From the NCBI GenBank assembly GCA_029351405.1, contig GCA_029351405.1_4841.1: 64,000 bases of DNA. One strand, written 5' to 3'. Below the pieces are notes generated by a model. The model did not search any database. It was not told the origin of the DNA and worked only from the letters and a program-made list of their open reading frames with translations. The position numbers and the translations under genes were made by a program. This document shows, one piece after another, positions 1-64,000 of this stretch (the first letter of the stretch is position 1; each line of letters starts with the position of its first letter). The stretch is from Escherichia coli (GTDB lineage: Bacteria; Pseudomonadota; Gammaproteobacteria; Enterobacterales; Enterobacteriaceae).

Positions 1-156
1 AGCGTGTATGAAGAGACCCGCCGTCGTGTCGTCCCAGTCTTCTATATCAGGGAAGGAGACGGATTCGATGATGATATGATGGAACTTTCTCATCTGGACA
101 CAGAAGGTATCATGATTGTCGAAGATGAGCAAGAAATCATCGACGAGGAGGCGTAA
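1..156 (+). CDS. hypothetical protein, 3' end only (truncated by window start)
   Basis: Open frame from window edge to TAA at 154-156; acidic C-terminus; next gene starts at 157. Confidence 0.35.
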   Translation, partial: SVYEETRRRVVPVFYIREGDGFDDDMMELSHLDTEGIMIVEDEQEIIDEEA

Positions 157-789
157 ATGTACAAGTCTAATTTCCTTGCAGTTGCCGACAGCGAAACCCT
201 GGGTCGCTGGGATGATGCAGTCATGTTGTCCTGGGCGCACACCATCGCCGACCTGACCAAGCGTTATACTCTTCAGCAGCTGGTTGAGGAGCGCACGACG
301 TTCATTAAGCTGAATGTCAAAGAGCAACTCGAACTTGGTCGCGTGAAGGACGCTGGGACAGTTGAATGGTGGCTGGGCACGGGCAAGCGCAACCCGTGTG
401 ATGCGGCTCGCGCCGTCAGTCTGTACCCGACTGAGCAGGACATCTCTATCTTCCAGCTGGCCGATGAAATCCGCAAGGGATGTCATCGTCTTGGGGTAGA
501 CCCGCGCTCGGTTGACTGGTGTGACCGTAACTTGTTCGATCTACGCAAGGCTCAACACATCATTGAGGTGACGTGTAAGCAGGACTCCAACGAGCCATGG
601 GATTACCACCACACCTTCGACATCGTGAGCTGGCTGAAGGGTGTTGGGCAACAGGATCGCTACGCTGGCATCAAGGCGTGGGAACTGGAAGGTATGGTCT
701 ATCATGATCCTCGTTATGACGCCGCGCTTGATTGGCTTCGTATTCAGAAGACCATGGAAGATCTGATGGGACTGGAGGTTGTGGGATGA
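157..789 (+). CDS. DnaQ-like 3'-5' exonuclease (DEDDh family, DexA-like)
   Basis: Exo I-like motif AVADSETLG near N-terminus and later H-x3-D motif (YHHTFD); 210 aa. Confidence 0.5.
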   Translation: MYKSNFLAVADSETLGRWDDAVMLSWAHTIADLTKRYTLQQLVEERTTFIKLNVKEQLELGRVKDAGTVEWWLGTGKRNPCDAARAVSLYPTEQDISIFQLADEIRKGCHRLGVDPRSVDWCDRNLFDLRKAQHIIEVTCKQDSNEPWDYHHTFDIVSWLKGVGQQDRYAGIKAWELEGMVYHDPRYDAALDWLRIQKTMEDLMGLEVVG

Positions 790-1088
790 TTGTATTCACT
801 GTCATCGGTGTGATCGTAACAGCTGGGGTGTTCACAGCCATATTGGGCTACCTGTACTTCATGTTCCTTCATCCGTTATTTCAGGCGTTCAGTCTCACGA
901 ATTGGTACTTGGCCTGCCTAAAGGCCGACGGCGGCGTGAACACGGCCTCTCTTCCTTACTGGCGGCTGGTGGCGCATTACTACTCGGTCGGTGGCTGGCC
1001 TGGGGAAAGGACATGGAACTCTATCGGTGAGTGGTATGGAATAGGTCGATGGCGTATATTCCCTGATGAAGATGATCAAGCCCCGTGA
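786..1088 (+). CDS. small membrane protein
   Basis: Internal ATG overlapping upstream stop (ATGA); hydrophobic helix IVFTVIGVIVTAGVFTAILGYLYFMF. Confidence 0.5.
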   Translation: MIVFTVIGVIVTAGVFTAILGYLYFMFLHPLFQAFSLTNWYLACLKADGGVNTASLPYWRLVAHYYSVGGWPGERTWNSIGEWYGIGRWRIFPDEDDQAP

Positions 1089-1098
1089 GGGGCTTTTC
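1080..1098 (+). terminator. rho-independent terminator
   Basis: GCCCC-GTGA-GGGGC stem-loop followed by TTTT, overlapping stop of preceding CDS. Confidence 0.5.
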
Positions 1099-1151
1099 TA
1101 TATCCGGGATAGAGTATCATTGGTTCACCAACGAATCCTCTGGAAACTGTT

Positions 1152-1364
1152 ATGACTACAGCAAGAAGTTACAGAAAGAACTTCAACATCGAAGGGATTG
1201 AGTTCTACCACCATTACGCCCAGGACACACATGGCACTGTATGCAACACATACATGCTTGACGGTCACCCTGTAGGTTCCGATGAGTTCTATCGTGTTCT
1301 GCGCGAGTGTACAGAAGAATCCCTTCCGTACATCATCAACGCCAACGGATTGATTAAACCATGA
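1152..1364 (+). CDS. hypothetical protein (70 aa)
   Basis: ORF in same-strand operon, end overlaps next start. Confidence 0.4.
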   Translation: MTTARSYRKNFNIEGIEFYHHYAQDTHGTVCNTYMLDGHPVGSDEFYRVLRECTEESLPYIINANGLIKP

Positions 1365-2050
1365 TCAACGTATCAATAAACGACCGTGATTTCGTTCGCG
1401 ATGTTATGACAAACAACAAAGACCCTCTTGCGTACAACGGGGAGAAGGTTACTCTGTTCTGGTCAGGCGGTGTGGACAGCACGTACATGCTATTCTGGTT
1501 GTTGGCTCACGGGTACGAAGTTCACACGATCTACTGCGAACTGGAGAACAACTCCTTCAAGGTGAAACGTGAGAACTGGGCGCGCAAGAAGATCAGGGAA
1601 TGGGTGATCACCAATTCGCCAAGGTTGAACGCTCATTGGCATCACAGGGAAACCCCGATCAGCAAAATGAGCATCCAGTCTGGTGGGTTCCGGCCTTGTC
1701 TGGCTCAAGCCCCTGTGTGGTTAGTGAACACCCAATTCGTGGGCGGCCATTTTGATCGAGGACTGCCAAGAACTTATGTGATGGCATACGTCAACGGAGA
1801 CGACGCTCTCCACTGGATTCCAGCCTTCAACAAGATCGTGGAGGGTTATAACATGTTGGCCAAAGACGGGCATGAGATCACCGTTCTCTTCCCTCTCGCC
1901 AGCATGAAGAAGACATGGTTCTACGAAGCCCTGAAACCGATCTATGGCCTGATGACCTGGTGTGAATATCCCGTTCTGAAAAAGAACTGTGATTGCCCCG
2001 CTTGTGTCCGCCACCGTCATGAACTTTCCGTGTTTGAGGGGAAACAATGA
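1361..2050 (+). CDS. PP-loop ATP pyrophosphatase, QueC-like (7-cyano-7-deazaguanine synthase family)
   Basis: N-terminal SGGVDS PP-loop motif (LFWSGGVDSTYML) and C-terminal cysteine cluster C-x9-C-x-C-x2-C resembling the QueC zinc site; 229 aa. Confidence 0.6.
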   Translation: MINVSINDRDFVRDVMTNNKDPLAYNGEKVTLFWSGGVDSTYMLFWLLAHGYEVHTIYCELENNSFKVKRENWARKKIREWVITNSPRLNAHWHHRETPISKMSIQSGGFRPCLAQAPVWLVNTQFVGGHFDRGLPRTYVMAYVNGDDALHWIPAFNKIVEGYNMLAKDGHEITVLFPLASMKKTWFYEALKPIYGLMTWCEYPVLKKNCDCPACVRHRHELSVFEGKQ

Positions 2051-2388
2051 AACCGTCTGTTGTGGTGAACGACATCACGAGATTGATAAACCTTGTCAAA
2101 GATGTGTTTCCACAACAGGTGGATGTCGAGTACGTGGGGAAGAACGGGAAGTGTTACCAGGTTGCTCTGTTGTTGAAGCACGTGTACCCTCAAGCAGAGA
2201 TCCATTACAGTCAGACCGAAGGTCATGTGTATACTCTGATTGATGGGCATTACTACGACATCGACGGCATCCACTTCAGTGTCCCACCGGACACGTGTTT
2301 GCTCGAACACAACAGAGGCCATAAACCCCATCGCTGGCATAAAGGGTTTGTGAACGTACCGATTTTAGAATGGTTGAGGAAACCATAA
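2047..2388 (+). CDS. hypothetical protein
   Basis: ORF in operon, 113 aa, no recognised motif. Confidence 0.45.
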
Positions 2389-2948
2389 TGGCAGGAATTG
2401 TAAAGTATCTGGGCGACACCCACCTTGGGCACAAGAAGATCTTCAATCCCCGTGGGTTCGATACCCAAGAGGCACATGATGCTGCAGTTATCGACAGTAT
2501 CTTTCAGGGGTTGAAGTCCCGAGACGTCCTTGAACTGGCTGGGGACATCTGCTTCATCGGGGCTGAGGGGTTCATTCGCCTGATGCGCGAGGGTGCCAAG
2601 AGGAATATTGATGAGTTCAAGCGCCGCCCAGTTCCCGATGACTGGCGTCCGAACTTTATCATCAGGGTGGCGCAAGGCAACCATGACAGCTTCAAGATGT
2701 TGATGCAGCTGTATCAAGAGGGATGGATTAGCTCCTTTGGTGCGATGTATGAGCGTGATACTCCGGTTGGTCGTGTGTTGACCACTCACGTTCCTTATCA
2801 ATTAGACCGCTGGGCGTATAATATCCATGGTCATCTTCACGAAAATATTCGCGAAGAGCGCGAATACCTGAACTGTAGTTGGGAACAATTCAAGCGCCCT
2901 GTAACCCTGTCTGAGTTGTTATACACCAATCTGGGGATTGAAATATGA
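2388..2948 (+). CDS. calcineurin-like metallophosphoesterase
   Basis: Motifs GDTHLG, GDICFIG, GNHD and HGHLH in canonical order; start taken at internal Met (MAGIV). Confidence 0.65.
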
Positions 2949-3262
2949 AAATTTATTTTCCTGGCCAAAAGGTGCCTTCTGAAGTGCAGAAGGTCACAAT
3001 CACAGGCTACCGGAAAGGGGATCCATATCTGCGCTTCTCCTCTCCATGTATCGTGAAGCAAACTAAAACGGGTTATTATATCAGGCCGATTGTGTTGATG
3101 GGCTGTGTAATGACGTTCAGAGCTTCCTGTGAACACGTTCTTATACAAGGAAGTCCAAACATCGAAGGTGGAGAAACCCACATGAACTGCAAGCCGATTA
3201 TCCCGACATGGTTGATTATTGGTGTGCTTTCCGTTTTAGCTCTGAAAGGAGTATTGTCATGA
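2945..3262 (+). CDS. hypothetical protein with C-terminal transmembrane helix
   Basis: ORF, C-terminal hydrophobic segment [16 protein letters not shown]. Confidence 0.4.
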
Positions 3263-3588
3263 AAAAGCCACGCATCACAGGACATCAACTCTGCGTCCTT
3301 TTAGGAATGTTGAACTTTGAGAAAGGTCATTGCCGTTATGGTGAATGGTACTTTCATCCCAAATCCTGGACCAATGACAAGGGCAACACCGTCTGGACGT
3401 TCCGGGTATGCCCGAACGCTGGTGGTTTCACCTCCGTCAAAGGCAACCCCCGCACAGGGGCTTCCCTGCTCGCCAAGGGGTTGATCGAACCAGCTGGCTC
3501 AATGGTTCATGACGGTTCTTACGTGAACTGGCCGAACACTGAGGTGACGTTCTATCGCCTGACCGAACTCGGTAAATCTTATCTCTGA
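3259..3588 (+). CDS. hypothetical protein
   Basis: ORF from internal Met (MKKPRITG), overlaps upstream stop. Confidence 0.4.
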   Translation: MKKPRITGHQLCVLLGMLNFEKGHCRYGEWYFHPKSWTNDKGNTVWTFRVCPNAGGFTSVKGNPRTGASLLAKGLIEPAGSMVHDGSYVNWPNTEVTFYRLTELGKSYL

Positions 3589-3612
3589 ATAAAGATTCAG
3601 CGGTTATTGAAG

Positions 3613-3644
3613 AAGGGGGAGTATATACTTCCCCTTAGTTTATT
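3613..3644 (+). terminator. putative terminator / stem-loop
   Basis: Near-perfect inverted repeat AAGGGGGAGTATA/TATACTTCCCCTT followed by T-rich tract, between CDS 3259..3588 and 3659..3973. Confidence 0.4.
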
Positions 3645-3658
3645 AAGAGGAACCGGAA

Positions 3659-3973
3659 ATGACCCCATTAAAAGAAATGTATGAGCGCCTGTCTGAACTA
3701 CAGGCGAAGGAAAAGCGCTTCTCAGAAGAAGAGACAGAGCTGTCCGAGCTGAACAACCTGATCGCCACTCGTGAGAAGTACCTGCAGCGCTACATTAATC
3801 ACCCGCCGCGCATGGTAGACCGCGTCAGCACTATCATGGACCTGGATGAAGTTACTCCTGGCAAAGAAATCATTGTCAGGGAAGTCCACCAGATGGTCGC
3901 CATGGGTCAGATCTTTGGTCGTGCAGACCAAGACGACATGATCTTCCTCCTTGAAAAGAAACTGGTGATGTGA
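3659..3973 (+). CDS. hypothetical protein
   Basis: ORF with AGAGGAA ribosome-binding site upstream; predicted helical. Confidence 0.45.
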   Translation: MTPLKEMYERLSELQAKEKRFSEEETELSELNNLIATREKYLQRYINHPPRMVDRVSTIMDLDEVTPGKEIIVREVHQMVAMGQIFGRADQDDMIFLLEKKLVM

Positions 3974-4479
3974 TGGCTATCAAACCCCGTATGTTGTTTG
4001 CGCATATGCGCTCGGCTCATGCATACGCTCTGTCCAGCTATGCACAGCGCCTGAAGGTCGGCTGTGTTATCGTTGACCCGCGTGTTGACCAGCCCCTGTC
4101 TATCGGTTGGAACGGGACTGCTCCTGGCGCTCCTAATGTCTGTGAGAAGGAAGTAGACGGTCAACTGGTATCGGTGGGTGTTATCCACGCCGAGGAGAAT
4201 GCTCTGAGCAAACTCCCCCAGCACACTGAAGACTGTTGTGGCCTGGTGATGTTTGTCACTCATAGCCCATGCCCAGAGTGCACCCGTCGTATTATCGACA
4301 GTGGCAAGATCGCTAAAGTGTTCTATGACCGACCATATCGTATCATAGACGGTATTATTGAAATGCTGGCTGCTGGAATTGAAGTATATCGCATGGTCGA
4401 TCAGTTTGTTGTAGTCCAGCATTCTGTGAAGAACGGCGAACTGGTATCCACCCCTGTTTTAGTGAACCCTGACAAATAA
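3970..4479 (+). CDS. dCMP deaminase (cytidine/deoxycytidylate deaminase family)
   Basis: Zinc-binding signature HAEENA ... SPCPEC (H-x-E / P-C-x2-C). Confidence 0.75.
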   Translation: MMAIKPRMLFAHMRSAHAYALSSYAQRLKVGCVIVDPRVDQPLSIGWNGTAPGAPNVCEKEVDGQLVSVGVIHAEENALSKLPQHTEDCCGLVMFVTHSPCPECTRRIIDSGKIAKVFYDRPYRIIDGIIEMLAAGIEVYRMVDQFVVVQHSVKNGELVSTPVLVNPDK

Positions 4480-4489
4480 GGAATTTATC

Positions 4490-4897
4490 ATGCGTTATGT
4501 AGATCGTATGCTCGGCAAAGACGAGCACGTTATTGCCTTCACCCGCCCGACTTGGTGGAGCGGTTTTTGGATTTACGTTCTGGTTATTTTAACGTTTATC
4601 CCAACATTTGGATTCAGCTTGTTATTTCTGATACCAACAATTTTAAATGTATTGACAACTGAATTCGCTGTGACTAACAAGCGCGTCATCGTCAAACGTG
4701 GTTTCATCCGTCGTGATGCTGATGAGTTGCGCATTGGTAAGGTGGAGACAGTGAAGGTTGATCAGTCCATCACAGGCCGCATCTTGGGCTTCTCAACAAT
4801 CAGCGTGATCGGTACGGGTGGCACCCGCCTGCTGGCCAAGGGTTGTGCTGGTGGTAATGCTTTCCGTCAGAAGATCTACGATCACCTAGAAGACTGA
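4490..4897 (+). CDS. membrane protein with bacterial PH-like domain
   Basis: Two N-terminal transmembrane helices followed by soluble domain of YdbT/DUF304-like layout. Confidence 0.45.
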   Translation: MRYVDRMLGKDEHVIAFTRPTWWSGFWIYVLVILTFIPTFGFSLLFLIPTILNVLTTEFAVTNKRVIVKRGFIRRDADELRIGKVETVKVDQSITGRILGFSTISVIGTGGTRLLAKGCAGGNAFRQKIYDHLED

Positions 4898-4899
4898 TC

Positions 4900-5112
4900 A
4901 TGATCATTTCAGGTTACACTATCGATCTTTATTGTGAATGCTCAGATTGCAAGGCATGCAGTTGGGCTTGGGAAGAGCATCACCCCAAGTGCGGGTTCAA
5001 ACAATACACTGGTGAGACTTGGGGTGAGTGTGTCAAACAGGCGCGAGCAGACGGCTGGCAAATTGGGCGCGACAGGCATACCTGTTACGCCCCTGGCCAC
5101 AAGAGAAGTTAA
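4900..5112 (+). CDS. small cysteine-rich protein
   Basis: 70 aa with CEC-x2-C-x3-C and later Cys/His residues; possible zinc binder. Confidence 0.4.
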   Translation: MIISGYTIDLYCECSDCKACSWAWEEHHPKCGFKQYTGETWGECVKQARADGWQIGRDRHTCYAPGHKRS

Positions 5113-5723
5113 GGTAAGAGTAGTCCATCATCCCGCTCCGTTGGGGCGGGTTTAATCTCCTTCCGCATCTGTTCCTTCAGCACCCTGACACGTTCGGCAT
5201 GTCGGCGATCTTGCATCTCCATATCCCGTTTCTTTTTCGACTTCAATTCGAACTGTTTACGAACATCCGGATCTTCACCTGGAACAAGATGCTCTTCAGT
5301 CCAGATAATGAACTTCCAGTTCTTCTTGGCACACAGTTCGCGGGTGGCCTCCCACTTGGCAGAATTGACCAACCAGGTTCGCATCGCATTGTTGAATGTC
5401 GACTCCTTCATGTTCGGAGTCTTCTTCGGCTGCTTGATCTGGTCTTTGGGCTTGATCTCAATGAGGGTGACCTGTAGTTCATCTTGCCCTTCACGGCGCG
5501 TCCAGACCTTGAGGTCCATGAAGTAACGATGGGTGCGCCCGTCGACTGGGGAAATGTAAGGGATTACGGTCTCCTCACTAGACCACTTCACTATCGCGGA
5601 GTTCATATCACAGAACTTGAAAGCCACCAACTCCAGCGAAGAGCGGAAGATGATGTTATTCACATTCCCCTGATACTTCTTGGGATTAACTGGGGTGTAC
5701 TTCCCCTGAAGATAGTTGCTCAT
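5109..5723 (-). CDS. head completion protein, gp4-like (putative)
   Basis: N-terminal pattern KYTPVNPKKYQGN...IIFRSSLE...WSSEE..IPYISPVDG..HRYF.D...IEIKP recalled as typical of T4 gp4-family proteins; basic C-terminal tail. Confidence 0.45.
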   Translation of the reverse strand: MSNYLQGKYTPVNPKKYQGNVNNIIFRSSLELVAFKFCDMNSAIVKWSSEETVIPYISPVDGRTHRYFMDLKVWTRREGQDELQVTLIEIKPKDQIKQPKKTPNMKESTFNNAMRTWLVNSAKWEATRELCAKKNWKFIIWTEEHLVPGEDPDVRKQFELKSKKKRDMEMQDRRHAERVRVLKEQMRKEIKPAPTERDDGLLLP

Positions 5724-5731
5724 AATCTAGT

Positions 5732-5739
5732 CCTAAATA
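5732..5739 (+). promoter_or_regulatory. late-promoter-like box (CCTAAATA) upstream of baseplate gene
   Basis: TAAATA core 34 nt upstream of ATG at 5774, same spacing as exact TATAAATA boxes elsewhere in window. Confidence 0.35.
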
Positions 5740-5773
5740 GCCATAACACTCTATCTATTTAAGGGCTGAGACC

Positions 5774-6742
5774 ATGGCCGACTTCAAGAAGACAATCGAT
5801 AAGATCAAGGTTCTGAACACGAAGGGATTGTCCCAGGCTCAGAAGCAATTGTCTTATCCCCTGGACGTTACTGGGGGTAAAACCTTGGGACACTATGTCC
5901 TATTCAACATCAACCGCATCTCCGGTTCATCTTATGGCAACACGGCTACTCAGACTATCGAGAACCCAATACAGAACCCTCTGGGGAATACTCCTGTGGT
6001 CTATGGGTCCAAGTCTGGTTCCATCACCAAATATGCATGGGCGCGTCACGTTCGTTCAAACGAATCTATTGTTCTGTGTATGCCGGAGTCCATTACAACC
6101 AACTATGGCGTTGGCTGGAACGGTAGCGAGCTGGGGCTGGCTGGTATGGGGGCACAGTTCCTTTCCCGCGCCGCCCAAGACATGACTCAGTTTAAACTGG
6201 GTGATGCGCTCAACGTCGGGAAGGAGATGGGGAGATTCGCTGCCACCAAGGCTATCCAATCTGCGTCGGAGGCTATTCCATTCCTGCCGAGCATTAACGC
6301 CCATGACACCCTTGAGTTGTTCACAGGCACCATGACCAACCCATATGTGGAGATGATCTTCCAGGGTGTACGCAACCGTGAGATTCCATTTACATTCAAA
6401 TTCACGCCGCGATCTCAGAAGGAAGCCAAGATGGTCCGTGAGATCATCCGCATGTTCAAGATGCACATGTACCCAGAGTACAAGTACAACAAGAACTCCA
6501 GTGCCTTCTATCTGCATCCATCGACCTTTGATATCACGTTCATGGTCAATGGTGAGCGTAACCAATGGCTCCACCGCATCTCCACCTGCGTGCTGTCCAA
6601 CATGTTCGTCAACGAAACGCCGGACAGTTCATATGCAGTACACAAGGATGATGGGATCGTATCTACACAGGTTGACATGACCTTCATCGAACTGGAGCCT
6701 CTGCATAAAGGGCGCTTTGAAACCGAAGGCGATAGCTTCTAA
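5774..6742 (+). CDS. baseplate / tail-tube-associated structural protein (gp48/gp54-like, tentative)
   Basis: 322 aa, first gene of a plus-strand structural operon ending in a tape-measure-like gene; family call tentative. Confidence 0.4.
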   Translation: MADFKKTIDKIKVLNTKGLSQAQKQLSYPLDVTGGKTLGHYVLFNINRISGSSYGNTATQTIENPIQNPLGNTPVVYGSKSGSITKYAWARHVRSNESIVLCMPESITTNYGVGWNGSELGLAGMGAQFLSRAAQDMTQFKLGDALNVGKEMGRFAATKAIQSASEAIPFLPSINAHDTLELFTGTMTNPYVEMIFQGVRNREIPFTFKFTPRSQKEAKMVREIIRMFKMHMYPEYKYNKNSSAFYLHPSTFDITFMVNGERNQWLHRISTCVLSNMFVNETPDSSYAVHKDDGIVSTQVDMTFIELEPLHKGRFETEGDSF

Positions 6743-6753
6743 GAGAGGATGCC

Positions 6754-7308
6754 ATGAAATATTTTGAGAAGTTTCCACTTGTTTGGCATCAATTGCAAGA
6801 TGTCCAAGAGAATGATCAGGTGCTGTTACAGAACTTAACGCGCCGGGTGATGATCTTACAGAAAATTAAGGACATCGAAGGGCTTCTCCTGCCGTATACG
6901 ATCCAAGAGGGGGAAACCCCAAGGTCTTTCGCGGAACGCGTTTACGGATCCTTCGAGTTGTTTTGGATACCTTGTCTGATAAATGGCATCATGGACATCA
7001 ATAAGGACTGGCCGAAACCGGAACGCCGTATTATTGAAGAACTGACTGCAGATTATGGCATCGATGGTATGTGGGATACAGCCTATTATGTCGACCAGTT
7101 CAACAATGTGACCGACGCCCGTGCTATCAAATTTGCATATAACCTAGACCTGGATGAGCCGTCCATAATTGCTAACTATGGCCTGACGGCAGTTTCATAC
7201 CATGATGATGCAATCAGTAAGAATGAAGCCAAACGGAACATCCAAGTACTCGACCCAGATTATGTGTCTTCGTTTGTCAATCAGCTGGAGCAGGAGTTGG
7301 CGAAATGA
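6754..7308 (+). CDS. structural-operon protein (baseplate hub-associated, tentative)
   Basis: 184 aa ORF between baseplate genes; overlapping stop/start with next gene. Confidence 0.35.
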   Translation: MKYFEKFPLVWHQLQDVQENDQVLLQNLTRRVMILQKIKDIEGLLLPYTIQEGETPRSFAERVYGSFELFWIPCLINGIMDINKDWPKPERRIIEELTADYGIDGMWDTAYYVDQFNNVTDARAIKFAYNLDLDEPSIIANYGLTAVSYHDDAISKNEAKRNIQVLDPDYVSSFVNQLEQELAK

Positions 7309-8693
7309 TCGAAAACAGAGAGACCCAAGACGGTATTGTAACACCGTCAACAACATTTGACCTGAAGTATATGGCGATCCTCCCTCATACACCCCAGGGT
7401 GGATCACCAACGCCATATGACCTGACGGCGTTGTTTGAGGAGTTCAACGTCTTCCAGGATCTGGGTCTTGAAGGGAAGTCATCTCCATCACTTACAGCCA
7501 ATGTCTTGATAAAAGAGGGGTGGGACATTCTTGACACAATGCCTATCTTGGGTGGTGAAGAAGTTGTGGTGTCATTCAAGAGTCCGGCGGCCTCGGAATA
7601 CACCACTCTCTCCCTGCGCGTAGCGCGTGTTGGGCGCGTAGCTGATGAGTCCAACAGCTCGTCCAAGAAAGCATTCTGGTTGCACATGGTGACCACCGAT
7701 GCCTATAAGGACAGCATGATCCGCTGCTCCCTCGGTCTTGACGGTTCGTATTCTGACATGGCAAAGGTAATCTTCAATCAGCTGGAGTCGCGCACCAAGT
7801 TCGAAGACATCGACCCGTCGTATGGTATTCAAGAGCGGTTCGCCACCCCGCTCTGGCCTGTGCTGCGATCTATTGATTATATGGCGAGCCGTTCTTATGA
7901 CGAATTGTTCATGCCATTCGTGTTCTATGAAGACTTCAATGGCTATCACTTCAAGAGCCTGACGACGTTGTTCAACCAGGGCAGCCAGTCATTGACAGCA
8001 GAAGAGAAGCAGGAACTAGCTCAGCAGAACAAGTTGTTCCGTGATCCTCAGGACGCGCCGCTCATGCAGGATAACAACTTCAACTCTGAGCGCTTTATGC
8101 GCACGATCATCAAGGCAGAGAAGAAGCTGGCGCGTGACCAGTTCATGGCAAATTACCGTGACGTCCTGGCGGTGAACGAGCGTGTCTACGACTTTGAGAC
8201 CAAGACAGTCACCCCAACACAGCGCATCTATACTGAGTGGTTTGCAGAGACGGCTCACCTTGATCCGTTCCCGATGTTCTCAGATGAATTCAATCGTCAG
8301 AACGTCCGTTACATTGAAGCCCAGCCGGATGGAGCGGAGCAGATTGATTATGCTCGTCGTGTTATCAACTTCAGTCTTGCCAGCACTGTGATGCGCGTGT
8401 TGCTCGTTGGTGATAACCGCCTGAACGTCGGTCAGGTGTTCTACGTCGAAGACCAGTCCAACCGTCCTAAGAAGAACGAAAACCTGGCAGAGTTAAGTAA
8501 GCTATCGACAGGCCACTATATCGTGACCAAAGTGCGTCACAAAATTTCCCGCCTGACCAAAGATTATCAGTGCATCGCTGAGATTGCCAAGGACAGTTTG
8601 CTGGAGCAGGTGCTTCCACCTCAGACCAATCAGACAACTGCTTCCACCACTACTCCTCAGGCGATTGAGAAAGGCCAAGCACAGAAGGTTTAA
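7305..8693 (+). CDS. baseplate hub protein (gp27-like, tentative)
   Basis: 462 aa, precedes tape-measure-like gene; size and position fit hub subunit. Confidence 0.35.
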   Translation: MIENRETQDGIVTPSTTFDLKYMAILPHTPQGGSPTPYDLTALFEEFNVFQDLGLEGKSSPSLTANVLIKEGWDILDTMPILGGEEVVVSFKSPAASEYTTLSLRVARVGRVADESNSSSKKAFWLHMVTTDAYKDSMIRCSLGLDGSYSDMAKVIFNQLESRTKFEDIDPSYGIQERFATPLWPVLRSIDYMASRSYDELFMPFVFYEDFNGYHFKSLTTLFNQGSQSLTAEEKQELAQQNKLFRDPQDAPLMQDNNFNSERFMRTIIKAEKKLARDQFMANYRDVLAVNERVYDFETKTVTPTQRIYTEWFAETAHLDPFPMFSDEFNRQNVRYIEAQPDGAEQIDYARRVINFSLASTVMRVLLVGDNRLNVGQVFYVEDQSNRPKKNENLAELSKLSTGHYIVTKVRHKISRLTKDYQCIAEIAKDSLLEQVLPPQTNQTTASTTTPQAIEKGQAQKV

Positions 8694-8704
8694 CGAGGTG
8701 ACCC

Positions 8705-10651
8705 ATGGCACAGGAAGCAACGAACAATGATGTTGTCAAAGTTCTAGACAAGATCAAGGCGGAGATGATGCAGCGCAAACAACTCCGCGCTCAGAATGAA
8801 ACCAACAGACAGCTTGATCGGATGAACAAGAATCTGGCCAAGCTGGAATCTGCCACTAAACAGGACACCAAGGCCGAGTCCAAGCCATTTGAAATCCGTA
8901 TCCCGACAGTCAATGAGATCGTCATGGGATTCGCTCGCATGTCTCCGATCTTCACCCGCGACTTCAGCGTATGGATGAAGGATACTGTCGATGTGGGTAA
9001 CGAAGGCAATCGGGAACTGGAGAATATCACAGGCAAGATTGACCGCCTCGGTGAGATCACCCGCATGCCAACAGATGACACGTCCCTGGAGTATCTTAAC
9101 CTGATCTCAGACCAGCTGAAGTCTGCCAATGATGACACCCTCAAGCGCATGGACGAGCAGAGTGTGTCTCTGGTCCGCGTGGGATCATTCTTGAACATGA
9201 TCGACGGAGTGATGATCGAGGTTCGTGACGATGTTGCTGAACTGAAAAGGAACTCCGATGACACCCTTACTCGCTTGTCTAGCATTGAAAACAAGATTGG
9301 GCGCACGGGCGGTCATATCGTTGGAGTTCTGACACGCATCTTTGATGAAGACCAGAAGTGGCGTGAGAAGGACGAGATGCGCCGTGGGGAAACCGACAAA
9401 GAAACGGGTGGTCATCCTCAGGCGGGTTCTGTTATACCCAAAGACGATGACCAGAAAGACGATTCCTCCGGTATCGGGGCGGCGGTGGCGGCCATGCTTG
9501 GCCTGAATGCACTGAAGGGCTTCTTGCTCAAGCCGTTCAAGATCATCGGTGGTGTTGTCGGGACTTTCCTCGGCATGTTCTCCAAGCTGGGAGAAGGTAT
9601 CACCAAACTTCTGGGTCCATTTGGGAAGGTGTTCAAGTTCCTGAAAGTCGGCCCACTGGCTCTCCTGTCTATGATCTGGGACTTCGGTAAAGGCTTCATT
9701 GATGCGAAGGAGATCCTGGGTAAAGGTGCTGTCACGATAGTTGACCGAGTACGGGCGGGGATATCAGAACTGGTTGGTGGATTTGGTGATCTATTTGACT
9801 GGGTGTCCAAGATCTTTGGCTTTGATACCAAAGCGGGTGAAACCCTGCGCAAATACACCCTCATGATCACTGAGGCTCCCGCTCGTTGGCTGAATGGTAT
9901 TATCGACTGGATTAGCAACGACTTGTTTGCAGGGATCGGGAGAGACACGTCTCTTACGGATATCCCTGGCAAGTTAGCAGACAACCTACAGTCCGAGTTG
10001 ATGAAGCTGGTAGACTGGATCACAGGGGGTATCAGTAGTGTGATCGACGAGGGCATGGGTGTGGCCAACAAGGTTATTGACGAAATCAAGAAGGGATTTG
10101 CCGAAAATGTGAAGAAACCTTTCTTCAACATGCTGAACACAATCACTAATGCGATGTTCGATATCGTTGACAAGTTCGTCAGCATCATCCCTGACGCTCT
10201 GGGTGGACAGGCTGCGAAGCAGAAGATGGATGAGGCTCGCCAGTCTATGCTGATTGACACTGATGGGAATCCGTCTCCTAATGTGACAGAGACCCAGCAG
10301 CCACAGACGCCAGCACAACCGAACATTGATACACAAACGCTGACTCCAATACCTTCTGGTGTGTCTTCAGATTACAAGAATATGACTAATGACCGCACCT
10401 CTCAGCTGAAAGCTGCGTATGGTTCTATCGGGGGTGGTACTCTGGGCGGGGCCATGCCATCACAAGGGAGGGCGCTGTCTAATATCGAGCAAGTACAAGG
10501 CGGCTATTCACCGCCTCCAGCCAGCGTCGTGATGCCAGTACAGCAGAATGTGGATGCTTCTAAGAGGATCAACACGACCAATAACTTCAACAGCTCATCT
10601 CTTGAGCCTGAGAACAAAACAGATAATTCCCGCATCCTGTGGGAATGGTAA
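8705..10651 (+). CDS. tail tape-measure / baseplate hub protein (gp29-like)
   Basis: 648 aa; N-terminal coiled-coil-rich region, central Gly-rich hydrophobic segment (GIGAAVAAMLGLNALKGFLL...), Q/N/T-rich C-terminus. Confidence 0.5.
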   Translation: MAQEATNNDVVKVLDKIKAEMMQRKQLRAQNETNRQLDRMNKNLAKLESATKQDTKAESKPFEIRIPTVNEIVMGFARMSPIFTRDFSVWMKDTVDVGNEGNRELENITGKIDRLGEITRMPTDDTSLEYLNLISDQLKSANDDTLKRMDEQSVSLVRVGSFLNMIDGVMIEVRDDVAELKRNSDDTLTRLSSIENKIGRTGGHIVGVLTRIFDEDQKWREKDEMRRGETDKETGGHPQAGSVIPKDDDQKDDSSGIGAAVAAMLGLNALKGFLLKPFKIIGGVVGTFLGMFSKLGEGITKLLGPFGKVFKFLKVGPLALLSMIWDFGKGFIDAKEILGKGAVTIVDRVRAGISELVGGFGDLFDWVSKIFGFDTKAGETLRKYTLMITEAPARWLNGIIDWISNDLFAGIGRDTSLTDIPGKLADNLQSELMKLVDWITGGISSVIDEGMGVANKVIDEIKKGFAENVKKPFFNMLNTITNAMFDIVDKFVSIIPDALGGQAAKQKMDEARQSMLIDTDGNPSPNVTETQQPQTPAQPNIDTQTLTPIPSGVSSDYKNMTNDRTSQLKAAYGSIGGGTLGGAMPSQGRALSNIEQVQGGYSPPPASVVMPVQQNVDASKRINTTNNFNSSSLEPENKTDNSRILWEW

Positions 10652-11311
10652 TCAGATTCCGTGGGCTTGTATTAGCTCACGGAGTCTCTGTTTTGAATAT
10701 GTGGTATCCTCATCCGGAACCACAGCATTCGTCTTCCTGAGCAAGAACGCCTCTGAGTTCCAGTAGATGTCATCACGCAGAATCGTATCGTATAGATGAA
10801 TGAAACCAACGATCTTGTTCAGACCGACAAGGAACCAAATCGGGAACTTCTTGATGATGATGTCTGTCAGCAACGGTGGATGGCCTGTACCCGTCCCCTT
10901 GATGTACTCAATGAAGGTGCAGTTGCGCTCCCTTATGGCAGGAATCATCTCCCGCTCGAACTCCTCAAGGAAGTTATATGTGAAGTTCTCGTACAGCTTA
11001 CGGTATTCATCATAATTGGCCTGAGCCTGGCGTGTAAGCAATGTCGTCACCCAGGTCTTGGGTGATTTGATGAAGTTGGCAATGATGTAGTTCTCTACCA
11101 CTTCACCCTGTGTTGACTCGAACCGACGGGCAAGGCGAGCAAACTGTTTGCACACGGCCTCCTTCGCCAAGAACGTCTCGAACTTGTAATTCATCGGTCC
11201 ATACAAGCTGTAATCGAAGTCCTTAGTGGTGAAGTGCAGCTTGATCGCCATGAAGACACAGTAAACGTTGAACGCTCGCTCGAACTCCATCTTCTGCCAC
11301 TCTGTTAGCAT
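10652..11311 (-). CDS. helicase loading protein, gp59-like (putative)
   Basis: 219 aa; residue pattern recalled as similar to T4 gp59 N- and mid-regions (Y.....IK.H...K.D, IIANFIKSPKTW). Confidence 0.45.
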   Translation of the reverse strand: MLTEWQKMEFERAFNVYCVFMAIKLHFTTKDFDYSLYGPMNYKFETFLAKEAVCKQFARLARRFESTQGEVVENYIIANFIKSPKTWVTTLLTRQAQANYDEYRKLYENFTYNFLEEFEREMIPAIRERNCTFIEYIKGTGTGHPPLLTDIIIKKFPIWFLVGLNKIVGFIHLYDTILRDDIYWNSEAFLLRKTNAVVPDEDTTYSKQRLRELIQAHGI

Positions 11312-11559
11312 TTGCGTTCCTCTTCTTTAATAAATTGCAATAACTCTTCCATCAGCCCTTTCTTCTTGATGAACTGTAACACCAGGATGAAGCGACGGAA
11401 GGAGCGGGGGACAACACGATAACCCTTCGCCCAGTAGTTCACAACATTAGAACAATCCAATAAACGAGCCAGCCCAGATTGTGACACCCCGAGGCTCAGC
11501 AGAACCTTGTACATGTACTTCTTGTCATTTACCGGAAGCTCTTTCATTCTTAAACTCAT
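11305..11559 (-). CDS. helix-turn-helix DNA-binding protein
   Basis: Xre-like HTH segment SQSGLARLLDCSNVVNYWAKG. Confidence 0.5.
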   Translation of the reverse strand: MSLRMKELPVNDKKYMYKVLLSLGVSQSGLARLLDCSNVVNYWAKGYRVVPRSFRRFILVLQFIKKKGLMEELLQFIKEEERKC

Positions 11560-11782
11560 GATACTTGTCCGCTAATGTCTTATAATATTTGTTAGGATTA
11601 TACTCCTGTTTGGAATAGTGAAGAGTAAGGGAAGCACTCAGACCTAGGATAATCACGACAACGAGCGCCTTGTGGTTATTGATCTCGGGAATAGCTATCC
11701 ACACCAGCAACAACACAAGCGAGCTGATAATCAAGGACAGCAAGAACGTTAATGTAATCACCAATGCGAATAGCTCGTCCAT
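11525..11782 (-). CDS. small membrane protein
   Basis: Two hydrophobic helices (ALVITLTFLLSLIISSLVLLLVWIAI; LVVVIILGLSASL). Confidence 0.4.
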   Translation of the reverse strand: MDELFALVITLTFLLSLIISSLVLLLVWIAIPEINNHKALVVVIILGLSASLTLHYSKQEYNPNKYYKTLADKYHEFKNERASGK

Positions 11783-11786
11783 CAGA

Positions 11787-12020
11787 TCACACCTCTTTGT
11801 GATTCTTCATCTTGCGAACAGTGCCTACAAACCCAAGATCCTTCCCGCAATGGGTGCAGATAGCGTGGCAAGCATGGTTCTCACGATAGGTGCTGTGTTT
11901 GCAGCGCCATTGCTTGAACGCCGAACGGGCAACTAGGATCACGGCGATCAAGAAGACGATACCGGATATCTGAAGTTCAACCAAGAACTTCGCCCACCAG
12001 AAACTCATATACTCACCCAT
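11787..12020 (-). CDS. small membrane protein with C-x2-C zinc-finger-like motif
   Basis: Start at internal Met just downstream of ligase stop; TM helix then CHAICTHCGK. Confidence 0.35.
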   Translation of the reverse strand: MGEYMSFWWAKFLVELQISGIVFLIAVILVARSAFKQWRCKHSTYRENHACHAICTHCGKDLGFVGTVRKMKNHKEV

Positions 12021-13443
12021 TATCCTTCTCCAACAGGAATGCGATGTTTTCAATGTACGCTTTCTGTATCGCATAGACTTCATCCAGTGTGTTGGCCACT
12101 TTCTTGTCAATGCGGACTTCTACAAGGCGAGGTAGGAACAAAGACTTCATCGCATCATCTGTCTTGTCCTGTACGCCATTGGAGAGCACTGCGGCGATCT
12201 TGCCAATGTAGTCGCCCTGGTTCTCCCACATATGGCGTCTCAGCTCATCTGAGATCCCTGAGACGCCAACAACAAGCAGGCCGTCGGAAGTTTTACAAAT
12301 CAGTGAGCCAAAAGTCTTGGCGTGTTTGCCTTTCTTGTCGGCCTCGTTGAAGCCCACGATTTCAAGGTCACACTCAACCTCCATCTTCAGCTTCAGACCT
12401 TCAGAAGAAGTACCATCTTCCCACGGCATGTCTGCGGCCTTACATATCGTGCCTTCTTCTTTGCGAGCCAGCGCGTCTTTGAAGTGGTCTACGGCTTCGG
12501 CAAATGAGTGAACAACACGAGTTTCCTGAACCTGAACCAGACCGTCGTCTTCATCAAACAGTTGCTGGATGATATCGAAGCGGCGCTCATACGGGGTGTC
12601 CACGCGCTGGGCGTTGAACCAGTTGTCGTACGGGATAACATCCCACACCCGGTAGATCACCCGATAACGATCTTCTAGGGGTTCTCCTGTCTGAATCACG
12701 CTGTTGAGTTTACCGTTACCGACAGCACGAGGCAGGATGGTATTCGACTTGAGGTCAACCACGAGAAGTTCACCATGGAACACACTCTCACCAATCCCCG
12801 CATCGTAGATCAGGTCTTTGAACACCAGTGAAAGGTTATCAACCGAACCACCTGCGATAAGGGAACCGGAGCGAGAGCGAATCTCAGGCTCTTTATTGTA
12901 CCGACATATGATATTGGCGAACATACCGTCTGACTTCAGCTGGCTGTAGACGCCACGCTTGAAGTCCATCTTCTTCAGCAGGTCAATCGTCATGTTGTCA
13001 TAACGATGATACGGAAGAATGTTGATCAGGCGTCCAGTGCCTCCAGCGGCGTTGAATGCAGCGTTGATGCCCTTCTCAGCGATACCCGCCTTGATATCAC
13101 GGTCTAGGATCATCTGAATGAGTTCGTGGTATTGGGGATCCATCTTCAGGGCGACAGAGGCCAACAGGGCGTCAGCCTTTTGGCCACTGACAAGACGCTG
13201 CGCCATCTGGTCGAGGACGTCATAGACTTCGCTGATGTCATCAGTCTTCTCACGGACGAGCATGCGAGGATACGCGCTGAGCTTCAACTCAGTCCGATAG
13301 AACGACGTCATTGGGTCATAGACATACTGCAAGAAGTCTGCCAAGTCTGGGTTGTTCTTGAATGCTTCGGTCAGCACAGCTTTCTTCGCATTGCTGCCTT
13401 TGGTTTCGCGAAGTCGGTGGACTGTTTCAAGGATAGGGATCAT
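12013..13443 (-). CDS. ATP-dependent DNA ligase
   Basis: Adenylation motif I K-S-D-G (QLKSDGMF), 476 aa with nucleotidyltransferase/OB-fold layout. Confidence 0.75.
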   Translation of the reverse strand: MIPILETVHRLRETKGSNAKKAVLTEAFKNNPDLADFLQYVYDPMTSFYRTELKLSAYPRMLVREKTDDISEVYDVLDQMAQRLVSGQKADALLASVALKMDPQYHELIQMILDRDIKAGIAEKGINAAFNAAGGTGRLINILPYHRYDNMTIDLLKKMDFKRGVYSQLKSDGMFANIICRYNKEPEIRSRSGSLIAGGSVDNLSLVFKDLIYDAGIGESVFHGELLVVDLKSNTILPRAVGNGKLNSVIQTGEPLEDRYRVIYRVWDVIPYDNWFNAQRVDTPYERRFDIIQQLFDEDDGLVQVQETRVVHSFAEAVDHFKDALARKEEGTICKAADMPWEDGTSSEGLKLKMEVECDLEIVGFNEADKKGKHAKTFGSLICKTSDGLLVVGVSGISDELRRHMWENQGDYIGKIAAVLSNGVQDKTDDAMKSLFLPRLVEVRIDKKVANTLDEVYAIQKAYIENIAFLLEKDNG

Positions 13444-13452
13444 GTGGTGTCT

Positions 13453-13485
13453 CCAGGGTTATATGTGCTGCTATTATAACCCTGG
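13453..13485 (-). promoter_or_regulatory. 11-bp perfect inverted repeat abutting ligase ribosome-binding site
   Basis: CCAGGGTTATA-N11-TATAACCCTGG; 3' arm overlaps the GGAG Shine-Dalgarno 7 nt upstream of ligase ATG. Confidence 0.5.
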
Positions 13486-13556
13486 GGACTTCAATAGATT
13501 ATTGGCGGGTGTGGGATTTTGCCTGGCCGATAATGAGGTTAGTGTGTAATCTTCAG

Positions 13557-13898
13557 TTATTTCTTCGGGGGTTCAATTGAGGTGAAAGAATCCTTCCAAC
13601 TCTTGAATTTTTCAACCAGGGCTTCTTTACCCAGCTCGTCATTTGACACGCTGTGAATATAGGCGAATGCTCCATAGCCGGATCCTGGCATAGCCTTGCA
13701 GATGCGCAGACTAACCAAAGAATCTCCTACGGAAACAAGATAGTGGTCACGACGATTGTTCAGGGCATAATGGTTGTCGTGAAACTTGTCAACAATAACA
13801 CAGTTCTGAGGTTCGACGTCGATCGGTAGCCCGTTAGCTTCGGATCCACCGCGCCCAAGCACGCAGCCTGGGAATAATGTTTCTACGAGTGTGGTCAT
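13557..13898 (-). CDS. hypothetical protein
   Basis: 113 aa ORF with ribosome-binding site; no recognised motif. Confidence 0.45.
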   Translation of the reverse strand: MTTLVETLFPGCVLGRGGSEANGLPIDVEPQNCVIVDKFHDNHYALNNRRDHYLVSVGDSLVSLRICKAMPGSGYGAFAYIHSVSNDELGKEALVEKFKSWKDSFTSIEPPKK

Positions 13899-14130
13899 GG
13901 TCTGTTCCTTCTGTAAGTTCCCATGTATTATATGGGTGAATAGTTTATTGAATTATTTGTTGTGGAAACCCAGAGCCTTGTGGACTTCTTCGCGATTTAA
14001 TTTCGGCCTGAGACTCTGTGCGATTAATCCGGCGCTCGCCATTCCATTTCAACATCGATCGCATCTATCAGACAACGGATCTCAGCGCATCAGGGGCTTA
14101 CCCAACAGCCAGTTGAAATACTCGCGCATG

Positions 14131-14343
14131 TCACTTCCTCATCAGTGAGAGTAGGTTGACCGTAGCCGGGCGCGCATCAGGGGCGTAGAAGACGTCCTGA
14201 GAGTGCCTCTTACAGCACGGGCAATCCTTCGTGGCGATTACACAGGGAGCCTTGTCCACGGCAAATCCAGCGGCTTCGGCTTCCTTCACAGTGGTGAATG
14301 GCAGGTAAGCACTTGTGCCCTGCCCTCCGCATGAACATTCCAT
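14131..14343 (-). CDS. small cysteine-rich protein
   Basis: 70 aa, CSC ... C ... CPCC pattern. Confidence 0.4.
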   Translation of the reverse strand: MECSCGGQGTSAYLPFTTVKEAEAAGFAVDKAPCVIATKDCPCCKRHSQDVFYAPDARPATVNLLSLMRK

Positions 14344-14543
14344 CAGAAATCCTCCAACGTGATACCATTGACTTCCGACATTAACCCAAGGCGCTTAACC
14401 CGACGAGCGTGGCGGTGCTCCTTCTTGATGCTTTTAGAGCGTTGTGCTTTGGAACGTCGATTCTTGTAAGTGTCAGACGGATACTTGTCATGTCCTGGAC
14501 AACAAGACCCTGGCTCGTACACATCCATGATTTCACGTTTCAT
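14343..14543 (-). CDS. small basic protein
   Basis: 66 aa, Lys/Arg-rich centre, CCPGH motif. Confidence 0.4.
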   Translation of the reverse strand: MKREIMDVYEPGSCCPGHDKYPSDTYKNRRSKAQRSKSIKKEHRHARRVKRLGLMSEVNGITLEDF

Positions 14544-14545
14544 CT

Positions 14546-14659
14546 CTATTTCCTCTTAAAGGGGATGACCAGGGCTATGATGAGAAGCATAGCTGTAATC
14601 ATCCCGCATGCTATCAGACCAAAGGCGAACGACTTCAGAACAAACTCAATCAAATTCAT
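14546..14659 (-). CDS. micro-ORF encoding hydrophobic peptide (about 37 aa)
   Basis: ATG overlaps stop of upstream 408-aa gene (ATGA); GAGGAAA ribosome-binding site; hydrophobic product; not in ORF track (short). Confidence 0.3.
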   Translation of the reverse strand: MNLIEFVLKSFAFGLIACGMITAMLLIIALVIPFKRK

Positions 14660-15849
14660 AATTTCCTCAATTTGGCTCTGGTGACCTGAGTTTGTTTAAC
14701 GCCGTTGTACTCAGTCAGTTCTTTGACACGACCACGGATGATCATATCGCCCTGCAAGAACTCTGTATCCATATAAGAGGTCTTCCAGGTAATTGTATTG
14801 CCTTCTGCTGTTTTGAAAGTAAACAGGTAACTATCACCATATTCATTGGAGAAGAGGAAGGTGCGCTTGTCGAACCTGACTTGCACTTCCAGCATTTCAC
14901 CGACTTCTCCCACCCATTTGTTCTCCACCTTGCGTTCAGTACGAGGACGATGGATGTAATCGTAATACTTCTTGGCACCCCAGCGGACTGTGTTGTTATC
15001 CTTGATGAGGTGATAGCCGGGTTCACACATGCGTTTCAGGCGAACATTGAACTCATTAGATTCGGACAGCGCACTGATGAAAAGCTTCATATGGTACATT
15101 TCCGACTCTGCATCTTCACGGTATTCGTGTGCCTTGTTTACGAAATACTCTTCATCGGAACCTGCTTTTGGTTTCTGGTGAGACCGGACATAGCCCAGTA
15201 CTTTGTCAAACAGTTCAGACTTGATATCCACGCCTGCCAGCATCACTTGGAAGCATGCGCGCAGGTAACTGTGGGTGTCGGTGAAGCGCTCATTTTGGAC
15301 GCGATATATACCCTCTGGGTCGTCCTCGTCTGGCATGAAGAACTCTTGGATTTCCAGATAGTAAGACATAATCGCGTCAAGCGATTTCTGATGAGGTACA
15401 TAATGATGCATACAGGTGCTACCAATCAGCATCTGGGTATGCGTTTCCTCATTTTCAATCACATACGTGTTCTTGCGACGGATGGCTAGATTGCAATGCT
15501 GACACCAAGAGACGTTCTCTGTCTCGAAGCGACGGATGAAGTCAGGATTGATGTTGTCGGACAGGCGGTTAAGAATAACTTTTGGATATTCGTGATTGAA
15601 CTGACCGATGATCTTCCAGCCACCATAAGAGACGGGGCGGTCAATGCCTTCGCCTTCGAGAGTAACAGGTTTCCACCAGTGAGTAAGGATCTCACCAGTG
15701 AAGTCGCGGGTGTGGGTTTTGAAGGGTTCACCATAAGTCACAGTCGGAAACGGAACACCCAACCTTTCGGCAGTGCGCTCGAGCTTCTTCAGTCGCTCAA
15801 CTACCAACCCTTCATTGTCGATCGGAATATTGAATGTTTTGACGTTCAT
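14656..15849 (-). CDS. hypothetical protein with Cys/His cluster
   Basis: Start taken at Met preceded by GAGG (MNVKT); WCQHC ... CMHHY motif; no confident family. Confidence 0.5.
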   Translation of the reverse strand: MNVKTFNIPIDNEGLVVERLKKLERTAERLGVPFPTVTYGEPFKTHTRDFTGEILTHWWKPVTLEGEGIDRPVSYGGWKIIGQFNHEYPKVILNRLSDNINPDFIRRFETENVSWCQHCNLAIRRKNTYVIENEETHTQMLIGSTCMHHYVPHQKSLDAIMSYYLEIQEFFMPDEDDPEGIYRVQNERFTDTHSYLRACFQVMLAGVDIKSELFDKVLGYVRSHQKPKAGSDEEYFVNKAHEYREDAESEMYHMKLFISALSESNEFNVRLKRMCEPGYHLIKDNNTVRWGAKKYYDYIHRPRTERKVENKWVGEVGEMLEVQVRFDKRTFLFSNEYGDSYLFTFKTAEGNTITWKTSYMDTEFLQGDMIIRGRVKELTEYNGVKQTQVTRAKLRKL

Positions 15850-15932
15850 TTCCAGCCTCATGATGTAGTTGTAACTCTTCAATACAGATTAAATATTAGG
15901 CGATTATTTCTTGAAAGTAAAGTTATTGAAGT

Positions 15933-15959
15933 TAAAAAGCCCAGTACTTGACTGGGCTT
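15933..15959 (-). terminator. rho-independent terminator
   Basis: AAGCCCAGT-loop-ACTGGGCTT hairpin followed by TTTTT on minus strand, about 18 nt after stop of 15977..16291. Confidence 0.55.
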
Positions 15960-15976
15960 CTTGGTGTTCTATTGAC

Positions 15977-16291
15977 TTATTCGCCACTGGCATTCGGATC
16001 TCGATCGGGCTTGGCGTTCGGGAATAGAGACTCGTATAAGTCTTGATATTTCTCGCTCGTTTCGATCGTCTTATGGTAAGTTCCATTGGCGCGGTCGGAT
16101 ACAACCTTGCGCAAGTCGCTGGCCTTGATACCCGTGTCTTTCGCCAGCTCGGCCAGAGTCTCAGTAATGAAAGTCTGTTCTGACTTGATGCGGACCTGGG
16201 CGGCACGACAGTTTTCAATTGCACCTATCAGCTTGCGACGGGATTCAGGATCAGATGGTAGTACATAAAAGCCGATTTGTTCTACAGACAT
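15977..16291 (-). CDS. hypothetical protein
   Basis: 104 aa ORF with own terminator. Confidence 0.5.
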   Translation of the reverse strand: MSVEQIGFYVLPSDPESRRKLIGAIENCRAAQVRIKSEQTFITETLAELAKDTGIKASDLRKVVSDRANGTYHKTIETSEKYQDLYESLFPNAKPDRDPNASGE

Positions 16292-16306
16292 TTGGTGTTC
16301 CTCTTG

Positions 16307-16642
16307 TTAAGATCTCATACCTTGTGGGATCAGATTAGTCCCACAACGGCGTAAAAAGAAGTTTACGATTGAGTGATACTGGAACTTCGGGATGATCTCT
16401 ACACCATCTTCCGTCGTATACCATTCCACTGTGTTGGTGCGCACTGGAAGGGGAAATGACGGCAGATCCAGCTGTACGAGTTCACCCTCTTGGCATATCA
16501 TACCAATTCCATATTCCTCCCAGATTTTACGATTGTTGAAGAACTCCAGAGTCTGCTCCGGACTCAGCTCAATCGCTTGTTTGGTGTGGCACACCTGTTT
16601 GGCGGCCTGCACCAGGCCAGCCATAAAATCATTGTGTGACAT
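16307..16642 (-). CDS. hypothetical protein
   Basis: 111 aa ORF; GGAG ribosome-binding site. Confidence 0.5.
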   Translation of the reverse strand: MSHNDFMAGLVQAAKQVCHTKQAIELSPEQTLEFFNNRKIWEEYGIGMICQEGELVQLDLPSFPLPVRTNTVEWYTTEDGVEIIPKFQYHSIVNFFLRRCGTNLIPQGMRS

Positions 16643-16706
16643 GATGTGCTCCTGGTTTACATTCAGATCATAGAATTATACCCTATGACCCGCTTTATTG
16701 AATTGC

Positions 16707-18131
16707 CTAGAATTTCCAATTATTGACCGTTTGGGCTTTCTGCTCATCGCTGGCAGCAGCCCCGGACTTGTTGAGGTCATGTTTGATGTGTACGTTTTCG
16801 ACATATTTGGCCTCAGCCTCAGTCAGGTCCTTCTTAACTTCGTTCCAGTCCAGGTCAAACAGGATCTGTTTGTCTTGGTCCATACCAAACAGGAATGATT
16901 TCAGCTTCTGCTTGTTGGCATAACGGTTCTTGAGTATTGAGGCTCGGGCTTTCTTGACCGCCGCCAGTTCGTCAGGAGCATAGAATGCCATGATGAAGTC
17001 GGCCACCTTCGGAATACCGATAGCATCTGCCAAATCACTGATTCCGCCATCAGTGCTATTCTGATTCTCACGATTGAACTGCATACCAGTCCATACAGGG
17101 ACATCAAACTCAAATCCCAGCGCACGAAACTCACGAGCCACAGACGTGTAATAGACGTTCGTGTTCTGCATCAGGTGGGCAGGCAGGCGCGAGGAAGCAG
17201 CTTCGCCAAGATAGTCAATAACGATAACATCGGGAGCACGACCAGTTGCCTGGATGTACTCAAGGATATCGCGGCGGAATAAACCTGTGTGTCCAGCACC
17301 GGAAGGATATTCCTTGATGACGATATCACCCTTGGGTGCACCATCTTGGCGACTGCGGAGCTTCTCTATCGTTGCAATATACTCGTGCCTTGTGAGTTTC
17401 TCTAAAGACTCAAAGTCACGACGCATGATACGGGCATCAAGACGGTGTCGCCAGACGTTCTCGGCCACTTCAAGGGTGAAGACAAAGACGTTCAGCCCCT
17501 GCTCCGAGTACCCTGCGGTCAGGTCAATCAGCGTTGTGGTCTTACCTGCGTTGATCGCACCTGTTACGATGTTCAGTGTCTTCTTACCAACGCCACCACG
17601 TGTCGCCTTATTGAAGATCTCAACTGCGAACGGGATCTTGGCCTCGTTGGAGTTCATGTGGTCATACTGCTCTGCCGCCATCTCCCAATAGATGTGACCG
17701 AGGTATGAATCAAACCGGATCGCCAGGGCTTCCTGCAACATGGTCGGGATGTTGTTCATCTCGTCCTTGCGCTTCTCGTCACCGTAGATGTTGACGGCGG
17801 TCTTGATTGCGTTGTGTACGGCCTTTTGCCGCGCCCAAGCCTCGGTTTCCTTCGCCAGCCACTCTTCATTGAAGGTGTTGTCGTTGATGTTCTCCAGGGC
17901 AGATACCGCCTGGTCAAACACATATTCGTTCAGCTTTGTCCGTTCAAGAATTATAGATAGTGCTTCGACAGACGGGCGGGCATTGTACTCTGAGGTATAA
18001 CTGTCAATCAGACCAAAGATGACCTTTTCGCCTTCGTTGTCAAAATAATCGGCTTTCAGGTACGGCAGGATCTTTCTTTGGTAATCTTCATTGTAAATCA
18101 ACTGTGAAAGCACGACAGATTCGAGTAACAT
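16707..18131 (-). CDS. DnaB-like replicative DNA helicase (gp41-like)
   Basis: Walker A GAINAGKTT, Walker B-like VIVIDYLGEA, N-terminal DnaB-like helical domain; 474 aa. Confidence 0.8.
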   Translation of the reverse strand: MLLESVVLSQLIYNEDYQRKILPYLKADYFDNEGEKVIFGLIDSYTSEYNARPSVEALSIILERTKLNEYVFDQAVSALENINDNTFNEEWLAKETEAWARQKAVHNAIKTAVNIYGDEKRKDEMNNIPTMLQEALAIRFDSYLGHIYWEMAAEQYDHMNSNEAKIPFAVEIFNKATRGGVGKKTLNIVTGAINAGKTTTLIDLTAGYSEQGLNVFVFTLEVAENVWRHRLDARIMRRDFESLEKLTRHEYIATIEKLRSRQDGAPKGDIVIKEYPSGAGHTGLFRRDILEYIQATGRAPDVIVIDYLGEAASSRLPAHLMQNTNVYYTSVAREFRALGFEFDVPVWTGMQFNRENQNSTDGGISDLADAIGIPKVADFIMAFYAPDELAAVKKARASILKNRYANKQKLKSFLFGMDQDKQILFDLDWNEVKKDLTEAEAKYVENVHIKHDLNKSGAAASDEQKAQTVNNWKF

Positions 18132-18137
18132 TGGCCA

Positions 18138-18467
18138 CTACCCCACCAAAAATTTATTATATTCCTGAGCATTACGCTGCATGAGGTCTACAAGGATATC
18201 CCCTGACACCTCAGTGAACAAGTCATTTTCTTTCAAATTCACAAACATCAGACGCAATGGTTTCTTCAATATATCAGTCACGAAAGACAGGCGGGGTTCG
18301 CCGTCCACTTCGTTGATGGCCACCTTGCCGAACCGGAATTGAACACCACGGAATTTGCCAGAAGTGATCTTGATGATCGCCAGCTGATCAGCACCAGGGT
18401 CGATGATTGTGTAGTTATTGGGGGAGTCTCCTCCCCCTCCACTGTTATTCGCTTGTGTTAATAACAT
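18138..18467 (-). CDS. hypothetical protein
   Basis: ORF from internal Met; Gly-rich N-terminus (NNSGGGGDSP). Confidence 0.4.
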   Translation of the reverse strand: MLLTQANNSGGGGDSPNNYTIIDPGADQLAIIKITSGKFRGVQFRFGKVAINEVDGEPRLSFVTDILKKPLRLMFVNLKENDLFTEVSGDILVDLMQRNAQEYNKFLVG

Positions 18468-19530
18468 GGTCCATTTGCTCCAGCATGTTAGCAGGCATAA
18501 CAGTACCGTTAGAAACACCGAACATTTTCTTCACGTCATCGGCGAAGTTGACATTCTCCAGCAGCGGATACCAGAAATCATCACCCATCTGACGCTTCTG
18601 ATATTTCTTTTCCTTCTCAGGATCGAAACCACCCTTGGCTGTACGCACATACCAGCCGGAAGACGGCATATCAACATAACCCAGAGCACGAGCGATCTCA
18701 AGCAGGCCGCTCCAGCGATCAATACCACCGTTGTACAGTACCGTCACAGGGAGCTTGGCTTTCTCTTTGACATGGCGACCTTTCATGATGCTTATGTTGA
18801 AGTTCCAGCCCAGCAGATCTTTGTCTTCCTTCACCTGAGAACGGGTGATAAACCAGATCAAGTTGGATGATAAGAAGCCCTGCTTGCCGCCTTTGATGTT
18901 AGGCTCGGCATACTGGTTGCCGATCTCATCGTAATAGGAGTTGATCCAAACACACACGAGATTTTTGCTGTTGATTTCAGGAGTCATGACACGCCAGAAG
19001 CTGTTGAGGGCACGGGCGCGGGTCATGTCTTGAGTGTCGTTCCCTTTGATCGCATCTTCAACTTCCTTGGTGGAGGGAAGTTGGCTGATAGAGTCGATGA
19101 AGATTATAACATGGTCGCCTTTCTTGACTTCCTGTAGGATCTGCAGCAAGCGGATCTTGGTCTGTTCAACGTTGTCGATCGGTACGTACAGGACGCGGTC
19201 CATGTCAATGCCCATAGAGGTCCAGTAATCAGCGTTGGCACCCTTTTCCGAGTCAGCAAATACACAGATAGCATCAGGGAACTTGTCCATATAAGCCTTG
19301 ACGTCCACCAGACCGAACATCGTTTTGAAGGTACGGGAATCACCCACCATCATCTTGATACCGGAGATCAGGCCGCCGTCAATACGCCCAGACCATGCGA
19401 TGTCGATCAGGGGAATACCAGTAGAACATATGATAGACGGTTCCAGAGCGTCTGATTGGGACAGTACTGAAGCCTGGTCGTCATGTTTCTTGGCAACCTT
19501 CAGCATGCGGTCCATTAATGAACTGGCCAT
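18445..19530 (-). CDS. uvsX: UvsX / RecA-like recombinase
   Basis: RecA-fold ATPase core with P-loop-like GDSRTFKT and overall UvsX-like layout, 361 aa. Confidence 0.8.
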   Translation of the reverse strand: MASSLMDRMLKVAKKHDDQASVLSQSDALEPSIICSTGIPLIDIAWSGRIDGGLISGIKMMVGDSRTFKTMFGLVDVKAYMDKFPDAICVFADSEKGANADYWTSMGIDMDRVLYVPIDNVEQTKIRLLQILQEVKKGDHVIIFIDSISQLPSTKEVEDAIKGNDTQDMTRARALNSFWRVMTPEINSKNLVCVWINSYYDEIGNQYAEPNIKGGKQGFLSSNLIWFITRSQVKEDKDLLGWNFNISIMKGRHVKEKAKLPVTVLYNGGIDRWSGLLEIARALGYVDMPSSGWYVRTAKGGFDPEKEKKYQKRQMGDDFWYPLLENVNFADDVKKMFGVSNGTVMPANMLEQMDHVINTSE

Positions 19531-20057
19531 TTCACTTCCTCTTTGTTGTTAATCGTCGTTAGTAAGTCTACACCCATAACCTTCTGGGACAAAATGTTAA
19601 CCGCCTCTTGGATGCTCTTCAGGGACATTGTCTCAACAAGCGACGATGCGTCATTATGCCGGTCGGTTAGGTACATATTGCGCAGATTGTTGTAGTTCGT
19701 GCGGTTGATGCACGCAGTGTTCAGTGCTATATTCAGGATATACATTATCTGTTCAATGGTTACATCCTTTGGCATAGCGTGGATGTAATAGATCGAGCCT
19801 TCAAAATAGACGTCTACCAGTTCATCTGGTATCTTGATGCCACCACTGGCATACTCTTCGATCATTCTGAACAGAGACTCTGGTTGCTCGCTGGCGATCT
19901 TATGCGTAACAGTCGCCGAAAGACCGTCGCCCGGTTTAACAGGCCTGTTGTATTCAGTAAGGAATACATTATGGCCGCCGCCGATGATGTGCTCGGCGAA
20001 TTTGGAGGATGCCTGAGCAGCGTTCTCCGCATGGTATGAAACGACGACTGTAAACAT
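19515..20057 (-). CDS. hypothetical protein
   Basis: 180 aa ORF, no recognised motif. Confidence 0.45.
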   Translation of the reverse strand: MFTVVVSYHAENAAQASSKFAEHIIGGGHNVFLTEYNRPVKPGDGLSATVTHKIASEQPESLFRMIEEYASGGIKIPDELVDVYFEGSIYYIHAMPKDVTIEQIMYILNIALNTACINRTNYNNLRNMYLTDRHNDASSLVETMSLKSIQEAVNILSQKVMGVDLLTTINNKEEVKWPVH

Positions 20058-20611
20058 TAGAACTCCAGGGTCAGAGGGGTTTCTGCGGACTTGTCGTAAT
20101 CCGCGCCACCAGAAGCACGCAGACGATTGCGATCGTTCTTGCGCTTGTGCGCCAGTATGTAAGTCTCAATGTCGATCTCCATATAAGAACACGCAGACGA
20201 CAGGAAGAACATGAGAGTCTCAACGCAAGGATCGTTCATGAATTGCCCAAGGCGGTACGTAACATTGCGATGCCTTGCAACACCCAAAGCAGGTGGGGTG
20301 AATTCGCGATTACTGAGGACTTCAAATTCTTCTTCGATCTCGCCTTTGGTGCGGTCCACAAGGATGAAGCACAACATGAAGTGTACCACGTCCACCAGTT
20401 CATAAACTGCGTTCGTATGGTCAAACCCGATGTCGTTGCCATAGACCTTCCAGTCACGGGTGGTTTCATCAAGGAACTCTGCCCACTCACGATAGATAGA
20501 GTTGATGACTGCGTTCTGACTCCATACATTCTTCCACTCTTCCCCAAAGTAGGCCACGTTAGTGGCCTTTTGGAGTTCGAGCAGGCTTTTGATATGCCCT
20601 GCTGTGATCAT
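20057..20611 (-). CDS. all-alpha NTP pyrophosphatase (MazG / dimeric dUTPase-dCTPase-like, putative)
   Basis: Helical protein with acidic E-x2-E / W-containing segments (REWAEFLDETTRDW) typical of all-alpha NTP-PPases. Confidence 0.4.
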   Translation of the reverse strand: MITAGHIKSLLELQKATNVAYFGEEWKNVWSQNAVINSIYREWAEFLDETTRDWKVYGNDIGFDHTNAVYELVDVVHFMLCFILVDRTKGEIEEEFEVLSNREFTPPALGVARHRNVTYRLGQFMNDPCVETLMFFLSSACSYMEIDIETYILAHKRKNDRNRLRASGGADYDKSAETPLTLEF

Positions 20612-21177
20612 TTACGTTCTCCGTAGAATTTAACGAACGGTTCCCAACCATCAAATGGATTGAGGAATTCGTAGTCCACTTTCATTTGGTCAATGAAAGC
20701 CTCTATATCGTCCTCTATGATACCAGCACGATCAGCCTTTGAAATACGGGTGATAGGGCATTTCGTACTCAGCGCCCATTCATATTCCTGAGGGGTACGC
20801 AGATCGCTCACGATATAATGGACGTGGGGGTTCTGCTCTACCAGAGGAAGCTGGAAGCGCTTGAAGAATGCCAGGAACAGATCGGGTTGTACGTAACGCA
20901 AGCCCGTATCGCTGCCTAGATGAAGCCAGATCTGCCGGGGAGTTAAGCCCTTGGGGTTATCAGGGTGCACGTAAGGAACGTCCTTCACGGCATCCTCTAC
21001 CTCCGCTGGTAGCCATGGATAGATGAAGTTGGCAACCCGGCGCAGTTCATCTGAGAACGAAAGGCGCTGGATATCCATATCACCCTGTAGATGGTGATAG
21101 CTGATGAGGGACTCCAAACAGAAGTCCTTACCGGAGCGCTTGCGCCCCGTAAAGAATTCAAGATTTGGGTACATCAT
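20608..21177 (-). CDS. deoxynucleoside monophosphate kinase (T4 gp1-like)
   Basis: N-terminal P-loop variant GRKRSGKD matching the dNMP kinase signature. Confidence 0.6.
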   Translation of the reverse strand: MMYPNLEFFTGRKRSGKDFCLESLISYHHLQGDMDIQRLSFSDELRRVANFIYPWLPAEVEDAVKDVPYVHPDNPKGLTPRQIWLHLGSDTGLRYVQPDLFLAFFKRFQLPLVEQNPHVHYIVSDLRTPQEYEWALSTKCPITRISKADRAGIIEDDIEAFIDQMKVDYEFLNPFDGWEPFVKFYGERK

Positions 21178-22220
21178 ACTACACCTTCCAGGAACTTAGG
21201 ATCAACGATCTTGCGGTCAACCGGGGAATGGGTGAGCGCGGCGTTCAATCCATGATCCTGAATCAGGTCCAGGTTAATGAGCTTGTTATTCAATTTGCAG
21301 TGCAGGCAGTATGCCATCTGCACAATCAGACCGCGATCCGCATCATACTCCTTCAGGAAGGCAACAACAGTTTCCCAAGGACTACCGAAGTCACAATGAA
21401 CAAGCACGCCAGTGAACAGATCGCGGATATGGTTCTGGTTGGTCACGTTCGTGAAGTGGATCATGGAGTTGATGAACCCAGCTTCTACTTTGGTGTCCTT
21501 CGTGATCTTGCCCAGCTGCTTCTGGCTGACTTCATTGTTGTAGTAATGAAGATTGTTGGAGAAGAGCTTGTACTGGCCGACGTCAACATCCAACACCCGA
21601 GCAATCACTTCCTGAAGAATAGAGAACTCAATGAAGTTGATTGAACTCATACCCCACAGAACATCCTGTGAGCGATTGATAACCGTCAGGTTCAGGCGAC
21701 CTTCAACGATGGCGAACAACAGAGCCAGGTTACACACCATGTCCTTGGTCTTTGCTTCGCCACTCTCACTGAACTTCGCCAGACCAGCATCTGAATCCAG
21801 AGCCGGATCATAGATGGTGAGGTACGCCTGGCGAGTGTTTGGATTCTTGCGCAGGCGGTTGATGACGCTATCCAGCTGGCCATGGGCGTACAGACGCGGA
21901 CCATAAGCGGCTCGCCATGTGTGGCCGTTGTCGGAAAAGTTGGCGGCGCGGGGCAACACGCGGGACAGGAAGCGAACGTCATCGCGCCCGGACAGAACCC
22001 AGAAGGTCTCGCCGATGGCGGCGATAGCCGATGAGTTACGACCTTCAACGGATAGCCAGCGGTCACGGATGTCGGCGACGGTTATGGTCACGCCATCAAG
22101 GAAGCGGGTGCTATCAGTATTGATTTCAGCATTACCAGGATCAGATTCGATCCCGAATTCACGGATAGCCAAGACAGCCTGTTTCAGCATGTCATTGTTG
22201 TTTATTGCTTTGATTTCCAT
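21174..22220 (-). CDS. thymidylate synthase-family enzyme (TS or pyrimidine hydroxymethylase)
   Basis: ThyA-family motifs: RQAYLTIYDP, Cys-containing VCN segment, NRSQDVLWGMSSINFIEFSILQ; 348 aa with C-terminal extension. Confidence 0.7.
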   Translation of the reverse strand: MEIKAINNNDMLKQAVLAIREFGIESDPGNAEINTDSTRFLDGVTITVADIRDRWLSVEGRNSSAIAAIGETFWVLSGRDDVRFLSRVLPRAANFSDNGHTWRAAYGPRLYAHGQLDSVINRLRKNPNTRQAYLTIYDPALDSDAGLAKFSESGEAKTKDMVCNLALLFAIVEGRLNLTVINRSQDVLWGMSSINFIEFSILQEVIARVLDVDVGQYKLFSNNLHYYNNEVSQKQLGKITKDTKVEAGFINSMIHFTNVTNQNHIRDLFTGVLVHCDFGSPWETVVAFLKEYDADRGLIVQMAYCLHCKLNNKLINLDLIQDHGLNAALTHSPVDRKIVDPKFLEGVV

Positions 22221-22879
22221 CAGATACTCCCAAAATCACGACAGAGGAATGCCATCACAGCCTGGTCTACTGTTAGGCCGTGAGACTTCATCATACCCGC
22301 AGCCACCGTAGGGAACAAGTCTTTATGTCGTTGACGATGGTCATGAACTCTCTCCCACTTCTCGACCACCAGACTTTCATTGAAATCCACACCGCCGTTG
22401 CGTGATTTAACGCGGGTGATACACGTTTCAAGAGGAGTGTCCATAAAGAGCACAACCAATTCACGTGGTGGGCGTGTCAGGCGGGGGATCCAAGAACTCA
22501 ATAATGTGGATGGAATGATACCTTCGAAAATCACATCATATTTCAAGTATTCTGGTTGGTCAGCAATAGACAACGCGAACAACATCTGCTCAGTGTCCTT
22601 CAGGGAATCAACCCCCTTGGACTTCGACTTGTCATATTTACCGATACAGACCACGTTGAACGAAGGACAGACAGTCAGCATGACCTTGCCGTTATGGGTC
22701 ACGACATACGCCTGAGGATCCCTCTCCGCCAGCTGAGACGGCACAGTGGATTTACCGCTACCATTGGAGCCTTTGACGTAGTAGATTTGCCCTCGTGCTG
22801 GGTATATCCCCTTCACAACAGGTGGTTTAAAGAATGTGTGGACGGGGCGCTTCATCAGCCCCTTCAGGGAGTAGGACAT
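22220..22879 (-). CDS. P-loop kinase (candidate nucleotide / DNA-base kinase)
   Basis: Walker A GSNGSGKST; start at internal ATG with GGAG ribosome-binding site; abuts ThyA-family gene. Confidence 0.5.
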   Translation of the reverse strand: MSYSLKGLMKRPVHTFFKPPVVKGIYPARGQIYYVKGSNGSGKSTVPSQLAERDPQAYVVTHNGKVMLTVCPSFNVVCIGKYDKSKSKGVDSLKDTEQMLFALSIADQPEYLKYDVIFEGIIPSTLLSSWIPRLTRPPRELVVLFMDTPLETCITRVKSRNGGVDFNESLVVEKWERVHDHRQRHKDLFPTVAAGMMKSHGLTVDQAVMAFLCRDFGSI

Positions 22880-22894
22880 AGACTGCTCCAATAA

Positions 22895-22923
22895 ACAAAA
22901 GGAGCTGCTATTATAGCAGCCCC
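22895..22923 (-). terminator. rho-independent terminator
   Basis: GCTGCTA-loop-TAGCAGC hairpin followed by TTTTGTTTATT on minus strand, after stop of 22955..23776. Confidence 0.5.
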
Positions 22924-22954
22924 TTCATCTATTGAACAGTTTCTGAACTTAAAT

Positions 22955-23776
22955 TTACACAGCTTTCGCTTCAGCCAGAGCCTGTGGAAGCCATTCATTG
23001 ATCGCCTTAACCAGAGACTCAGCATCAGACTCTTTGATCTTCTGACGTTTGGTGAAGGACTTGCCGTTTACGTACAGACTGAAGCCCCAGCCACCGGAAA
23101 CGATAGGCGCAACGTCGACATACGTATTGGTGCGGGCGTGAAGGTTTTCAGGGTTAGCCAGTTCGGTGACCGGGAACTGGAACCAACGCATGTCTGGGTT
23201 CACGTAGCTCAGGAACACGCCGGGGACAACACCAGCTTCAATCGCCGCCAAGACCGGACCGTGATTAGAAGCGCGAGCCAAGTCAACCATTTCCTCACGT
23301 TTGGTGTGACGGCGTTTACGCTCTACCAGCGCTGCCTGCGGGGTCAGGGTCTTACCCTTCGATGCTTCTTTCAACATAGAAGACGCCAAGGAGCCGATTT
23401 TCGCGTCGGACGGCTGATTGCCTTCTTCCAGCGCCGCGTTGACTGCATCTTGAACCGCGTCTACTGGGGCTTCACAAGCATCGGCAGAGATCGGTGCTTC
23501 AGCATCAACGGTTTCAGCGACTTTCAGGGATACTTCAGCTTGGGCTTGCTCTTGGGCTTGCGCCAGAGCCTGCTGAGTTTCTTCCTTCTCTTCGGCGCTC
23601 AGACCTTCAATCAGTTCGAAGCCGTTGGCAGCCTGAAGAACACCTTCAACCATACGGCGCAGGGTAACGTTTCCGATGATCAGACCTGCTTCTTTGATTT
23701 CAGCCTGAATAGCAGCAACGTCTTTGCCTTCAATTTCAATTTTGGTTCCAGAATCCACATGAAGAATATATGACAT
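22955..23776 (-). CDS. hypothetical protein with acidic low-complexity centre
   Basis: 273 aa; E/Q/A-rich repeat-like segment (EEKEETQQALAQAQEQAQAE); own promoter and terminator. Confidence 0.5.
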   Translation of the reverse strand: MSYILHVDSGTKIEIEGKDVAAIQAEIKEAGLIIGNVTLRRMVEGVLQAANGFELIEGLSAEEKEETQQALAQAQEQAQAEVSLKVAETVDAEAPISADACEAPVDAVQDAVNAALEEGNQPSDAKIGSLASSMLKEASKGKTLTPQAALVERKRRHTKREEMVDLARASNHGPVLAAIEAGVVPGVFLSYVNPDMRWFQFPVTELANPENLHARTNTYVDVAPIVSGGWGFSLYVNGKSFTKRQKIKESDAESLVKAINEWLPQALAEAKAV

Positions 23777-23844
23777 AATAAAAACCCTTTCGTTATTAAG
23801 ACCGTATCCGCGGCATATTGTTGTTCTGACTGTGTAGTGAGAAC

Positions 23845-23873
23845 ATAATATACTGCATTTTCATAGATGTAAA
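23845..23873 (-). promoter_or_regulatory. sigma70 / T4-early-type promoter
   Basis: Minus-strand TTTACA -35, 17-nt spacer, TATTAT -10, about 65 nt upstream of ATG at 23776. Confidence 0.5.
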
Positions 23874-23965
23874 CTACTTTTTATTGAAAAGAAAGTTAAC
23901 ACCTTAGTGTTATAAGGTGCGCGACCAAGCGGAGCGCGAACTTGCGTGAATATTAACTTTCTACG

Positions 23966-24241
23966 TCAATATAGAAAAACCATTTCCGGTGGCCAACAAT
24001 TTGTTAGCTCGACTTTTGCGAACCGTGGTTGGCAGTACGCATCAACCGACTCATCAAACAGACAGTGTTCTACATTTGCAATCATCAGATCATCATCCAC
24101 CACTTCAACAGAATGGACAATGATCTTGTGGTCATACGTCAGGCAACCGTCTAAATGCATGTTGTCAGCGCGGAGGTGTTGCATGATGAAATACTCTATG
24201 ATCGACTCAAGGACAGTCGTCAGCTTCAGATAACGTTTCAT
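23966..24241 (-). CDS. hypothetical protein (91 aa)
   Basis: ORF with GAGAGGTG ribosome-binding site, co-oriented with neighbours. Confidence 0.4.
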   Translation of the reverse strand: MKRYLKLTTVLESIIEYFIMQHLRADNMHLDGCLTYDHKIIVHSVEVVDDDLMIANVEHCLFDESVDAYCQPRFAKVELTNCWPPEMVFLY

Positions 24242-24261
24242 ACACACCTCTCACATTGGAG

Positions 24262-25011
24262 TTATTTGGACAGATAGAAGTTTGGAACTTCAGGGAAATG
24301 CTCTGGTAGATATCCCACCAGAACATCCTGTTTCACCTTCCCTTCGATATCTTCGCGGATACGACGAATCACATCTTCCTGTTGTTCTGCTGCCATCACT
24401 TCTTCCATGGCTGAGTACAAGTTTTCTAGAATGACACCTACGTAGTTGTGGATGGCACGACAGGAGTTCTGATCATACTCCATATCCGGATGAATCGCCA
24501 GGTCGACCTGATCACGCCCTACCAGCAGATGCCCAGACACCAGATTTATCGGGTATTTGAATACTTCACCAGATTTGACAGCAACTCCGTCGGCTTGCTT
24601 CAGCAGGAATTCGGTTTCAGAGAAGCGTTCAAGTAGTTCCGATGGGAATACCATATCGAGATTCTGATGTTTACGACCAAAGAAGTACAGACAATGCGCC
24701 AGTTTCAGGCATGCATCGGTGGCCATCTTCATGTGTGCTTTAGCGTGTTCATAACCAGCGATCACATCACGGACATAATCGTACAGGTCGGAATGACCAA
24801 AACGGATGTCCTCTTCGAAGCGGATTGCTGTTTCACTGTCCGGTTTCACACCCAGAACATCGAAAATATTTTGTTCACGAACGGATCTGCCGTTTCGATC
24901 GAAACCCAGAACGCAACCGACTTCGAATCCACTCTTTTCAAAATTTGGGAGTTTCATATCAAGGCGAGCTGGGGTAAACTCTAACCCGAACATACGATAA
25001 ATTTGTGACAT
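24262..25011 (-). CDS. hypothetical protein
   Basis: 249 aa ORF, no recognised motif. Confidence 0.5.
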   Translation of the reverse strand: MSQIYRMFGLEFTPARLDMKLPNFEKSGFEVGCVLGFDRNGRSVREQNIFDVLGVKPDSETAIRFEEDIRFGHSDLYDYVRDVIAGYEHAKAHMKMATDACLKLAHCLYFFGRKHQNLDMVFPSELLERFSETEFLLKQADGVAVKSGEVFKYPINLVSGHLLVGRDQVDLAIHPDMEYDQNSCRAIHNYVGVILENLYSAMEEVMAAEQQEDVIRRIREDIEGKVKQDVLVGYLPEHFPEVPNFYLSK

Positions 25012-25073
25012 GTTATAGCCTCATCATTTAGGATTACCTGTTCACGAATTATCCCTCGGAACGGGTTATAGAA

Positions 25074-25778
25074 CTATTTCTTCTTATGCATACGACGTGC
25101 ATCTTTCCACACAGACATCTGGCTCTGTTTCTGGAAGCGGGCAGTGCGCATGAAGAGAACGATCTCCCAGTACTGTGGCTCAATCTCGTAAAGCTGTGAA
25201 CGGAACTGATCGGCGCGGTACAGCTTCACACAGTGATTGTACAGCGGATGGTTGGCGAAGCGCTTCAGGGCTTCCCAGGTGAGCTTCAGACGCGTCTTCG
25301 AGCGGTATGCCCGTTCGTTACGCAACTTGATCAGATCCTCAAACACCAACAGCCTGAGCTTCGGTGGCAGGTAGTGCATGTTGAGTCCCCAGAGGTATGT
25401 CACACCCTTCTCTCCAAAGGTGATACCATCACCCTTGACAAAGTTGAAGAAGAACACCAGAGGGTACATATCCCAGTAGGGTAGTTCATTCTTCGTCAGA
25501 GCATCATATTTGAAATAGAACATACGCCCGACTATATACCGCACACCTTGTACCGGACGTTTATGATCAGCGAATGCCTGTTTCATATGGTTGGGACTCA
25601 GGTTGGCGTCCTTAGACACACGCTCCATGAACCACAAATGCGAACGGCGGATGTTACGCTTCGCCTCTGGGCCGAAGTGTTGACGGTACTTGCGGATGTA
25701 ACGCTTGACCAGCTCGGGGGCGTCCATCTCGGCCGGAAACAGCAACGGATCTTCTTCGCCAGCTGCATTCTTTGCCAT
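25074..25778 (-). CDS. hypothetical protein
   Basis: 234 aa ORF, basic C-terminus, no recognised motif. Confidence 0.5.
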   Translation of the reverse strand: MAKNAAGEEDPLLFPAEMDAPELVKRYIRKYRQHFGPEAKRNIRRSHLWFMERVSKDANLSPNHMKQAFADHKRPVQGVRYIVGRMFYFKYDALTKNELPYWDMYPLVFFFNFVKGDGITFGEKGVTYLWGLNMHYLPPKLRLLVFEDLIKLRNERAYRSKTRLKLTWEALKRFANHPLYNHCVKLYRADQFRSQLYEIEPQYWEIVLFMRTARFQKQSQMSVWKDARRMHKKK

Positions 25779-25789
25779 TTGTCAACTCC

Positions 25790-25798
25790 TATAAATAA
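25790..25798 (+). promoter_or_regulatory. T4-type late promoter (TATAAATA)
   Basis: Exact TATAAATA about 34 nt upstream of GTG start at 25832; GGAG ribosome-binding site between. Confidence 0.6.
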
Positions 25799-25831
25799 TA
25801 ACAGTTATTTTATTTAAGTGGAGTCCTCATC

Positions 25832-26776
25832 GTGGAAGACTATCGCAATTTTATCACACAGATGTTACAGCGGGGCTTGTCGCGCAAGAACCGCTTCAGA
25901 GTGACCATCCCTCTACCACCAGGGATCTTTGATTCCAATGCCACTCTGGCTAATGACGGAAAGGCGTACAGAACCAATTCATCTTTCGGCGACTTGTTTA
26001 AGCAGTCAGCCCGTATTGTAAACGCTTTCTTTGGAGGGACAAACCAGACGTCCCGTTCCCTTCAGATGATGTGTATGGTTGCCTCATTGCCAGGGGTTGG
26101 TATCGACACCACTCCAATGACAAGCAACGGTAATCACATCAAGATGCCGAACAACAAGTCCAACGTCGACCTCGACTTGTCATTCTTATTAGCCAATGAC
26201 TATTATGAGAAGTCTGTGATGGACAAGTGGAAGAGTCTGATCTTTGATCCACACACCACCAAAATGGGATATTACGAAGACTTCGTGACTGACATATGCA
26301 TTGAACAGCTTGACACCGAAGATCAAGTGGTCCACCGCGTCTACATCGTCGAGGCTCACCCAATAAATTTCAGTTCTATTGAGCTGGATAAAGGTGCCAC
26401 AGACCAGTTCAACCAGTACAACATTTCTTTCTCTTACAACAAAGTGCTTTCGGAGACAGAATATGAAACACGCAGCCTTTCCAGCGATTTTCTTCCTCTC
26501 GGCATTGCTGACGCTCTTACCAGTGGTGACTGGGAAACTGCGGCCTCAAAAGCCGGACAACTTTATCGCAAGGTGAAAGAAGGGAACTTCACAGGAGAGG
26601 CTCTCCTGGCTTACAAACAGCTTGACCAACTTGTAAACAACCTGGCTGGGATAAGCATACAGGACTTCGAGCGCATCTCGGTAGGTATCTCTCGTGACAT
26701 CATGGGTAACGATAACCTGACGGCGGCGGAGAAGACAAGCCTGTTGGGGTTATTGAAAGACGTGATGGGAAAATAA
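25832..26776 (+). CDS. late-expressed structural protein (baseplate/tail-tube family, tentative)
   Basis: 314 aa ORF (GTG start) directly downstream of late-promoter box; plus-strand gene in a minus-strand region. Confidence 0.5.
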   Translation: MEDYRNFITQMLQRGLSRKNRFRVTIPLPPGIFDSNATLANDGKAYRTNSSFGDLFKQSARIVNAFFGGTNQTSRSLQMMCMVASLPGVGIDTTPMTSNGNHIKMPNNKSNVDLDLSFLLANDYYEKSVMDKWKSLIFDPHTTKMGYYEDFVTDICIEQLDTEDQVVHRVYIVEAHPINFSSIELDKGATDQFNQYNISFSYNKVLSETEYETRSLSSDFLPLGIADALTSGDWETAASKAGQLYRKVKEGNFTGEALLAYKQLDQLVNNLAGISIQDFERISVGISRDIMGNDNLTAAEKTSLLGLLKDVMGK

Positions 26777-26802
26777 AAAGCCATCCGAAGATGGCTTGTT
26801 GA

Positions 26803-27813
26803 TCAGTTAGACTTGAGATACTGCTCGAATTCGTCAATGGAAGCCGTGTTTCTGGCATTCGGTTGAGCCTGAGCCTGAGACGGCGCGGCCTGTTGCTGTT
26901 TCAGGCTATCTTGAGCAGTTGGCTGATGCGTAGTCTGGGTGCTAGGAGCATGAGCCATCGTGGCTGCACCACCTTCAACCAGAGGCTGGTCATCAGGGAT
27001 TGCCAGAACTTTGCGCAGGCGCTTTTCCAGGGAGTCGTAGTCTTTGAAGTTAGCCGGATTGAAGAATTCAAACAGGCTGTGCTCGCGAGACCAGACGTCT
27101 TCCATATACGCTTCGTCATCACTCAGCGGGGCAGGGTTCTCCCACACCACCTTACTGAAGTTTGCCACCAGACCTTCCCAGTTCCCAAACTTCTTCTGCT
27201 CGCCAAAGAGCTTCAGGTTCAGGTTGGCACCTTCCCACAGATCGAACGGATCGAATTTAGGGTCGGTTGGGAACTTAGGATTCTGCGCCTGATCCAGGAT
27301 TTTCTTGATGGCGTTACCAAATTCCAGCAGGAAGACCTTGCCGTTGTTTTCCGGTACGTTGACATCTTTGATCACCAGAATGTTAGCGTAGTATTTGGTG
27401 TCGGGTAGACGTTTCTTCAGGATGTCCTTCAGCTTTTCGTCGTTCGTTTCTTTCTGCTGCGCCCACAGCGGACGGTCATGGTCGCGCACCGGATCGTCGT
27501 TACCGAACGTCTGAGGTGAGTTCTCAATATACCAACCACCAGGTCCCTGGAACTGATGCTTCATGATCATGGCACAAGGGGTAAGGATCTGATCTTTATC
27601 GATCGTTCCTTCTTCCTGTGCCTTGAGGTCTACCAGCGGGACTGGCAGGAAGCGGATGATGTTCTCAGAGATACCATCTTTGTTCCAAGTCCATTTCCAG
27701 ATGCGAGGATCCTTCTGGAAACCGGACTTCTGACCTTGCTGTGCAAGACGCGCCTGCATAGCTTCAGTTTGCTGGCCACGGGATGCTTTCAGACGATCGA
27801 ATAAATTACCCAT
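26803..27813 (-). CDS. single-stranded DNA-binding protein (gp32-like)
   Basis: gp32-like motifs IIRFLPVP and GGWYIEN in an OB-fold-like core; 336 aa. Confidence 0.8.
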   Translation of the reverse strand: MGNLFDRLKASRGQQTEAMQARLAQQGQKSGFQKDPRIWKWTWNKDGISENIIRFLPVPLVDLKAQEEGTIDKDQILTPCAMIMKHQFQGPGGWYIENSPQTFGNDDPVRDHDRPLWAQQKETNDEKLKDILKKRLPDTKYYANILVIKDVNVPENNGKVFLLEFGNAIKKILDQAQNPKFPTDPKFDPFDLWEGANLNLKLFGEQKKFGNWEGLVANFSKVVWENPAPLSDDEAYMEDVWSREHSLFEFFNPANFKDYDSLEKRLRKVLAIPDDQPLVEGGAATMAHAPSTQTTHQPTAQDSLKQQQAAPSQAQAQPNARNTASIDEFEQYLKSN

Positions 27814-27881
27814 TTCTTAATTTCCTCTGTTTCCGCCCCTCAGGGCTATTCTGTTACATGTATTTTCAGTTTGCTACAAAG

Positions 27882-27899
27882 CGGGGTAATTATACCCCG
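27882..27899 (-). promoter_or_regulatory. GC-clamped hairpin (GGGGTATAATTACCCC) in gp32 leader
   Basis: Stem CGGGG/CCCCG, loop carries TATAAT-like sequence; about 70 nt upstream of gp32 ATG. Confidence 0.4.
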
Positions 27900-27912
27900 A
27901 TCTTACATTGAA

Positions 27913-28152
27913 TTAACCTTTAAGCACTTGATTTGCTGGGTCAATTTCAATAATGTCGAACACGTCCGAAAACGTCTTCTTGCCTTCGTCGTGCGTGTGA
28001 TACTCAACGACATATGAGCGACCATCAGGGGTAACGTAACGAATACGATCCGTCTGGTCGGCATTCTCGTTCAGACTACCCACACGCCAGCGCATTGCGC
28101 CAGGAAGAAACTCGGCAGCTTTCATTGCGCTGTAAATTGATTCTTTGCTCAT
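27913..28152 (-). CDS. hypothetical protein (79 aa)
   Basis: ORF, no motif. Confidence 0.4.
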   Translation of the reverse strand: MSKESIYSAMKAAEFLPGAMRWRVGSLNENADQTDRIRYVTPDGRSYVVEYHTHDEGKKTFSDVFDIIEIDPANQVLKG

Positions 28153-28159
28153 AATAGAC

Positions 28160-28405
28160 CTACACTAATTTCTTAGACTTTAGCGCGTCTTTGATCAGGC
28201 GCGCATCGGAGCACTCAGCTGTCAGTCGTGACAACAATGGTGCTGTAATCATCTTTTTGACTTTGGTCTCGTCTATGTCGTTCTCTTCACAGACAGCTGC
28301 CAGAGTCTCAAGGATAGTATCCTTGGTTTGGGCGGCGCGTAGTAGGACGATTTCAGAAAATAATTCTGGTGTCATCACAAGCGCTGGCTGTTTTTCGTCA
28401 GACAT
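28160..28405 (-). CDS. hypothetical protein (81 aa)
   Basis: ORF, helical, no motif. Confidence 0.4.
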   Translation of the reverse strand: MSDEKQPALVMTPELFSEIVLLRAAQTKDTILETLAAVCEENDIDETKVKKMITAPLLSRLTAECSDARLIKDALKSKKLV

Positions 28406-28643
28406 CGATTGTGTTCCCCTTACCCGAACCCTTCTTTATCGTACGCAAGACGTCCTTGAAGCCGTCTGGAGCTGATTGTGGTCCCTTCACCCCAGAGACA
28501 ATCTTGGGAGCACCCACGATCATACTAATCTCCCCTCCGCACTCAGTGCAGGGGTTGGATTCAGGCTCATGGCGATCTGCAATAGATTTACGCAGTGTCA
28601 TCGCGTTACCACAGCCCTTGCATTGATAATCATACAGCGGCAT
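28398..28643 (-). CDS. FmdB-family zinc-ribbon protein
   Basis: N-terminal MPLYDYQCKGCG ... later C-x2-C (CTECGG) zinc-ribbon pattern. Confidence 0.5.
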   Translation of the reverse strand: MPLYDYQCKGCGNAMTLRKSIADRHEPESNPCTECGGEISMIVGAPKIVSGVKGPQSAPDGFKDVLRTIKKGSGKGNTIDV

Positions 28644-28944
28644 GGAACACCCCCAAGGTTGTCAGCACGAAACGAACCATAATGATAACCAGCAACATCA
28701 CTGTAGAAAACACTACACGCTTGATCATTTTATCGCGCATGTGGATGAACTGATATGAGAGGATAGCCTCGGCCTGTTGATCGGCACGAACGTTCGTGTC
28801 ACGATGTGGGGACAGTGTGTAGAAGTTGATCTGGTACACATACGCATGAACCAGAGTGAAGAACGACTTCACCCAGACCAAGACAACCACTAACAACAAG
28901 GCGAACGTCAGGAAGTTCGCCAACAACCAATAATCGACCATCAT
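28630..28944 (-). CDS. membrane protein
   Basis: Multiple hydrophobic helices (LLANFLTFALLLVVVLVWV; VVFSTVMLLVIIMV). Confidence 0.4.
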   Translation of the reverse strand: MMVDYWLLANFLTFALLLVVVLVWVKSFFTLVHAYVYQINFYTLSPHRDTNVRADQQAEAILSYQFIHMRDKMIKRVVFSTVMLLVIIMVRFVLTTLGVFHAAV

Positions 28945-29531
28945 ACACCTCTGTTGAAGTCTGGATTATTCTCAATGAAGTAAGAGCCACAAGCCATTAT
29001 CGCAAACGAATCCACGAGGTCATCGATTGGCTTGGGATCCTTAACTTCCAACATATCCATTATACCGCGCATGCTAACATTGAACAGTGACTCGAAGTGA
29101 GCGATCATGGCATGTTTATCCGCGTTGCCCTTGTCGGTGAACATCTTCTTCACGTGTGATGGCGTGACGATCTGGAAGTCGAAATTGTTACGGCGCAGGG
29201 CTTGCTTCAACAGTGAGGTATTCTCTGCGGTCTGGCATATGTTGTTGGAGTTCTTAGAGTTGCCCATAGCATACCCTTCAAGAGTGATCGCATCCGGCTT
29301 CTCAGTCAACAGGACAGCCTCAGCCCATTTACAGATGTTATAGAAGCGTTCTTCTGGGGTCTCCCACTTCGGTTGCTTCATGATAAGGATATTCTGACGA
29401 ATCTGAGTGCAGTACTTCTCCACAGTATAATATGCGTAGAAGCGCAGATGATCAAAATCAAGAGGGTCTTTATCATCCCAGAAGCACAGGGATGGACAGC
29501 CATAGGAGTAGTCGATTCCGCAATATTTCAT
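28941..29531 (-). CDS. RuvC-like Holliday junction resolvase
   Basis: RNase H-fold motif order CGIDYS ... DAITLEGYA ... DDLVDSFAIMA matching RuvC catalytic acidic residues. Confidence 0.55.
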   Translation of the reverse strand: MKYCGIDYSYGCPSLCFWDDKDPLDFDHLRFYAYYTVEKYCTQIRQNILIMKQPKWETPEERFYNICKWAEAVLLTEKPDAITLEGYAMGNSKNSNNICQTAENTSLLKQALRRNNFDFQIVTPSHVKKMFTDKGNADKHAMIAHFESLFNVSMRGIMDMLEVKDPKPIDDLVDSFAIMACGSYFIENNPDFNRGV

Positions 29532-29582
29532 GTAAATAGCCCATAACGAAGTTTCATTGGTGTATGGGCTATTTACGCCGGG

Positions 29583-30092
29583 TTAACGGGTGATGATTTT
29601 GCTATCAGGCAGGACCAGACCAGGGTGGTCCAGGTTCTTCTGCATCTGTTGGATACTCTGCAGGATCACGGTAGTGTCAATGTGGCGTTTCACTTTGCGC
29701 GCTTCATCACCGTAGGAGATCTGCCCCTGAGGATCGATGTAGTGGGCTGACACAACCTGCAGATCATAACCACACTTGATCAGGTACTTAGCAATGTTGC
29801 TAACTTCGAGAGACAGGGACTCACCGTCCACACCGATGTTGGCTGAGTAGACGATTACGCCATTTTCTACCGCTTTTGGTTCAAACAAAACCATACCAGC
29901 GATCGTCTGGATCAAAGGAACTCCCTCGGTATCGAAAGCCACCTGATCGAACGCGCCGATGAACTCATCCGGCACTTTACCTTCGGCATCAGAAACTGTG
30001 TGTTTCATAAGGTCCAGGACGTGTTGTTGTACTTCCTCAATCGGAGCACGTTCAACGGGTTTTTCGTTTTGCATTACTTTTCTCCAGTTCAT
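29583..30092 (-). CDS. hypothetical protein
   Basis: ORF from internal Met (MNWRK), no motif. Confidence 0.4.
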   Translation of the reverse strand: MNWRKVMQNEKPVERAPIEEVQQHVLDLMKHTVSDAEGKVPDEFIGAFDQVAFDTEGVPLIQTIAGMVLFEPKAVENGVIVYSANIGVDGESLSLEVSNIAKYLIKCGYDLQVVSAHYIDPQGQISYGDEARKVKRHIDTTVILQSIQQMQKNLDHPGLVLPDSKIITR

Positions 30093-30576
30093 AATCGCGC
30101 TCCACAACGTATTGGTAGACACGCATCTTAATATAGTCAGCACTGCCTGCTGAAGACAGCACCATCCATCCACTACTAAGGGCATTCATCTTATATTGAC
30201 CAACACCCTCTTGAAAATAACTTTTAATCTGTTCCAGCTTTCGCCCACGATGATAATACGAGATGAGTTCACCGATGACAATACAATCTGGATAATGCTT
30301 TTCCAATGTATTGATGTTGCGGTGAACATATACGGGTAGAACTTCTTCATCGTCGATAGGGCTGTAGTATGGGTCTACGATGACCACTTGTAGACCATAA
30401 CGCAGCAGGTCTTTGACACCCAGCCGACAGAACTTATAATCTTCGTGTTTCATTGCCACATGGAGGATATTCTCTTTCTTGGCATAATCGGTCAGGAAGA
30501 TAAAGAAGTCTGTGTTGGGATCGGGATATTGTATAGACAGTTCTTTGCCTATTTCACTAAAACAAAATCCGCGCAT
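30052..30576 (-). CDS. hypothetical protein
   Basis: ORF with GAGGA ribosome-binding site before third-codon Met; no motif. Confidence 0.4.
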   Translation of the reverse strand: MRGFCFSEIGKELSIQYPDPNTDFFIFLTDYAKKENILHVAMKHEDYKFCRLGVKDLLRYGLQVVIVDPYYSPIDDEEVLPVYVHRNINTLEKHYPDCIVIGELISYYHRGRKLEQIKSYFQEGVGQYKMNALSSGWMVLSSAGSADYIKMRVYQYVVERDYELEKSNAKRKTR

Positions 30577-30625
30577 TTTCATTCCTCGTTATAATTACTC
30601 TTACAATATACCGTGGAGATACATT

Positions 30626-31432
30626 ATGAATTTACCATCATTGCCCAGAACAGAAAAGACATATAAAAGCGACTTTTGGCCTACTGTGATCAAATATCGC
30701 GCCTTTACTGCGGGGCAACAAACTTTGTTACTTCAGGTGTCAGATCCGCAAACGCCGATTGAAGAACGCGCAGCCATGATGGAGAGTCTCTTTAGCGAGT
30801 GTGTAAATGCAGGCGCACCTTTCAGCAAACTGCCAATCGGCGTTGTTGAAGAAGTGTTCATCCGCATGCGCATGATCTCCATCGGTGAATTGATGAAGAT
30901 TCGTTATAAGTGCAATAATCAGATTGAAGAAACGATCGATCTGGGAGATGGTCAAGAAAAGCACCAGATGGTTCCCTGTGAGCAGGAACTGACTTTACCT
31001 ATCCCGTTGAACAATGTCAAATGCATTGCTCAGGACGGCTTCCGGGAGACGTTTGACCTGCCAGGTGGATATCACCTCAAAATGCGCCAACCTTCCTTCT
31101 CGGACGCTACGGCACTGTCTGATGCTGCAAGCGTTGAGATGATGCTGGCCACCTTTATCGACTGTCTGTATGATGATGACGGTCAGGTGTGGAAGGTTGA
31201 GAATCCTGAAGAAATCGGAATCACTCCGGAAGAGGCTACTGAGCGCCGCCGTGTGAAAGAAGCGTTTGTTGGGTGGGTGAAGGATAACATCGAATCAGAT
31301 GTTATTGACAGCATTACGAAGAACTTCTTCCATAAAATACCGCGCATCCACTACAAGAGTTCGATCAAGTGTCCGAAATGTGGTAAGGAGCACAAAATCG
31401 AATTCAATAGTATTAATGAAATTTTCATTTAA
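30626..31432 (+). CDS. hypothetical protein with C-terminal C-x2-C zinc-ribbon (possible baseplate assembly protein)
   Basis: Start at internal Met (MNLPSLP) with GGAG ribosome-binding site; CPKCGKEH near C-terminus; lies just upstream of gp5-like gene. Confidence 0.4.
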   Translation: MNLPSLPRTEKTYKSDFWPTVIKYRAFTAGQQTLLLQVSDPQTPIEERAAMMESLFSECVNAGAPFSKLPIGVVEEVFIRMRMISIGELMKIRYKCNNQIEETIDLGDGQEKHQMVPCEQELTLPIPLNNVKCIAQDGFRETFDLPGGYHLKMRQPSFSDATALSDAASVEMMLATFIDCLYDDDGQVWKVENPEEIGITPEEATERRRVKEAFVGWVKDNIESDVIDSITKNFFHKIPRIHYKSSIKCPKCGKEHKIEFNSINEIFI

Positions 31433-31580
31433 TGTTTGAAACTGATTTATTATCCTACTTCGTGATGTGTGATGAATTGAAGTTACACGGCTATAGCATA
31501 TTTGAAATCAACGAGTCGATGCCATGGCATCTTGACTTGTTAACCGAAGCCCTCAAGGTCAGGTTGTCTAAGAAACAGTA

Positions 31581-31603
31581 ATCCCGCTTCGGCGGGATTT
31601 TTA
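31581..31603 (+). terminator. rho-independent terminator
   Basis: ATCCCGC-TTCG-GCGGGAT stem-loop followed by TTTTT. Confidence 0.6.
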
Positions 31604-31903
31604 TTGGCTTAACTGTAAAATCGGTTAACACGCACTCTCTTTACCTGAAATTGCTATAATGGGCTTGTTCCCCGAATCATTTGTTGGTGTTTGTCTGTTT
31701 TGAATCAGATTGTCAGTAAAATACCATTTTTCAAGGAGTGTTCTGGGGTGTACAGTTATTGCCTCGCCCTTATGCCTCCATGGCATTGGAATGGTGCTGC
31801 CCGCATAGGGCGGTTTGATGAGCGAAGCGAATAGGATCGAATAAAACAAATAAAATGAACGGAAGCAGAGCTTCCTATAGTATATAAGGCAAAATCAGCT
31901 GCG

Positions 31904-31911
31904 CATAAATA
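31904..31911 (+). promoter_or_regulatory. late-promoter-like box (cATAAATA)
   Basis: 7 of 8 match to TATAAATA, about 34 nt upstream of ATG at 31946. Confidence 0.45.
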
Positions 31912-31945
31912 CCTTCAAATCCTTGTTTGACAACCGGAACTCAAT

Positions 31946-33556
31946 ATGTTAGACAATATGAGATGGTTTTACGGCACCGTTGAAGATGTCAACGATCCAG
32001 ACCAAAACGGGCGCGTCGCCGTCCGCATCTATGGCGTACACACCGACGATCCCGTCCTCCTGCCTACGGACAAACTCCCATGGGCGAAGGTACTGATGCC
32101 TGCTTCAAACGCCTCCTCTGCTGGTTTAGGTTGGTCTCCAACGGGTATCATTCCTGGTACTGAGGTTATGGGGTTCGCCCTTGACGAAGCATACCAGAAT
32201 TTACGCATCACCTGGACTTGGACTGGTTCAAGTCCTACTGATGGTGCCGACACAAACCCACTGGCTCTCGGGCAGGTCGTTCAATCTGTGGAACGTCAGG
32301 CGTACAACGCCGTCACTGACGTTCCTGTGAAACAAGAAGACGAACCACAACCAGATCCACAACCACCTGTTGGCGGGTATGATCCAGAGAAGTGGATGAC
32401 AATCGCGCGTGGTGAATTGGGTATCAAGGAGTACGCCGGAAAGTTCAACAACAACCCGCGCATTATAGAATATCACAAGACAACCTCCCTTGGTGCTTCT
32501 GAAGATGAAGTGTCGTGGTGTGCGGCGTTCGTGGGTTGGGTTATGATACAGGCTGGATACACGTCTACGCGCTCCGCTCTTGCCCGATCTTACCTTACAT
32601 GGGGTACTGCACTGTCAGCACCACAATATGGCGCTATCGTAGTCTTCCGGCGTGGTAACAACCCCACATTTGGACACGTAGCGTTTGTGCAGAAGTTCGA
32701 TGCAAACTATGTCTGGTGTATTGGTGGCAACCAATCCGATTCAGTGAAGGTTAGTCGTTTCAGACGTTCTTCGGTCTTGGGATATCGTTGGCCTGGTCCT
32801 GCTAACACAGCCACAGCCGCGCCTGCGCAGCAGAATGGTAAATGGTCAGAACCTATCCCAGATCGTACTCCAAAGGAACAACCGACTCCGGCTCCTACTG
32901 GGCGAGTACAGGATATTGACAACACTGGAGAAACCATGGTTCCGGCTGCGGGTGGATCTAAATACCCGTACAATAACGTCATGGTGTCCCGAGCTGGGCA
33001 TATTATGGAAGTGGATGACACCCCTGGCGGTGAACGTCTTCACTGGATGCATAAGTCTGGGTCTTACAAGCAAATGTTGCCGGATGGTGATGTGGTCAAC
33101 AAGTCCGTCAAAGACCACTATGACCTGACGATGTTCAACAAGCGTTATTATGTCGGCGGGGACCACAACCTGACGGTCAAAGGAACTGAAGTTCAGCGCA
33201 AGACAGGTGAGGTCTATCATTTGCATTCCAACAATTACTCCAACGTGGTTGCGGGCACAGCGCTGATGAAATTCAGTGACCTAGCTGAGTTTCAAGCACA
33301 GAATATTCTGCGCATTATCTGCGAGACTCTGGAGGTCGGCGGGACATTGAAGGTTCCTAAGATTCTAACGACTGAGATCATCGCTGACAAACTGACTGTC
33401 GCTCAGACGATCAATGGTAACATCATATATGCCGAAGGTGCTGGTCGCGCTTCTTCTCTGTCGGGTGCAACCCCTGCATCCCCTACGGGTCCGGGTGAGA
33501 TTGACATCAAGGCAGAATTAAAAGACAATGGTGGTAATTTCGGCACCAAAGAGTAA
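31946..33556 (+). CDS. baseplate hub / cell-puncturing protein (gp5-like) with NlpC/P60-type peptidase-like domain
   Basis: N-terminal gp5-type OB-fold signature (WFYGTVEDVNDPDQNGRVAVRIYGVH); central domain (GYDPEKWMTIARGELGIKEYAGKFNNNPRIIEYH ... SWCAAFVGW) resembling TIGR02594-type cell-wall hydrolases; C-terminal beta-helix-like region. Confidence 0.7.
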   Translation: MLDNMRWFYGTVEDVNDPDQNGRVAVRIYGVHTDDPVLLPTDKLPWAKVLMPASNASSAGLGWSPTGIIPGTEVMGFALDEAYQNLRITWTWTGSSPTDGADTNPLALGQVVQSVERQAYNAVTDVPVKQEDEPQPDPQPPVGGYDPEKWMTIARGELGIKEYAGKFNNNPRIIEYHKTTSLGASEDEVSWCAAFVGWVMIQAGYTSTRSALARSYLTWGTALSAPQYGAIVVFRRGNNPTFGHVAFVQKFDANYVWCIGGNQSDSVKVSRFRRSSVLGYRWPGPANTATAAPAQQNGKWSEPIPDRTPKEQPTPAPTGRVQDIDNTGETMVPAAGGSKYPYNNVMVSRAGHIMEVDDTPGGERLHWMHKSGSYKQMLPDGDVVNKSVKDHYDLTMFNKRYYVGGDHNLTVKGTEVQRKTGEVYHLHSNNYSNVVAGTALMKFSDLAEFQAQNILRIICETLEVGGTLKVPKILTTEIIADKLTVAQTINGNIIYAEGAGRASSLSGATPASPTGPGEIDIKAELKDNGGNFGTKE

Positions 33557-33628
33557 GTTGGTATAAGTTTAGTGGCAGAGGGCAGCACGTCTCTCTGCTC
33601 CTTATAGGCATCCTGAGAGGATCGCGAA

Positions 33629-34009
33629 ATGAAAGAGTACAAAGATGTCGATCTGAAGTTCGGCATGCATCCGGTGACCAAAGATGTCACCATGAAATCA
33701 GGTGTATATGCTGTCTTACAATCCGTGCGGAATATCGTCATGTCTTCAGTCGGGGACTGGCCCACTTATCCTGGGATCGGCGCAGGGTTGTATAATCTCC
33801 TCGGAGAGAACACCACCCCAACGATTCAGGTAGATGTGAAGAACAAAGTAGAGGACGCTATCGCCCTGTATGAACCCAGAGCAGAGGTAGAAGAAGTCAC
33901 GGTGAGTCTGTCAGAGGATTACCATTCTCTGGGCGTGACCATCACATTCTATGTGGTCAACAATCCAGATCCAATAACAGACACCGTGTGGTTGAAAAGG
34001 ACGAATTAG
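33629..34009 (+). CDS. baseplate wedge protein, gp25-like
   Basis: 126 aa; pattern SVRNIVMSSVGDWP ... YEPRAEVEEV ... VTITFYVVNNPDP recalled as matching T4 gp25. Confidence 0.7.
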   Translation: MKEYKDVDLKFGMHPVTKDVTMKSGVYAVLQSVRNIVMSSVGDWPTYPGIGAGLYNLLGENTTPTIQVDVKNKVEDAIALYEPRAEVEEVTVSLSEDYHSLGVTITFYVVNNPDPITDTVWLKRTN

Positions 34010-34356
34010 AGTTTCGTCCTGAATGCCGGAGCCACGACTAACATGAAGTGGCTCAATAACCTGAACATTTCTTTGCCGTTGAAGTGGTAGAGGATAATCA
34101 TCGGCCTGACGTCAACCACTGATCCCTCCAGCTTCTTGTTCAACATAAATCTGGAACCGACACTGACCTTCCCGCGCTCTTCGTCTCCTGGTTTGTCGTA
34201 GACCACGCAACTGGTGGCATAACCGATCTGAGATCCATCCTCAGACCGCAAGGGCAGCATATGCCCTTCAGACATCAGATGATGCAGGTTTTGGTATAAA
34301 CCTTTGTCTGGTATGGGGACTGCCAGCTGCATTCTCAACTCTTTGTAATCTTGCAT
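34006..34356 (-). CDS. hypothetical protein
   Basis: 116 aa ORF, no motif. Confidence 0.4.
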   Translation of the reverse strand: MQDYKELRMQLAVPIPDKGLYQNLHHLMSEGHMLPLRSEDGSQIGYATSCVVYDKPGDEERGKVSVGSRFMLNKKLEGSVVDVRPMIILYHFNGKEMFRLLSHFMLVVAPAFRTKL

Positions 34357-34361
34357 GAGGA

Positions 34362-34823
34362 CTACTCCGCCAGGGTGATCACAACCATATTTAAGACTGT
34401 GTCGATAGCTCGGCCTGTTTCCTCTTCATGGAGGGTTTCGGCGCGGAGGTGCACGTCGGTGATGAAATTGTCGATGTGCATTGACGTCAGGTACGGGCGG
34501 TGCTGGCTGACCGGACGGTTGATCAGTACATAGTTACGCAGTGTGTTGAAGTCCTGCTGAGAGCACCCGGTGGTGTCAATGCGCAGGAAGCGTTCATTGT
34601 GGCTTGTCTTCAACTCAGTTACTTTGCCGAGGTAGACCAGAGGTCCATTGCGACCGATACGGAACATAACATCAACAACAGACTTGAAGATTTCGCGTTC
34701 AATCAGTGCGGTGGGTGACCAGCAGATCTCTTCTTTGTCGTCGGCGTACAGGGTGTCGATCACCAGAGGGAGTTGAATGTAACCGAAGTTGTGCAGTGGG
34801 TTGGTGAGTACCTTGTTTGTCAT
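34362..34823 (-). CDS. hypothetical protein
   Basis: Start at Met inside conserved AGGAACTATATCATG cassette; no motif. Confidence 0.45.
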   Translation of the reverse strand: MTNKVLTNPLHNFGYIQLPLVIDTLYADDKEEICWSPTALIEREIFKSVVDVMFRIGRNGPLVYLGKVTELKTSHNERFLRIDTTGCSQQDFNTLRNYVLINRPVSQHRPYLTSMHIDNFITDVHLRAETLHEEETGRAIDTVLNMVVITLAE

Positions 34824-34892
34824 GATATAGTTCCTGCTTTCAATTTGTGGCGAATGCCAATGAATTACTGGGAAGTATAGGGGAGGGCGTTT

Positions 34893-34921
34893 CAAAAGTA
34901 AAGCCCCTCAATGAGGGGCTT
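34893..34921 (-). terminator. rho-independent terminator
   Basis: AAGCCCC-loop-GGGGCTT hairpin followed by TACTTTTGAAA on minus strand, 8 nt after redoxin stop. Confidence 0.5.
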
Positions 34922-34928
34922 TGACAGA

Positions 34929-35153
34929 TCAGCGTTTGAGGCTGGCGGCGAGTCCATTAACGTCGGTCACGGTCTGGTCAGCGAGGACGATTACAGGCAT
35001 CGACACGCGCGGCTTACCCGTCAACTGCTGAAGTTCTTCCAGCCGGTAATCTTTGTCCAGCTTGAGGATCTTGTGTTCCAGCCCTTTCATTTTGCACAGA
35101 TTTTCGGCTGTTACACACTGAGCGCAACCTTGTTTGGAATAGATCGTAATCAT
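34929..35153 (-). CDS. glutaredoxin / NrdH-like redoxin
   Basis: 74 aa thioredoxin-fold protein with CAQC active-site motif, directly downstream of nrdB. Confidence 0.6.
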   Translation of the reverse strand: MITIYSKQGCAQCVTAENLCKMKGLEHKILKLDKDYRLEELQQLTGKPRVSMPVIVLADQTVTDVNGLAASLKR

Positions 35154-35162
35154 TTCTCACCT

Positions 35163-36266
35163 TTAAGCGAATTTGAGGCCATCGGATACCGAACCAGTCA
35201 GTACACCCATCAGATAATCAGGAGCTTCCGCTTCCTGCAACGCGTACTGCATTGCCTTATTATCTAGCCAGTCATTAATCCATGGAACTGGGTTCTCCTT
35301 GCGAGGTTCACCGGGATATGGGTGCCCGATAGCGCCCATCCGGTGGGTTGCCAGCCAGTCTACCATCTGATGAAGGATCTTGGCGTTCAGCCCCAGGATG
35401 GAACCGTCTTTGAACAGGTAGTTCGCCCACTCCTTCTCTTGATGAACCACGTCCAGGAACATCTGGGTCATCTCACCACGCAGTTCCTCACGGATGATTG
35501 CAAAGTCGGGGTCCATACCAGGCAGGCGGTTTAGTAGCGTCTGGGTCAGTATCAGGTGATCCTGCTCATCACGGGCGATCTGTCGAATGATTTTGGCATT
35601 GCCTTCCATCTTCTTCTGGAACTGTGTGAATGCCCAAGAGCACGCAAAGGACACGTAGAAGCGGATGCCTTCCAGTGTGTTGGCAGCAAACAGAGCACGC
35701 CAGAATGCGCGTTTGGCATTCATCAGATCTTCTCGGGTGAAGATGCGTCCGGCCATACGCATGCCACTGTACTGTACCATGTCATCGTAGTACACACTGA
35801 TCTGGTGAGCACAGTCCACGATCTCTGCAACATCCAGTACATGGTCAAACACGATACCTGGATCGTTCACAGTGTTGCGCAAAATGTGGGTGTACGATAA
35901 AGAGTGAATGGCTTCCTGGCGCGTCCATTCAAGGACAGCAAACTGCATTTCAGGGGTAGACGCCCATGGACCAAACGCCTCGAAAGGAGCCGCACCCTGG
36001 ATAGAGTCCAGCATGGTCTGGCGCTTCAGGTTGCTGAAGTAGACATGTTTCTCTGCTTCGTTCAGAGTAGCGAAGTCTGCCTTGTCCTTGGTGATGTCCA
36101 CCTCTTCAGGACGCCAGAATTGACTGAGACCTTTCTCATACCACTTCTGTACGAATGGCCAGGCCACGACATCGTAACGCTGGATGCTCACTGGGTCGCC
36201 GAAGAACGGTAGACCAGTGTTGTCCGAGCTTGGGTCGAATACGGAGAATTGTTTCTGTTCGCTCAT
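35163..36266 (-). CDS. nrdB: ribonucleotide reductase class Ia beta subunit
   Basis: 367 aa; diiron-site helices with conserved E/H ligands (EAIHSLSYTHI, EGIRFYVSFACSWAF) and C-terminal tail. Confidence 0.85.
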   Translation of the reverse strand: MSEQKQFSVFDPSSDNTGLPFFGDPVSIQRYDVVAWPFVQKWYEKGLSQFWRPEEVDITKDKADFATLNEAEKHVYFSNLKRQTMLDSIQGAAPFEAFGPWASTPEMQFAVLEWTRQEAIHSLSYTHILRNTVNDPGIVFDHVLDVAEIVDCAHQISVYYDDMVQYSGMRMAGRIFTREDLMNAKRAFWRALFAANTLEGIRFYVSFACSWAFTQFQKKMEGNAKIIRQIARDEQDHLILTQTLLNRLPGMDPDFAIIREELRGEMTQMFLDVVHQEKEWANYLFKDGSILGLNAKILHQMVDWLATHRMGAIGHPYPGEPRKENPVPWINDWLDNKAMQYALQEAEAPDYLMGVLTGSVSDGLKFA

Positions 36267-36336
36267 GTTTCTTTCCTGATTAATAAGGGGTGATCGCTCA
36301 CCCCTGATGATATAACGGTAGTAGGTTTAGACCAAT

Positions 36337-38619
36337 TTATACAACACAGCTATCGCACTGAGTTTCCTCAGCCTGTTTCAACTCTTCGTCTTCCTTGGCG
36401 TCCTTGTTTGTGTTGTAATACAGAGTCTTGCCACCCCACATATAGAATGACAGGATATCCTGCATCATCTTGGCACGAGGGATCTTGCTGTCAGGGTACT
36501 TCTCTGGGTCATACCACGTGTTGGTACTGATGGACTGGTCAACCCAGCGCTGGATGACAGCAGCGGTCTTCAGGTACTCAATACAGTCCAGATCCCACTT
36601 GAGGTCATACATCGGTCCAAGGGTCTCAACGTCCGGGACGACCTGCTTATAAGTGCCGTCCTTGCTACCCTTGATGCTCACCAAGCCCTTCGGTGGCTCA
36701 ATGCCGTTCGTTGCGTTGAGGACCTGTGAGGAGCTTTCGGTAGGGGCTACTGCCAGCAGGGTAGCGTTGCGGATACCATAGGTCTTCAGATTATCCTTCA
36801 ACTCATCCCAATCCAGCCCATATGCCATGCCTTCCGGCTTCTTGCCATTTGGTAGGATATCAAGTGGAAGAGGCTGAAGGTCGGCGGTGACCTGCCCATT
36901 ATTGTGGATGGTTCCGCGTTTACACGCCCCGAACTTCATAGCCAGACGGTTGGATGCCTTGACCAGATAGAAGTGCAGGTGTGCCATCCACGTATCCAGC
37001 ATTTCAAGACCAGCTGGTGAGCCATAGCCCGTGAAGTTCTTGGCCAAGAAGTGAGCCACGTTCACGATACCAACACCCAGAGGACGATAGTCTTCAACAG
37101 CTTTACGAGCCTGAATCGCTGGATAGTCCTGATATTCCAACAGCATGTCCAGCGCAGACACCAACACGAACGCAACGTCTTCCATTTCCGTAGGATCTTC
37201 GAACGCCGTCAGGTTAAAGGAAGCTAGGGTGCACAGAGCCACGCGCCCGTTTTCATCGTTGTACTGCTCAAACTCACGGGTCGGCAGGGCGATTTCTAAA
37301 CAAAGATTTGAAGAATAAATCGTGTCTAGGTTGAATGGACTGTATTCATTCATGTGATCGACAAATGCGATGTAGATGCGGCCTGTGTCTGAACGCTGGT
37401 CTAACAGCATCTGGAACACCTCTTCTGCCTGCAACTTTTTAGCACGAACCAAACCAGCATCAGCGGCCTTGATCATGTTCTCATACAGAGTACGGAACTT
37501 GTCAACGTCAGCGAAGTATGCTTCATACATTTCGCGGTTGTCTTTCGGGTCGAACAGATACAGAGGCTGCTTGGCAACAAGGCGCTCAAACATCACGCGG
37601 TTGATCTGAATGCCATAGTCGATACGGCGTTCGCGGTTTTCTTCAGTACCACGGTTGTTCTTCAGAACAACGACGTCATCGAACTGGTAATGCCACAGAG
37701 GGATGTATGCTGTTGCTGCACCACCACGAATGCCGCCCTGAGAGCACGATTTGAGTGCCCCAGTGAGATACTTGATGAACGGGATCAGGCCTGTGTGAAC
37801 CATCTCTCCGCCGCGAATAGGACTACCAATCCCACGGATTGCCCCGACGTCGAAGCCGATACCCGCACGTTTGGAGACATAGTCAACGATGGTCTTGGCT
37901 GTTGCGTTGATAGAGTTCAGGGTGTCATCAGTCTTGATTAACACACAGGAACTGAACTGACGAGTAGGAGTACGAACACCTGCCATAATCGGGGTGGGAA
38001 GACTGAACTTGCCTGTGCTGGCATATTCATAGAACTTTTTCACCATCTCCAGGCGGCTGTCTTTGTCCCAGTTAGAGAACAACGCCATGGCTATGCCCAT
38101 GTACATGACCTGTGGGGTTTCGTAGAAGATCTTGCTGTCTTTCTTGGAACGGTCGCGCAACAGGTACTTCTCAGTCAGCTGACCCATGGCCGCCCACGTG
38201 AAGTTCTTATCGCGTTTGTGATTGATGACATCGTTCAGCTCGTTGAACTCTTCGGTCGTGTAGAGATCAAGGAACTCACGATCATACACGCGCTGTTTGA
38301 TGTTCTTGACGAAGATGTCCAGCAGGTGAGGCGGCTTGTACTGACCGTAGACAGCCTTGCGCAGATCATACGACTTCAGACGAGCAGCCACATACTGGTA
38401 ATTGGGTTTGTCTACAGAGATCAGTGAAGCTGCAGCCTGGATGAGGATATCCTGAATGCGATCTGTTCTCATGTTGTCGGTGAACTGAATCTTCGATGCA
38501 GCGATCACCTCTGACATTGACACACCAGACAGGCCATCACATGCGCGGTCTACGACTGCGTGTAGTTTCTCAATATCAAATGGGACAGAAGATCCGTCAC
38601 GTTTTATAACGTTAATCAT
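36337..38619 (-). CDS. nrdA: ribonucleotide reductase class Ia alpha subunit
   Basis: 760 aa; N-terminal ATP-cone (VIKRDGSSVPFDIEKL), catalytic-core Cys-containing motifs, C-terminal CDSC redox pair. Confidence 0.9.
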   Translation of the reverse strand: MINVIKRDGSSVPFDIEKLHAVVDRACDGLSGVSMSEVIAASKIQFTDNMRTDRIQDILIQAAASLISVDKPNYQYVAARLKSYDLRKAVYGQYKPPHLLDIFVKNIKQRVYDREFLDLYTTEEFNELNDVINHKRDKNFTWAAMGQLTEKYLLRDRSKKDSKIFYETPQVMYMGIAMALFSNWDKDSRLEMVKKFYEYASTGKFSLPTPIMAGVRTPTRQFSSCVLIKTDDTLNSINATAKTIVDYVSKRAGIGFDVGAIRGIGSPIRGGEMVHTGLIPFIKYLTGALKSCSQGGIRGGAATAYIPLWHYQFDDVVVLKNNRGTEENRERRIDYGIQINRVMFERLVAKQPLYLFDPKDNREMYEAYFADVDKFRTLYENMIKAADAGLVRAKKLQAEEVFQMLLDQRSDTGRIYIAFVDHMNEYSPFNLDTIYSSNLCLEIALPTREFEQYNDENGRVALCTLASFNLTAFEDPTEMEDVAFVLVSALDMLLEYQDYPAIQARKAVEDYRPLGVGIVNVAHFLAKNFTGYGSPAGLEMLDTWMAHLHFYLVKASNRLAMKFGACKRGTIHNNGQVTADLQPLPLDILPNGKKPEGMAYGLDWDELKDNLKTYGIRNATLLAVAPTESSSQVLNATNGIEPPKGLVSIKGSKDGTYKQVVPDVETLGPMYDLKWDLDCIEYLKTAAVIQRWVDQSISTNTWYDPEKYPDSKIPRAKMMQDILSFYMWGGKTLYYNTNKDAKEDEELKQAEETQCDSCVV

Positions 38620-38702
38620 GGTGTTCCTCGGGTTTGTTTACGCAGGTTTTATTATACGCCGCCCTCATAGATTGAAGGCGGCAGGGAGGGTTGGCGGGTT
38701 AC

Positions 38703-39545
38703 TTAAATGTCGTACAGATCGTTGACTTCCAGCATCAGGCGGGTGAAGTCGCCGCGCCCGTTGCGGTCAGACTTGTCGAACTCGATGACACTGAAAGGCT
38801 GAACCCATTCAGGGTACTCATCGCCGACGCCAACACCATCGATCTTCAGGGTTCCGGCCTCCAGCTTGGCGTTGAAGTCGCGGAAGGAACTGACGTACTT
38901 TTCAAGGGCGCTGTCGCGCAGGCGCTTGTTAGACTGTTTGATGTCACCGTTGACGAAGATGTAAGTCGAGTCGGATGCGCGGGTCAGTAGGTTCTTCAGC
39001 TGCTCCATATCACATTCCTGCGCTTCTTCAATGATCAGGAAGGTGTCGTCGAAGGTCATCCCCTTGATGGTCTCCAGATCCTGGATCTCAATGATCCGCT
39101 TCTCCCACAGATAGTTGAAGAAACCGTCGCTACCTGTGTCAGTCTTCAGCACCTTCTTCAGCGTCTGAATCAGGGGCATCAGATATGGCATCAGCTTTTC
39201 GTATGTGTCGCCAGGGCGGAAGCCTGCAGTCTGGCCTGTTGGCAGCGGAGAGCGCGTGATGACGATCTTGCTGACCACTTTATCGATCAGGAGCTTGGCG
39301 GCGGCTGAGGCACCACAGTACGATTTACCTGTGCCTGCCGGACCGATTGCGATGGTGAGGTTTTCTTCAAGAGCAGATTGATACGCGAGGTTCTGATTTT
39401 CTGAGAGGCCATTGAACGGAGCGATTCTGAAGTCACCTTTAGAGAACTTCATCCAGTCATCTTCTTTCTGAATTGTCTCTTTCTTACGTGCTGACTTGGT
39501 CTTGCCCGCTGGCTTCTTACTTACAACTTTGGTGGCAGATTGCAT
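38703..39545 (-). CDS. phoH: PhoH-like ATPase
   Basis: Walker A GPAGTGKS and PhoH-family layout, 280 aa. Confidence 0.8.
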   Translation of the reverse strand: MQSATKVVSKKPAGKTKSARKKETIQKEDDWMKFSKGDFRIAPFNGLSENQNLAYQSALEENLTIAIGPAGTGKSYCGASAAAKLLIDKVVSKIVITRSPLPTGQTAGFRPGDTYEKLMPYLMPLIQTLKKVLKTDTGSDGFFNYLWEKRIIEIQDLETIKGMTFDDTFLIIEEAQECDMEQLKNLLTRASDSTYIFVNGDIKQSNKRLRDSALEKYVSSFRDFNAKLEAGTLKIDGVGVGDEYPEWVQPFSVIEFDKSDRNGRGDFTRLMLEVNDLYDI

Positions 39546-39647
39546 GGGAACCTTCCTATATCTCAGGGTGTCATCACCTCTAATTAAGGTGACAACCCCA
39601 GCATACCTGAGGATTGGATAAAGAAAAGGCCGTTTCCGGCCTTTGAG

Positions 39648-40442
39648 TTAACTGAAACTCTTGTATGCTGCTGCGAGCTTCGTGTCGTACTGGTTCTTGG
39701 CATACGCCGGACCATTATAGCGCCGCGCAAACTCAGCCCAGTTCTTGTCCTTCAGAGCCTGCCAGAGCTTGGCGTCAGCCTTGATGAACTTCACGAATGC
39801 CATCAAATGAGCACGTTCTCCTGTCAGGAAGTCGTTGAACATCTCCTTGGCGTTGGCATATCCACAGACCTGGCAGTTGAATCCCATGATCTGGAAGAGA
39901 CCGTAAGAGGCGCTCTCGTACGCACAATCCTCGTCGATGTTGATCGCTGCATGAAGTCGATCCAACTCCGCGTCGCCGCCCGTGTACCCGCCTGCGGAAG
40001 GGCTGACCAACGTCGGGTACATATGTCCCATGGCATTCGCCCGAGCCTGTCCGAACTTCGCCATCAGCTTCTTATACATGATGTGGCGCTCAAATAATGT
40101 CTTGATCTTACCTGATTTGGTGAAGCCCGTGCCGCGCGACTCAACCTGATTCACCGCCTTGACAGAGGCAAGGTCAACACCCAGATCGTTAGCAGCATCA
40201 ATCAGGTCTGACTCAGTTAGATGATCCTGATGGGCGTCTCCGGCGTTGCGAATAGCATAGGAGGTCTTTGGACCCACGATACCATCAATGACAAGTCCCG
40301 CACCCGCCTGAACCGTCTTGACGGCGTTCTCTGTTACCTTGCCAAAGATACCATCAGCGACGAGGGTGAAGCCGATTTTGTTGAGGCTATTCTGAAGTGC
40401 CTTCACTTCAGTGCCACGGTTGCCAAGTTTTAGAATGGCCAT
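39648..40442 (-). CDS. endolysin: peptidoglycan-binding domain plus N-acetylmuramidase-like catalytic domain
   Basis: N-terminal PG_binding_1-like repeat (LKLGNRGTEVKALQNSLN ... DGIFGKVTENAV ... DGIVGPKT); C-terminal domain with EYESASYGLFQIMGFN-type motif; start at Met with GGAGG ribosome-binding site. Confidence 0.7.
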   Translation of the reverse strand: MAILKLGNRGTEVKALQNSLNKIGFTLVADGIFGKVTENAVKTVQAGAGLVIDGIVGPKTSYAIRNAGDAHQDHLTESDLIDAANDLGVDLASVKAVNQVESRGTGFTKSGKIKTLFERHIMYKKLMAKFGQARANAMGHMYPTLVSPSAGGYTGGDAELDRLHAAINIDEDCAYESASYGLFQIMGFNCQVCGYANAKEMFNDFLTGERAHLMAFVKFIKADAKLWQALKDKNWAEFARRYNGPAYAKNQYDTKLAAAYKSFS

Positions 40443-40445
40443 AAG

Positions 40446-40479
40446 AAATACCTCCACAATGAATGCAGAGGTATTTAAA
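40446..40479 (-). promoter_or_regulatory. SD-sequestering hairpin overlapped by late-promoter-like box (TTTAAATA)
   Basis: 9-bp perfect stem AAATACCTC / GAGGTATTT with 13-nt loop; 3' arm contains endolysin GGAGG; TAAATA-core box overlaps 5' arm. Confidence 0.5.
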
Positions 40480-40627
40480 GTGAAAGTGAACTACTCGAGA
40501 AACTGAGGGAAAACTTTGTTCGGAATGTGGTCAGCAACCCAGAGAGCGCCTAAAGATGATTGAATGACTGTGATCTCCTCCCAAGACCTGATAGGGGGAG
40601 TTGCCTCCCCTATGTTACACGTCGGGA

Positions 40628-41116
40628 TTAGGCCAGTTTGCTCACCAGAGCTTCAACTGCGTCGGCGCTCAGTTTACCCATTTTGACGTACTGAGCTTTT
40701 GCTTCGCCGCCAACTGCTTTCACGATGTCGGTGTTGTCGTACCCCTTCTTAGGGAAGACCATCACAGAGAAGGAACCGTTGTTCAGCGGGTTCAGCTGGA
40801 TGCGACCTTTACCGACTACGATGGTGCCGTAAGTTTCGGTGTTTGCTTCGACAATGTGGATGTCGTGACCCAGGTTTTTCAGCATACCAACTTTGTCGGC
40901 AGTCTTAGCAACCACAGCTTTGTCAACCACAACCTGCTCTACCAGGGTGAAGCCGTTAGTCGATTTCACTTTACCGTTCAGCAGGTTCATGAAGGAAGTT
41001 TTGCCACCAGTGAAGCCAGCCGCCTGAGCGATGCGGAACATTTCAACTTTAGCAACTTCGGTGTTCAGTTCGAAAGAGATGGTGCCGTTGGTGATCAGAG
41101 TTTTGGTAGTAGCCAT
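40628..41116 (-). CDS. hypothetical protein (Lys/Val/Ala/Thr-rich, likely highly expressed)
   Basis: 162 aa from Met after GAGGAATTACATC; own promoter, leader hairpin and terminator; no Cys; no family recognised. Confidence 0.55.
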   Translation of the reverse strand: MATTKTLITNGTISFELNTEVAKVEMFRIAQAAGFTGGKTSFMNLLNGKVKSTNGFTLVEQVVVDKAVVAKTADKVGMLKNLGHDIHIVEANTETYGTIVVGKGRIQLNPLNNGSFSVMVFPKKGYDNTDIVKAVGGEAKAQYVKMGKLSADAVEALVSKLA

Positions 41117-41189
41117 GATGTAATTCCTCATAATGTAGTTGGTTCATTTCACTTTTCATTCGGCGGTGTGTTGCCGCCCTATGTGAACT

Positions 41190-41218
41190 ATAATAGTGCA
41201 TCATTATTGAAGAGTAAA
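41190..41218 (-). promoter_or_regulatory. sigma70 / T4-early-type promoter
   Basis: Minus-strand TTTACT -35, 17-nt spacer, TATTAT -10, AT-rich upstream tract; about 70 nt upstream of ATG at 41116. Confidence 0.45.
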
Positions 41219-41254
41219 GTCTTTTTCAATAATTTTTTAAAATATTTTTGAAGT

Positions 41255-41283
41255 ATTTTAAAAGGCCTCATTCGACGAGGCCT
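41255..41283 (-). terminator. rho-independent terminator
   Basis: AGGCCTC-loop-GAGGCCT hairpin followed by TTTTTAAAA on minus strand, about 29 nt after stop of 41312..41518. Confidence 0.55.
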
Positions 41284-41311
41284 GGAGGGAGGTGATGTGA
41301 AGTAAAAAGTT

Positions 41312-41518
41312 TTAGCTCGGGCGAAATCTTACAAACTCGCGAGCCAATTCGGCCTGCTCAGCACTGATAGGAACTCCATGGAAGTCCACCTGACCATTCT
41401 TCCAGCCGTGGATGAAACTCGGGGACTCTTCCCCAGATAGGACATACCCCTCACGAGATTTCAAGTACCCCCGCAGGATCTCTCCGTCGTCCAGTTTGTT
41501 CAGTTCTTCTAACGTCAT
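41312..41518 (-). CDS. hypothetical protein (68 aa)
   Basis: ORF overlapping primase stop; own terminator. Confidence 0.4.
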   Translation of the reverse strand: MTLEELNKLDDGEILRGYLKSREGYVLSGEESPSFIHGWKNGQVDFHGVPISAEQAELAREFVRFRPS

Positions 41519-42573
41519 CGCACTTTCCTCAGTTCAGCGAATTGTAATGATGCGGCCATACCTTGGTAAACGTTCTTGGCGATCAGCTTCAGGAGGTCTT
41601 GTATGGACATGTTGCCCTTTGATGGCATGACCATGTCGTTGATATCCTTCCAAGGAACGTCTGGTGGGAACAGTACAACTTTGACACCTTTATCTATCAT
41701 CTTCTGAATACCGTCACACACCTGCGGGTTCCGGTACTGATTATCAGGGATATAAATGTCGCCCTTCACGCTCAGTAGATCAGCATCGGCCGATGCAAGA
41801 CAGTTGGGTAGGAACAGGCTGTCAATCGGACCTTCCACAACCAGCTTGGTCTTGTGAATGTTCACCCGGTCTTCACCATACACCTTAGTGTCTTCATCCT
41901 TGGGCTTGACTGTTGCGTAGCGCAGTGTCGCACTCTTGTCGAATGCACGCCCCTGAACGATCTTCATGCGACCATCCTGAGTCCAGAACGGAATCACCAG
42001 CCGCTCATCGTCGGGGATCTTCAGCTGCTTCTCAGGGTTCGTTTCGAACTGGAGTAGATCCTGGCGGAAGTGCTGTGTGTAATATAGGAGGGTCAAAGTG
42101 CTCTCCGGCAGTCCACGCCACTGTACGTACTGTCGAGCCTTATGGTCAGGCGGTAGCAGATCAAGCCGTAGCATATTGCCGAGGAGGCTCTCGTCGCGTT
42201 TCGCCGCCACTGAGCCAATACGGGCGGTCTGTGTCAGCTTTGGCAACGGCTTCAGGGAAGGAAGTGGTCTGCCCGACGTATCACCCAGCAGACGGAACTT
42301 CTCCATGTTGTACTCTGTTGAGAGGCGTTCGTCGAACTTCTTCAGCCAGAACTCAAATGACCAGCCATTCATCTGGTTGCAGTTGTGGCACTTGAACCGG
42401 AAGCAGTCATTATCTCGATCGAAGAAAAAATAACCGCGTCGCTTATTAGCACTTTTGAGAGAATCTCCACAAAGCGGGCATCTAAAATTTGCGACAGACC
42501 CAACGCGTTCCCACTTGAATTTATCGAGTCTGGGAGCAACGTAATTTATGAATTGTTCATCAAGAAATTTCAT
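41515..42573 (-). CDS. DNA primase (gp61-like, zinc-ribbon plus TOPRIM)
   Basis: Zinc-ribbon CPLCGD ... CHNCN and TOPRIM-like acidic motif VVEGPIDSLFL; start at Met abutting upstream stop. Confidence 0.7.
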   Translation of the reverse strand: MKFLDEQFINYVAPRLDKFKWERVGSVANFRCPLCGDSLKSANKRRGYFFFDRDNDCFRFKCHNCNQMNGWSFEFWLKKFDERLSTEYNMEKFRLLGDTSGRPLPSLKPLPKLTQTARIGSVAAKRDESLLGNMLRLDLLPPDHKARQYVQWRGLPESTLTLLYYTQHFRQDLLQFETNPEKQLKIPDDERLVIPFWTQDGRMKIVQGRAFDKSATLRYATVKPKDEDTKVYGEDRVNIHKTKLVVEGPIDSLFLPNCLASADADLLSVKGDIYIPDNQYRNPQVCDGIQKMIDKGVKVVLFPPDVPWKDINDMVMPSKGNMSIQDLLKLIAKNVYQGMAASLQFAELRKVR

Positions 42574-43184
42574 TAGATCTTCGGCCTCTGGAACACTTCG
42601 GTCACAGTATAGTCTACACCACGACTTTGAGCTATACACAGTTGTCGCCAAGCCCCATACAGGATATTCTGCTCCCCGGCAGTGTTGCGCTCAAAGTGGG
42701 CGAAGCCGTCGAGGAGTTTCATGTAGCTGCGCATAAGCTGGGTAACGGTTCTTCCTCTCTTGATCTGTTCATCAAGGTACTTCTGATAATGCTCTGGTGA
42801 TGACAATGAAGAGTACTTCATGTCTGGCACATGAACTGGCATCAGGGACTTGCGGGGTGTGAAGTAGAACAACCCCCACTTTGGTGGCAGGTCTTCAACC
42901 CTGATCACGTCCTGAGGGCAGACATAAAAGCGGTATGCGCCCATGCCCGTCGTCGGATCCATGCGATGAGGCTTCTTCTTGTCGGTAAGGAAATCAGAGC
43001 GAGACACCTTCACTTCCATCAGGATAGAGCAACCGCCGGAACGGAACCCGATGGCATCAGGTGATTCTTTGTTGTCAAACGAATTTGGCTCGATGAAGAC
43101 AGCGCCGCAGTTCATGCGACCGCGCAGGTAGTTGGCCGCGATTTCACATCCTTCGCGGTGTGACGGGATAAAGATTTTGCTCAT
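42573..43184 (-). CDS. PD-(D/E)XK nuclease-like protein (putative)
   Basis: Candidate catalytic triad PDAIGF ... ILMEVKVS (D ... E-x-K). Confidence 0.4.
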   Translation of the reverse strand: MSKIFIPSHREGCEIAANYLRGRMNCGAVFIEPNSFDNKESPDAIGFRSGGCSILMEVKVSRSDFLTDKKKPHRMDPTTGMGAYRFYVCPQDVIRVEDLPPKWGLFYFTPRKSLMPVHVPDMKYSSLSSPEHYQKYLDEQIKRGRTVTQLMRSYMKLLDGFAHFERNTAGEQNILYGAWRQLCIAQSRGVDYTVTEVFQRPKI

Positions 43185-43241
43185 TGTCCTTTCCTTTTGG
43201 TGAATAATGAGCAAAATTATATGCCTTTATTTCGTATTGAC

Positions 43242-43595
43242 TTACGACAGCTGCTTCAGTTTGTAGATCGTCTGATAGCACAGTGTCTTGATTTCATCAA
43301 GCGTGTTCTGAAGGTGGGAGTCACACTGCTTGTAGATGCCATCGACGTCTATCACCACACTGTTAATATAGGAGATAGGGTCTGGGTTGTAGAGCTTGAT
43401 GTTCTCGAATGATGGAACATACTGACCACCCGCACCGATGTATGCTTCGGTAAACGTGTCCAGCAAGCCCTCCAGTTCCCCGTAGAACTCCCCGAGTGCC
43501 TTGTGCTTGGCATAGGATGTTGTAACGAAGTGCAAGGCATGAGAGTGGGCTATAGCAAGCAGTCCACGGTTGATGAAAATACTCGCATTGACCAT
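43242..43595 (-). CDS. hypothetical protein
   Basis: 117 aa ORF, helical, no motif. Confidence 0.45.
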   Translation of the reverse strand: MVNASIFINRGLLAIAHSHALHFVTTSYAKHKALGEFYGELEGLLDTFTEAYIGAGGQYVPSFENIKLYNPDPISYINSVVIDVDGIYKQCDSHLQNTLDEIKTLCYQTIYKLKQLS

Positions 43596-43688
43596 GATGT
43601 TGTCCTCAGAAAAAGAAATCCCCCTGTATTTAGGGGGATCCAGTTACAGACCAAGTTCTTTCGTCGTGGCGTCGTCTAGTGCAACCTC

Positions 43689-44258
43689 CTAGACAGGCTT
43701 AACACCGAGGAACTTGGCAATGTCAGCAGCCAGGTTTTTACCCTTGCTGATATCATGCTCCTTGCCGTTGCAGGTGACGATCACATACGGGTCATCTTCA
43801 CCACCGAAGTTCACGGTGATCGCCTTGCCGATGCCAGGGATGCCAGAGTATTCGAACTCAGTACGACCACTCTTGCGAGACTTGCCAGCACCCAGTGCTT
43901 TACCGATCATCTTGTCCATGTTCGCCAGTTCCTGAGCATAGGATTCGGTCACCTGGCCTTTGTCGGCAGACTTGCCAAAGAAGAATTCGAAGCCGTCATG
44001 GACAGCAACGACTTCCTGACCTTGGGAAATACCGTGAGTCTGATCCGGAGTCAGCTTCACCTTGATGGTGTTGCCGTTGGTTAACTCCAGGTTGTAGACA
44101 TCCGCCTGATTGTCAGGAGTGATCTGGGTCACGGTAGCGCCGGAACACCACTGGGTGCCGTCAGCTTGCTTGGTGATGGATACGGTCTTACCCTGGACAC
44201 CAGCATGGGTCTGAGGTTTAGCGGCTTGTTCTTTAAAATATTCGATAAACGGTTTCAT
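43689..44258 (-). CDS. late-expressed protein (probable virion component)
   Basis: 189 aa ORF with GAGGAG ribosome-binding site, 25 nt downstream of exact TATAAATA box. Confidence 0.5.
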   Translation of the reverse strand: MKPFIEYFKEQAAKPQTHAGVQGKTVSITKQADGTQWCSGATVTQITPDNQADVYNLELTNGNTIKVKLTPDQTHGISQGQEVVAVHDGFEFFFGKSADKGQVTESYAQELANMDKMIGKALGAGKSRKSGRTEFEYSGIPGIGKAITVNFGGEDDPYVIVTCNGKEHDISKGKNLAADIAKFLGVKPV

Positions 44259-44282
44259 CTTAATCTCCTCGGGGATTTCAGT

Positions 44283-44290
44283 TATTTATA
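44283..44290 (-). promoter_or_regulatory. T4-type late promoter (TATAAATA)
   Basis: Exact TATAAATA on minus strand between GC hairpin and ribosome-binding site of 43689..44258. Confidence 0.55.
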
Positions 44291-44291
44291 A

Positions 44292-44306
44292 GCCCCCGAA
44301 GGGGCT
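44292..44306 (-). terminator. putative terminator hairpin
   Basis: GCCCC-TTCG-GGGGC hairpin 10 nt after stop of 1017-aa gene, followed by TTATAAATAA. Confidence 0.45.
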
Positions 44307-44314
44307 TTCGATGA

Positions 44315-47300
44315 TCAGATCTTAATCTGCATGTTGCCACCCAGGGACTGCTCGTACTCGCTGTATGCGCCTTCCCCGTAGTCTCGTGCCCACTGGTCAG
44401 ACTGCTGGGCGCTATCCAGAGTCATCAGGTTTGGTTCAGTCGGGTTGTAACCCTTGGACTTCGCATCCCGGTACAGAGTCTGCAGGTACTGGTTGGCGCG
44501 GTCAATCTGAGCTTTGAACTCGCGATATGCCCCTTCAGTTGTGTTGCGGCGGAAGGTGATATCCCAGTCCACGTTCAGAGTCTGGCCATCACGGCTTGCA
44601 TAGATCTGCCAATCCAGGTCGCGACCTTTTGGTGCGTTGTCGCGGATGGAGTCGGCGTATGCCGCAAGGTCGACACCAGTCTTCTTCGCAGTACTCGACT
44701 CTTTCTCCAGTCTCTCGGTTTCTTTGGACAGGATACCCAACATAAATTCATTAGTGCGGCGATCCGCCATGTCGTACCCGCGCCAAAGGACTGAACCGTT
44801 GTTGTCAACAGAAATGTCGTCCAAAAATACTTGTTTCGGATTATGCGACGTGCTTTTCAGAGTTTGCATATTCCGAGATATCATTTCCATATTAGAAGAA
44901 ATTTCATCGATCAATGCCTGAACAATGTCTTTCTTCAAAGGAAGTTCATATGTCTTCGGATTGTTCAGCAGCCGCCCTTTCTGGGAGATCATCGGTGTGA
45001 ACGCGACTTTTCCTTTGTCGTAGTAATAGGTCACATTCGTGGTCAATACAGCACCATCATACTTCCCAGTTTTCGGGAAATTGACGCCAGACCAAGTGAT
45101 GGACATACCGTTGACAGTCTCACCAAACACCATGGCGTTGCTTGGCATCTTCAGGGTTCCAGAGTTGACCAGATCAGCGCCTTGGGCATTCAGGTCGATA
45201 GAACCATAGATGGCCCCGGTAATACGATCTTTCAGCATCAGGGTCTTGTCGCCCTTCTCTGGGATGATTTCCAGCGGGTGCTTGCCACGCGGAGGCTCTT
45301 TGATGAGTTCCAGCAGAGCAGTGTTCCCAGGCTTCACACGATTCAGGACAGCGTCGGACACTGTCAGAGTCCAGTTTGCGGTTTCCACATAACCCCAGCC
45401 CCGAGAACGGCGAATGGCTTTGATAGGATATGGAGCGCTTGTTGGAACTGCGCTAATTTCCCATTTGCCAGTGTACTGGGTCTTGGCAACCTCAAAGATG
45501 GACGCAATTACCGCATTGGCGACGTCACGGGCGCTACCTTTGGCCACGCTCTCCTCTTCAGCAATTTCGCTGAAAACTGAGTATTGAACGAAACCAGCGA
45601 GGACGTTTGTGAAGTTGACAACGATAACCAACCCGCCTGCCGTCGTGTAACGACCAGCGCCCACGCGACGGATGTTTTCACCAGGAAGAATAGAAGTGTC
45701 CAGCCCAACGTTGGTATCAATGATACCCAGAACACGAGCGATGAAACCGCTGTCACGTAATTGATCAACACTGGTTGCACCCTCGGTCGAATCCGATGCG
45801 GATTTAGACACTTTGTTCAACTTGATAGAGACAAGAGTTTCCCCGTTGACACCGATGATATCCCATTCAGTACCCTGCTCGTTCGAGATGCGGGCAATCT
45901 TGCGCTTTGAATTGATGGCACCTTCGTAACGCCCGTTTTTGACCACAACAGAGGCAGTAGCAGCATCAGTAGCACTTGCTGCATTTGAAAAGTCTGGGTC
46001 AGAAATACTGATGTCGACGTCACCGTTTTGAGAACGCATGCGAACACCGTTTTTGAATCGTTCCACGTTTACTTCTCGAGCACCAAGTCGTTTGGCATCA
46101 ATAACAGCAGTTCCAGAACCGATAATGTTGGCTGGGTTATTTCTGTCTGAACTGTTTTGAGAACCTTTCCAAAATTTTGTGGACGCTGTGGTGAAATCAT
46201 TCAGGATACTGATAGGGACTTGTGGTAATTTCAACTGACGAGCAATGAAATCAGCACTTTGCCCACGCACAGGTTTCTCATTCATGTATGCGCCAACATA
46301 CACGCCCGGCTCATTGTAGTGGGGAGCGATATTTGCCGTGACTAAGCGACCTTTTTCTTTCCCCGCCCACACTAACATTGGTTGAGTGGCATCGGCTTTT
46401 GTGAGTTTCCAACCGTTGTCATTGCTGGTGTCATTGCTGGTGTCATTGCTGGTGTCAACGTCCACCACCAGAATTATCTGAGCACCTTTCTTGAAAGTGT
46501 ACTGATCGTACATGCCTTTCTTCTGTTTGGTCATGGACGCACCGACCAAGTCTTGGTTGGTGAAGCCGCGCTTCATATTCCAAGATACCTCAGTCCCGTC
46601 TGGATATTTGTCAAAATCATAACCATAGAATGCGGCTACTTCTTTCGAACCGCTTATCAGGCGGACGTAGTTTCCACGAATCGGGTCTCGCCCGCTCTTC
46701 AACTCCAGACCAGTGTCCGAGCTGTTGTACCACTCGCGGTTGACTTCGATTTCAGAAGAACCAGCCCCAACTCCCACATCCGAAGTATTATTCTGAACCG
46801 GAACGTCGCCGACCTTGTCTGGATCATCCCAGGTGATACCCTGCATCTTCGGACCGTCGAATACCTGAGCCGGATCTTTACCCTTGCGGACCAGCCACAC
46901 ATAACCACGGTCAGGGACAGGCGCGTAGGTCAGGTCCATGACATTCAGTTTCTGTTTCAGACCGGACTGGCGGATAATCTTAGGAATCAGGGTCATACCG
47001 CGATCCAGTGCTTTCTTGGAGAAGTTGACAGCAAAGCCATCGATGGTCTTGCCCAGAGGAGTCGCCATGAATTGTTTGGTCGCTTCGATCATGCTGGCAA
47101 TAACGCGCATTGGGTTCTTGAAGCGAGCGATGGCGTCAGGATAGACGGAGCCGCGCTTCTGGCCGATGAAAACCTGACGAACGCTCTTGCCCAGCCCCTG
47201 AGGGGTATAGAACTGAATACGGTATTCCTTTTCATCTTCGTCGACGAAGGTGAAGAACACATCGCCTGCGTTCTTCTTACCCATGGTCAGCTCATACGGA

Positions 47301-47368
47301 GCGGAGTTGAACGCTTCGTCCAACTGATCTCTTTCCTGCATGAACTGGAGGAAACTTAGCTTTGACAT
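44315..47368 (-). CDS. large hypothetical protein (1017 aa; possible virion structural or ejected protein)
   Basis: Long uninterrupted ORF with AGGAG ribosome-binding site; contains DTSN x3 repeat; lies upstream of a late gene; no catalytic motif recognised. Confidence 0.6.
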   Translation of the reverse strand: MSKLSFLQFMQERDQLDEAFNSAPYELTMGKKNAGDVFFTFVDEDEKEYRIQFYTPQGLGKSVRQVFIGQKRGSVYPDAIARFKNPMRVIASMIEATKQFMATPLGKTIDGFAVNFSKKALDRGMTLIPKIIRQSGLKQKLNVMDLTYAPVPDRGYVWLVRKGKDPAQVFDGPKMQGITWDDPDKVGDVPVQNNTSDVGVGAGSSEIEVNREWYNSSDTGLELKSGRDPIRGNYVRLISGSKEVAAFYGYDFDKYPDGTEVSWNMKRGFTNQDLVGASMTKQKKGMYDQYTFKKGAQIILVVDVDTSNDTSNDTSNDNGWKLTKADATQPMLVWAGKEKGRLVTANIAPHYNEPGVYVGAYMNEKPVRGQSADFIARQLKLPQVPISILNDFTTASTKFWKGSQNSSDRNNPANIIGSGTAVIDAKRLGAREVNVERFKNGVRMRSQNGDVDISISDPDFSNAASATDAATASVVVKNGRYEGAINSKRKIARISNEQGTEWDIIGVNGETLVSIKLNKVSKSASDSTEGATSVDQLRDSGFIARVLGIIDTNVGLDTSILPGENIRRVGAGRYTTAGGLVIVVNFTNVLAGFVQYSVFSEIAEEESVAKGSARDVANAVIASIFEVAKTQYTGKWEISAVPTSAPYPIKAIRRSRGWGYVETANWTLTVSDAVLNRVKPGNTALLELIKEPPRGKHPLEIIPEKGDKTLMLKDRITGAIYGSIDLNAQGADLVNSGTLKMPSNAMVFGETVNGMSITWSGVNFPKTGKYDGAVLTTNVTYYYDKGKVAFTPMISQKGRLLNNPKTYELPLKKDIVQALIDEISSNMEMISRNMQTLKSTSHNPKQVFLDDISVDNNGSVLWRGYDMADRRTNEFMLGILSKETERLEKESSTAKKTGVDLAAYADSIRDNAPKGRDLDWQIYASRDGQTLNVDWDITFRRNTTEGAYREFKAQIDRANQYLQTLYRDAKSKGYNPTEPNLMTLDSAQQSDQWARDYGEGAYSEYEQSLGGNMQIKI
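46418..46453 (-). repeat. 12-nt tandem repeat x3 (GTCATTGCTGGT on plus strand) encoding DTSN-DTSN-DTSN
   Basis: Three perfect consecutive copies read directly in sequence, in-frame within the 1017-aa CDS. Confidence 0.8.
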
Positions 47369-47443
47369 TTTATATCTCCTGATTGAATTAACGGCGATTT
47401 CTTCTAATTAGCGAAACCAAAAGGGAGCGTCAGCCCCCTTATC

Positions 47444-47779
47444 TTATTTTTGAACTTGGGCTACAGACATCGCCCAGAGCGGGAGGGTGTGGGGGTCCAG
47501 GGCTTCCAGTAGATATTCGACGCGCTCTGACATGATACCTTCAGGGAAGTTTACTTCTTCTGGTTCGTTGTTGGCCGTCCAACCCAAGGTCAGTCCTTCA
47601 GCGTGATGGATGATATAAACGAAGTCGCCCGATTCGTAGTCCTTTTCCATCAGGTCGAAGAACGCTTCCATTTCTTCGTCGGAGAAGTAGTAGATGCGAG
47701 GTACGGAGCCGTCAGCAAAGTGTTCAGCACCCTGGAAGGCAAACATGTCATCGGCGGTGAAGTTCTTGAGTTGTGTCAT
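47444..47779 (-). CDS. hypothetical protein
   Basis: Start at Met inside AGGAACTATATCATG cassette; acidic; followed by hairpin and T-tract. Confidence 0.45.
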   Translation of the reverse strand: MTQLKNFTADDMFAFQGAEHFADGSVPRIYYFSDEEMEAFFDLMEKDYESGDFVYIIHHAEGLTLGWTANNEPEEVNFPEGIMSERVEYLLEALDPHTLPLWAMSVAQVQK

Positions 47780-47801
47780 GATATAGTTCCTTCGGTTCAA
47801 A

Positions 47802-48077
47802 TTAACGGCGGAAAGGGCGGTTTGCGTTTTCGCGGTTAGACCAATTCTTTTCAGCCCGAGCGATAGCCGCTGGACTCCATTCGCGCTCCCACTCTTTGTC
47901 TACTTCAGCCTGGTTGGCAGGCTCTACCATTTCAACGCCAGGGAAGTCGCATGACATGATTTCGCGCAGCTGGGCAGCTGGGGCGGTCTGGGCGTGGATC
48001 AATTCTTCGCCGTCGTAAACCTTGGCCATCAGGTATTTCTGACCGTGGCGGATATATGCGTCGAGGATAATTTTCAT
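47802..48077 (-). CDS. hypothetical protein
   Basis: Start at Met inside AGGAACTACACCATG cassette. Confidence 0.45.
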   Translation of the reverse strand: MKIILDAYIRHGQKYLMAKVYDGEELIHAQTAPAAQLREIMSCDFPGVEMVEPANQAEVDKEWEREWSPAAIARAEKNWSNRENANRPFRR

Positions 48078-48192
48078 GGTGTAGTTCCTGCTTTTCAAGT
48101 TGGTGTTGTACTGCTTATGGAATGAAGTATAGGGAAGGATATTGAAGAAGTAAAGGGGCGAAAGCCCCTTTTATTGAATTATTTTTACGGCG

Positions 48193-48822
48193 TCAGCTCA
48201 CAACCGGAATGTGGGATCGAATACCTGCGATGATGTCCTTCAGCTGAGGCTTCCATCCACCCACCAAACGGGGTAGAGCGATAGCACCAGGCTGGACCAA
48301 AATGATGTCGCTGCCTGTGATATTGTGCTGAGGGAACTGGGCGAGGTACTGCTCCATTGTGACACCCTCATCAATCAGAACCGCACCGACGTCAGACGAT
48401 GCGTAGGTTGCACCCAGACCGTCAACGCCCCATGCCAAGATGCCCCAGTCAGGGATGTTGGCTTCAGATGTGATGGTGAATCCAAACACGGTGTTCAGCG
48501 ATGTAAAGGAGTAGACATCGTGGGTGAGGTCATGCACCAGATACCCCTTGGCCAGCATATCGGCAAAGATCGCGTCTGTATCGCCAGCAGCCGGAGTCGG
48601 CACAGTAAACAACAGCTCACCCTCAGGAGGAGCAGGGTATGTTCTGAGGGCATAGAGGCACCATGCGTCAATACACTTCTTGATAAATGCCTCTGGTGCG
48701 ACATAATCGGCAAGGCGAACCGTGCCTGAGTACTCGGATACGATGATGCCTTCCTTCGCGCCCTGTAGAGCGATGAAGACCAAGATATGTTCATATCCGG
48801 TCTGAGATGGAGTGATGTTCAT
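48193..48822 (-). CDS. hypothetical protein
   Basis: Start at internal Met (MNITPSQ) overlapping upstream stop; no motif. Confidence 0.45.
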   Translation of the reverse strand: MNITPSQTGYEHILVFIALQGAKEGIIVSEYSGTVRLADYVAPEAFIKKCIDAWCLYALRTYPAPPEGELLFTVPTPAAGDTDAIFADMLAKGYLVHDLTHDVYSFTSLNTVFGFTITSEANIPDWGILAWGVDGLGATYASSDVGAVLIDEGVTMEQYLAQFPQHNITGSDIILVQPGAIALPRLVGGWKPQLKDIIAGIRSHIPVVS

Positions 48823-49436
48823 TATCTTGTCCTCTTCAGTTTCTCTATCGTGTGCTTGTTCATGGCGATCACCCGAGGATCTACCTCGGAGATGGTCCGG
48901 CCTTTGAAGGACACACATTTCTGAAGATATTTAGCTTTCTTCACGACGTCAGCGGCATAAGCGTTCGATGCAGGATTACGGGCAAAGCCAGCATTGTAAG
49001 AGGAGAGGGATTTGCGGATATTCTGATTGTGATAGGTCAGCCAGAACTGCATCTCATCGAGGGCGGCTTGCGCGGCATATTCTTGGTCGGTCAGCAACTT
49101 TATGGCGACATTGGCATAGCACTTGCGATTCTTACAACCTTCGCGATCACCAACTGTCTTCACCTTGTTCTGAAAGGCTCCCATGTTGGCCGCCTTGAGG
49201 CCGTATCGCATTGACACTACATCTTCGCCAGCGCGGCTCTCACGCCAAGATATGGCGGCCAGAGTGTAGCCAAGATCTTGTGTCTTGCCCACGTGATAGG
49301 CGGTTGCCATCGTATTAAGTTGTTGCTCGGAGAAATTATAAACACATTGGCTTGTATTTTGGGAAGCGTGCACATTCCCGCTGGCAATGGTAAAGGTCAC
49401 GGACAAGGCCATGGCCTTCAACGTTGTCATCGTCAT
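48822..49436 (-). CDS. exported lytic transglycosylase (SLT-domain) with signal peptide
   Basis: N-terminal signal peptide (MTMTTLKAMALSVTFTIASGNVHA); SLT catalytic motif AISWRESRAGEDVVS ... GAFQ and later YNAG motif. Confidence 0.55.
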   Translation of the reverse strand: MTMTTLKAMALSVTFTIASGNVHASQNTSQCVYNFSEQQLNTMATAYHVGKTQDLGYTLAAISWRESRAGEDVVSMRYGLKAANMGAFQNKVKTVGDREGCKNRKCYANVAIKLLTDQEYAAQAALDEMQFWLTYHNQNIRKSLSSYNAGFARNPASNAYAADVVKKAKYLQKCVSFKGRTISEVDPRVIAMNKHTIEKLKRTR

Positions 49437-49534
49437 GATGGCGTTCCTTATGTTTTGTCGACTTGCAGCTCGCTTGAGCCTCCTGACAGGGGGTTAAAAG
49501 ATAAAGGGCACGTGATATTTAGTGCCCTTCAGCC

Positions 49535-49819
49535 TCATTCGTAGATGAGGTGGTAGGATTCCTCGATACACTCCAGCCAGCCGTAGACGAACTGTAGAGG
49601 GTCATCCCATGCCGTCTTGGTCGCGACGGTAAAGTTGCCGTCCAGGATCTGCATATCTTGGTACTTGTTGAAAGCGAGTACAGCATCAACCACAATCAGA
49701 CCGCCCTGCTCAAGATAACGATTCGGAGTGACGGTCACTTGGTAATGAGGATTCCTGCGATTCCATATCTCCACAGCAATGTCACAGGATTCCTGAATTT
49801 CATCTTTGTTTTCTGACAT
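49535..49819 (-). CDS. hypothetical protein
   Basis: 94 aa ORF. Confidence 0.4.
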   Translation of the reverse strand: MSENKDEIQESCDIAVEIWNRRNPHYQVTVTPNRYLEQGGLIVVDAVLAFNKYQDMQILDGNFTVATKTAWDDPLQFVYGWLECIEESYHLIYE

Positions 49820-50129
49820 ACGTTTGTCTCAGATGTTCGGTAAAGGATTTACCCAGCTTGCGGAATAGTTTAATACGACCAATGACTTTGACGTAAACAT
49901 CTCCGTGGCAGGGGCGCGGCTTACACCAGCACCCCAATACCTTCCCGTCAAGATCAAGGAGTTCATCCTCAGTGATATCCCCTTCAATCAGGCGCACATA
50001 CAGGTCGTCCTCAAACAGTTCGATACAGACGCCTCGTCCATGGTCTTTGACCTCAAACGGGTTTCCCCATTTACCAGGCCGACCAATGTAGACGTCATAT
50101 GGCTCCTTCTTGAAGTGGACGACTTTCAT
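49800..50129 (-). CDS. DUF4326-like conserved protein
   Basis: Pattern YIGRPGKWGNPF ... GCWCKPRPCHGD recalled as characteristic of DUF4326. Confidence 0.45.
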   Translation of the reverse strand: MKVVHFKKEPYDVYIGRPGKWGNPFEVKDHGRGVCIELFEDDLYVRLIEGDITEDELLDLDGKVLGCWCKPRPCHGDVYVKVIGRIKLFRKLGKSFTEHLRQTYVRKQR

Positions 50130-50290
50130 TTCAGGATTTGACCTGCAAGTAGATAACAGAACCAGACAGAGAACCCGAGATACCCCAGTGCTTTCAGGTA
50201 GTTTTTCCTTTCGACTTCACGAGAAAACGCAACGATGTCAATGATGCATGCAAAGACCAGGATTGCGAGTTTAATTTGTTCGTAGTTCAT
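50127..50290 (-). CDS. micro-ORF encoding small membrane peptide (about 52 aa)
   Basis: ATG with AAGGA ribosome-binding site just after gp46 stop; hydrophobic product; stop overlaps next start; not in ORF track. Confidence 0.3.
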
Positions 50291-50292
50291 GA

Positions 50293-52638
50293 TCAATCCT
50301 TATTGATAACTTCGGTCAGGCCGTTGCGCAGGCCATAGCGAATATTGTGTTGGAAGTATTCCTGGAACTCCTGCTCACGCTGGCTGATGACAAACAGGTT
50401 GTTCCCGCCGAACTTATGCTTCAACATCTCAACCGATTCCTGCACCCCGCGCTCGCTCATGTTCTCAAGGATCTCGTCCAGCACGAACAGGTTACATTGT
50501 ACAGACGCCTTGAGGTTAGCCACATCGCGCAGGGCTAATGTCACAGCCAGGTTCAGACGACTGCGCTGACCAGTAGACAGGGAGAAGATACTCTGTCCTT
50601 TGCGGCCTGCTGCGCTCATGGTGATCTCAAAGGTATCGTCAACAACGATGTCCAAGAACATGTTGAGGGCTTCAAGATACTCGTTGATCTTGCTATTGAG
50701 GAATGGCAGATACAGGGCGATGATACGCGCCTTGGTCTGGTCATCTTTCAAGAAGAACAGCAGGTGCTGTAAGTCCTGGAGTTCCTGGTCGGCATCCTCG
50801 CGGCGCTGGTATAGATCCTCCAGTTCACCCTCCAACGCAGCGATAGAGTTCTCTAGGTCGGTGGTAGGTGTTGGCTGTACAGCCAGTTTACGCTCCAGAT
50901 CGGCAATAGACGCCACGAGAGGAGCACGACGGGCTTTCAGCTCGGCGATCTTATCATCGACGGCTTTAATCCCGCTGACGGCATTCTCTCGCGTTTGTTG
51001 TAGTGACGCAGTGATGTCTTCAAAACGAACGTTCAGTGCCTTGCGGATGTCAAGGATCTTCTGTTGGCATTCACGGTTCAGCGAATTACACTCAATCGTG
51101 GCGGCATCATGAAAACCTTGAATATCACGGCGCAGCTGCTTGATGTTGTCAACGATTTCGTCGGCCTGCTTGCGCATTGCATCCAGTTCAGCATCCAACA
51201 CAGCAATGTCAGCAACCAGCTTGTCGTCCTGGGCTTTGTGGTCATCGATCAGGACATTGATATCGGCGGTAACTTTGTCCAGTTGATCTAACTTCGACTG
51301 CAGTTCCTGGATCTGAGGATTGTACTCGCTTTCAATACGCGCCTTGGTGTCATCAGACACTAGTTGGGTACATGTTGGGCAAGTCCCCATGTCGTGGAAG
51401 CGCTTGATGGCCGACTGATGCCCATCCATTTCGGTCTGGAACTTGATACGGAAGTTTTCACCCTGTTGACGGCGCTGGATAGCAGCGTTCAGGGCGTCCA
51501 GGTTTGTGTTGCGCTCGGTGAGCAGAGTGTTCTTGCGTTCGGCCACTGTAAAGGCGCGGTCACGCAAGACCTGAAGATCATGCTCCGCAGTAGACACTTC
51601 GATGCGCTCATAATCGTCAGCCTTGTCCTGCGCGGCGTCCTTCACCGCCTGGATCTTGGTATCAAAGTCTTTCTTGACAGCCTCGATCTCCACCATGGAT
51701 TCATCATGCAGGCGGCTTTCTACCGTCTTCATTTCCTGGCTGGCTTCGAACTCAACCGCAGCGAGACGGGTGCGCTCTTCATTCTGGGAAGCGATGTCAG
51801 CATCCAGGGCATTCAGGGCTTCCTGTTGCTGTACAAGGATATCGGCCGACTGCTGTTGGATCAGGGCGTTGGATTGCTCGATCTGCTGAAGCTGCGTCTT
51901 CTTGTTGGTGTGGTCAACAACCTTCAGTGCGCATTCGTTAGATATAGAGTCCAGAGTTGCATTTGTCCTTTTGATGGCGGCCTTGACATCTTCGTTCATC
52001 AGGCTGAAGAAGCCCAAGTCCCAGATAGTCTCCACCATCGCGCGGCGGTCGGCTGTGTACATCTCCGTGAACGGAATGAACTTCTCTTTACCCAGCACCA
52101 GAGAGTTCTCAAACATCTTCTGGTCCACGCCGATGAGATTCACGATGTACTTGTTCATGTCGGCTTTGGCTGCTTCGTTATCGATCTGCAACCACTTGCC
52201 GTCCACCATCTGGTAGACTTCAACAAAGTCAGGTTTAATGCCACGGCGAACCTTCCATTCGCTACCACGGCAGGCAAACTCCACCTCACCCACACATTCC
52301 TTGCGGCTTTGTGAGTTAACCAGGCCTGCCTTCTTCTCCTTCTTGCTGTATGTGTCGTTGTACAGTACGAAAAACAGCAGCCATACCAACATCGTGGATT
52401 TACCCGCGCCGTTGTCATCAGACGTGACAAGGGTGGCCGGGTTGCGCTGATAATCAATCTCCATGAACTGATTGCCGATGGAGCGGAAGTTCTTGGCGCG
52501 GCCTTTGCGGAAGGTCAGTTTGTGTGTAACAACGTTACGCACTTCAAATGGGACTTCAACCTCGACCGGGGCGTCGGCTTCCTTCAAAAGATTACCAAAT
52601 TTGGTCAAGATATCTGTGCTCTGAGTCATGTTATGCAT
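50293..52638 (-). CDS. recombination endonuclease subunit (gp46 / SbcC / Rad50-like ATPase)
   Basis: Walker A GAGKST, long coiled coils with CPTC zinc hook, ABC signature LSTGQRSRL, Walker B LFVLDE. Confidence 0.8.
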   Translation of the reverse strand: MHNMTQSTDILTKFGNLLKEADAPVEVEVPFEVRNVVTHKLTFRKGRAKNFRSIGNQFMEIDYQRNPATLVTSDDNGAGKSTMLVWLLFFVLYNDTYSKKEKKAGLVNSQSRKECVGEVEFACRGSEWKVRRGIKPDFVEVYQMVDGKWLQIDNEAAKADMNKYIVNLIGVDQKMFENSLVLGKEKFIPFTEMYTADRRAMVETIWDLGFFSLMNEDVKAAIKRTNATLDSISNECALKVVDHTNKKTQLQQIEQSNALIQQQSADILVQQQEALNALDADIASQNEERTRLAAVEFEASQEMKTVESRLHDESMVEIEAVKKDFDTKIQAVKDAAQDKADDYERIEVSTAEHDLQVLRDRAFTVAERKNTLLTERNTNLDALNAAIQRRQQGENFRIKFQTEMDGHQSAIKRFHDMGTCPTCTQLVSDDTKARIESEYNPQIQELQSKLDQLDKVTADINVLIDDHKAQDDKLVADIAVLDAELDAMRKQADEIVDNIKQLRRDIQGFHDAATIECNSLNRECQQKILDIRKALNVRFEDITASLQQTRENAVSGIKAVDDKIAELKARRAPLVASIADLERKLAVQPTPTTDLENSIAALEGELEDLYQRREDADQELQDLQHLLFFLKDDQTKARIIALYLPFLNSKINEYLEALNMFLDIVVDDTFEITMSAAGRKGQSIFSLSTGQRSRLNLAVTLALRDVANLKASVQCNLFVLDEILENMSERGVQESVEMLKHKFGGNNLFVISQREQEFQEYFQHNIRYGLRNGLTEVINKD

Positions 52639-53746
52639 CCAGTTTGTTCAGGCGTTGTTGGGCAGCATTATAGAAGTGCTCTGCCAGTTTACAGACGTTG
52701 TCGGGGCGCTGAATGTTGTTCCCGGCGCGGATATCCTTCTTCAGGACTTCCACCGCATCGGTCGCCACCATCTCTTCGGTGACCTCAACCTTCTCGGCAG
52801 CAACAGTAATCGTCCGGTCGATGAAGTTGTAGTCAATACACTTGCATCGCTTCATGGCATCACAGAACTTTTCATAATGCTTAGCATTGTCACGGTTCTG
52901 TACAATAACCTTAACGATTTGCCCTTCAATACCCAAGCCTGTGTTCAACCATTCCGGGTCGATCCAATTACCTTCTTCATCAGAGGACAACTTGGTGTAA
53001 TCATATTCCACATAGCGGAACAGCGTCTGGTGCTCGGCGTTCGGGATAAAGATCTCACCACCACGCATGTCGTCTACATAGAAGCCACGATTGGTCCCGT
53101 CTTTGTAGTCTTCCCAGTTCAGGTGATACGGAGTCCCAATATATTGAATGTTACCTTCCATCGAACGGGTATGGAAATGCCCCGTGTCGACCCTGGTAAA
53201 CTTGGAAAGCAGCGCAACGTCGATCTGACCGTGATCACAAGTAGAAGACTGGTACATTTTGAACCCCGCCAGCTCCAGATGCGCAAAACAGTACTCGGCG
53301 TCTGTATCCTGTATCGCTTTAATAGACGCATCATAGTTCTCCTTGTTGATCCAAGGCAGCAGCAGAGTCTTGACACCCTCGATCATCACTTCGGTCGGTT
53401 CGCTGTAATAGCAGTACACATCCGGGTCGAGTTCGTTCAGGTAGGATGGCCAGTTGATGCGGTTGGACTCTTCCAGGGTGATGTCATGGTTGCCCACGAT
53501 GCCATTCCACTTGATACCAGCCGCTTTCAACGCAGGGGTGAGTTCATCCTTCAGCCAGTCTTTGTCGCGCCCGTACATGAATTTGCGGACATCAAACGTA
53601 TCACCGAACTGCCAGACCTCTTTGATATCAGAGTCGGCAAGTTCAGGAATGAAATAATTGATGAGATAGTTCTTGATGAAGTCGCGAACGTATCGAGAAC
53701 CATTACGGCTCCCGATATGCAGATCGCCAATTTTAGCAATCGCCAT
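52631..53746 (-). CDS. recombination endonuclease subunit (gp47 / SbcD / Mre11-like nuclease)
   Basis: Metallophosphoesterase motifs GDLHIG, GDTFD, GNHD and HFH in Mre11 order; overlaps gp46-like start. Confidence 0.8.
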   Translation of the reverse strand: MAIAKIGDLHIGSRNGSRYVRDFIKNYLINYFIPELADSDIKEVWQFGDTFDVRKFMYGRDKDWLKDELTPALKAAGIKWNGIVGNHDITLEESNRINWPSYLNELDPDVYCYYSEPTEVMIEGVKTLLLPWINKENYDASIKAIQDTDAEYCFAHLELAGFKMYQSSTCDHGQIDVALLSKFTRVDTGHFHTRSMEGNIQYIGTPYHLNWEDYKDGTNRGFYVDDMRGGEIFIPNAEHQTLFRYVEYDYTKLSSDEEGNWIDPEWLNTGLGIEGQIVKVIVQNRDNAKHYEKFCDAMKRCKCIDYNFIDRTITVAAEKVEVTEEMVATDAVEVLKKDIRAGNNIQRPDNVCKLAEHFYNAAQQRLNKLDA

Positions 53747-54524
53747 TGTTCTTTTTCTCCCGTTCTTCTAATCTTTGTTTGAGGGCTTCCCAATCTGGTT
53801 CCATCGCACAGATATCATCTTCCAGATTGAATTGGGTTTTGCCAAAGTCCTGATCTGAATTGTCTTCGGCCTGCGCTGTTACCGTATTCTTAGCCTGCGC
53901 CATGTATTGAAGTATGCCTTTCGCAATCTTTTTATTCGATTCTGCGAGACGAGCCGCCTCCACCTTCTCTCGTTCCTTTTGCCTTTGAGCGTCCTTTTTG
54001 TTCTCAAAGTTGCCGATACGTTCACGGAAGTCCATGCCAATTCCTGTAGCATCAACAAAGACCTCTTGTTGGAAGTCGGGATCGTCTGCCAGGCCTGCGA
54101 ACCCACCCGCCTCTTCAAATGAGCGCAATTTAATGTACGTGTGCTCTTCTTCGATGTTCAGTTTACGAGCAAATGATCGATCAGCACACATGGTCACCCA
54201 AGAGAAGAAGTTGATCTTCCCTTTCTTTCCAATGTGTTCGACGTCAAATGTGTGGAGGTAGCGCAAGATGTTGACTATTGCTTCAGAGACCATGTCTTCA
54301 CGGAAGGGATAGTCGCGATAGTTGTAGCGGGTGCTCATCTTGGTGATGATGCGCTGGACCTGTAGAGCAACATAGTTGGGGATCTTTGGAAGCCTGGTGC
54401 CTTCAGCTAGAGCCTTCTTACGAGCAGGGATCCAATCACGCAGGATGCTGATGACACGCTCGTTATCTTCGTCTGTGAAATATTTGACGACATTCTCCCC
54501 TCTGTCCACGAAGTTCATTCCCAT
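53733..54524 (-). CDS. late-transcription sigma factor, gp55-like
   Basis: Segments MVSEAIVNILRYLHTFD and KINFFSWVTMCADRSFARK align by pattern with recalled T4 gp55 regions; sits next to gp47/gp46 as in T4. Confidence 0.7.
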   Translation of the reverse strand: MGMNFVDRGENVVKYFTDEDNERVISILRDWIPARKKALAEGTRLPKIPNYVALQVQRIITKMSTRYNYRDYPFREDMVSEAIVNILRYLHTFDVEHIGKKGKINFFSWVTMCADRSFARKLNIEEEHTYIKLRSFEEAGGFAGLADDPDFQQEVFVDATGIGMDFRERIGNFENKKDAQRQKEREKVEAARLAESNKKIAKGILQYMAQAKNTVTAQAEDNSDQDFGKTQFNLEDDICAMEPDWEALKQRLEEREKKNNGDC

Positions 54525-54535
54525 TATGATAGCCC

Positions 54536-55063
54536 TCAGATACCGATAAATTCATCAAAAGATCCAACAACCTTCTTCACCGAGATATTGTCATTCTCAA
54601 TCAGGAAGTTGCTGTCGTTTTTGGCTGCTGTGGCCCAGTCATCGGCAAGTTCGTTGCCTTCGTGCCCCGCATGACCCTTAACCCATTTTAGTTCAACATC
54701 ACAAATTGAACAAACGAGATCATAGATTCTGAACAGATCTTTGATGAGTTCAACGTTCTTTTCTGGAAACCCCTGATACTCCCACTTCGCTCGCCATTCG
54801 GTGACGCTCTTGATGGCATATTGGCTGTCAGACCAAATTGTTGCCTTTGGTATTCTGCGCTCACCCTTTCCTGAGAATGCCCACAGTAGCTTCAATGCGT
54901 TGGTCACACCCAACAACTCGGCGATATTGTTAGTGGACGGGGGAGGTAGATGACCGAAGAACACCTTCCATTGCATACCCGTTATTGGCCTGATGACAAA
55001 TGCCCATCCTGCGGCCTGGTTGGTCTTCGGGTTAGAACCCCCGTCAGAATAAATTTCTATCAT
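54536..55063 (-). CDS. rnhA: ribonuclease HI (cellular RnhA type)
   Basis: RNase H1 motifs IYSDGGSNP, GWAFV, TNNIAELLG, VKGHAGHEGNELAD; start at internal Met (MIEIYSDGG). Confidence 0.75.
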   Translation of the reverse strand: MIEIYSDGGSNPKTNQAAGWAFVIRPITGMQWKVFFGHLPPPSTNNIAELLGVTNALKLLWAFSGKGERRIPKATIWSDSQYAIKSVTEWRAKWEYQGFPEKNVELIKDLFRIYDLVCSICDVELKWVKGHAGHEGNELADDWATAAKNDSNFLIENDNISVKKVVGSFDEFIGI

Positions 55064-55065
55064 GA

Positions 55066-55073
55066 TATAAATA
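55066..55073 (+). promoter_or_regulatory. T4-type late promoter (TATAAATA)
   Basis: Exact TATAAATA about 35 nt upstream of ATG at 55109; AAGAGGA ribosome-binding site between; adjacent to divergent RNase HI start. Confidence 0.55.
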
Positions 55074-55108
55074 TCCCAAACTGGTTTTATAGAAAGAGGA
55101 ATGAAACT

Positions 55109-55876
55109 ATGGCACCCCGCGCATATCGTTTCAGTCTCACCGCCCCGCAGATTGAGCAATTGCTCCTCTCTATCTATGATGCTATCAAGTCAGAAGATAT
55201 CATCTATGATTATGCTGCAGGTGGGACTGCTGGACAAGTCGCAGCAGCGTCTGCTGTCAAGAACATGTGGTTGAAGCTCAACGAGATGGTGACAGGCCAA
55301 GGTCTCAAAGATGCCATCAACGATGCAGAAGACAGCAACGTGTTCACCGACTATTATAAGTCTTTACTGGATCGCGAAGGCTGGAAATTTATTGGATCTC
55401 CAGCAGATGAACTTCAGCGAGGCGACATCGATACCTCGAACTTCAAAGGTGGTGAGGTCATTCTACTTCAGAAGAACGCTTCGGGCAACCCAGAATTCCA
55501 ATACTGGAAGCGAACCCCTGTTGCTGGGGGTGATCCTACCTTTGCATGGGCTTCGGTCTATGAAGGGAACTCCAATGATTCCAGCATAGAGATTCCCGTG
55601 GTTGGCACCAGCGTACTCAAGGACATCCCCAAGGCACTCTTCCATATGATCGAGTTCAGAGTGCATGTCTACGATGAGACACTGGGTCATTGGCAAGACA
55701 CCGATGGGAAGGTAGGGTATCGTGGCGAGGATCTGATCTACAGTGTCTATAACCATATTCAGACCAAACCTCTCGCCACCATTGACTTCAGCCAAGATAC
55801 GGACAATATGACGGTTTCTGTGACGTCGTTGGAACCGAATGTCAAATGTCATCTGTCCTTCGTTGCGGGTTACTAA
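55109..55876 (+). CDS. late-expressed protein (probable virion component)
   Basis: 255 aa ORF downstream of late box; plus-strand gene in minus-strand block. Confidence 0.5.
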   Translation: MAPRAYRFSLTAPQIEQLLLSIYDAIKSEDIIYDYAAGGTAGQVAAASAVKNMWLKLNEMVTGQGLKDAINDAEDSNVFTDYYKSLLDREGWKFIGSPADELQRGDIDTSNFKGGEVILLQKNASGNPEFQYWKRTPVAGGDPTFAWASVYEGNSNDSSIEIPVVGTSVLKDIPKALFHMIEFRVHVYDETLGHWQDTDGKVGYRGEDLIYSVYNHIQTKPLATIDFSQDTDNMTVSVTSLEPNVKCHLSFVAGY

Positions 55877-57591
55877 ACCTCAAACACGGCATCAGTGAAC
55901 CAAGCGGGGAAGAACTCTGGGTTGCGCATCATCAGTGATTCAAAAGAAGAATCAAGGATGTACGTCGCAGCCCAGTCATTCACGCCCCTGACCGAACGCC
56001 CACACATCTGAACGATACGCAGTACCGCCATCCTGAAGTACGCCGATGGGTCCACACTGTTGACGTGGGCCACCAGAGGATCACCAAGGTAATCGTATGG
56101 CACCTTGATCAAGATCTGAAATCGACTATAATCGCCTTTGAAGTCATACCCCTCTTCCATGGCCGGACTGGCGATGACACAAGGCGTCTTCGTCCTGAAC
56201 GCGTGTTCCATGATGTCCATCAGAGCCTTACGGGTACGAGGAACGTGAATCATATTCCGGTACTTACTGAACTTTTGTAGAGCCAGGGCGCGGTCATAAC
56301 TCACGGTGTGGATGATACCAGACTGCCCAGGGTGGAATGCGATGATTTCATCCACGTATTCGGCCAGCTTCTTCATCTCATAGTCACCCATGTTCGCCGT
56401 CATCTTCATGATGGGCATGTAGTTGACTTTCCGGTTCTCAATCGGGATAGGATTGCCGATCTGTATCTTGTGGTACTCACCCTCACGGATACCCAGTGAC
56501 CGGGCGTACGAGTCAATCCCACAAATGGTCGCCGACATGTGAACGTGGTAGTCACCCTTGCGGAACAGACCGAACTGGGATACATCAGAGGCGATGACAG
56601 GCTTGAACTGAATCATACCCTTGTCCTTCTCCTGTACGATGAAAGTGCTGGCGTTGGTCTGCCCCATGATACCACAGTAGTCGCTGAGGTTGTGAAGAGT
56701 ATCAATAATATCAGACAGCTTCATCACCTGGGCTTCAGTCAGGCGCTCGTCTTCTACCAGTTCCTCAAGAGTTTCCAGCAGGGATTCAACCTTGCCGTGT
56801 AGTTCATCAAATATCGCATGCATCTCACCAGACAGGGAATACAGCTTGCCCAATTCATAGTTCTCTGTGCGCCTGATGATATCCTTGATGGTCTCCACGA
56901 TAGGCACTCCCTCGGGGATCGTAAGCAGCCCTTCCACAGCCTTTGTGCTGTATTCCATGATAGTATGCTCTAGGAGCGTAGAGGGCATTTTATGACACTC
57001 GTCAAGGATCAGCATATCGGCGCGGTTTTCCGGCTTCATACAGATCGTCGTGCACATCTCCACCATCATGGCGGCGTTGGTGCAGCGCAAGGAGGAGACG
57101 TCGGTCCACTGTCGACGCGCCTGAACATATGGGCAACGATTCTTACTACAGTGGCCATCACGGCATGCCATACGACACTGAATGGCGTTGTAGTATAGGT
57201 CGGGACTGATGTGGCAACGATAGTTCTTCTTGCCCTTCAGGATGTCTATCGCCACGGCTTTCTCTGCTGCATACTGATCCTGTAAACCTTTGGTCGGCGT
57301 CGTGATAGACGTGCGAAACTGACCATACGGGTTGTGCTCAAGAACCAAATGGCGAAGCACGTTATGGATGGTAGTGCCGATGAGGGATTTACCCACACCA
57401 GTCGGAGCCTCGATGATCACGTGTTTGAATTTCTTATTCACAAGGGCATCAATGGCTTCAACGATGCACTCCATCTGGCCGGGGTTGGCGGTGTCATACG
57501 GGAAGAACTCAGTGGCAAGAGACTTGATGCGGTCTATGCTGACTGGTCCGACGCCGTCAAGCGCCTTGGTATATTGGTTGAATGCTGTCAC
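55873..57591 (-). CDS. DinG/XPD-like ATP-dependent helicase with Fe-S cluster domain
   Basis: Walker A APTGVGKS, DEAH-type LILDECH, four-Cys cluster (C-x8-C-x3-C-x4-C region YRCHISPDLYYNAIQCRMACRDGHC); GTG start with GGAGG ribosome-binding site. Confidence 0.7.
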   Translation of the reverse strand: MTAFNQYTKALDGVGPVSIDRIKSLATEFFPYDTANPGQMECIVEAIDALVNKKFKHVIIEAPTGVGKSLIGTTIHNVLRHLVLEHNPYGQFRTSITTPTKGLQDQYAAEKAVAIDILKGKKNYRCHISPDLYYNAIQCRMACRDGHCSKNRCPYVQARRQWTDVSSLRCTNAAMMVEMCTTICMKPENRADMLILDECHKMPSTLLEHTIMEYSTKAVEGLLTIPEGVPIVETIKDIIRRTENYELGKLYSLSGEMHAIFDELHGKVESLLETLEELVEDERLTEAQVMKLSDIIDTLHNLSDYCGIMGQTNASTFIVQEKDKGMIQFKPVIASDVSQFGLFRKGDYHVHMSATICGIDSYARSLGIREGEYHKIQIGNPIPIENRKVNYMPIMKMTANMGDYEMKKLAEYVDEIIAFHPGQSGIIHTVSYDRALALQKFSKYRNMIHVPRTRKALMDIMEHAFRTKTPCVIASPAMEEGYDFKGDYSRFQILIKVPYDYLGDPLVAHVNSVDPSAYFRMAVLRIVQMCGRSVRGVNDWAATYILDSSFESLMMRNPEFFPAWFTDAVFEV

Positions 57592-57640
57592 TTTCTTCCT
57601 CCTATGGGATTCGCCTATAGTTTACCCGATCCCCAAGAAC

Positions 57641-57677
57641 GAAAAAGCCGGAGTACAATGCTCCGGCTTTCTCTTTT
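57641..57677. terminator. bidirectional rho-independent terminator
   Basis: AGCCGGAG-loop-CTCCGGCT hairpin flanked by A-tract upstream and T-tract downstream on plus strand; about 43 nt after HU-like gene stop. Confidence 0.55.
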
Positions 57678-57719
57678 GCCATGCCCTGATTACAGAGCCT
57701 GGCCGCGCGTCAGATAGAA

Positions 57720-57998
57720 TTACTTGCCGTTGGCAGCGTTCTTCAGACCTTCGCCCACTTTGAATTTCACAACGTTTTTCGCCGCGATCTGAATGGTCTG
57801 GCCGTTCAGAGGGTTGCGACCTTCACGCGCTTCTTGGTGTTTCACTTCGAACGCACCGAAGCCGACCAGCTGTACAGATGCGCCTGCAGCAACTGCAGTC
57901 TTAACACCGTCGATAAAGGATGCCACTACTTTCTCCGCTTCGCCTTTGGTGATATTCTGGGTCGAAGCAATGTGGGCAACAAATTCAGTACGATTCAT
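57720..57998 (-). CDS. HU/IHF-family DNA-binding protein
   Basis: 92 aa with HU signature (GFGAFEVKHQEAREGRNPLNGQTIQI). Confidence 0.8.
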   Translation of the reverse strand: MNRTEFVAHIASTQNITKGEAEKVVASFIDGVKTAVAAGASVQLVGFGAFEVKHQEAREGRNPLNGQTIQIAAKNVVKFKVGEGLKNAANGK

Positions 57999-58091
57999 CT
58001 AGATTTCTCCGTTGGGTTAATGTTTACTTTCATGTTCACTACAAGAGGACTACAGCTTACCTAACAAAACATATTGAATAAAGCGAAATTA

Positions 58092-58340
58092 TTAGCCTTT
58101 CACCACGTCTTCAGTCGTTATCGTGCCATAACATCCACAGCGTTCACAAATCACTCTGACGCAAGGCTTAAAAGTCTGAATATTAGACACAGGAACGTTC
58201 ACCGCCTTTGAAGAAACCTGCATTTCGCGGACTTTAACCCGTTGTTCGGCCAGGCGCTCATCGTCCAAGAAGGTGATCGTCTTGTGAGGACAACGCATTG
58301 ACGATTCACCAACCCAGATTATTGCCATGTTGGGACTCAT
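58092..58340 (-). CDS. small zinc-ribbon-like protein
   Basis: 82 aa, CPH ... CVRVICERCGC cysteine pattern. Confidence 0.4.
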   Translation of the reverse strand: MSPNMAIIWVGESSMRCPHKTITFLDDERLAEQRVKVREMQVSSKAVNVPVSNIQTFKPCVRVICERCGCYGTITTEDVVKG

Positions 58341-58615
58341 GATTTGACCTCCGATTTGGAGATTAACGATTCCATCTCCTGACGACCAATGACAGTCTCA
58401 ACTTTGTCTTCTTCAACCATCATTTCATTCAGAAGATCGTACCCCAGGACTTGTACACCAAAAGACTTTTTGTTCAGTTCTGCCTCAATATTGAGAACTC
58501 GCTGAACCGTCAGGCCACCGGAAGAGGACGGTACTGGATAGAAGGCGGAACGCACTTGAACACACCCATTTACGCTGTAACGAACCAGCAAGACATCACA
58601 CCATACACCAGCCAT
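58337..58615 (-). CDS. hypothetical protein
   Basis: 92 aa ORF overlapping neighbour. Confidence 0.4.
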   Translation of the reverse strand: MAGVWCDVLLVRYSVNGCVQVRSAFYPVPSSSGGLTVQRVLNIEAELNKKSFGVQVLGYDLLNEMMVEEDKVETVIGRQEMESLISKSEVKS

Positions 58616-58616
58616 G

Positions 58617-59279
58617 TTACACCTCCACCGCGTGAGACTTCAGGAGTTCATCAATCTCTTTCTGTCCCATGTATGAGAACGGGGTGCGCTGGTAGAACGC
58701 CCAGAGTACTAACTGGACAACAGCACGGGAACGGGTTTCGGCCGTCATCACCAGGCCACTGAAATGAGGAGACTCAGCTGTCCATTGTATCTCTTCGCCC
58801 AGGTCTTGATTACAGGTCACCGAGATGCGGAACTTGTTGCACAGATTGTCGACTTCTTTGTACGCATCGGTAGACACACGAAGTTGTTCCGCATGTGCCC
58901 ACGGAGTTGTGACGATTCTTTCACCCATCACTTTATCAGAGATAAACCAATCAATACATTCGGTAAACTCACTAAAATGGTCGATACGATAAATGCAGTC
59001 TCCCCCTTCCATAGAACGCATGGCATGATAGCGAGCGTCGATTTCGTTGTTGTGCATCGCGTTGAAGTCGATGAACACGCGACGCGCCAGCACAACATCT
59101 TCTGGTTGAAGTGCCAGGAAATCGTTCAGGCGGCTATAATGGAGGACATTGGAACCGTCGTGGCCACGTGTGCAATATGCGTAATGGCTACCGATACGGG
59201 CGTGGGCAATATAAGACAACGGGGCGAAGAATAATCCGTCAGGATCAGGACCGACGATAATAGAATAAAGTTTTTCCAT
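58617..59279 (-). CDS. hypothetical protein
   Basis: Start at Met inside ACTATATCATG cassette; no motif. Confidence 0.45.
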   Translation of the reverse strand: MEKLYSIIVGPDPDGLFFAPLSYIAHARIGSHYAYCTRGHDGSNVLHYSRLNDFLALQPEDVVLARRVFIDFNAMHNNEIDARYHAMRSMEGGDCIYRIDHFSEFTECIDWFISDKVMGERIVTTPWAHAEQLRVSTDAYKEVDNLCNKFRISVTCNQDLGEEIQWTAESPHFSGLVMTAETRSRAVVQLVLWAFYQRTPFSYMGQKEIDELLKSHAVEV

Positions 59280-59335
59280 GATATAGTCACTCAAATGAAA
59301 GGGCAGCTTTATGATAAGCCGCCCGAGGTTATTGA

Positions 59336-60205
59336 TTATTGGAAATCGCCAACATACATGTTCAGCTTGTCGTCCCAATTCAGAACGACACGGATCGTTC
59401 CGGTATCTTCTGGGAAGGTCAGTTTGTCACACATGGCGCGATTAACATAAGTCCCGCTCTGGTTGACGTTGTAGTCCTTGCCTTGCATGATACCAAAACG
59501 CTTGAAGTCGCGAGTGACCATCATGTTCAACGTGGTCCACGGAATGATGTCACGCAAGGCTTTGCACAGGACGATCTTGCCATCCGACCTGAACGACACA
59601 AACAGCTCGTTGGCGATACGACGGCGAGTAGGCGGTTCAAGTTCACGCAGGGAAATGAATTGTGAATTCTTTACCTTTTCTGCCAGCGCCTGTACTTCTG
59701 CTGGATCCGGCTTGAACGGCTCCACTGAAGAGTCAGACTTCATCACAACATCACCCTTGCGCTTCTCAACCAATTGCTTCACAGCCTTTTGACTCACGGG
59801 CGGGAGGTATTTGGACTTAGGAACAACCGCTGGCTTGATGACAGGGCTTGCATCTGGTTTCGCCTTTGGGGTACTCCGAGCCGCACGCAGCTTTTCCTGG
59901 GCTTGTAGAATGCGCTCTTGACGAGAAAGCGGAGCCTTTGGGGTGATCTTCGTACTGAAGTCAGAAACTCCGACCCAGTCACCCTGGTCGTTGCGCTTGG
60001 CGACCAGAGTCAGTTTGTGGATGATACCCTGAAGTTTGCTCTCACGTAAGTTGTCGGCATACCAGAACTTCGCGCCCATCTCGAACTTCTCGGCGAAGAT
60101 CACGCGAGCGTCTTCGTGTACCAACATAACTTTGGCTGCGTTGGGGGCAAAAGCCTTATTCTTTTCGATAATCGCCGCAGCGATTGTTTTGGTCAGGAGC
60201 ATCAC
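59336..60205 (-). CDS. hypothetical protein
   Basis: 289 aa ORF with Pro/Lys-rich linker. Confidence 0.45.
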   Translation of the reverse strand: MMLLTKTIAAAIIEKNKAFAPNAAKVMLVHEDARVIFAEKFEMGAKFWYADNLRESKLQGIIHKLTLVAKRNDQGDWVGVSDFSTKITPKAPLSRQERILQAQEKLRAARSTPKAKPDASPVIKPAVVPKSKYLPPVSQKAVKQLVEKRKGDVVMKSDSSVEPFKPDPAEVQALAEKVKNSQFISLRELEPPTRRRIANELFVSFRSDGKIVLCKALRDIIPWTTLNMMVTRDFKRFGIMQGKDYNVNQSGTYVNRAMCDKLTFPEDTGTIRVVLNWDDKLNMYVGDFQ

Positions 60206-60241
60206 AGTGTATTCCTTCAGTTCACAATGTAGGGCTAAATT

Positions 60242-60571
60242 TTAACCCGAAACTTTATTTTGAAATCCGACAAAGTCCTGGGCAATTCCCCGGCAATACA
60301 TCAGGTCTTTCTTCGTTTGTGCACTGTTGTCAGCCGCAGTCAGCATCATGGGAAGGTCCAGCGCATTCTCTATCTGATCAACACTGAACAGATCAAGGCG
60401 CTTCAGCTCTCCCTCGAAGTCAGACAGTAGGATAGATGTGTCTTTGTCATCTGGGTGGAACTGCTGATACGTCTCCATCCATGCCACACATGTGTTCAGT
60501 TTGGACGGTGGCGCAGCGTTTACACACCCGGCTATCAGTACCAACAAGAGCAGGATTTTACATTTCATCAC
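60242..60571 (-). CDS. lipoprotein
   Basis: Signal peptide with lipobox (MKCKILLLLVLIAGC). Confidence 0.55.
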   Translation of the reverse strand: MMKCKILLLLVLIAGCVNAAPPSKLNTCVAWMETYQQFHPDDKDTSILLSDFEGELKRLDLFSVDQIENALDLPMMLTAADNSAQTKKDLMYCRGIAQDFVGFQNKVSG

Positions 60572-61254
60572 TCGTTCTCCTTCATCATATTGTCGCAGTC
60601 AACGCGAGTCTGCTGGAGTTCGCGTGACATGCGAGGATCATCAAGGTTCACGCTCAGATTCGTGGCCAGGTCTTTCAGACCGTTCTGAACCCTGTCTTCA
60701 AAGTAATAATCGTTCTCAACCAACCAGGCTCTGAGACCGAGAGCGCGAGTGCGCCATTCCTTCTTCAGGACGCGATCAGAGGTCTGCGTAGCGCTGTATT
60801 CGAATACTTTGATGCACTGGTTGCCATCGTTGATAAGGTTCAGGTGGCGGCGACCAACCTGCACACCCTTCTGTAATGCCGGAGAAGGGAGCGAACGACA
60901 CTGTCTTACGGTCATTCGGCCTTGGGTGCCCATACGCCCAGTCATGATTAAATCGCCAGCCTCCATGCCTCCACGGTTAAATTCGTCGTCATTGAGGTAG
61001 CCCTTGAGGTTATAGGCTCCCTGTTTGTAACGGTTGAACTCAATTCCGGCATTGACGACAGCAGTGGAGACGTTGCCTGTGTTCCAGAGTTCAGCGAAGT
61101 TCTCTATGGAACCAGACTTGTCGATGGCAACCGCCTGGGAGAACCCAGCACAATAGGAAAGGTCGGACCACAGTTTATCACCTGTGGAGTTCAGATTGGC
61201 AGCGGCGGGTAATGCCAGACCAGCCAGCACAACCCCGAGGATTAAACGTTTCAT
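60568..61254 (-). CDS. exported (periplasmic) protein
   Basis: Start at Met with AAGGAG ribosome-binding site; cleavable signal peptide MKRLILGVVLAGLALPAAA. Confidence 0.5.
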   Translation of the reverse strand: MKRLILGVVLAGLALPAAANLNSTGDKLWSDLSYCAGFSQAVAIDKSGSIENFAELWNTGNVSTAVVNAGIEFNRYKQGAYNLKGYLNDDEFNRGGMEAGDLIMTGRMGTQGRMTVRQCRSLPSPALQKGVQVGRRHLNLINDGNQCIKVFEYSATQTSDRVLKKEWRTRALGLRAWLVENDYYFEDRVQNGLKDLATNLSVNLDDPRMSRELQQTRVDCDNMMKENE

Positions 61255-61333
61255 GGTGATTCTCCTTATTTCATTGGATGAAATGATAGGCGGCTCACCA
61301 TGTTGAGTAAAGGGTTTCAATAAACTATCGTAT

Positions 61334-61783
61334 TCAGAAACGGGTATCGCTGACCGTTCTGTATCGCACACCCTGAAACTGTTTAGCGAGTTTAACAAAT
61401 TCCATCGCTGGTAAATCAACTTTGTAGACCTTCATGCGCTGTTTGCCGTCCATGTTCAACGCAGCGACAAATCGGTGTGAGCCGTCAACAACGTAATTGT
61501 CAGAAGACACCCAAACCCGACCCATAGGTTTCTTATTTCTGATGTTCTTCATGATCTTCCAGACCTTCATCTTGTTGATTTCGTTCTGGGTAAGACGAAG
61601 CATTTTGATGGGCACTTGCGCAGCATCTATGGACACGCCGTTGTCTTCAAGATATTTGTGAAAATCTTCTTGTTTGTCGGCATCGATTTGCGGCATAGAA
61701 GAACGAGAAAGCCCGAGGTTCCCAACAGGAATCCTCAGGCCGTTAATGATGTTCAACCAGTCAATAAAAGATGTAAGGAACAT
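61334..61783 (-). CDS. ParB/Srx-like nuclease-domain protein (putative)
   Basis: DGSHRFVAA motif resembling the DG-x-HR signature of ParB N-terminal / sulfiredoxin-fold domains. Confidence 0.4.
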   Translation of the reverse strand: MFLTSFIDWLNIINGLRIPVGNLGLSRSSMPQIDADKQEDFHKYLEDNGVSIDAAQVPIKMLRLTQNEINKMKVWKIMKNIRNKKPMGRVWVSSDNYVVDGSHRFVAALNMDGKQRMKVYKVDLPAMEFVKLAKQFQGVRYRTVSDTRF

Positions 61784-61815
61784 GACACACCTCGGGATAT
61801 AGGGTTATCCCTTAG

Positions 61816-62007
61816 TTAGCGCATCCATCGATCCTTTCTCTCTTTCTCCTTGCGTTCGCGACGTTTCTGGTCGGATCGGAATAACCAATAGAAGAAGTTC
61901 CCACCCAAGATGAAAACCACCGCGATTATTACTAGGACACCCTTCACAATTTCCCAAACCAATTCTTTATCCAAATTACACCTCGTCTTCTTCAGGTCCA
62001 CCGTCAA
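61816..62007 (-). CDS. small membrane protein
   Basis: 63 aa, one TM helix (VLVIIAVVFILGGNFFYWLF) then basic tail. Confidence 0.35.
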   Translation of the reverse strand: MTVDLKKTRCNLDKELVWEIVKGVLVIIAVVFILGGNFFYWLFRSDQKRRERKEKERKDRWMR

Positions 62008-62263
62008 TCAGGATACGAGCGGTGTCGAAAGTTTCCCCACCCGTGTTCAACAGCTTGGTTAGATCATCAAGAGTACCGACAGGACCAAGATCAGCCTGGC
62101 GGAGAACGAACTCTAGAAGCCCGTAGAGCGCTGATTGGAAACGGGAGTTGTCGATATCGTTCTTGACTTCCATCAGGCGGACAACATTGGCAGACTGGAC
62201 ATAACTCAGCTGAGTCTTACCTTTTGCCATGTCTTTCACGGAACGGCGTTGTTCAGGCGTCAT
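61976..62263 (-). CDS. hypothetical protein
   Basis: 95 aa ORF. Confidence 0.4.
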   Translation of the reverse strand: MTPEQRRSVKDMAKGKTQLSYVQSANVVRLMEVKNDIDNSRFQSALYGLLEFVLRQADLGPVGTLDDLTKLLNTGGETFDTARILIDGGPEEDEV

Positions 62264-62637
62264 AATGTTCCACCCCCGACAGAGATCAAGAACTCTTCTT
62301 GCATGGTCTTGACCGGGTGGTGGTTTCGGATTTCGATCATGAAGCCCCAGCCGCCGTCGGCGACGTTGCCAAAGGTCTTGACGCCAAAGGACTTCGTCCC
62401 GTTGGAGCAGGAATAGATGTCCAGGACGTATGGGCTACCCTGATTGTCGATCCCACGATTCACGTCTTCTGATACGCAGCGCTCAATCATCTTCCCGTTC
62501 TTATACAGAACGAGGTCTTGGCCATACGCCTTGAAAGCATAAACACCGTTGGTAGACACTCCGGTGATGACAGGAGGGGCGGAAACAGCAGCAAAGGAAG
62601 CGCCTAGCAGGGCAACAGCGAGGATTAACTTTTTCAT
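62260..62637 (-). CDS. exported small protein
   Basis: Start at Met in AGAGACTATATCATG cassette; signal peptide MKKLILAVALLGASFAAVSA. Confidence 0.5.
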   Translation of the reverse strand: MKKLILAVALLGASFAAVSAPPVITGVSTNGVYAFKAYGQDLVLYKNGKMIERCVSEDVNRGIDNQGSPYVLDIYSCSNGTKSFGVKTFGNVADGGWGFMIEIRNHHPVKTMQEEFLISVGGGTL

Positions 62638-62655
62638 GATATAGTCTCTTGGTTT

Positions 62656-62677
62656 CAAATGGGCGGGGTATGATTAC
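62656..62677 (-). promoter_or_regulatory. GC-clamped hairpin (GGCGGGG-loop-CCCCGCC) upstream of initiation cassette
   Basis: Perfect 7-bp stem with 8-nt loop immediately 5' of TTGAAA-N3-AGAGACTATATCATG. Confidence 0.4.
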
Positions 62678-62689
62678 CCCGCCGTGGGT

Positions 62690-63196
62690 TTATAGAGTAA
62701 CAAGTGATACGGTAAAAACCATCGTCCCGTCTGTTGCCATTTTTCTTGAAACTGGTATGACGCGAGGCTGGCAGAATATCCATTCTTTCTCCATGGACGC
62801 CAAGTCCAGCATATCCATTTCTGATTCATCGCCTTTGTTCACAAATTTTTCTAGAGAACCATAGACATTAAGCCCCTCCGGGAGTCCGTTTCGATGTTTG
62901 TAACAAATGCGGGCAACAGCTTTGGTTCCGTACGATTTAGAAAATTGTTTGGCCACATGCTTCAGTTCACTGAAGCTAAGACAAGAATCCCATGTCTGGA
63001 ACATGTCGCCTCGTTCAAACATCATCTCTAAACGCGCAACGTCCTCTTTAGGCAGCCCGCGATAAAGTGTGGTCGTCTGTGGTTCGCGTAATTCTTGCAC
63101 CAGATCACGGACGGCAGGGGAAACAGTACCGGGGCGCATTATGTGGGACTTATCATGGACGAGGTAAAATAAATCTTGAATTTGTTGATCGGTCAT
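62690..63196 (-). CDS. hypothetical protein
   Basis: Start at Met in AGGAACTATACCATG cassette; no motif. Confidence 0.45.
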   Translation of the reverse strand: MTDQQIQDLFYLVHDKSHIMRPGTVSPAVRDLVQELREPQTTTLYRGLPKEDVARLEMMFERGDMFQTWDSCLSFSELKHVAKQFSKSYGTKAVARICYKHRNGLPEGLNVYGSLEKFVNKGDESEMDMLDLASMEKEWIFCQPRVIPVSRKMATDGTMVFTVSLVTL

Positions 63197-63218
63197 GGTA
63201 TAGTTCCTGCATTTCAAA

Positions 63219-63241
63219 TAGACGGGGTAATCATACCCCGC
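63219..63241 (-). promoter_or_regulatory. GC-clamped hairpin (GGGGTA-loop-TACCCC) upstream of initiation cassette
   Basis: Same stem as hairpin at 62656..62677 with loop inverted; immediately 5' of the cassette for 62690..63196. Confidence 0.4.
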
Positions 63242-63302
63242 CCAAAGTTATAGAATTAACTGATGTGCTTCAGAAGAGCGAAGAGGATCGCGGCCTTGGC
63301 CT

Positions 63303-63494
63303 TTACCTTTCCCACGATACCTGTCTCGACATCAACTTCTTCAGCAACCCACTCTTTCCCTTCTTGCTGATGATAACGTCACGACGCTGTGCGTAGACTT
63401 CTTTGGTCGCATACACACGACGGAACCCTTTAGCGCGGAGCAAGCCCCAATTGCGATCAATTTCTACTGAGGTTTCTACCATTTTGTTCTTCAT
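63303..63494 (-). CDS. small basic protein
   Basis: 63 aa ORF preceded by TTGAAA-N3-AAGATTATAACATG; a second frame continues past its stop. Confidence 0.35.
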   Translation of the reverse strand: MKNKMVETSVEIDRNWGLLRAKGFRRVYATKEVYAQRRDVIISKKGKSGLLKKLMSRQVSWER

Positions 63495-63585
63495 GTTATA
63501 ATCTTACCTTTCAACCCGGTGAACCCATCGTTCGCCAGTTATTGAATAATAGGACATTCCTTAGAGGAAGTAAACCCCTAAAAGT

Positions 63586-63610
63586 AAAAATCCCCAACGT
63601 TTGTTGGGGA
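63586..63610 (-). terminator. rho-independent terminator
   Basis: TCCCCAAC-loop-GTTGGGGA hairpin followed by TTTTTACTTTT on minus strand, just after ACP-like gene stop. Confidence 0.5.
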
Positions 63611-63616
63611 CTTCTG

Positions 63617-63940
63617 TTATTTGCGCAGGGCAACTACGAGTTCAGCGAGTTCACCCATGGTCGGGTCATCACCTTTACTGCCCAGCCAACCATCGTCGAT
63701 TTCGACCTGAAACTCTTCTTCGAGGTCCATTACAATTTCGATAGCGTCCAGTTCATCACCGCCGAGGTCTTTCTTGGTACGGAGGCCAGCCAGCTTGTCC
63801 AGGGCGTCCTCGTTCTGAGATGCCACGTCGTCCAGCAATTTGCGCTTGTCATCGTCACGCCACAGATCCAAGTTCAGATTGTCAGTGGCGTACTGAGCCA
63901 GATGACGCATGACTTCAACATATGTTGGTTTGCTGCTCAT
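63617..63940 (-). CDS. acyl carrier protein-like protein
   Basis: C-terminal half matches ACP helix II region (LGGDELDAIEIVMDLEEEFQVEIDD) but has Glu where the phosphopantetheine-attachment Ser of DSL is expected. Confidence 0.55.
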   Translation of the reverse strand: MSSKPTYVEVMRHLAQYATDNLNLDLWRDDDKRKLLDDVASQNEDALDKLAGLRTKKDLGGDELDAIEIVMDLEEEFQVEIDDGWLGSKGDDPTMGELAELVVALRK

Positions 63941-64000
63941 GCTACTTCTCCCAAAGAATGGCGGGTTGCCCCGCCCGTTGGATTAGATTTTGATTTCTTT

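What the first reader, a model, noticed from the sequence alone, without database searches (positions are those of the whole stretch)
62630..63245. Recurrent initiation cassette TTGAAA-N3-AGGAACTATATCATG, twice preceded by GGGGTA...TACCCC hairpins
On the minus strand, at least eight genes start inside a near-identical cassette. Approximate plus-strand positions of the start codons are 34823, 47779, 48077, 59279, 62637 and 63196, with variants at 41116, 63494 and 15870. Most carry TTGAAA, a short spacer, AGGA(A/G)C and (T/C)ATA(T/C)C immediately before ATG. For 62637 and 63196 a GC-clamped hairpin (GGCGGGG-loop-CCCCGCC) sits directly 5' of the cassette. The genes are mostly small and uncharacterised, and some encode exported proteins. 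The conservation reaches beyond the Shine-Dalgarno into spacer and flank, which suggests a shared regulator, co-transcriptional processing, or recent duplication of a gene-start module. The RNase HI start (about 55063) carries a related TTTATATCATG context.
Basis: seen in the sequence. Interest (0 to 1): 0.6.

Follow-up and report, generated by a model that had tools for sequence, protein, structure and literature searches.

The report
Reusable gene-start module in a phage
The repeated sequence is the ribosome-binding end of a small expression module (hairpin, sometimes an early promoter, leader, start codon) that this T4-related phage family reuses in front of many small early genes. Related phages have gained, lost or swapped genes exactly at these modules, so it is a real but largely familiar kind of feature.

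Summary
The window is an Agtrevirus-like Ackermannviridae phage, 96% identical to Escherichia phage AV101. TTGAAA-N3-AGGAAC-TATATC-ATG occurs five times within 3 mismatches where 0 are expected, with looser variants elsewhere. Two copies follow GGCGGGGTA-loop-TACCCCGCC hairpins and form a 50-nt direct repeat.

The cassette is the 3' end of a larger module. In three strict or near-strict copies the module is a terminator stem-loop, a T4-type early promoter (TTTACT-N17-TATACT) and a leader of about 40 nt. In others it is a GC hairpin plus ATTTGAAA with no promoter. This matches the PeSL cassettes (promoter-early stem-loops) described for T4-like phages.

Relatives show insertions, deletions and replacements whose breakpoints fall inside the cassettes. 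The same module precedes at least ten different genes across relatives.

The cassette is AU-rich and poorly structured, with a modest Shine-Dalgarno sequence, which points to a standard open translation-initiation region. The homologues of T4's RegA-controlled genes lack it. No Rfam family matches. I found no report of such modules in Ackermannviridae.

Verdict: a real feature and a new member of a known kind, of moderate interest.

The parts
62635..62660 (-). Cassette copy ATTTGAAACCAAGAGACTATATCATG. Start codon at 62637-62635 of a 125-aa protein with a signal-peptide-like N-terminus (MKKLILAVALLGASFAAVSA).
62662..62683 (-). GC-clamped hairpin GGCGGGGTA-ATCA-TACCCCGCC directly 5' of the cassette. 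In this phage the 4-nt loop is inverted relative to nearly all relatives, which have TGAT.
   Evidence: (-19.6 kcal/mol, z -4.9)
63194..63219 (-). Cassette copy ATTTGAAATGCAGGAACTATACCATG. Start codon at 63196-63194 of a 168-aa protein.
63221..63243 (-). Hairpin GGGCGGGGTA-TGAT-TACCCCGTC directly 5' of the cassette. Together with the cassette it is one copy of the 50-nt direct repeat.
62690..63196 (-). Swappable gene between the two hairpin-cassette repeats: 168 aa, weak match to PHROG 832 'RNA polymerase ADP-ribosylase'. It is absent in Maynard, A221 and T751. P46FS4, Kamild and Vi01 carry a 151-aa DenV-like gene in its place.
59277..59296 (-). Cassette variant ATTTGAGTGACTATATCATG, with no AGGA. 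Start of a 220-aa protein.
59301..59324 (-). Hairpin GGGCGGCTT-ATCATA-AAGCTGCCC followed by TTTCATTTGA. It passes the simple terminator rule.
47777..47802 (-). Cassette copy with no promoter or hairpin. It lies directly after the TAA stop of the upstream 91-aa gene. Start of a 111-aa protein (MTQLKN).
47802..48077 (-). 91-aa gene (MKIILD) bounded by two cassette copies. It is absent in AV101, Kamild and T751, where the upstream promoter-leader-cassette is fused directly to MTQLKN.
48075..48099 (-). Cassette copy CTTGAAAAGCAGGAACTACACCATG at the end of a promoter-leader module.
48126..48171 (-). Terminator-like stem-loop AAAGGGGCtttcGCCCCTTT (48152-48171) overlapping a T4-type early promoter TTTACT-N17-TATACT (48126-48154).
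34821..34844 (-). Cassette copy ATTGAAAGCAGGAACTATATCATG. Start of a 153-aa protein.
34874..34921 (-). Stem-loop AAGCCCCTCattGAGGGGCTT (34901-34921) plus early promoter TTTACT-N17-TATACT (34874-34902) feeding the 34823 cassette.
63492..63515 (-). Loose variant GTTGAAAGGTAAGATTATAACATG.
63546..63610 (-). Stem-loop TCCCCAACaaacGTTGGGGA (63591-63610) and promoter TTTACT-N17-TATTAT (63546-63574). This promoter heads the operon that contains both hairpin-cassette genes.
41114..41218 (-). Variant module: promoter TTTACT-N17-TATTAT (41190-41218), leader hairpin GGGCGGcaacacaCCGCC (41162-41179) and ATTATGAGGAATTACATCATG (41114-41134).
15859..15921 (-). Variant module: promoter TTTACT-N17-TAATAT (15893-15921) and ATTGAAGAGTTACAACTACATCATG (15859-15883). 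Relatives annotate the next in-frame ATG, at 15849, as the start.
55061..55080 (-). RNase H start context TTTGGGATATTTATATCATG. It shares only the TATATC-ATG spacer.

Best explanation
The cassette is the translation-initiation end of a family-wide, reusable early-gene expression module of Ackermannviridae phages.

Module forms
- The full module reads: AT-rich tract with TTCAATAA, GC stem-loop that terminates the upstream unit, T4-type sigma-70 early promoter (TTTACT-N17-TATACT), a leader of about 40 nt, (A)TTGAAA-N2-4-AGGAAC-TATATC-ATG, and often ACN as the second codon.
- Shortened forms keep only a GC hairpin plus (C/T)ATTTGAAA plus the ribosome-binding part (62637, 63196, 59279), or only the ribosome-binding part after the upstream stop codon (47779).

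Function at the RNA level (inferred)
The cassette gives each small early gene the same open, AU-rich initiation region with little structure and a modest AGGA Shine-Dalgarno about 8 nt from the AUG. The hairpin is an intercistronic mRNA structure. It may act as a weak terminator, an insulator or a stabiliser.

Function at the DNA level (partly shown, partly inferred)
The copies are short patches of homology. The outcomes are shown: deletions, insertions and replacements whose junctions lie inside the repeats. The mechanism is inferred: the phage's T4-like recombination machinery crosses over between copies, so whole genes are removed, added or exchanged precisely at the ATG without damaging expression of their neighbours.

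This is how the PeSL cassettes of T4-like phages are proposed to work.
For: Identity: the window is an Aglimvirinae/Agtrevirus phage.

Module anatomy
- In AV101 four cassette genes share stem-loop + TTTACT-N17-TATACT + leader, with the TATACTTC -10 motif beginning 54-56 nt upstream of the ATG.
- 7 of 9 intergenic T4-type promoters of AV101 feed a cassette-like initiation region, whereas ATC-ATG occurs in only 32 of 199 genes overall. In the window the figure is 5 of 7 such promoters.
- The 111-nt module at 48075-48185 is found in 272 of 273 matching phage records, all Ackermannviridae apart from one spurious partial hit, with 2-3 copies per genome.

Gene swapping at the cassettes
- AV101, Kamild and T751 lack the 91-aa gene at 47802-48077. 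In AV101 and Kamild the blastn chain shows both flanks overlapping on one 28-nt copy. In all three relatives the promoter-leader-cassette runs straight into MTQLKN.
- A221, Maynard and T751 lack the 168-aa gene. In A221 the flanks overlap on one 50-nt copy, and A221 and Maynard show hybrid junction sequences.
- P46FS4, Kamild and Vi01 carry a DenV-like gene in the same slot behind the same hairpin-cassette.
- CECAV_050 has an extra ORF flanked by a duplicated stem-loop + promoter + leader.
- The same promoter-leader-cassette precedes six different N-termini. The hairpin-cassette precedes four.
- Breakpoints lie near 6 of 7 cassette starts against 11 of 31 other starts (Fisher p = 0.03).

Open initiation region
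- The cassette is unpaired in all folds.
- The mean folding energy of -25..+15 is -1.95 kcal/mol for cassette genes and -3.91 for the other 188 genes (p = 0.002). Shine-Dalgarno pairing is slightly weaker.

Hairpin as an RNA structure
- 99.3% of cells are paired across 16 variants, with one compensatory G-C to A-U change and 11 G.U cells that would be mismatches on the other strand.

Conservation
- Between genera the cassette is 74-96% identical, where the leader can fall to 43%.

Literature
- PeSL definition and recombination evidence come from PMC2839356 and PMC4122927.
Against: - No transcript, ribosome or recombination data exist for this phage family. Promoter use, hairpin function and translation strength are therefore inferred.
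- The two copies named in the finding (62637, 63196) have no recognisable -35/-10 promoter between hairpin and start. They do not meet the strict PeSL definition.
- The association with breakpoints is only modestly significant, because the whole region is plastic.
- Viable insertions and deletions must respect gene boundaries anyway.
- The role of the conserved TTGAAA is unexplained. In some copies its TGA serves as the stop codon of the upstream gene.
- Microhomology at the 47779/48077 junction is short: 8-16 identical nt.
Confidence: 0.7

Rival explanations
1. Convergent optimal ribosome-binding site. The cassette is simply this phage's preferred initiation sequence, selected independently at each gene. 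The copies would not be related by descent or recombination, and breakpoints would fall there only because genes begin there.
For: - TA[TC]ATC-ATG occurs in 13 of 199 genes in otherwise unrelated contexts, including late genes.
- Cassette initiation regions are significantly less structured.
- The second codon is ACN in 4 of 11 cassette genes against 12 of 188 others, which suggests selection for expression.
Against: - Similarity extends over 28-111 nt, including leader positions with no obvious role.
- Junctions in relatives are hybrids of two copies with overlapping homology of 28 and 50 nt.
- Cassette variants move between loci. For example, CECAV_050 and L010 carry TGAAGGAAATACATC at the MTDQQI gene, whereas the window has TGCAGGAACTATACC.
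Confidence: 0.15
2. Operator for a phage RNA-binding regulator. A protein such as the RegA translational-repressor homologue would bind the conserved spacer and AUG region and shut off a set of early accessory genes together.
For: - A RegA homologue is annotated next to the clamp-loader genes in AV101, CECAV_050 and T751.
- Conservation covers the Shine-Dalgarno-to-AUG spacer and reaches +4/+5. From my own knowledge, this is where T4 RegA binds AU-rich initiation regions.
Against: - The homologues of T4's RegA-controlled genes (gp45, gp44, gp62, regA, rIIB) show no cassette.
- No binding data exist.
- The motif is tied to module copies and promoter proximity, not to a functional class of genes.
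Confidence: 0.08
3. The hairpins are the functional core. They could be weak internal promoters with the -10 box (TATGAT) in the loop, or RNA processing or termination sites. Under this reading the cassette is just what lies downstream.
For: - The hairpin sequence GGGGTATGATTACCCC differs by 1 nt from GGGGTATAATTACCCC upstream of the ssb gene. GTTAATTC lies upstream of both hairpins, 15 nt before the TATAAT at the ssb site and 17 nt before the TATGAT at 63196.
- TATAAT sits inside hairpins at 6 of 31 sites against 1.9 expected.
- The loop TATNAT is kept even in distant T751 and Vi01.
- Hairpin followed by ATTTGAA recurs 5 times in AV101 intergenic DNA, including upstream of gp44.
Against: - The loop at 62637 is inverted in this phage and in L010. 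That destroys the sense-strand -10 box with no other change.
- No acceptable -35 lies at 16-18 nt, and the promoter scan does not call these sites.
- The U-tract is too poor for the terminator rule.
- Cassettes at 34823, 48077 and 47779 have no such hairpin.
Confidence: 0.07

Closest known systems
PeSL (promoter-early stem-loop) regulatory cassettes of T4-like phages RB49/phi1, T4/PST and KVP40/nt-1 (Arbiol 2010, PMC2839356; Comeau 2014, PMC4122927)
   Same: - A composite repeated element: AT-rich tract, GGGG...CCCC-type stem-loop, TTTACW-N17-TAYWAT early promoter, Shine-Dalgarno and start codon.
- Many copies in front of small genes of unknown function in plastic regions.
- Insertions, deletions and replacements between close relatives have crossovers inside the element, including between the -10 box and the ATG.
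- 'Half' or degraded copies also exist.
   Different: - The host family is Ackermannviridae, not Straboviridae. It has its own consensus, including TTCAATAA tracts and the TTGAAA-N3-AGGAAC-TATATC leader end.
- The most conserved and most recombination-prone part here is the ribosome-binding end.
- Several copies have a hairpin but no promoter.
- Mini-circle formation has not been tested.
T4 early promoter and ribosome-binding-site consensus regions (Liebig and Rueger 1989, cited in PMC3184105)
   Same: Early genes of a T4-related phage share extended consensus sequences that run from the promoter through the ribosome-binding site.
   Different: I know that paper only by citation and from memory. 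The cassette here is longer and more exact than a consensus, and it is shared as a block between paralogous sites.
T4 RegA translational operators
   Same: Recurrent AU-rich sequence between the Shine-Dalgarno and the AUG on several early mRNAs, and a RegA homologue is encoded by the phage.
   Different: The homologues of T4's RegA targets lack the cassette. Binding has not been tested.
Strong synthetic or phage leaders such as the T7 gene 10 leader (from memory)
   Same: An AU-rich unstructured leader, a Shine-Dalgarno followed by an ATATAC-like spacer, and high predicted accessibility.
   Different: The cassette shares no sequence with the epsilon enhancer. It has a weaker Shine-Dalgarno (AGGA), and any enhancer activity of TTGAAA is unknown.

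Membership tests
PeSL cassette | Stem-loop (terminator) immediately upstream of a sigma-70-like early promoter with about 17-nt spacing | tested here: met
   Met for the modules at 34874-34921, 48126-48171, 63546-63610 and 15893-15921, and for four AV101 copies.
PeSL cassette | The same promoter requirement, applied to the two copies named in the finding (62637, 63196) | tested here: not met
   There is no -35/-10 pair between the hairpin and the ATG. Only a TATGAT lies inside the hairpin loop, and it is inverted at 62637. The promoter scan does not call either site. These copies resemble the 'degraded' PeSLs of PMC4122927.
PeSL cassette | Shine-Dalgarno and start codon of the downstream gene at the 3' end of the element | tested here: met
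PeSL cassette | Multiple conserved copies, preferentially before small genes of unknown function in variable regions | tested here: met
   About 11 copies in AV101 and 5 strict copies plus about 4 loose ones in the window. The products have no Pfam family and fall mostly in PHROGs of unknown function.
PeSL cassette | Insertions, deletions and replacements between close relatives, with the crossover inside the element | tested here: met
PeSL cassette | Formation of excised mini-circles during infection | not testable with these tools
   Needs inverse PCR on infected cells.
RegA translational operator | Present on the initiation regions of the repressor's known target genes (clamp, clamp loader, regA, rIIB) | tested here: not met
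RegA translational operator | Specific binding by the RegA protein | not testable with these tools
   Needs a gel shift or toeprinting.
Intrinsic (rho-independent) terminator | GC-rich stem-loop followed by a run of at least 5 T in 8 nt | tested here: not met
   The hairpins at 62662-62683 and 63221-63243 are not called. 59301-59324 is called.
Any curated RNA family (Rfam 15) | Covariance-model match | tested here: not met
   No match at gathering score in the whole window, and none at E<=1 in 62400-63700.

The most novel reading that the evidence does not exclude
The hairpin-plus-cassette units could be more than passive homology. They might be recognition sites for a dedicated phage factor, either a structure-specific DNA recombination or nicking protein or a sequence-specific RNA-binding regulator. 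Ackermannviridae would then run an integron-like, site-directed gene-cassette exchange, or a co-regulated set of accessory early genes.

Three observations fit this but do not require it. The loop sequence TATGAT is well conserved across genera. Whole-loop inversions have occurred at two different hairpins. In this phage, a perfect 22-nt inverted repeat flanks the swappable gene.
Probability: 0.07. Interest if true: 0.75.

Novelty: new member of a known kind. Interest (0 to 1): 0.4.

Why it matters
Ackermannviridae (ViI-like phages) are widely used for biocontrol and engineering, yet their early transcription signals are essentially unmapped. The CBA120 genome paper states that early promoters could not be identified by informatics (PMC3184105), and a 2024 family review does not mention promoters at all.

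This analysis offers three things:
- a concrete consensus for early promoters and their leaders;
- an explanation of why small accessory genes come and go at fixed slots, for example an ADP-ribosyltransferase-like gene alternating with a DenV-like gene;
- natural 'landing pads', where foreign genes could be inserted with a ready-made promoter, ribosome-binding site and insulator.

It also extends the PeSL idea beyond the T4-like family in which it was described.

Tried and rejected
- An exact scan of IMG/VR for AGGAACTATATCATG returned at least 120 mostly unrelated contigs. A 15-mer is too short for that collection, so the scan says nothing about distribution. It did supply extra Ackermannviridae copies, which I used.
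- The search for related loci with the 125-aa protein gave only 5 loci. I used GenBank phage records instead.
- RegB idea: one relative annotates the 204-aa protein at window 48822-49436 as 'RegB family'. That protein has a signal-peptide-like N-terminus and a borderline SLT transglycosylase match, so I dropped it. The cassette also lacks GGAG.
- Sigma-70 promoter reading of TTGAAA: the spacing to TATATC is 9 nt, not 16-18, so I rejected it.
- Late promoter reading of TATATC: the late-type motif in this phage looks like TAAATA, and a promoter there would leave no leader for the conserved AGGA.
- Rfam and a PDB sequence search for the 168-aa protein found nothing.
- Literature searches for transcriptomes or mapped promoters of this family found nothing useful.
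Full report
**What the window is.** The 4 kb around the finding is 96% identical to Escherichia phage AV101 and related Agtrevirus phages (family Ackermannviridae). It matches 277 records of that family at lower identity. I transferred gene starts from the AV101 annotation. Nearly all genes between 11 kb and 64 kb run on the minus strand.

**Checking the observation.** TTGAAANNNAGGAACTATATCATG with up to three mismatches occurs five times, always on the minus strand and always ending in an annotated or obvious start codon. The sites are 34821-34844, 47777-47800, 48075-48098, 62635-62658 and 63194-63217. No shuffle gave any hit.

GGGGTA-N4-TACCCC occurs at 62665-62680 and 63224-63239, and also at 27883-27898. 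The hairpin plus cassette is a 50-nt direct repeat, 62634-62683 and 63193-63242. The 47779 and 48077 copies form a 28-nt direct repeat.

The copy at 59279 keeps TTTGAG..GACTATATCATG behind a similar hairpin but has lost AGGA. 55063 shares only TATATCATG.

In the complete AV101 genome, TA[TC]ATC precedes the start codon in 13 of 199 genes, against 0.1-1.6 expected. ATC-ATG occurs in 32 of 199, and TGAAA peaks at -20/-19. The motif is therefore real and is not a by-product of Shine-Dalgarno spacing.

**What the cassette belongs to.** Extending the comparison upstream showed that the cassette is the last 24 nt of a longer conserved unit. Four AV101 copies, two of them inside the window (34823 and 48077), read as follows:
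- an AT-rich tract with TTCAATAA;
- a GC stem-loop whose T-run overlaps the -35 box;
- TTTACT, a 17-nt spacer (often TCTTCAATA...), then TATACT;
- a leader of about 40 nt;
- TTGAAA-N2-4-AGGAAC-TATATC-ATG.

The TATACTTC -10 motif begins 54-56 nt upstream of the ATG. This is the T4-type early promoter form (TTTACW-N17-TAYWAT) quoted for T4/PST in PMC4122927.

Seven of nine such intergenic promoters in AV101, and five of seven in the window, feed a cassette or a variant of it. The 111-nt module at 48075-48185 occurs in essentially every Ackermannviridae genome in the phage collection, with 2-3 copies each, and in no other family.

The two copies in the finding are a shorter form. They have a GC hairpin, then (C/T)ATTTGAAA, then the ribosome-binding part, with no promoter. 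They lie inside an operon that starts at the 63546-63574 promoter. The 47779 copy has neither promoter nor hairpin and follows the stop codon of the preceding gene.

**Gene swapping at the cassettes.** I compared the window with AV101, CECAV_050, A221, P46FS4 (all Agtrevirus-like), Kamild (Limestonevirus), Vi01 and Maynard (Kuttervirus) and T751 (Taipeivirus). The comparison gave repeated events whose junctions lie in the modules:
- The 91-aa gene at 47802-48077 is missing in AV101, Kamild and T751. In all three the promoter-leader-cassette is joined directly to the MTQLKN gene. In the AV101 and Kamild blastn chains the two flanks overlap on a single 28-nt copy.
- In P46FS4 the same module drives a different 123-aa gene. 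In Vi01 it drives the 91-aa gene alone.
- The 168-aa gene at 62690-63196 is missing in Maynard, A221 and T751. In A221 the flanks overlap on a single 50-nt copy. In Maynard and A221 the junction sequence is a hybrid of the left flank of the 63196 copy and the right part of the 62637 copy.
- In P46FS4, Kamild and Vi01 the same hairpin-cassette precedes a 151-aa DenV-like gene instead.
- CECAV_050 carries an extra ORF upstream of the 63494 homologue, flanked by a duplicated stem-loop, promoter and leader.
- P46FS4 has an insertion exactly at the 63494 ATG.

Pooling all loci, one promoter-leader-cassette type precedes six unrelated N-termini, and the hairpin-cassette precedes four. Breakpoints fall within 30-60 nt of 6 of 7 cassette starts and 11 of 31 other starts (p = 0.03). 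That is modest, because the whole region is plastic. The overlapping homology and the hybrid junctions are the stronger argument.

Cassette variants also move between loci. For example, the MTDQQI gene carries TGAAGGAAATACATC in CECAV_050 and L010.

**How it probably works on RNA.**
- In all folds the cassette is single-stranded, and the promoter-type leaders are less structured than shuffled controls.
- Across AV101 the -25..+15 region of cassette genes folds at -1.95 kcal/mol on average, against -3.91 for the other genes (p = 0.002).
- Predicted pairing to the 16S tail is slightly weaker.
- ACN is over-represented as the second codon, 4 of 11 against 12 of 188.

I read this as a standard, open, AU-rich initiation region that relies on accessibility more than on a strong Shine-Dalgarno. 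This step is inferred, not shown.

**The hairpins.** They are stable: -19.6 kcal/mol with z = -4.9 at 62637, and -19.4 kcal/mol with z = -2.2 at 63196. In 16 distinct variants, 99.3% of positions stay paired. There is one compensatory G-C to A-U change and 11 G.U pairs that would be mismatches on the opposite strand. This favours a structure in the mRNA.

They fail a simple terminator rule because the tail (CAUUUGAAA) has few U residues. They are followed by genes that have no promoter of their own, so they cannot be efficient terminators. Whether they attenuate, insulate or stabilise is open.

Hairpin followed by ATTTGAA recurs elsewhere, including upstream of the clamp-loader gene. ATTTGAAA may therefore belong to the hairpin unit as much as to the ribosome-binding unit. 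In some copies the TGA of TTGAAA is the stop codon of the upstream gene.

**Rivals.**
- A RegA-type operator is attractive because the family encodes a RegA homologue. However, the homologues of T4's RegA targets lack the cassette.
- A promoter with its -10 box in the hairpin loop is suggested by the near-identical GGGGTATAATTACCCC element upstream of the ssb gene and by an excess of TATAAT inside hairpins. Against this, the 62637 loop is inverted in this phage, which removes the box, and no usable -35 is present.
- Pure convergence on an optimal ribosome-binding site cannot explain block similarity over 28-111 nt or the hybrid junctions.
- No Rfam family matches.

**Comparison with what is known.** The closest described system is the PeSL cassette of T4-like phages. 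A PeSL has an AT-rich tract, a GGGG...CCCC stem-loop, an early promoter, a Shine-Dalgarno and a start codon. Copies are repeated in plastic regions, with crossovers mapped between the -10 box and the ATG, and degraded half-copies also exist.

The promoter-type modules here meet every sequence-level criterion. The two copies in the finding fail the promoter criterion and correspond to half-elements. Mini-circle formation could not be tested.

No paper in the library links PeSLs with Ackermannviridae. The family's genome papers report only a handful of tentative sigma-70 promoters and state that early promoters could not be found. A 2024 review does not discuss them.

**Verdict.** The finding is a real, statistically solid feature. 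It is best described as the Ackermannviridae counterpart of PeSL-type portable expression modules, with the ribosome-binding cassette as the best-conserved part and the one where gene-swap junctions fall. It is a new member of a known kind. It is useful for annotation and engineering and moderately interesting for phage genome evolution, but not a new mechanism.

Noticed in passing
window 62660-62681 and 63223-63244: The 4-nt loop of the 62637 hairpin is inverted in this phage (ATCA instead of TGAT, shared only with IMG/VR contig L010). As a result the two hairpins are a perfect 22-nt inverted repeat 541 nt apart, flanking the swappable 168-aa gene. A second loop inversion (AACAC versus GTGTT) occurs in the 41116 leader hairpin of Dickeya phage Kamild.
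   Followed up: partly
window 62690-63196 (-): The 168-aa product matches PHROG 832 'RNA polymerase ADP-ribosylase' (E = 2.8e-15). It has no Pfam hit and no PDB sequence hit. The CBA120 paper states that ViI-like phages lack Alt/ModA homologues. The slot alternately holds this gene, a DenV-like glycosylase, or nothing.
   Followed up: partly
window 63303-63494 (-), around 63357: The small gene after the 63546-63574 promoter is 63 aa here but 79 aa in AV101, Maynard and others. The window lacks one base (AAGAAGGG-AAAGAG versus AAGAAGGGCAAAGAG). This is either a frameshift or a sequencing error.
   Followed up: no
window-wide, e.g. 48171-48178, 63539-63546, 41204-41211, 15923-15930: The 8-mer TTCAATAA occurs 15 times against about 2 expected, 12 of them on the minus strand. 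It is mostly inside or beside the early promoter modules (upstream tract, spacer, or just after the -10 box). It could be an UP-like element or a factor site.
   Followed up: partly
window 27883-27898, 22915, 16680, 13932 (-): TATAAT boxes sit in the loops of short GC hairpins upstream of early or middle genes (ssb and others), at 6 of 31 TATAAT sites against 1.9 expected. GGGGTATAATTACCCC upstream of ssb is 1 nt from the hairpins of the finding, and GTTAATTC lies upstream of both.
   Followed up: partly
window 5723/5774, 25778/25832, 29531, 40442, 43595, 44258: Upstream of structural and other presumably late genes there are TAAATA / TATAAATA motifs. They often sit inside palindromes between divergent genes. 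These are likely the gp55-type late promoters, which the CBA120 paper described as not yet identified.
   Followed up: no
window 48822-49436 (-): The 204-aa protein that one relative (Kamild) annotates as 'RegB family endoribonuclease' has a signal-peptide-like N-terminus and a borderline SLT transglycosylase match. The RegB label looks doubtful.
   Followed up: partly
AV101 109123 (upstream of the gp44 homologue), outside the window: TATAAT is followed by the hairpin GGGCGGGGgcgttCCCCGCC and then TATTTGAAATG. This places a hairpin at the predicted 5' end of the clamp-loader transcript, and similar promoter-proximal hairpins occur at 41162-41179 and at AV101 103720. They may be 5' stabilisers.
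   Followed up: no

What the first reader, a model, noticed from the sequence alone, without database searches (positions are those of the whole stretch)
63617..63940. ACP-like protein lacking the phosphopantetheine-attachment serine
The C-terminal half reads DLGGDELDAIEIVMDLEEEFQVEIDD, which closely matches the ACP helix II region (consensus [20 protein letters not shown]) but has Glu where the modified Ser belongs. A roughly 55-residue N-terminal extension precedes it. The gene has its own terminator. A non-acylatable ACP look-alike could act as a decoy for ACP-binding partners (ACP interacts with many host enzymes) or as a structural mimic.
Basis: partly seen in the sequence, partly recalled or inferred. 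Interest (0 to 1): 0.55.

Follow-up and report, generated by a model that had tools for sequence, protein, structure and literature searches.

The report
Phage ACP look-alike lacking serine
A whole family of large enterobacterial phages (Ackermannviridae) carries a small, strongly conserved copy of the bacterial acyl carrier protein that keeps the docking helix but has glutamate in place of the serine that holds the cofactor. It therefore cannot carry fatty acids and most likely acts as a binding mimic rather than a carrier.

Summary
Window 63617-63940 (minus strand) encodes a 107-aa protein with a genuine ACP fold: it passes the Pfam PF00550 threshold, matches about 100 solved ACPs, and its AF2 model matches ACP structures. 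Glu63 aligns exactly with the phosphopantetheine-attachment Ser36.

This is a family trait, not an error. The window is an Ackermannviridae phage. In about 270 phage genomes and in relatives down to about 30% identity the site is always Glu or Asp, never Ser. dN/dS is 0.03-0.09.

The recognition helix II (D35, L37, D38, E41, L42-V43-M44, E47) is retained. The true extension is a helix of about 27 aa, not 55 aa. The terminator is real.

The gene always lies downstream of a conserved 713-aa vWA/MIDAS protein. Homologues of that protein in T4-like, AR9, AF3 and Thanatos phages have no ACP-like neighbour.

Databases label the gene "acyl carrier protein". I found no paper that notes the missing serine.

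Function is inferred only. The most likely role is a non-acylatable mimic that occupies ACP-docking sites on host proteins (about 0.4). The main rival is a partner of the neighbouring vWA protein (about 0.2).

It is a new variant of a known kind. The closest precedent is the Ppant-less mitochondrial ACP of Plasmodium.

The parts
63617..63940 (-). CDS of the 107-aa Ser-less ACP-like protein (ATG 63940-63938, TAA 63619-63617)
   Evidence: ORF listing. Pfam PF00550 above cut-off. PHROG 4154 at E 7e-57. dN/dS 0.03-0.09 against close relatives.
63752..63754 (-). Codon GAA = Glu63, at the position of the phosphopantetheine-attachment Ser36 of ACP
   Evidence: phmmer alignments to solved ACPs place D-E-L on D-S-L. 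The codon was read. The column is E (21) or D (2) in 23 family members and E or D in all divergent members.
63710..63769 (-). Residues 58-77, DLGGDELDAIEIVMDLEEEF: loop end plus helix II, the ACP 'recognition helix'
   Evidence: L59, G60, G61, D62, L64, D65, I67, E68, E74 and E76 are invariant in the family. They correspond to ACP D35, L37, D38, V40, E41, E47 and E49, with L42-V43-M44 kept as I-V-M.
63860..63928 (-). Residues about 5-27: family-specific extra N-terminal helix, the true extension of about 27 aa
   Evidence: The AF2 model has a helix at 7-21 ahead of the ACP helix I equivalent at 30-40. The alignment with E. coli AcpP and with shorter family members (Bue1, 3M) shows this segment is the addition.
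63620..63691 (-). Residues 84-107: W85/G87/DDPT loop (family signature) and helix IV
   Evidence: W85, G87, D91, D92, P93, T94, G96 and E97 are invariant in 23 sequences. The loop is absent from the most divergent member, Serratia phage 3M.
63945..63952 (-). Ribosome-binding site GGGAGAAG
   Evidence: Read directly from the sequence.
63953..63975 (-). GC-rich hairpin (GGCGGGG-CAA-CCCGCC) plus ATTCTTT, between the vWA gene stop and the ACP-like RBS
   Evidence: The terminator-like scan finds it. It is present in all 24 loci compared, with stem changes on both sides that keep pairing: GGCGGGG/CCCGCC, GCCGGGG/CCCGGC, GGGGGC/GCCCCC.
63983..64000 (-). Last five codons and stop (…KEIKI*) of the upstream 713-aa vWA/MIDAS protein gene, cut by the window end
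   Evidence: The C-terminus EKEIKI is invariant in homologues.
63580..63616 (-). Intrinsic terminator after the ACP-like gene (TCCCCAAC-AAAC-GTTGGGGA, then TTTTTACTTTT)
   Evidence: Sequence. Fold of about -18.5 kcal/mol, conserved in most Ackermannviridae loci.
63546..63574 (-). Sigma-70-like promoter element TTTACT-N17-TATTAT for the next gene; it marks the end of the transcription unit
   Evidence: 3 copies in the window against 0.02 expected. Conserved in relatives.

Best explanation
The gene encodes a permanently cofactor-less mimic of the host acyl carrier protein.

Shown:
- It has the ACP four-helix fold.
- It keeps the acidic and hydrophobic face of helix II that host enzymes use to dock ACP.
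- The attachment serine is replaced by Glu or Asp throughout the phage family.
- It is under strong purifying selection.

Inferred:
- During infection the protein docks through helix II onto basic ACP-binding sites of one or more host ACP clients.
- Because it carries no phosphopantetheine arm, it occupies those sites non-productively. It would behave like apo-ACP, which is itself inhibitory. The result is to block or re-set a host process.
- Candidate targets are the acyl-ACP-dependent lipid enzymes PlsB and the Fab and Lpx enzymes, AcpS, MukBEF (which binds apo-ACP), and IscS or SpoT.
- The acidic side chain at position 63 may stand in for the negative phosphodiester of holo-ACP, or it may simply stabilise the N-terminus of helix II.
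- The family-specific N-terminal helix and the W85/DDPT loop would add specificity for the actual target.
For: Fold and homology.

Glu63 aligns with Ser36, and the site is E or D in every member from 99% down to about 30% identity, including unannotated copies.

Helix II residues are invariant. They equal ACP D35, L37, D38, V40, E41, M44 and E47, with L42-V43-M44 kept as I-V-M. These are the residues reported to contact AcpS (D35, E41, E47/E48; bioRxiv 10.1101/2025.01.28.635281) and to be needed for binding SpoT, FabZ, FabA and PlsX (PMC3340395).

Precedents for cofactor-independent action:
- MukB ATPase is stimulated equally by apo- and holo-AcpP (PMC8602292).
- Plasmodium mACP works without Ppant as a binding subunit (PMC8547962).

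Purifying selection: dN/dS 0.03-0.09.

The gene is a lineage-specific addition. Homologues of its upstream neighbour exist without it in six loci from other phage families. That fits an accessory, host-directed factor better than an obligate subunit.

Other phages carry independent Ser-less ACP copies among auxiliary and host-modulating genes.
Against: There is no direct evidence of any host partner, of toxicity or of timing.

No recognisable early promoter drives the unit, so its temporal class is unknown.

Host ACP is extremely abundant, so a pure competitor would need high expression or higher affinity.

The strictly conserved family-specific features (N-terminal helix, W85, DDPT) suggest a dedicated partner, and that partner could be a phage protein.

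The invariant position next to the vWA/MIDAS gene, and apparent co-transcription with it, point the other way.

PADLOC gave no hits, which is uninformative either way.
Confidence: 0.4

Rival explanations
1. The protein is a dedicated partner (subunit, regulator or chaperone) of the phage's own 713-aa vWA/MIDAS protein encoded immediately upstream. The carboxylate of Glu/Asp63, exposed at the tip of helix II, would complete the metal coordination of the MIDAS site, in the way integrin I-domains bind an acidic ligand residue.
For: The order small ORF, then vWA gene, then about 45 nt, then ACP-like gene is invariant in 19 IMG/VR Ackermannviridae loci. It also holds in relatives whose ACP-like proteins are only 33-48% identical and in Erwinia phage Bue1, where the ORF was not even called.

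There is no room for a promoter between the genes, so they are probably co-transcribed through a conserved hairpin.

The vWA protein has an intact, invariant MIDAS signature D24-x-S26-x-S28 … T97 … D127.

The replacement residue is always acidic.

Co-occurrence in the phage collection is near-perfect within the family: 271 records with the ACP-like gene against 270 with a vWA homologue at >=60% identity.
Against: Full-length vWA homologues with the same invariant MIDAS residues occur in about 230 further phages. These include RB43, Miro, leE, AR9, AF3 and Thanatos-1. None has an ACP-like ORF within 2.5-3 kb, while positive controls were detected. The vWA protein therefore does not need it.

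In Serratia phage 3M three genes separate the two.

Synteny inside one phage lineage with a rigid gene order is weak evidence.

Glu or Asp at the first turn of a helix is also what helix-dipole stabilisation would favour.

Ser-to-Glu ACP folds elsewhere (bacterial, other phages) have no vWA neighbour.
Confidence: 0.2
2. The protein is a general acidic mimic used against another target, for example a DNA or polyanion mimic that neutralises a host defence or a nucleic-acid-binding protein, as Ocr- or gp5.9-type proteins do. The ACP fold would serve merely as a scaffold.
For: The protein is very acidic: pI 4.24, with 27 Asp+Glu against 13 Lys+Arg. It lies in a region that also holds host-modifying genes such as a Mod-like ADP-ribosyltransferase. 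A viral acidic mimic that inhibits MukBEF is known (PMC7617805).
Against: The conserved residues are specifically those of the ACP recognition helix rather than a regular array of charges. E. coli AcpP is just as acidic, at pI 4.05. There is no hit to any defence-related model. There is no evidence for DNA-like geometry.
Confidence: 0.1
3. It is still a true carrier protein, loaded through a non-canonical linkage or at another residue.
For: None beyond the fold and the database label 'acyl carrier protein'.
Against: No serine is conserved anywhere in the family. The protein scores 33.7 bits against a cut-off of 70.45 for the TIGR00517 ACP equivalog. Phosphopantetheinyl transferases act on the Ser of the DSL motif, by established enzymology, and even S36T is non-functional in E. 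coli (PMC3340395).
Confidence: 0.03
4. It is a decaying or mis-sequenced ACP gene with no function.
For: The neighbouring gene in this very window does carry a 1-nt frameshift, so the assembly or this isolate is not flawless.
Against: The same substitution occurs in every homologue across about 270 genomes and in metagenomes. Ser to Glu needs at least two nucleotide changes. dN/dS is 0.03-0.09. The reading frame, RBS and terminator are intact.
Confidence: 0.01

Closest known systems
Bacterial type II fatty-acid-synthesis acyl carrier protein (E. coli AcpP; Pfam PF00550, TIGR00517)
   Same: Same small acidic helical-bundle fold. The recognition helix II is nearly identical: DLGGDELDAIEIVMDLEEEF against [20 protein letters not shown]. 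The pI is similar.
   Different: Glu or Asp replaces the cofactor-bearing Ser36, so it cannot be a carrier. It has an extra N-terminal helix of about 27 aa and a W/DDPT loop before helix IV. It falls far below the AcpP equivalog cut-off (33.7 against 70.45 bits). It is encoded by a phage.
Plasmodium falciparum mitochondrial ACP (mACP), a Ppant-independent ACP that binds Isd11-Nfs1 (PMC8547962)
   Same: An ACP fold that has lost the conserved Ser yet is retained and functional as a protein-binding module. The substituted residue itself contributes to the interface there (Phe113).
   Different: That case has Ser to Phe, is eukaryotic and organellar, and has a defined LYR-protein partner. Here the change is Ser to Glu/Asp, the protein is viral, and the partner is unknown. 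There is no specific sequence relationship beyond the shared ACP family.
Apo-ACP as an inhibitor in E. coli (growth arrest and inhibition of glycerol-3-phosphate acyltransferase; summarised in PMC3896788)
   Same: An ACP without its prosthetic group acts as an inhibitor of host lipid metabolism. This is the functional model proposed for the phage protein.
   Different: Apo-ACP is a transient form of the host's own protein and can be converted by AcpS. The phage protein is genetically locked in the cofactor-less state. Inhibition by it has not been tested.
Canonical phage-encoded ACPs (for example PHROG 5934 and many IMG/VR contigs)
   Same: Small phage-borne ACP homologues, often found among auxiliary genes.
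   Different: Most keep the D-S-L motif (46 of 61 non-Ackermannviridae viral loci read) and have normal length. The Ackermannviridae family never has Ser.
Viral protein mimics of host macromolecules (Ocr, gp5.9; PMC7617805)
   Same: Small acidic phage proteins that occupy a binding site meant for a host ligand.
   Different: Those mimic DNA. This one would mimic a host protein cofactor (ACP) and is a true homologue of what it mimics.

Membership tests
Acyl carrier protein / PP-binding superfamily (Pfam PF00550) | Sequence-profile match above the curated threshold | tested here: met
   24.8 bits against a gathering cut-off of 20.8. 99 solved ACP sequences matched at E<=1.
Acyl carrier protein / PP-binding superfamily (Pfam PF00550) | Four-helix ACP fold | tested here: met
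   AF2 model with pLDDT 79.6. The top 24 Foldseek PDB hits are all ACPs or carrier proteins, with target-normalised TM up to 0.78, although individual E-values are weak (0.3-3). BFVD gives ViI 'ACP' at TM 0.86.
Functional acyl carrier protein (AcpP equivalog, TIGR00517) | Conserved Ser of the D-S-L motif that receives 4'-phosphopantetheine | tested here: not met
   Glu63 is at that position. The column is E or D in all family members, and no conserved Ser occurs elsewhere.
Functional acyl carrier protein (AcpP equivalog, TIGR00517) | Score above the curated equivalog cut-off | tested here: not met
   33.7 bits against 70.45. All other NCBIfam ACP models are also far below their cut-offs.
Functional acyl carrier protein (AcpP equivalog, TIGR00517) | Carries a phosphopantetheine or acyl group in vivo | not testable with these tools
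   Needs intact-mass spectrometry of the expressed protein.
Functional acyl carrier protein (AcpP equivalog, TIGR00517) | Acidic recognition helix II with a central hydrophobic L-V-M | tested here: met
   D62, D65, E68, E74 and E76 are invariant or nearly so, and I69-V70-M71 is retained.
PHROG 4154 (phage 'acyl carrier protein' of Ackermannviridae) | Full-length profile match | tested here: met
   E 6.8e-57, residues 1-107 on profile positions 1-108. 271 phage records contain it at >=80% coverage.
Ppant-independent ACP adaptors (Plasmodium mACP type) | ACP fold retained under selection although the attachment Ser is lost | tested here: met
   Comparison with PMC8547962.
Ppant-independent ACP adaptors (Plasmodium mACP type) | Binds a defined protein partner (an LYR-motif protein) through helix II and the substituted residue | not testable with these tools
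   No complex prediction or interaction data were available. No LYR-type partner was sought.
Ligand of a vWA/MIDAS domain | An exposed acidic residue offered to an intact MIDAS site of a cognate vWA protein | tested here: inconclusive
   The acidic residue and an intact MIDAS in the adjacent gene are both present. No complex could be modelled.
Ligand of a vWA/MIDAS domain | Co-occurrence of ligand and vWA protein wherever the vWA protein occurs | tested here: not met
   vWA homologues in RB43, Miro, leE, AR9, AF3 and Thanatos-1 have no ACP-like ORF nearby.

The most novel reading that the evidence does not exclude
Ackermannviridae phages deploy a genetically 'locked-apo' homologue of the host's own acyl carrier protein, with a phosphate-mimicking Glu. 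It would hijack a host ACP-client hub such as MukBEF, PlsB/FAS, AcpS or SpoT. This would be the first viral ACP mimic.

It would also be one example of a wider, undescribed class of Ser-to-Glu/Asp ACP-fold proteins that act as non-carrier adaptors. That class includes signal-peptide-bearing bacterial proteins.
Probability: 0.3. Interest if true: 0.75.

Novelty: new variant of a known kind. Interest (0 to 1): 0.5.

Why it matters
ACP is one of the most connected hub proteins in bacteria. It touches lipid and lipid A synthesis, biotin and lipoate synthesis, MukBEF, IscS and SpoT.

A virus-encoded, non-acylatable homologue conserved across a whole phage family of therapeutic interest would be a natural probe and inhibitor of ACP-docking sites. 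It would also be a new mode of host takeover.

It corrects a widespread annotation as well. About 270 genomes call this gene 'acyl carrier protein' although it cannot be a carrier.

The experiments are cheap: expression toxicity, pull-down and intact mass.

If instead it serves the neighbouring vWA protein, it would give the first handle on a large, highly conserved and uncharacterised protein shared by Ackermannviridae, many T4-like phages and some jumbo phages.

Tried and rejected
1. Sequencing error or pseudogene. Rejected by family-wide conservation and dN/dS.

2. A host acpP resistance mutation reported in a Klebsiella phage study looked like a link. The phage (mtp5) is a Slopekvirus, not Ackermannviridae, and the mutation is plausibly an envelope effect.

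3. Fused domains in longer Ser-less ACP-like proteins. They are only tandem ACP repeats.

4. The IMG/VR search for divergent relatives outside the family returned mostly ordinary D-S-L phage ACPs.

5. Identity of the vWA protein:
   - Pfam finds only the vWA domain.
   - The PHROG is 'unknown function'.
   - The PDB profile search gave nothing.
   - The 'tail protein' label in one record is unsupported.

6. Temporal class. No sigma-70 consensus, no T4-late TATAAATA and no family TTTACT-N17-TATNAT element was found upstream of the unit.

7. Defence and anti-defence libraries gave no PADLOC hits.

8. Virion component. Only one peptide was reported for the homologue in phage Sajous1 proteomics (PMC10892097), which is too weak to use.

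9. The family review (PMC11721090) mentions neither this gene nor the vWA gene.

10. Contexts of bacterial Ser-to-Glu ACP-likes and of a Ser-to-Ala phage ACP showed no common neighbour.

Full report
**What is there**

Window 63617-63940 holds, on the minus strand, an ATG-to-TAA ORF of 107 aa:

MSSKPTYVEVMRHLAQYATDNLNLDLWRDDDKRKLLDDVASQNEDALDKLAGLRTKKDLGGDELDAIEIVMDLEEEFQVEIDDGWLGSKGDDPTMGELAELVVALRK

The surrounding DNA is 90-95% identical to Agtrevirus-type Ackermannviridae phages such as Enterobacter phage fGh-Ecl02, Escherichia phage AV101 and Salmonella phage vB_CECAV_050. Several of those records already label this gene 'acyl carrier protein'.

**Is it an ACP, and is the serine really missing?**

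- Pfam PF00550 (PP-binding) scores 24.8 bits, above its 20.8-bit cut-off. PF14573 scores 27.4 bits, below its 32-bit cut-off.
- PHROG 4154 'acyl carrier protein' matches end to end at E 7e-57.
- phmmer against all PDB sequences returns 99 ACPs at E<=1 and nothing else.
- The printed alignments put 'dlggdeldaieivmdleeef' on '[20 protein letters not shown]'. Glu63 therefore sits on the phosphopantetheinylated Ser36. The codon is GAA at 63752-63754, at least two substitutions away from any Ser codon.
- An AF2 model built on a 23-sequence alignment has mean pLDDT 79.6, with helices at 7-21, 30-40, 44-51, 66-77, 83-88 and 95-105.
- Its top 24 Foldseek hits in the PDB are all ACPs or carrier proteins. 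E-values are individually weak for so small a fold, but probabilities reach 0.95 and target-normalised TM reaches 0.78.
- In BFVD the only strong hit is the ViI homologue, followed by other phage ACPs.
- Against NCBIfam the protein reaches only 33.7 bits, where the AcpP equivalog TIGR00517 requires 70.45.

It is an ACP-fold protein but not an AcpP equivalent.

**A family trait under selection**

- The 5.8-billion-protein search found 39 cluster representatives.
- tblastn found the gene in 272 phage records, 271 of them full length and essentially all Ackermannviridae.
- In a 23-sequence alignment spanning 58-99% identity, the attachment column is Glu in 21 and Asp in 2, and never Ser. It lies inside an invariant L-G-G-D-x-L-D. 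No Ser is conserved anywhere in the protein.
- A profile search of 1.84 billion representatives recovered more divergent full-length relatives (P0040-P0045, P0048, P0061; 33-48% identity). All of them have D-[E/D]-L.
- Two still more distant copies were found by profile in Erwinia phage Bue1 and Serratia phage 3M. The Bue1 copy is an uncalled ORF in an 'empty' gap. Both have D-E-L-D.
- Nei-Gojobori dN/dS against four close relatives is 0.03-0.09.

Error, pseudogene and recent loss are excluded.

**Anatomy**

Aligned with E. coli AcpP and with the shorter family members, residues about 30-107 correspond to the whole ACP (helix I through helix IV). The addition is an N-terminal helix of about 27 residues, not 55.

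Family-specific invariant features are as follows:
- Y7, V10, L14, A18, N21 and L22 in the N-terminal helix.
- W85, G87, D91-D92-P93-T94, G96 and E97 before helix IV.

The recognition helix is conserved in exactly the positions that matter in ACP: D62 (ACP D35), L64 (L37), D65 (D38), I67 (V40), E68 (E41), I69-V70-M71 (L42-V43-M44), E74 (E47) and E76.

According to the literature, D35, E41 and E47/E48 are the ion-pair contacts for AcpS (bioRxiv 10.1101/2025.01.28.635281). The L-V-M triad is required for binding SpoT, FabZ, FabA and PlsX (PMC3340395).

The protein is as acidic as AcpP, with pI 4.24 against 4.05.

**Transcription signals**

The stop codon is followed by a strong hairpin plus T-run (TCCCCAAC-AAAC-GTTGGGGA-TTTTT, about -18.5 kcal/mol). 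This is conserved in most genera. After it comes a TTTACT-N17-TATTAT promoter-like element for the next gene. That element occurs three times in the window against 0.02 expected, always on the gene strand.

Upstream, between the stop of the preceding gene and the RBS GGGAGAAG, lies a GC-rich hairpin with a short T-run. It is present in all 24 loci compared and is kept by changes on both sides of the stem.

There is no space for a promoter between hairpin and RBS. No sigma-70-like, T4-late-like or TTTACT-type promoter was found for 6 kb upstream in a relative. The gene is therefore probably expressed by read-through from the upstream gene. Its temporal class is unknown.

**The neighbour**

The upstream gene has only its last five codons in the window. 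It encodes a protein of 713-757 aa with an N-terminal vWA domain and an intact MIDAS signature (D24-x-S26-x-S28, T97, D127). The signature is invariant in 34 diverse homologues.

The order small ORF, vWA gene, about 45 nt, ACP-like gene, 79-aa ORF holds in 19 of 19 IMG/VR Ackermannviridae loci and in the divergent relatives.

This suggested that Glu/Asp63 might be the acidic ligand of the MIDAS metal. The test by distribution goes against an obligate partnership:
- The vWA protein has full-length homologues in 504 phage records.
- About 230 of these are outside the Ackermannviridae: the RB43, Miro and leE T4-like phages at about 47% identity, Bacillus jumbo phage AR9, Rhizobium phage AF3 and Shewanella Thanatos-1.
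- Six such loci contain no ACP-like ORF within 2.5-3 kb, while positive controls score E 1e-12 to 1e-41.
- In the T4-like phages the same slot, after a similar terminator hairpin, is occupied by an unrelated protein of 205-216 aa.
- In Serratia phage 3M three genes separate the two.

**Mechanism**

Shown: the ACP fold, an intact docking helix, no attachment site, strong selection, and lineage-specific presence.

Inferred: the protein works by binding, not carrying.

I consider a host-directed, non-productive occupant of ACP-docking sites the most likely reading (about 0.4). The reasons are:
- What is conserved is precisely the generic client-recognition surface of ACP.
- The gene is an accessory addition to a module that functions without it elsewhere.
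- Cofactor-less ACP is known to be biologically active. Apo-ACP inhibits glycerol-3-phosphate acyltransferase and growth more strongly than holo-ACP (PMC3896788). MukB binds apo-AcpP and is activated by it (PMC8602292). MukBEF is already known as a phage target (PMC7617805).
- SpoT is a less likely target, because it is reported not to bind apo-ACP.

The acidic residue at position 63 may imitate the phosphodiester charge that partner Arg residues recognise in holo-ACP, as in the ACP-Isd11 case described in PMC8547962. It may instead simply stabilise the first turn of helix II. The data cannot separate these.

The main rival is a dedicated role with the vWA/MIDAS protein (about 0.2). Minor rivals are a general acidic mimic (about 0.1), a non-canonical carrier (about 0.03) and a non-functional relic (about 0.01). 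The rest of the probability is 'something else'.

**Comparison with the known**

The closest functional precedent is the Ppant-independent mitochondrial ACP of Plasmodium. There Ser is replaced by Phe and the protein is essential as an Isd11-binding subunit. The authors found Ser-less homologues of that ACP almost only in apicomplexans (PMC8547962).

The phage protein fails two defining tests for a functional ACP, the Ser and the equivalog score. It should not be annotated as an 'acyl carrier protein'.

I found no paper that mentions the missing serine. The Ackermannviridae review does not mention the gene at all.

**Wider pattern**

These searches were biased toward Glu-containing sequences, so the counts below are not frequencies.
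- Among the 147 best profile hits covering the site, 19 have Glu and 14 Asp, against 111 Ser.
- Many bacterial Ser-to-Glu ACP-like proteins carry signal peptides or lipoboxes.
- A separate group of phage ACPs has Ser-to-Ala.
- Their gene contexts share no theme.

Non-carrier ACP folds may therefore be more common than appreciated.

**Verdict**

The decoy interpretation is plausible but untested, and a concrete rival was identified. This is a new variant of a known kind and is of moderate interest. Simple experiments would decide between the readings.

Noticed in passing
window 63303-63494 (minus strand), deletion near 63357: The gene downstream of the ACP-like gene is a very conserved 79-aa protein (PHROG 804, 77-99% identical across genera). 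In this window it carries a 1-nt deletion (GGC AAA becomes GG- AAA). The deletion shifts the frame after residue 47 and yields a 63-aa product. The original C-terminus is intact in the other frame. This is either a sequencing or assembly error or a real knockout in this isolate.
   Followed up: yes
window 63953-63975 (minus strand); same position in L002-L020 and L082-L085: A GC-rich hairpin plus short T-run sits between the vWA gene and the ACP-like gene. It is maintained by changes on both sides of the stem across genera, and a similar hairpin follows the vWA gene in T4-like phage Miro, where it is annotated as a terminator. It may be an attenuator that sets the ratio of the two products, or an RNA 3'-end stabiliser.
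   Followed up: partly
L092 4816-5115 (Erwinia phage vB_EamM-Bue1, MG973030.1): A 99-aa Ser-less ACP-like ORF (…HFAMDELDYIEFIMELEDD…) lies in a 440-nt stretch where the collection's gene calls list no gene, directly after the vWA gene.
   Followed up: yes
proteins P0192, P0195-P0199, P0206, P0216, P0217, P0219, P0236-P0238, P0256, P0257; loci L099, L100: Bacterial ACP-fold proteins of 114-160 aa have D-E-L-D instead of D-S-L-D and carry N-terminal signal peptides or lipoboxes. They would be exported ACP folds that could never meet a phosphopantetheinyl transferase. One lies inside a methylcitrate-cycle operon (PrpB-like, PrpC-like, the ACP-like gene, PrpD) and another follows ArgJ. They appear to be uncharacterised.
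   Followed up: partly
L035, L040-L045, L051, L054-L057, L063; L095/L096 (P0207): A separate group of phage ACP homologues has Ser-to-Ala (D-A-L-D). P0207 sits in an auxiliary-metabolism gene array (MazG, GGACT, APS kinase, IMPDH, NAD synthase, PMM, SufE). Loss of the attachment serine has therefore happened more than once in phage ACPs.
   Followed up: partly
L001 8338-10479 and homologues (P0281-P0400); last codons at window 63983-64000: The 713-757-aa vWA/MIDAS protein is one of the best-conserved proteins of the region: 52% of columns are invariant across five divergent Ackermannviridae-type phages. It is shared with many T4-like phages, Bacillus phage AR9, Rhizobium phage AF3 and Shewanella phage Thanatos-1. 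Its C-terminal 450 or so residues have no solved structural relative. One pharokka-annotated record calls it 'tail protein', and I found nothing to support that label.
   Followed up: partly
window 41190-41218, 61283-61311, 63546-63574 (all minus strand): TTTACT-N17-TAT(T/C)AT elements occur three times against 0.02 expected by chance, all on the coding strand and upstream of genes. They are probably a phage-specific class of sigma-70-type promoters.
   Followed up: partly
phage records OR844942.1 ('Enterococcus phage Efm 3-10') and two 'Pseudomonas phage' records: Records named for non-enterobacterial hosts carry a full-length copy of this Ackermannviridae-specific gene at about 59% identity. 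They may be mislabelled or contaminated records.
   Followed up: no
window 61334-61783 (minus strand): A 149-aa ORF annotated 'cytidyltransferase' in a relative contains a DGSHR motif, which I recall as typical of ParB/sulfiredoxin-type domains. The database label looks doubtful.
   Followed up: no
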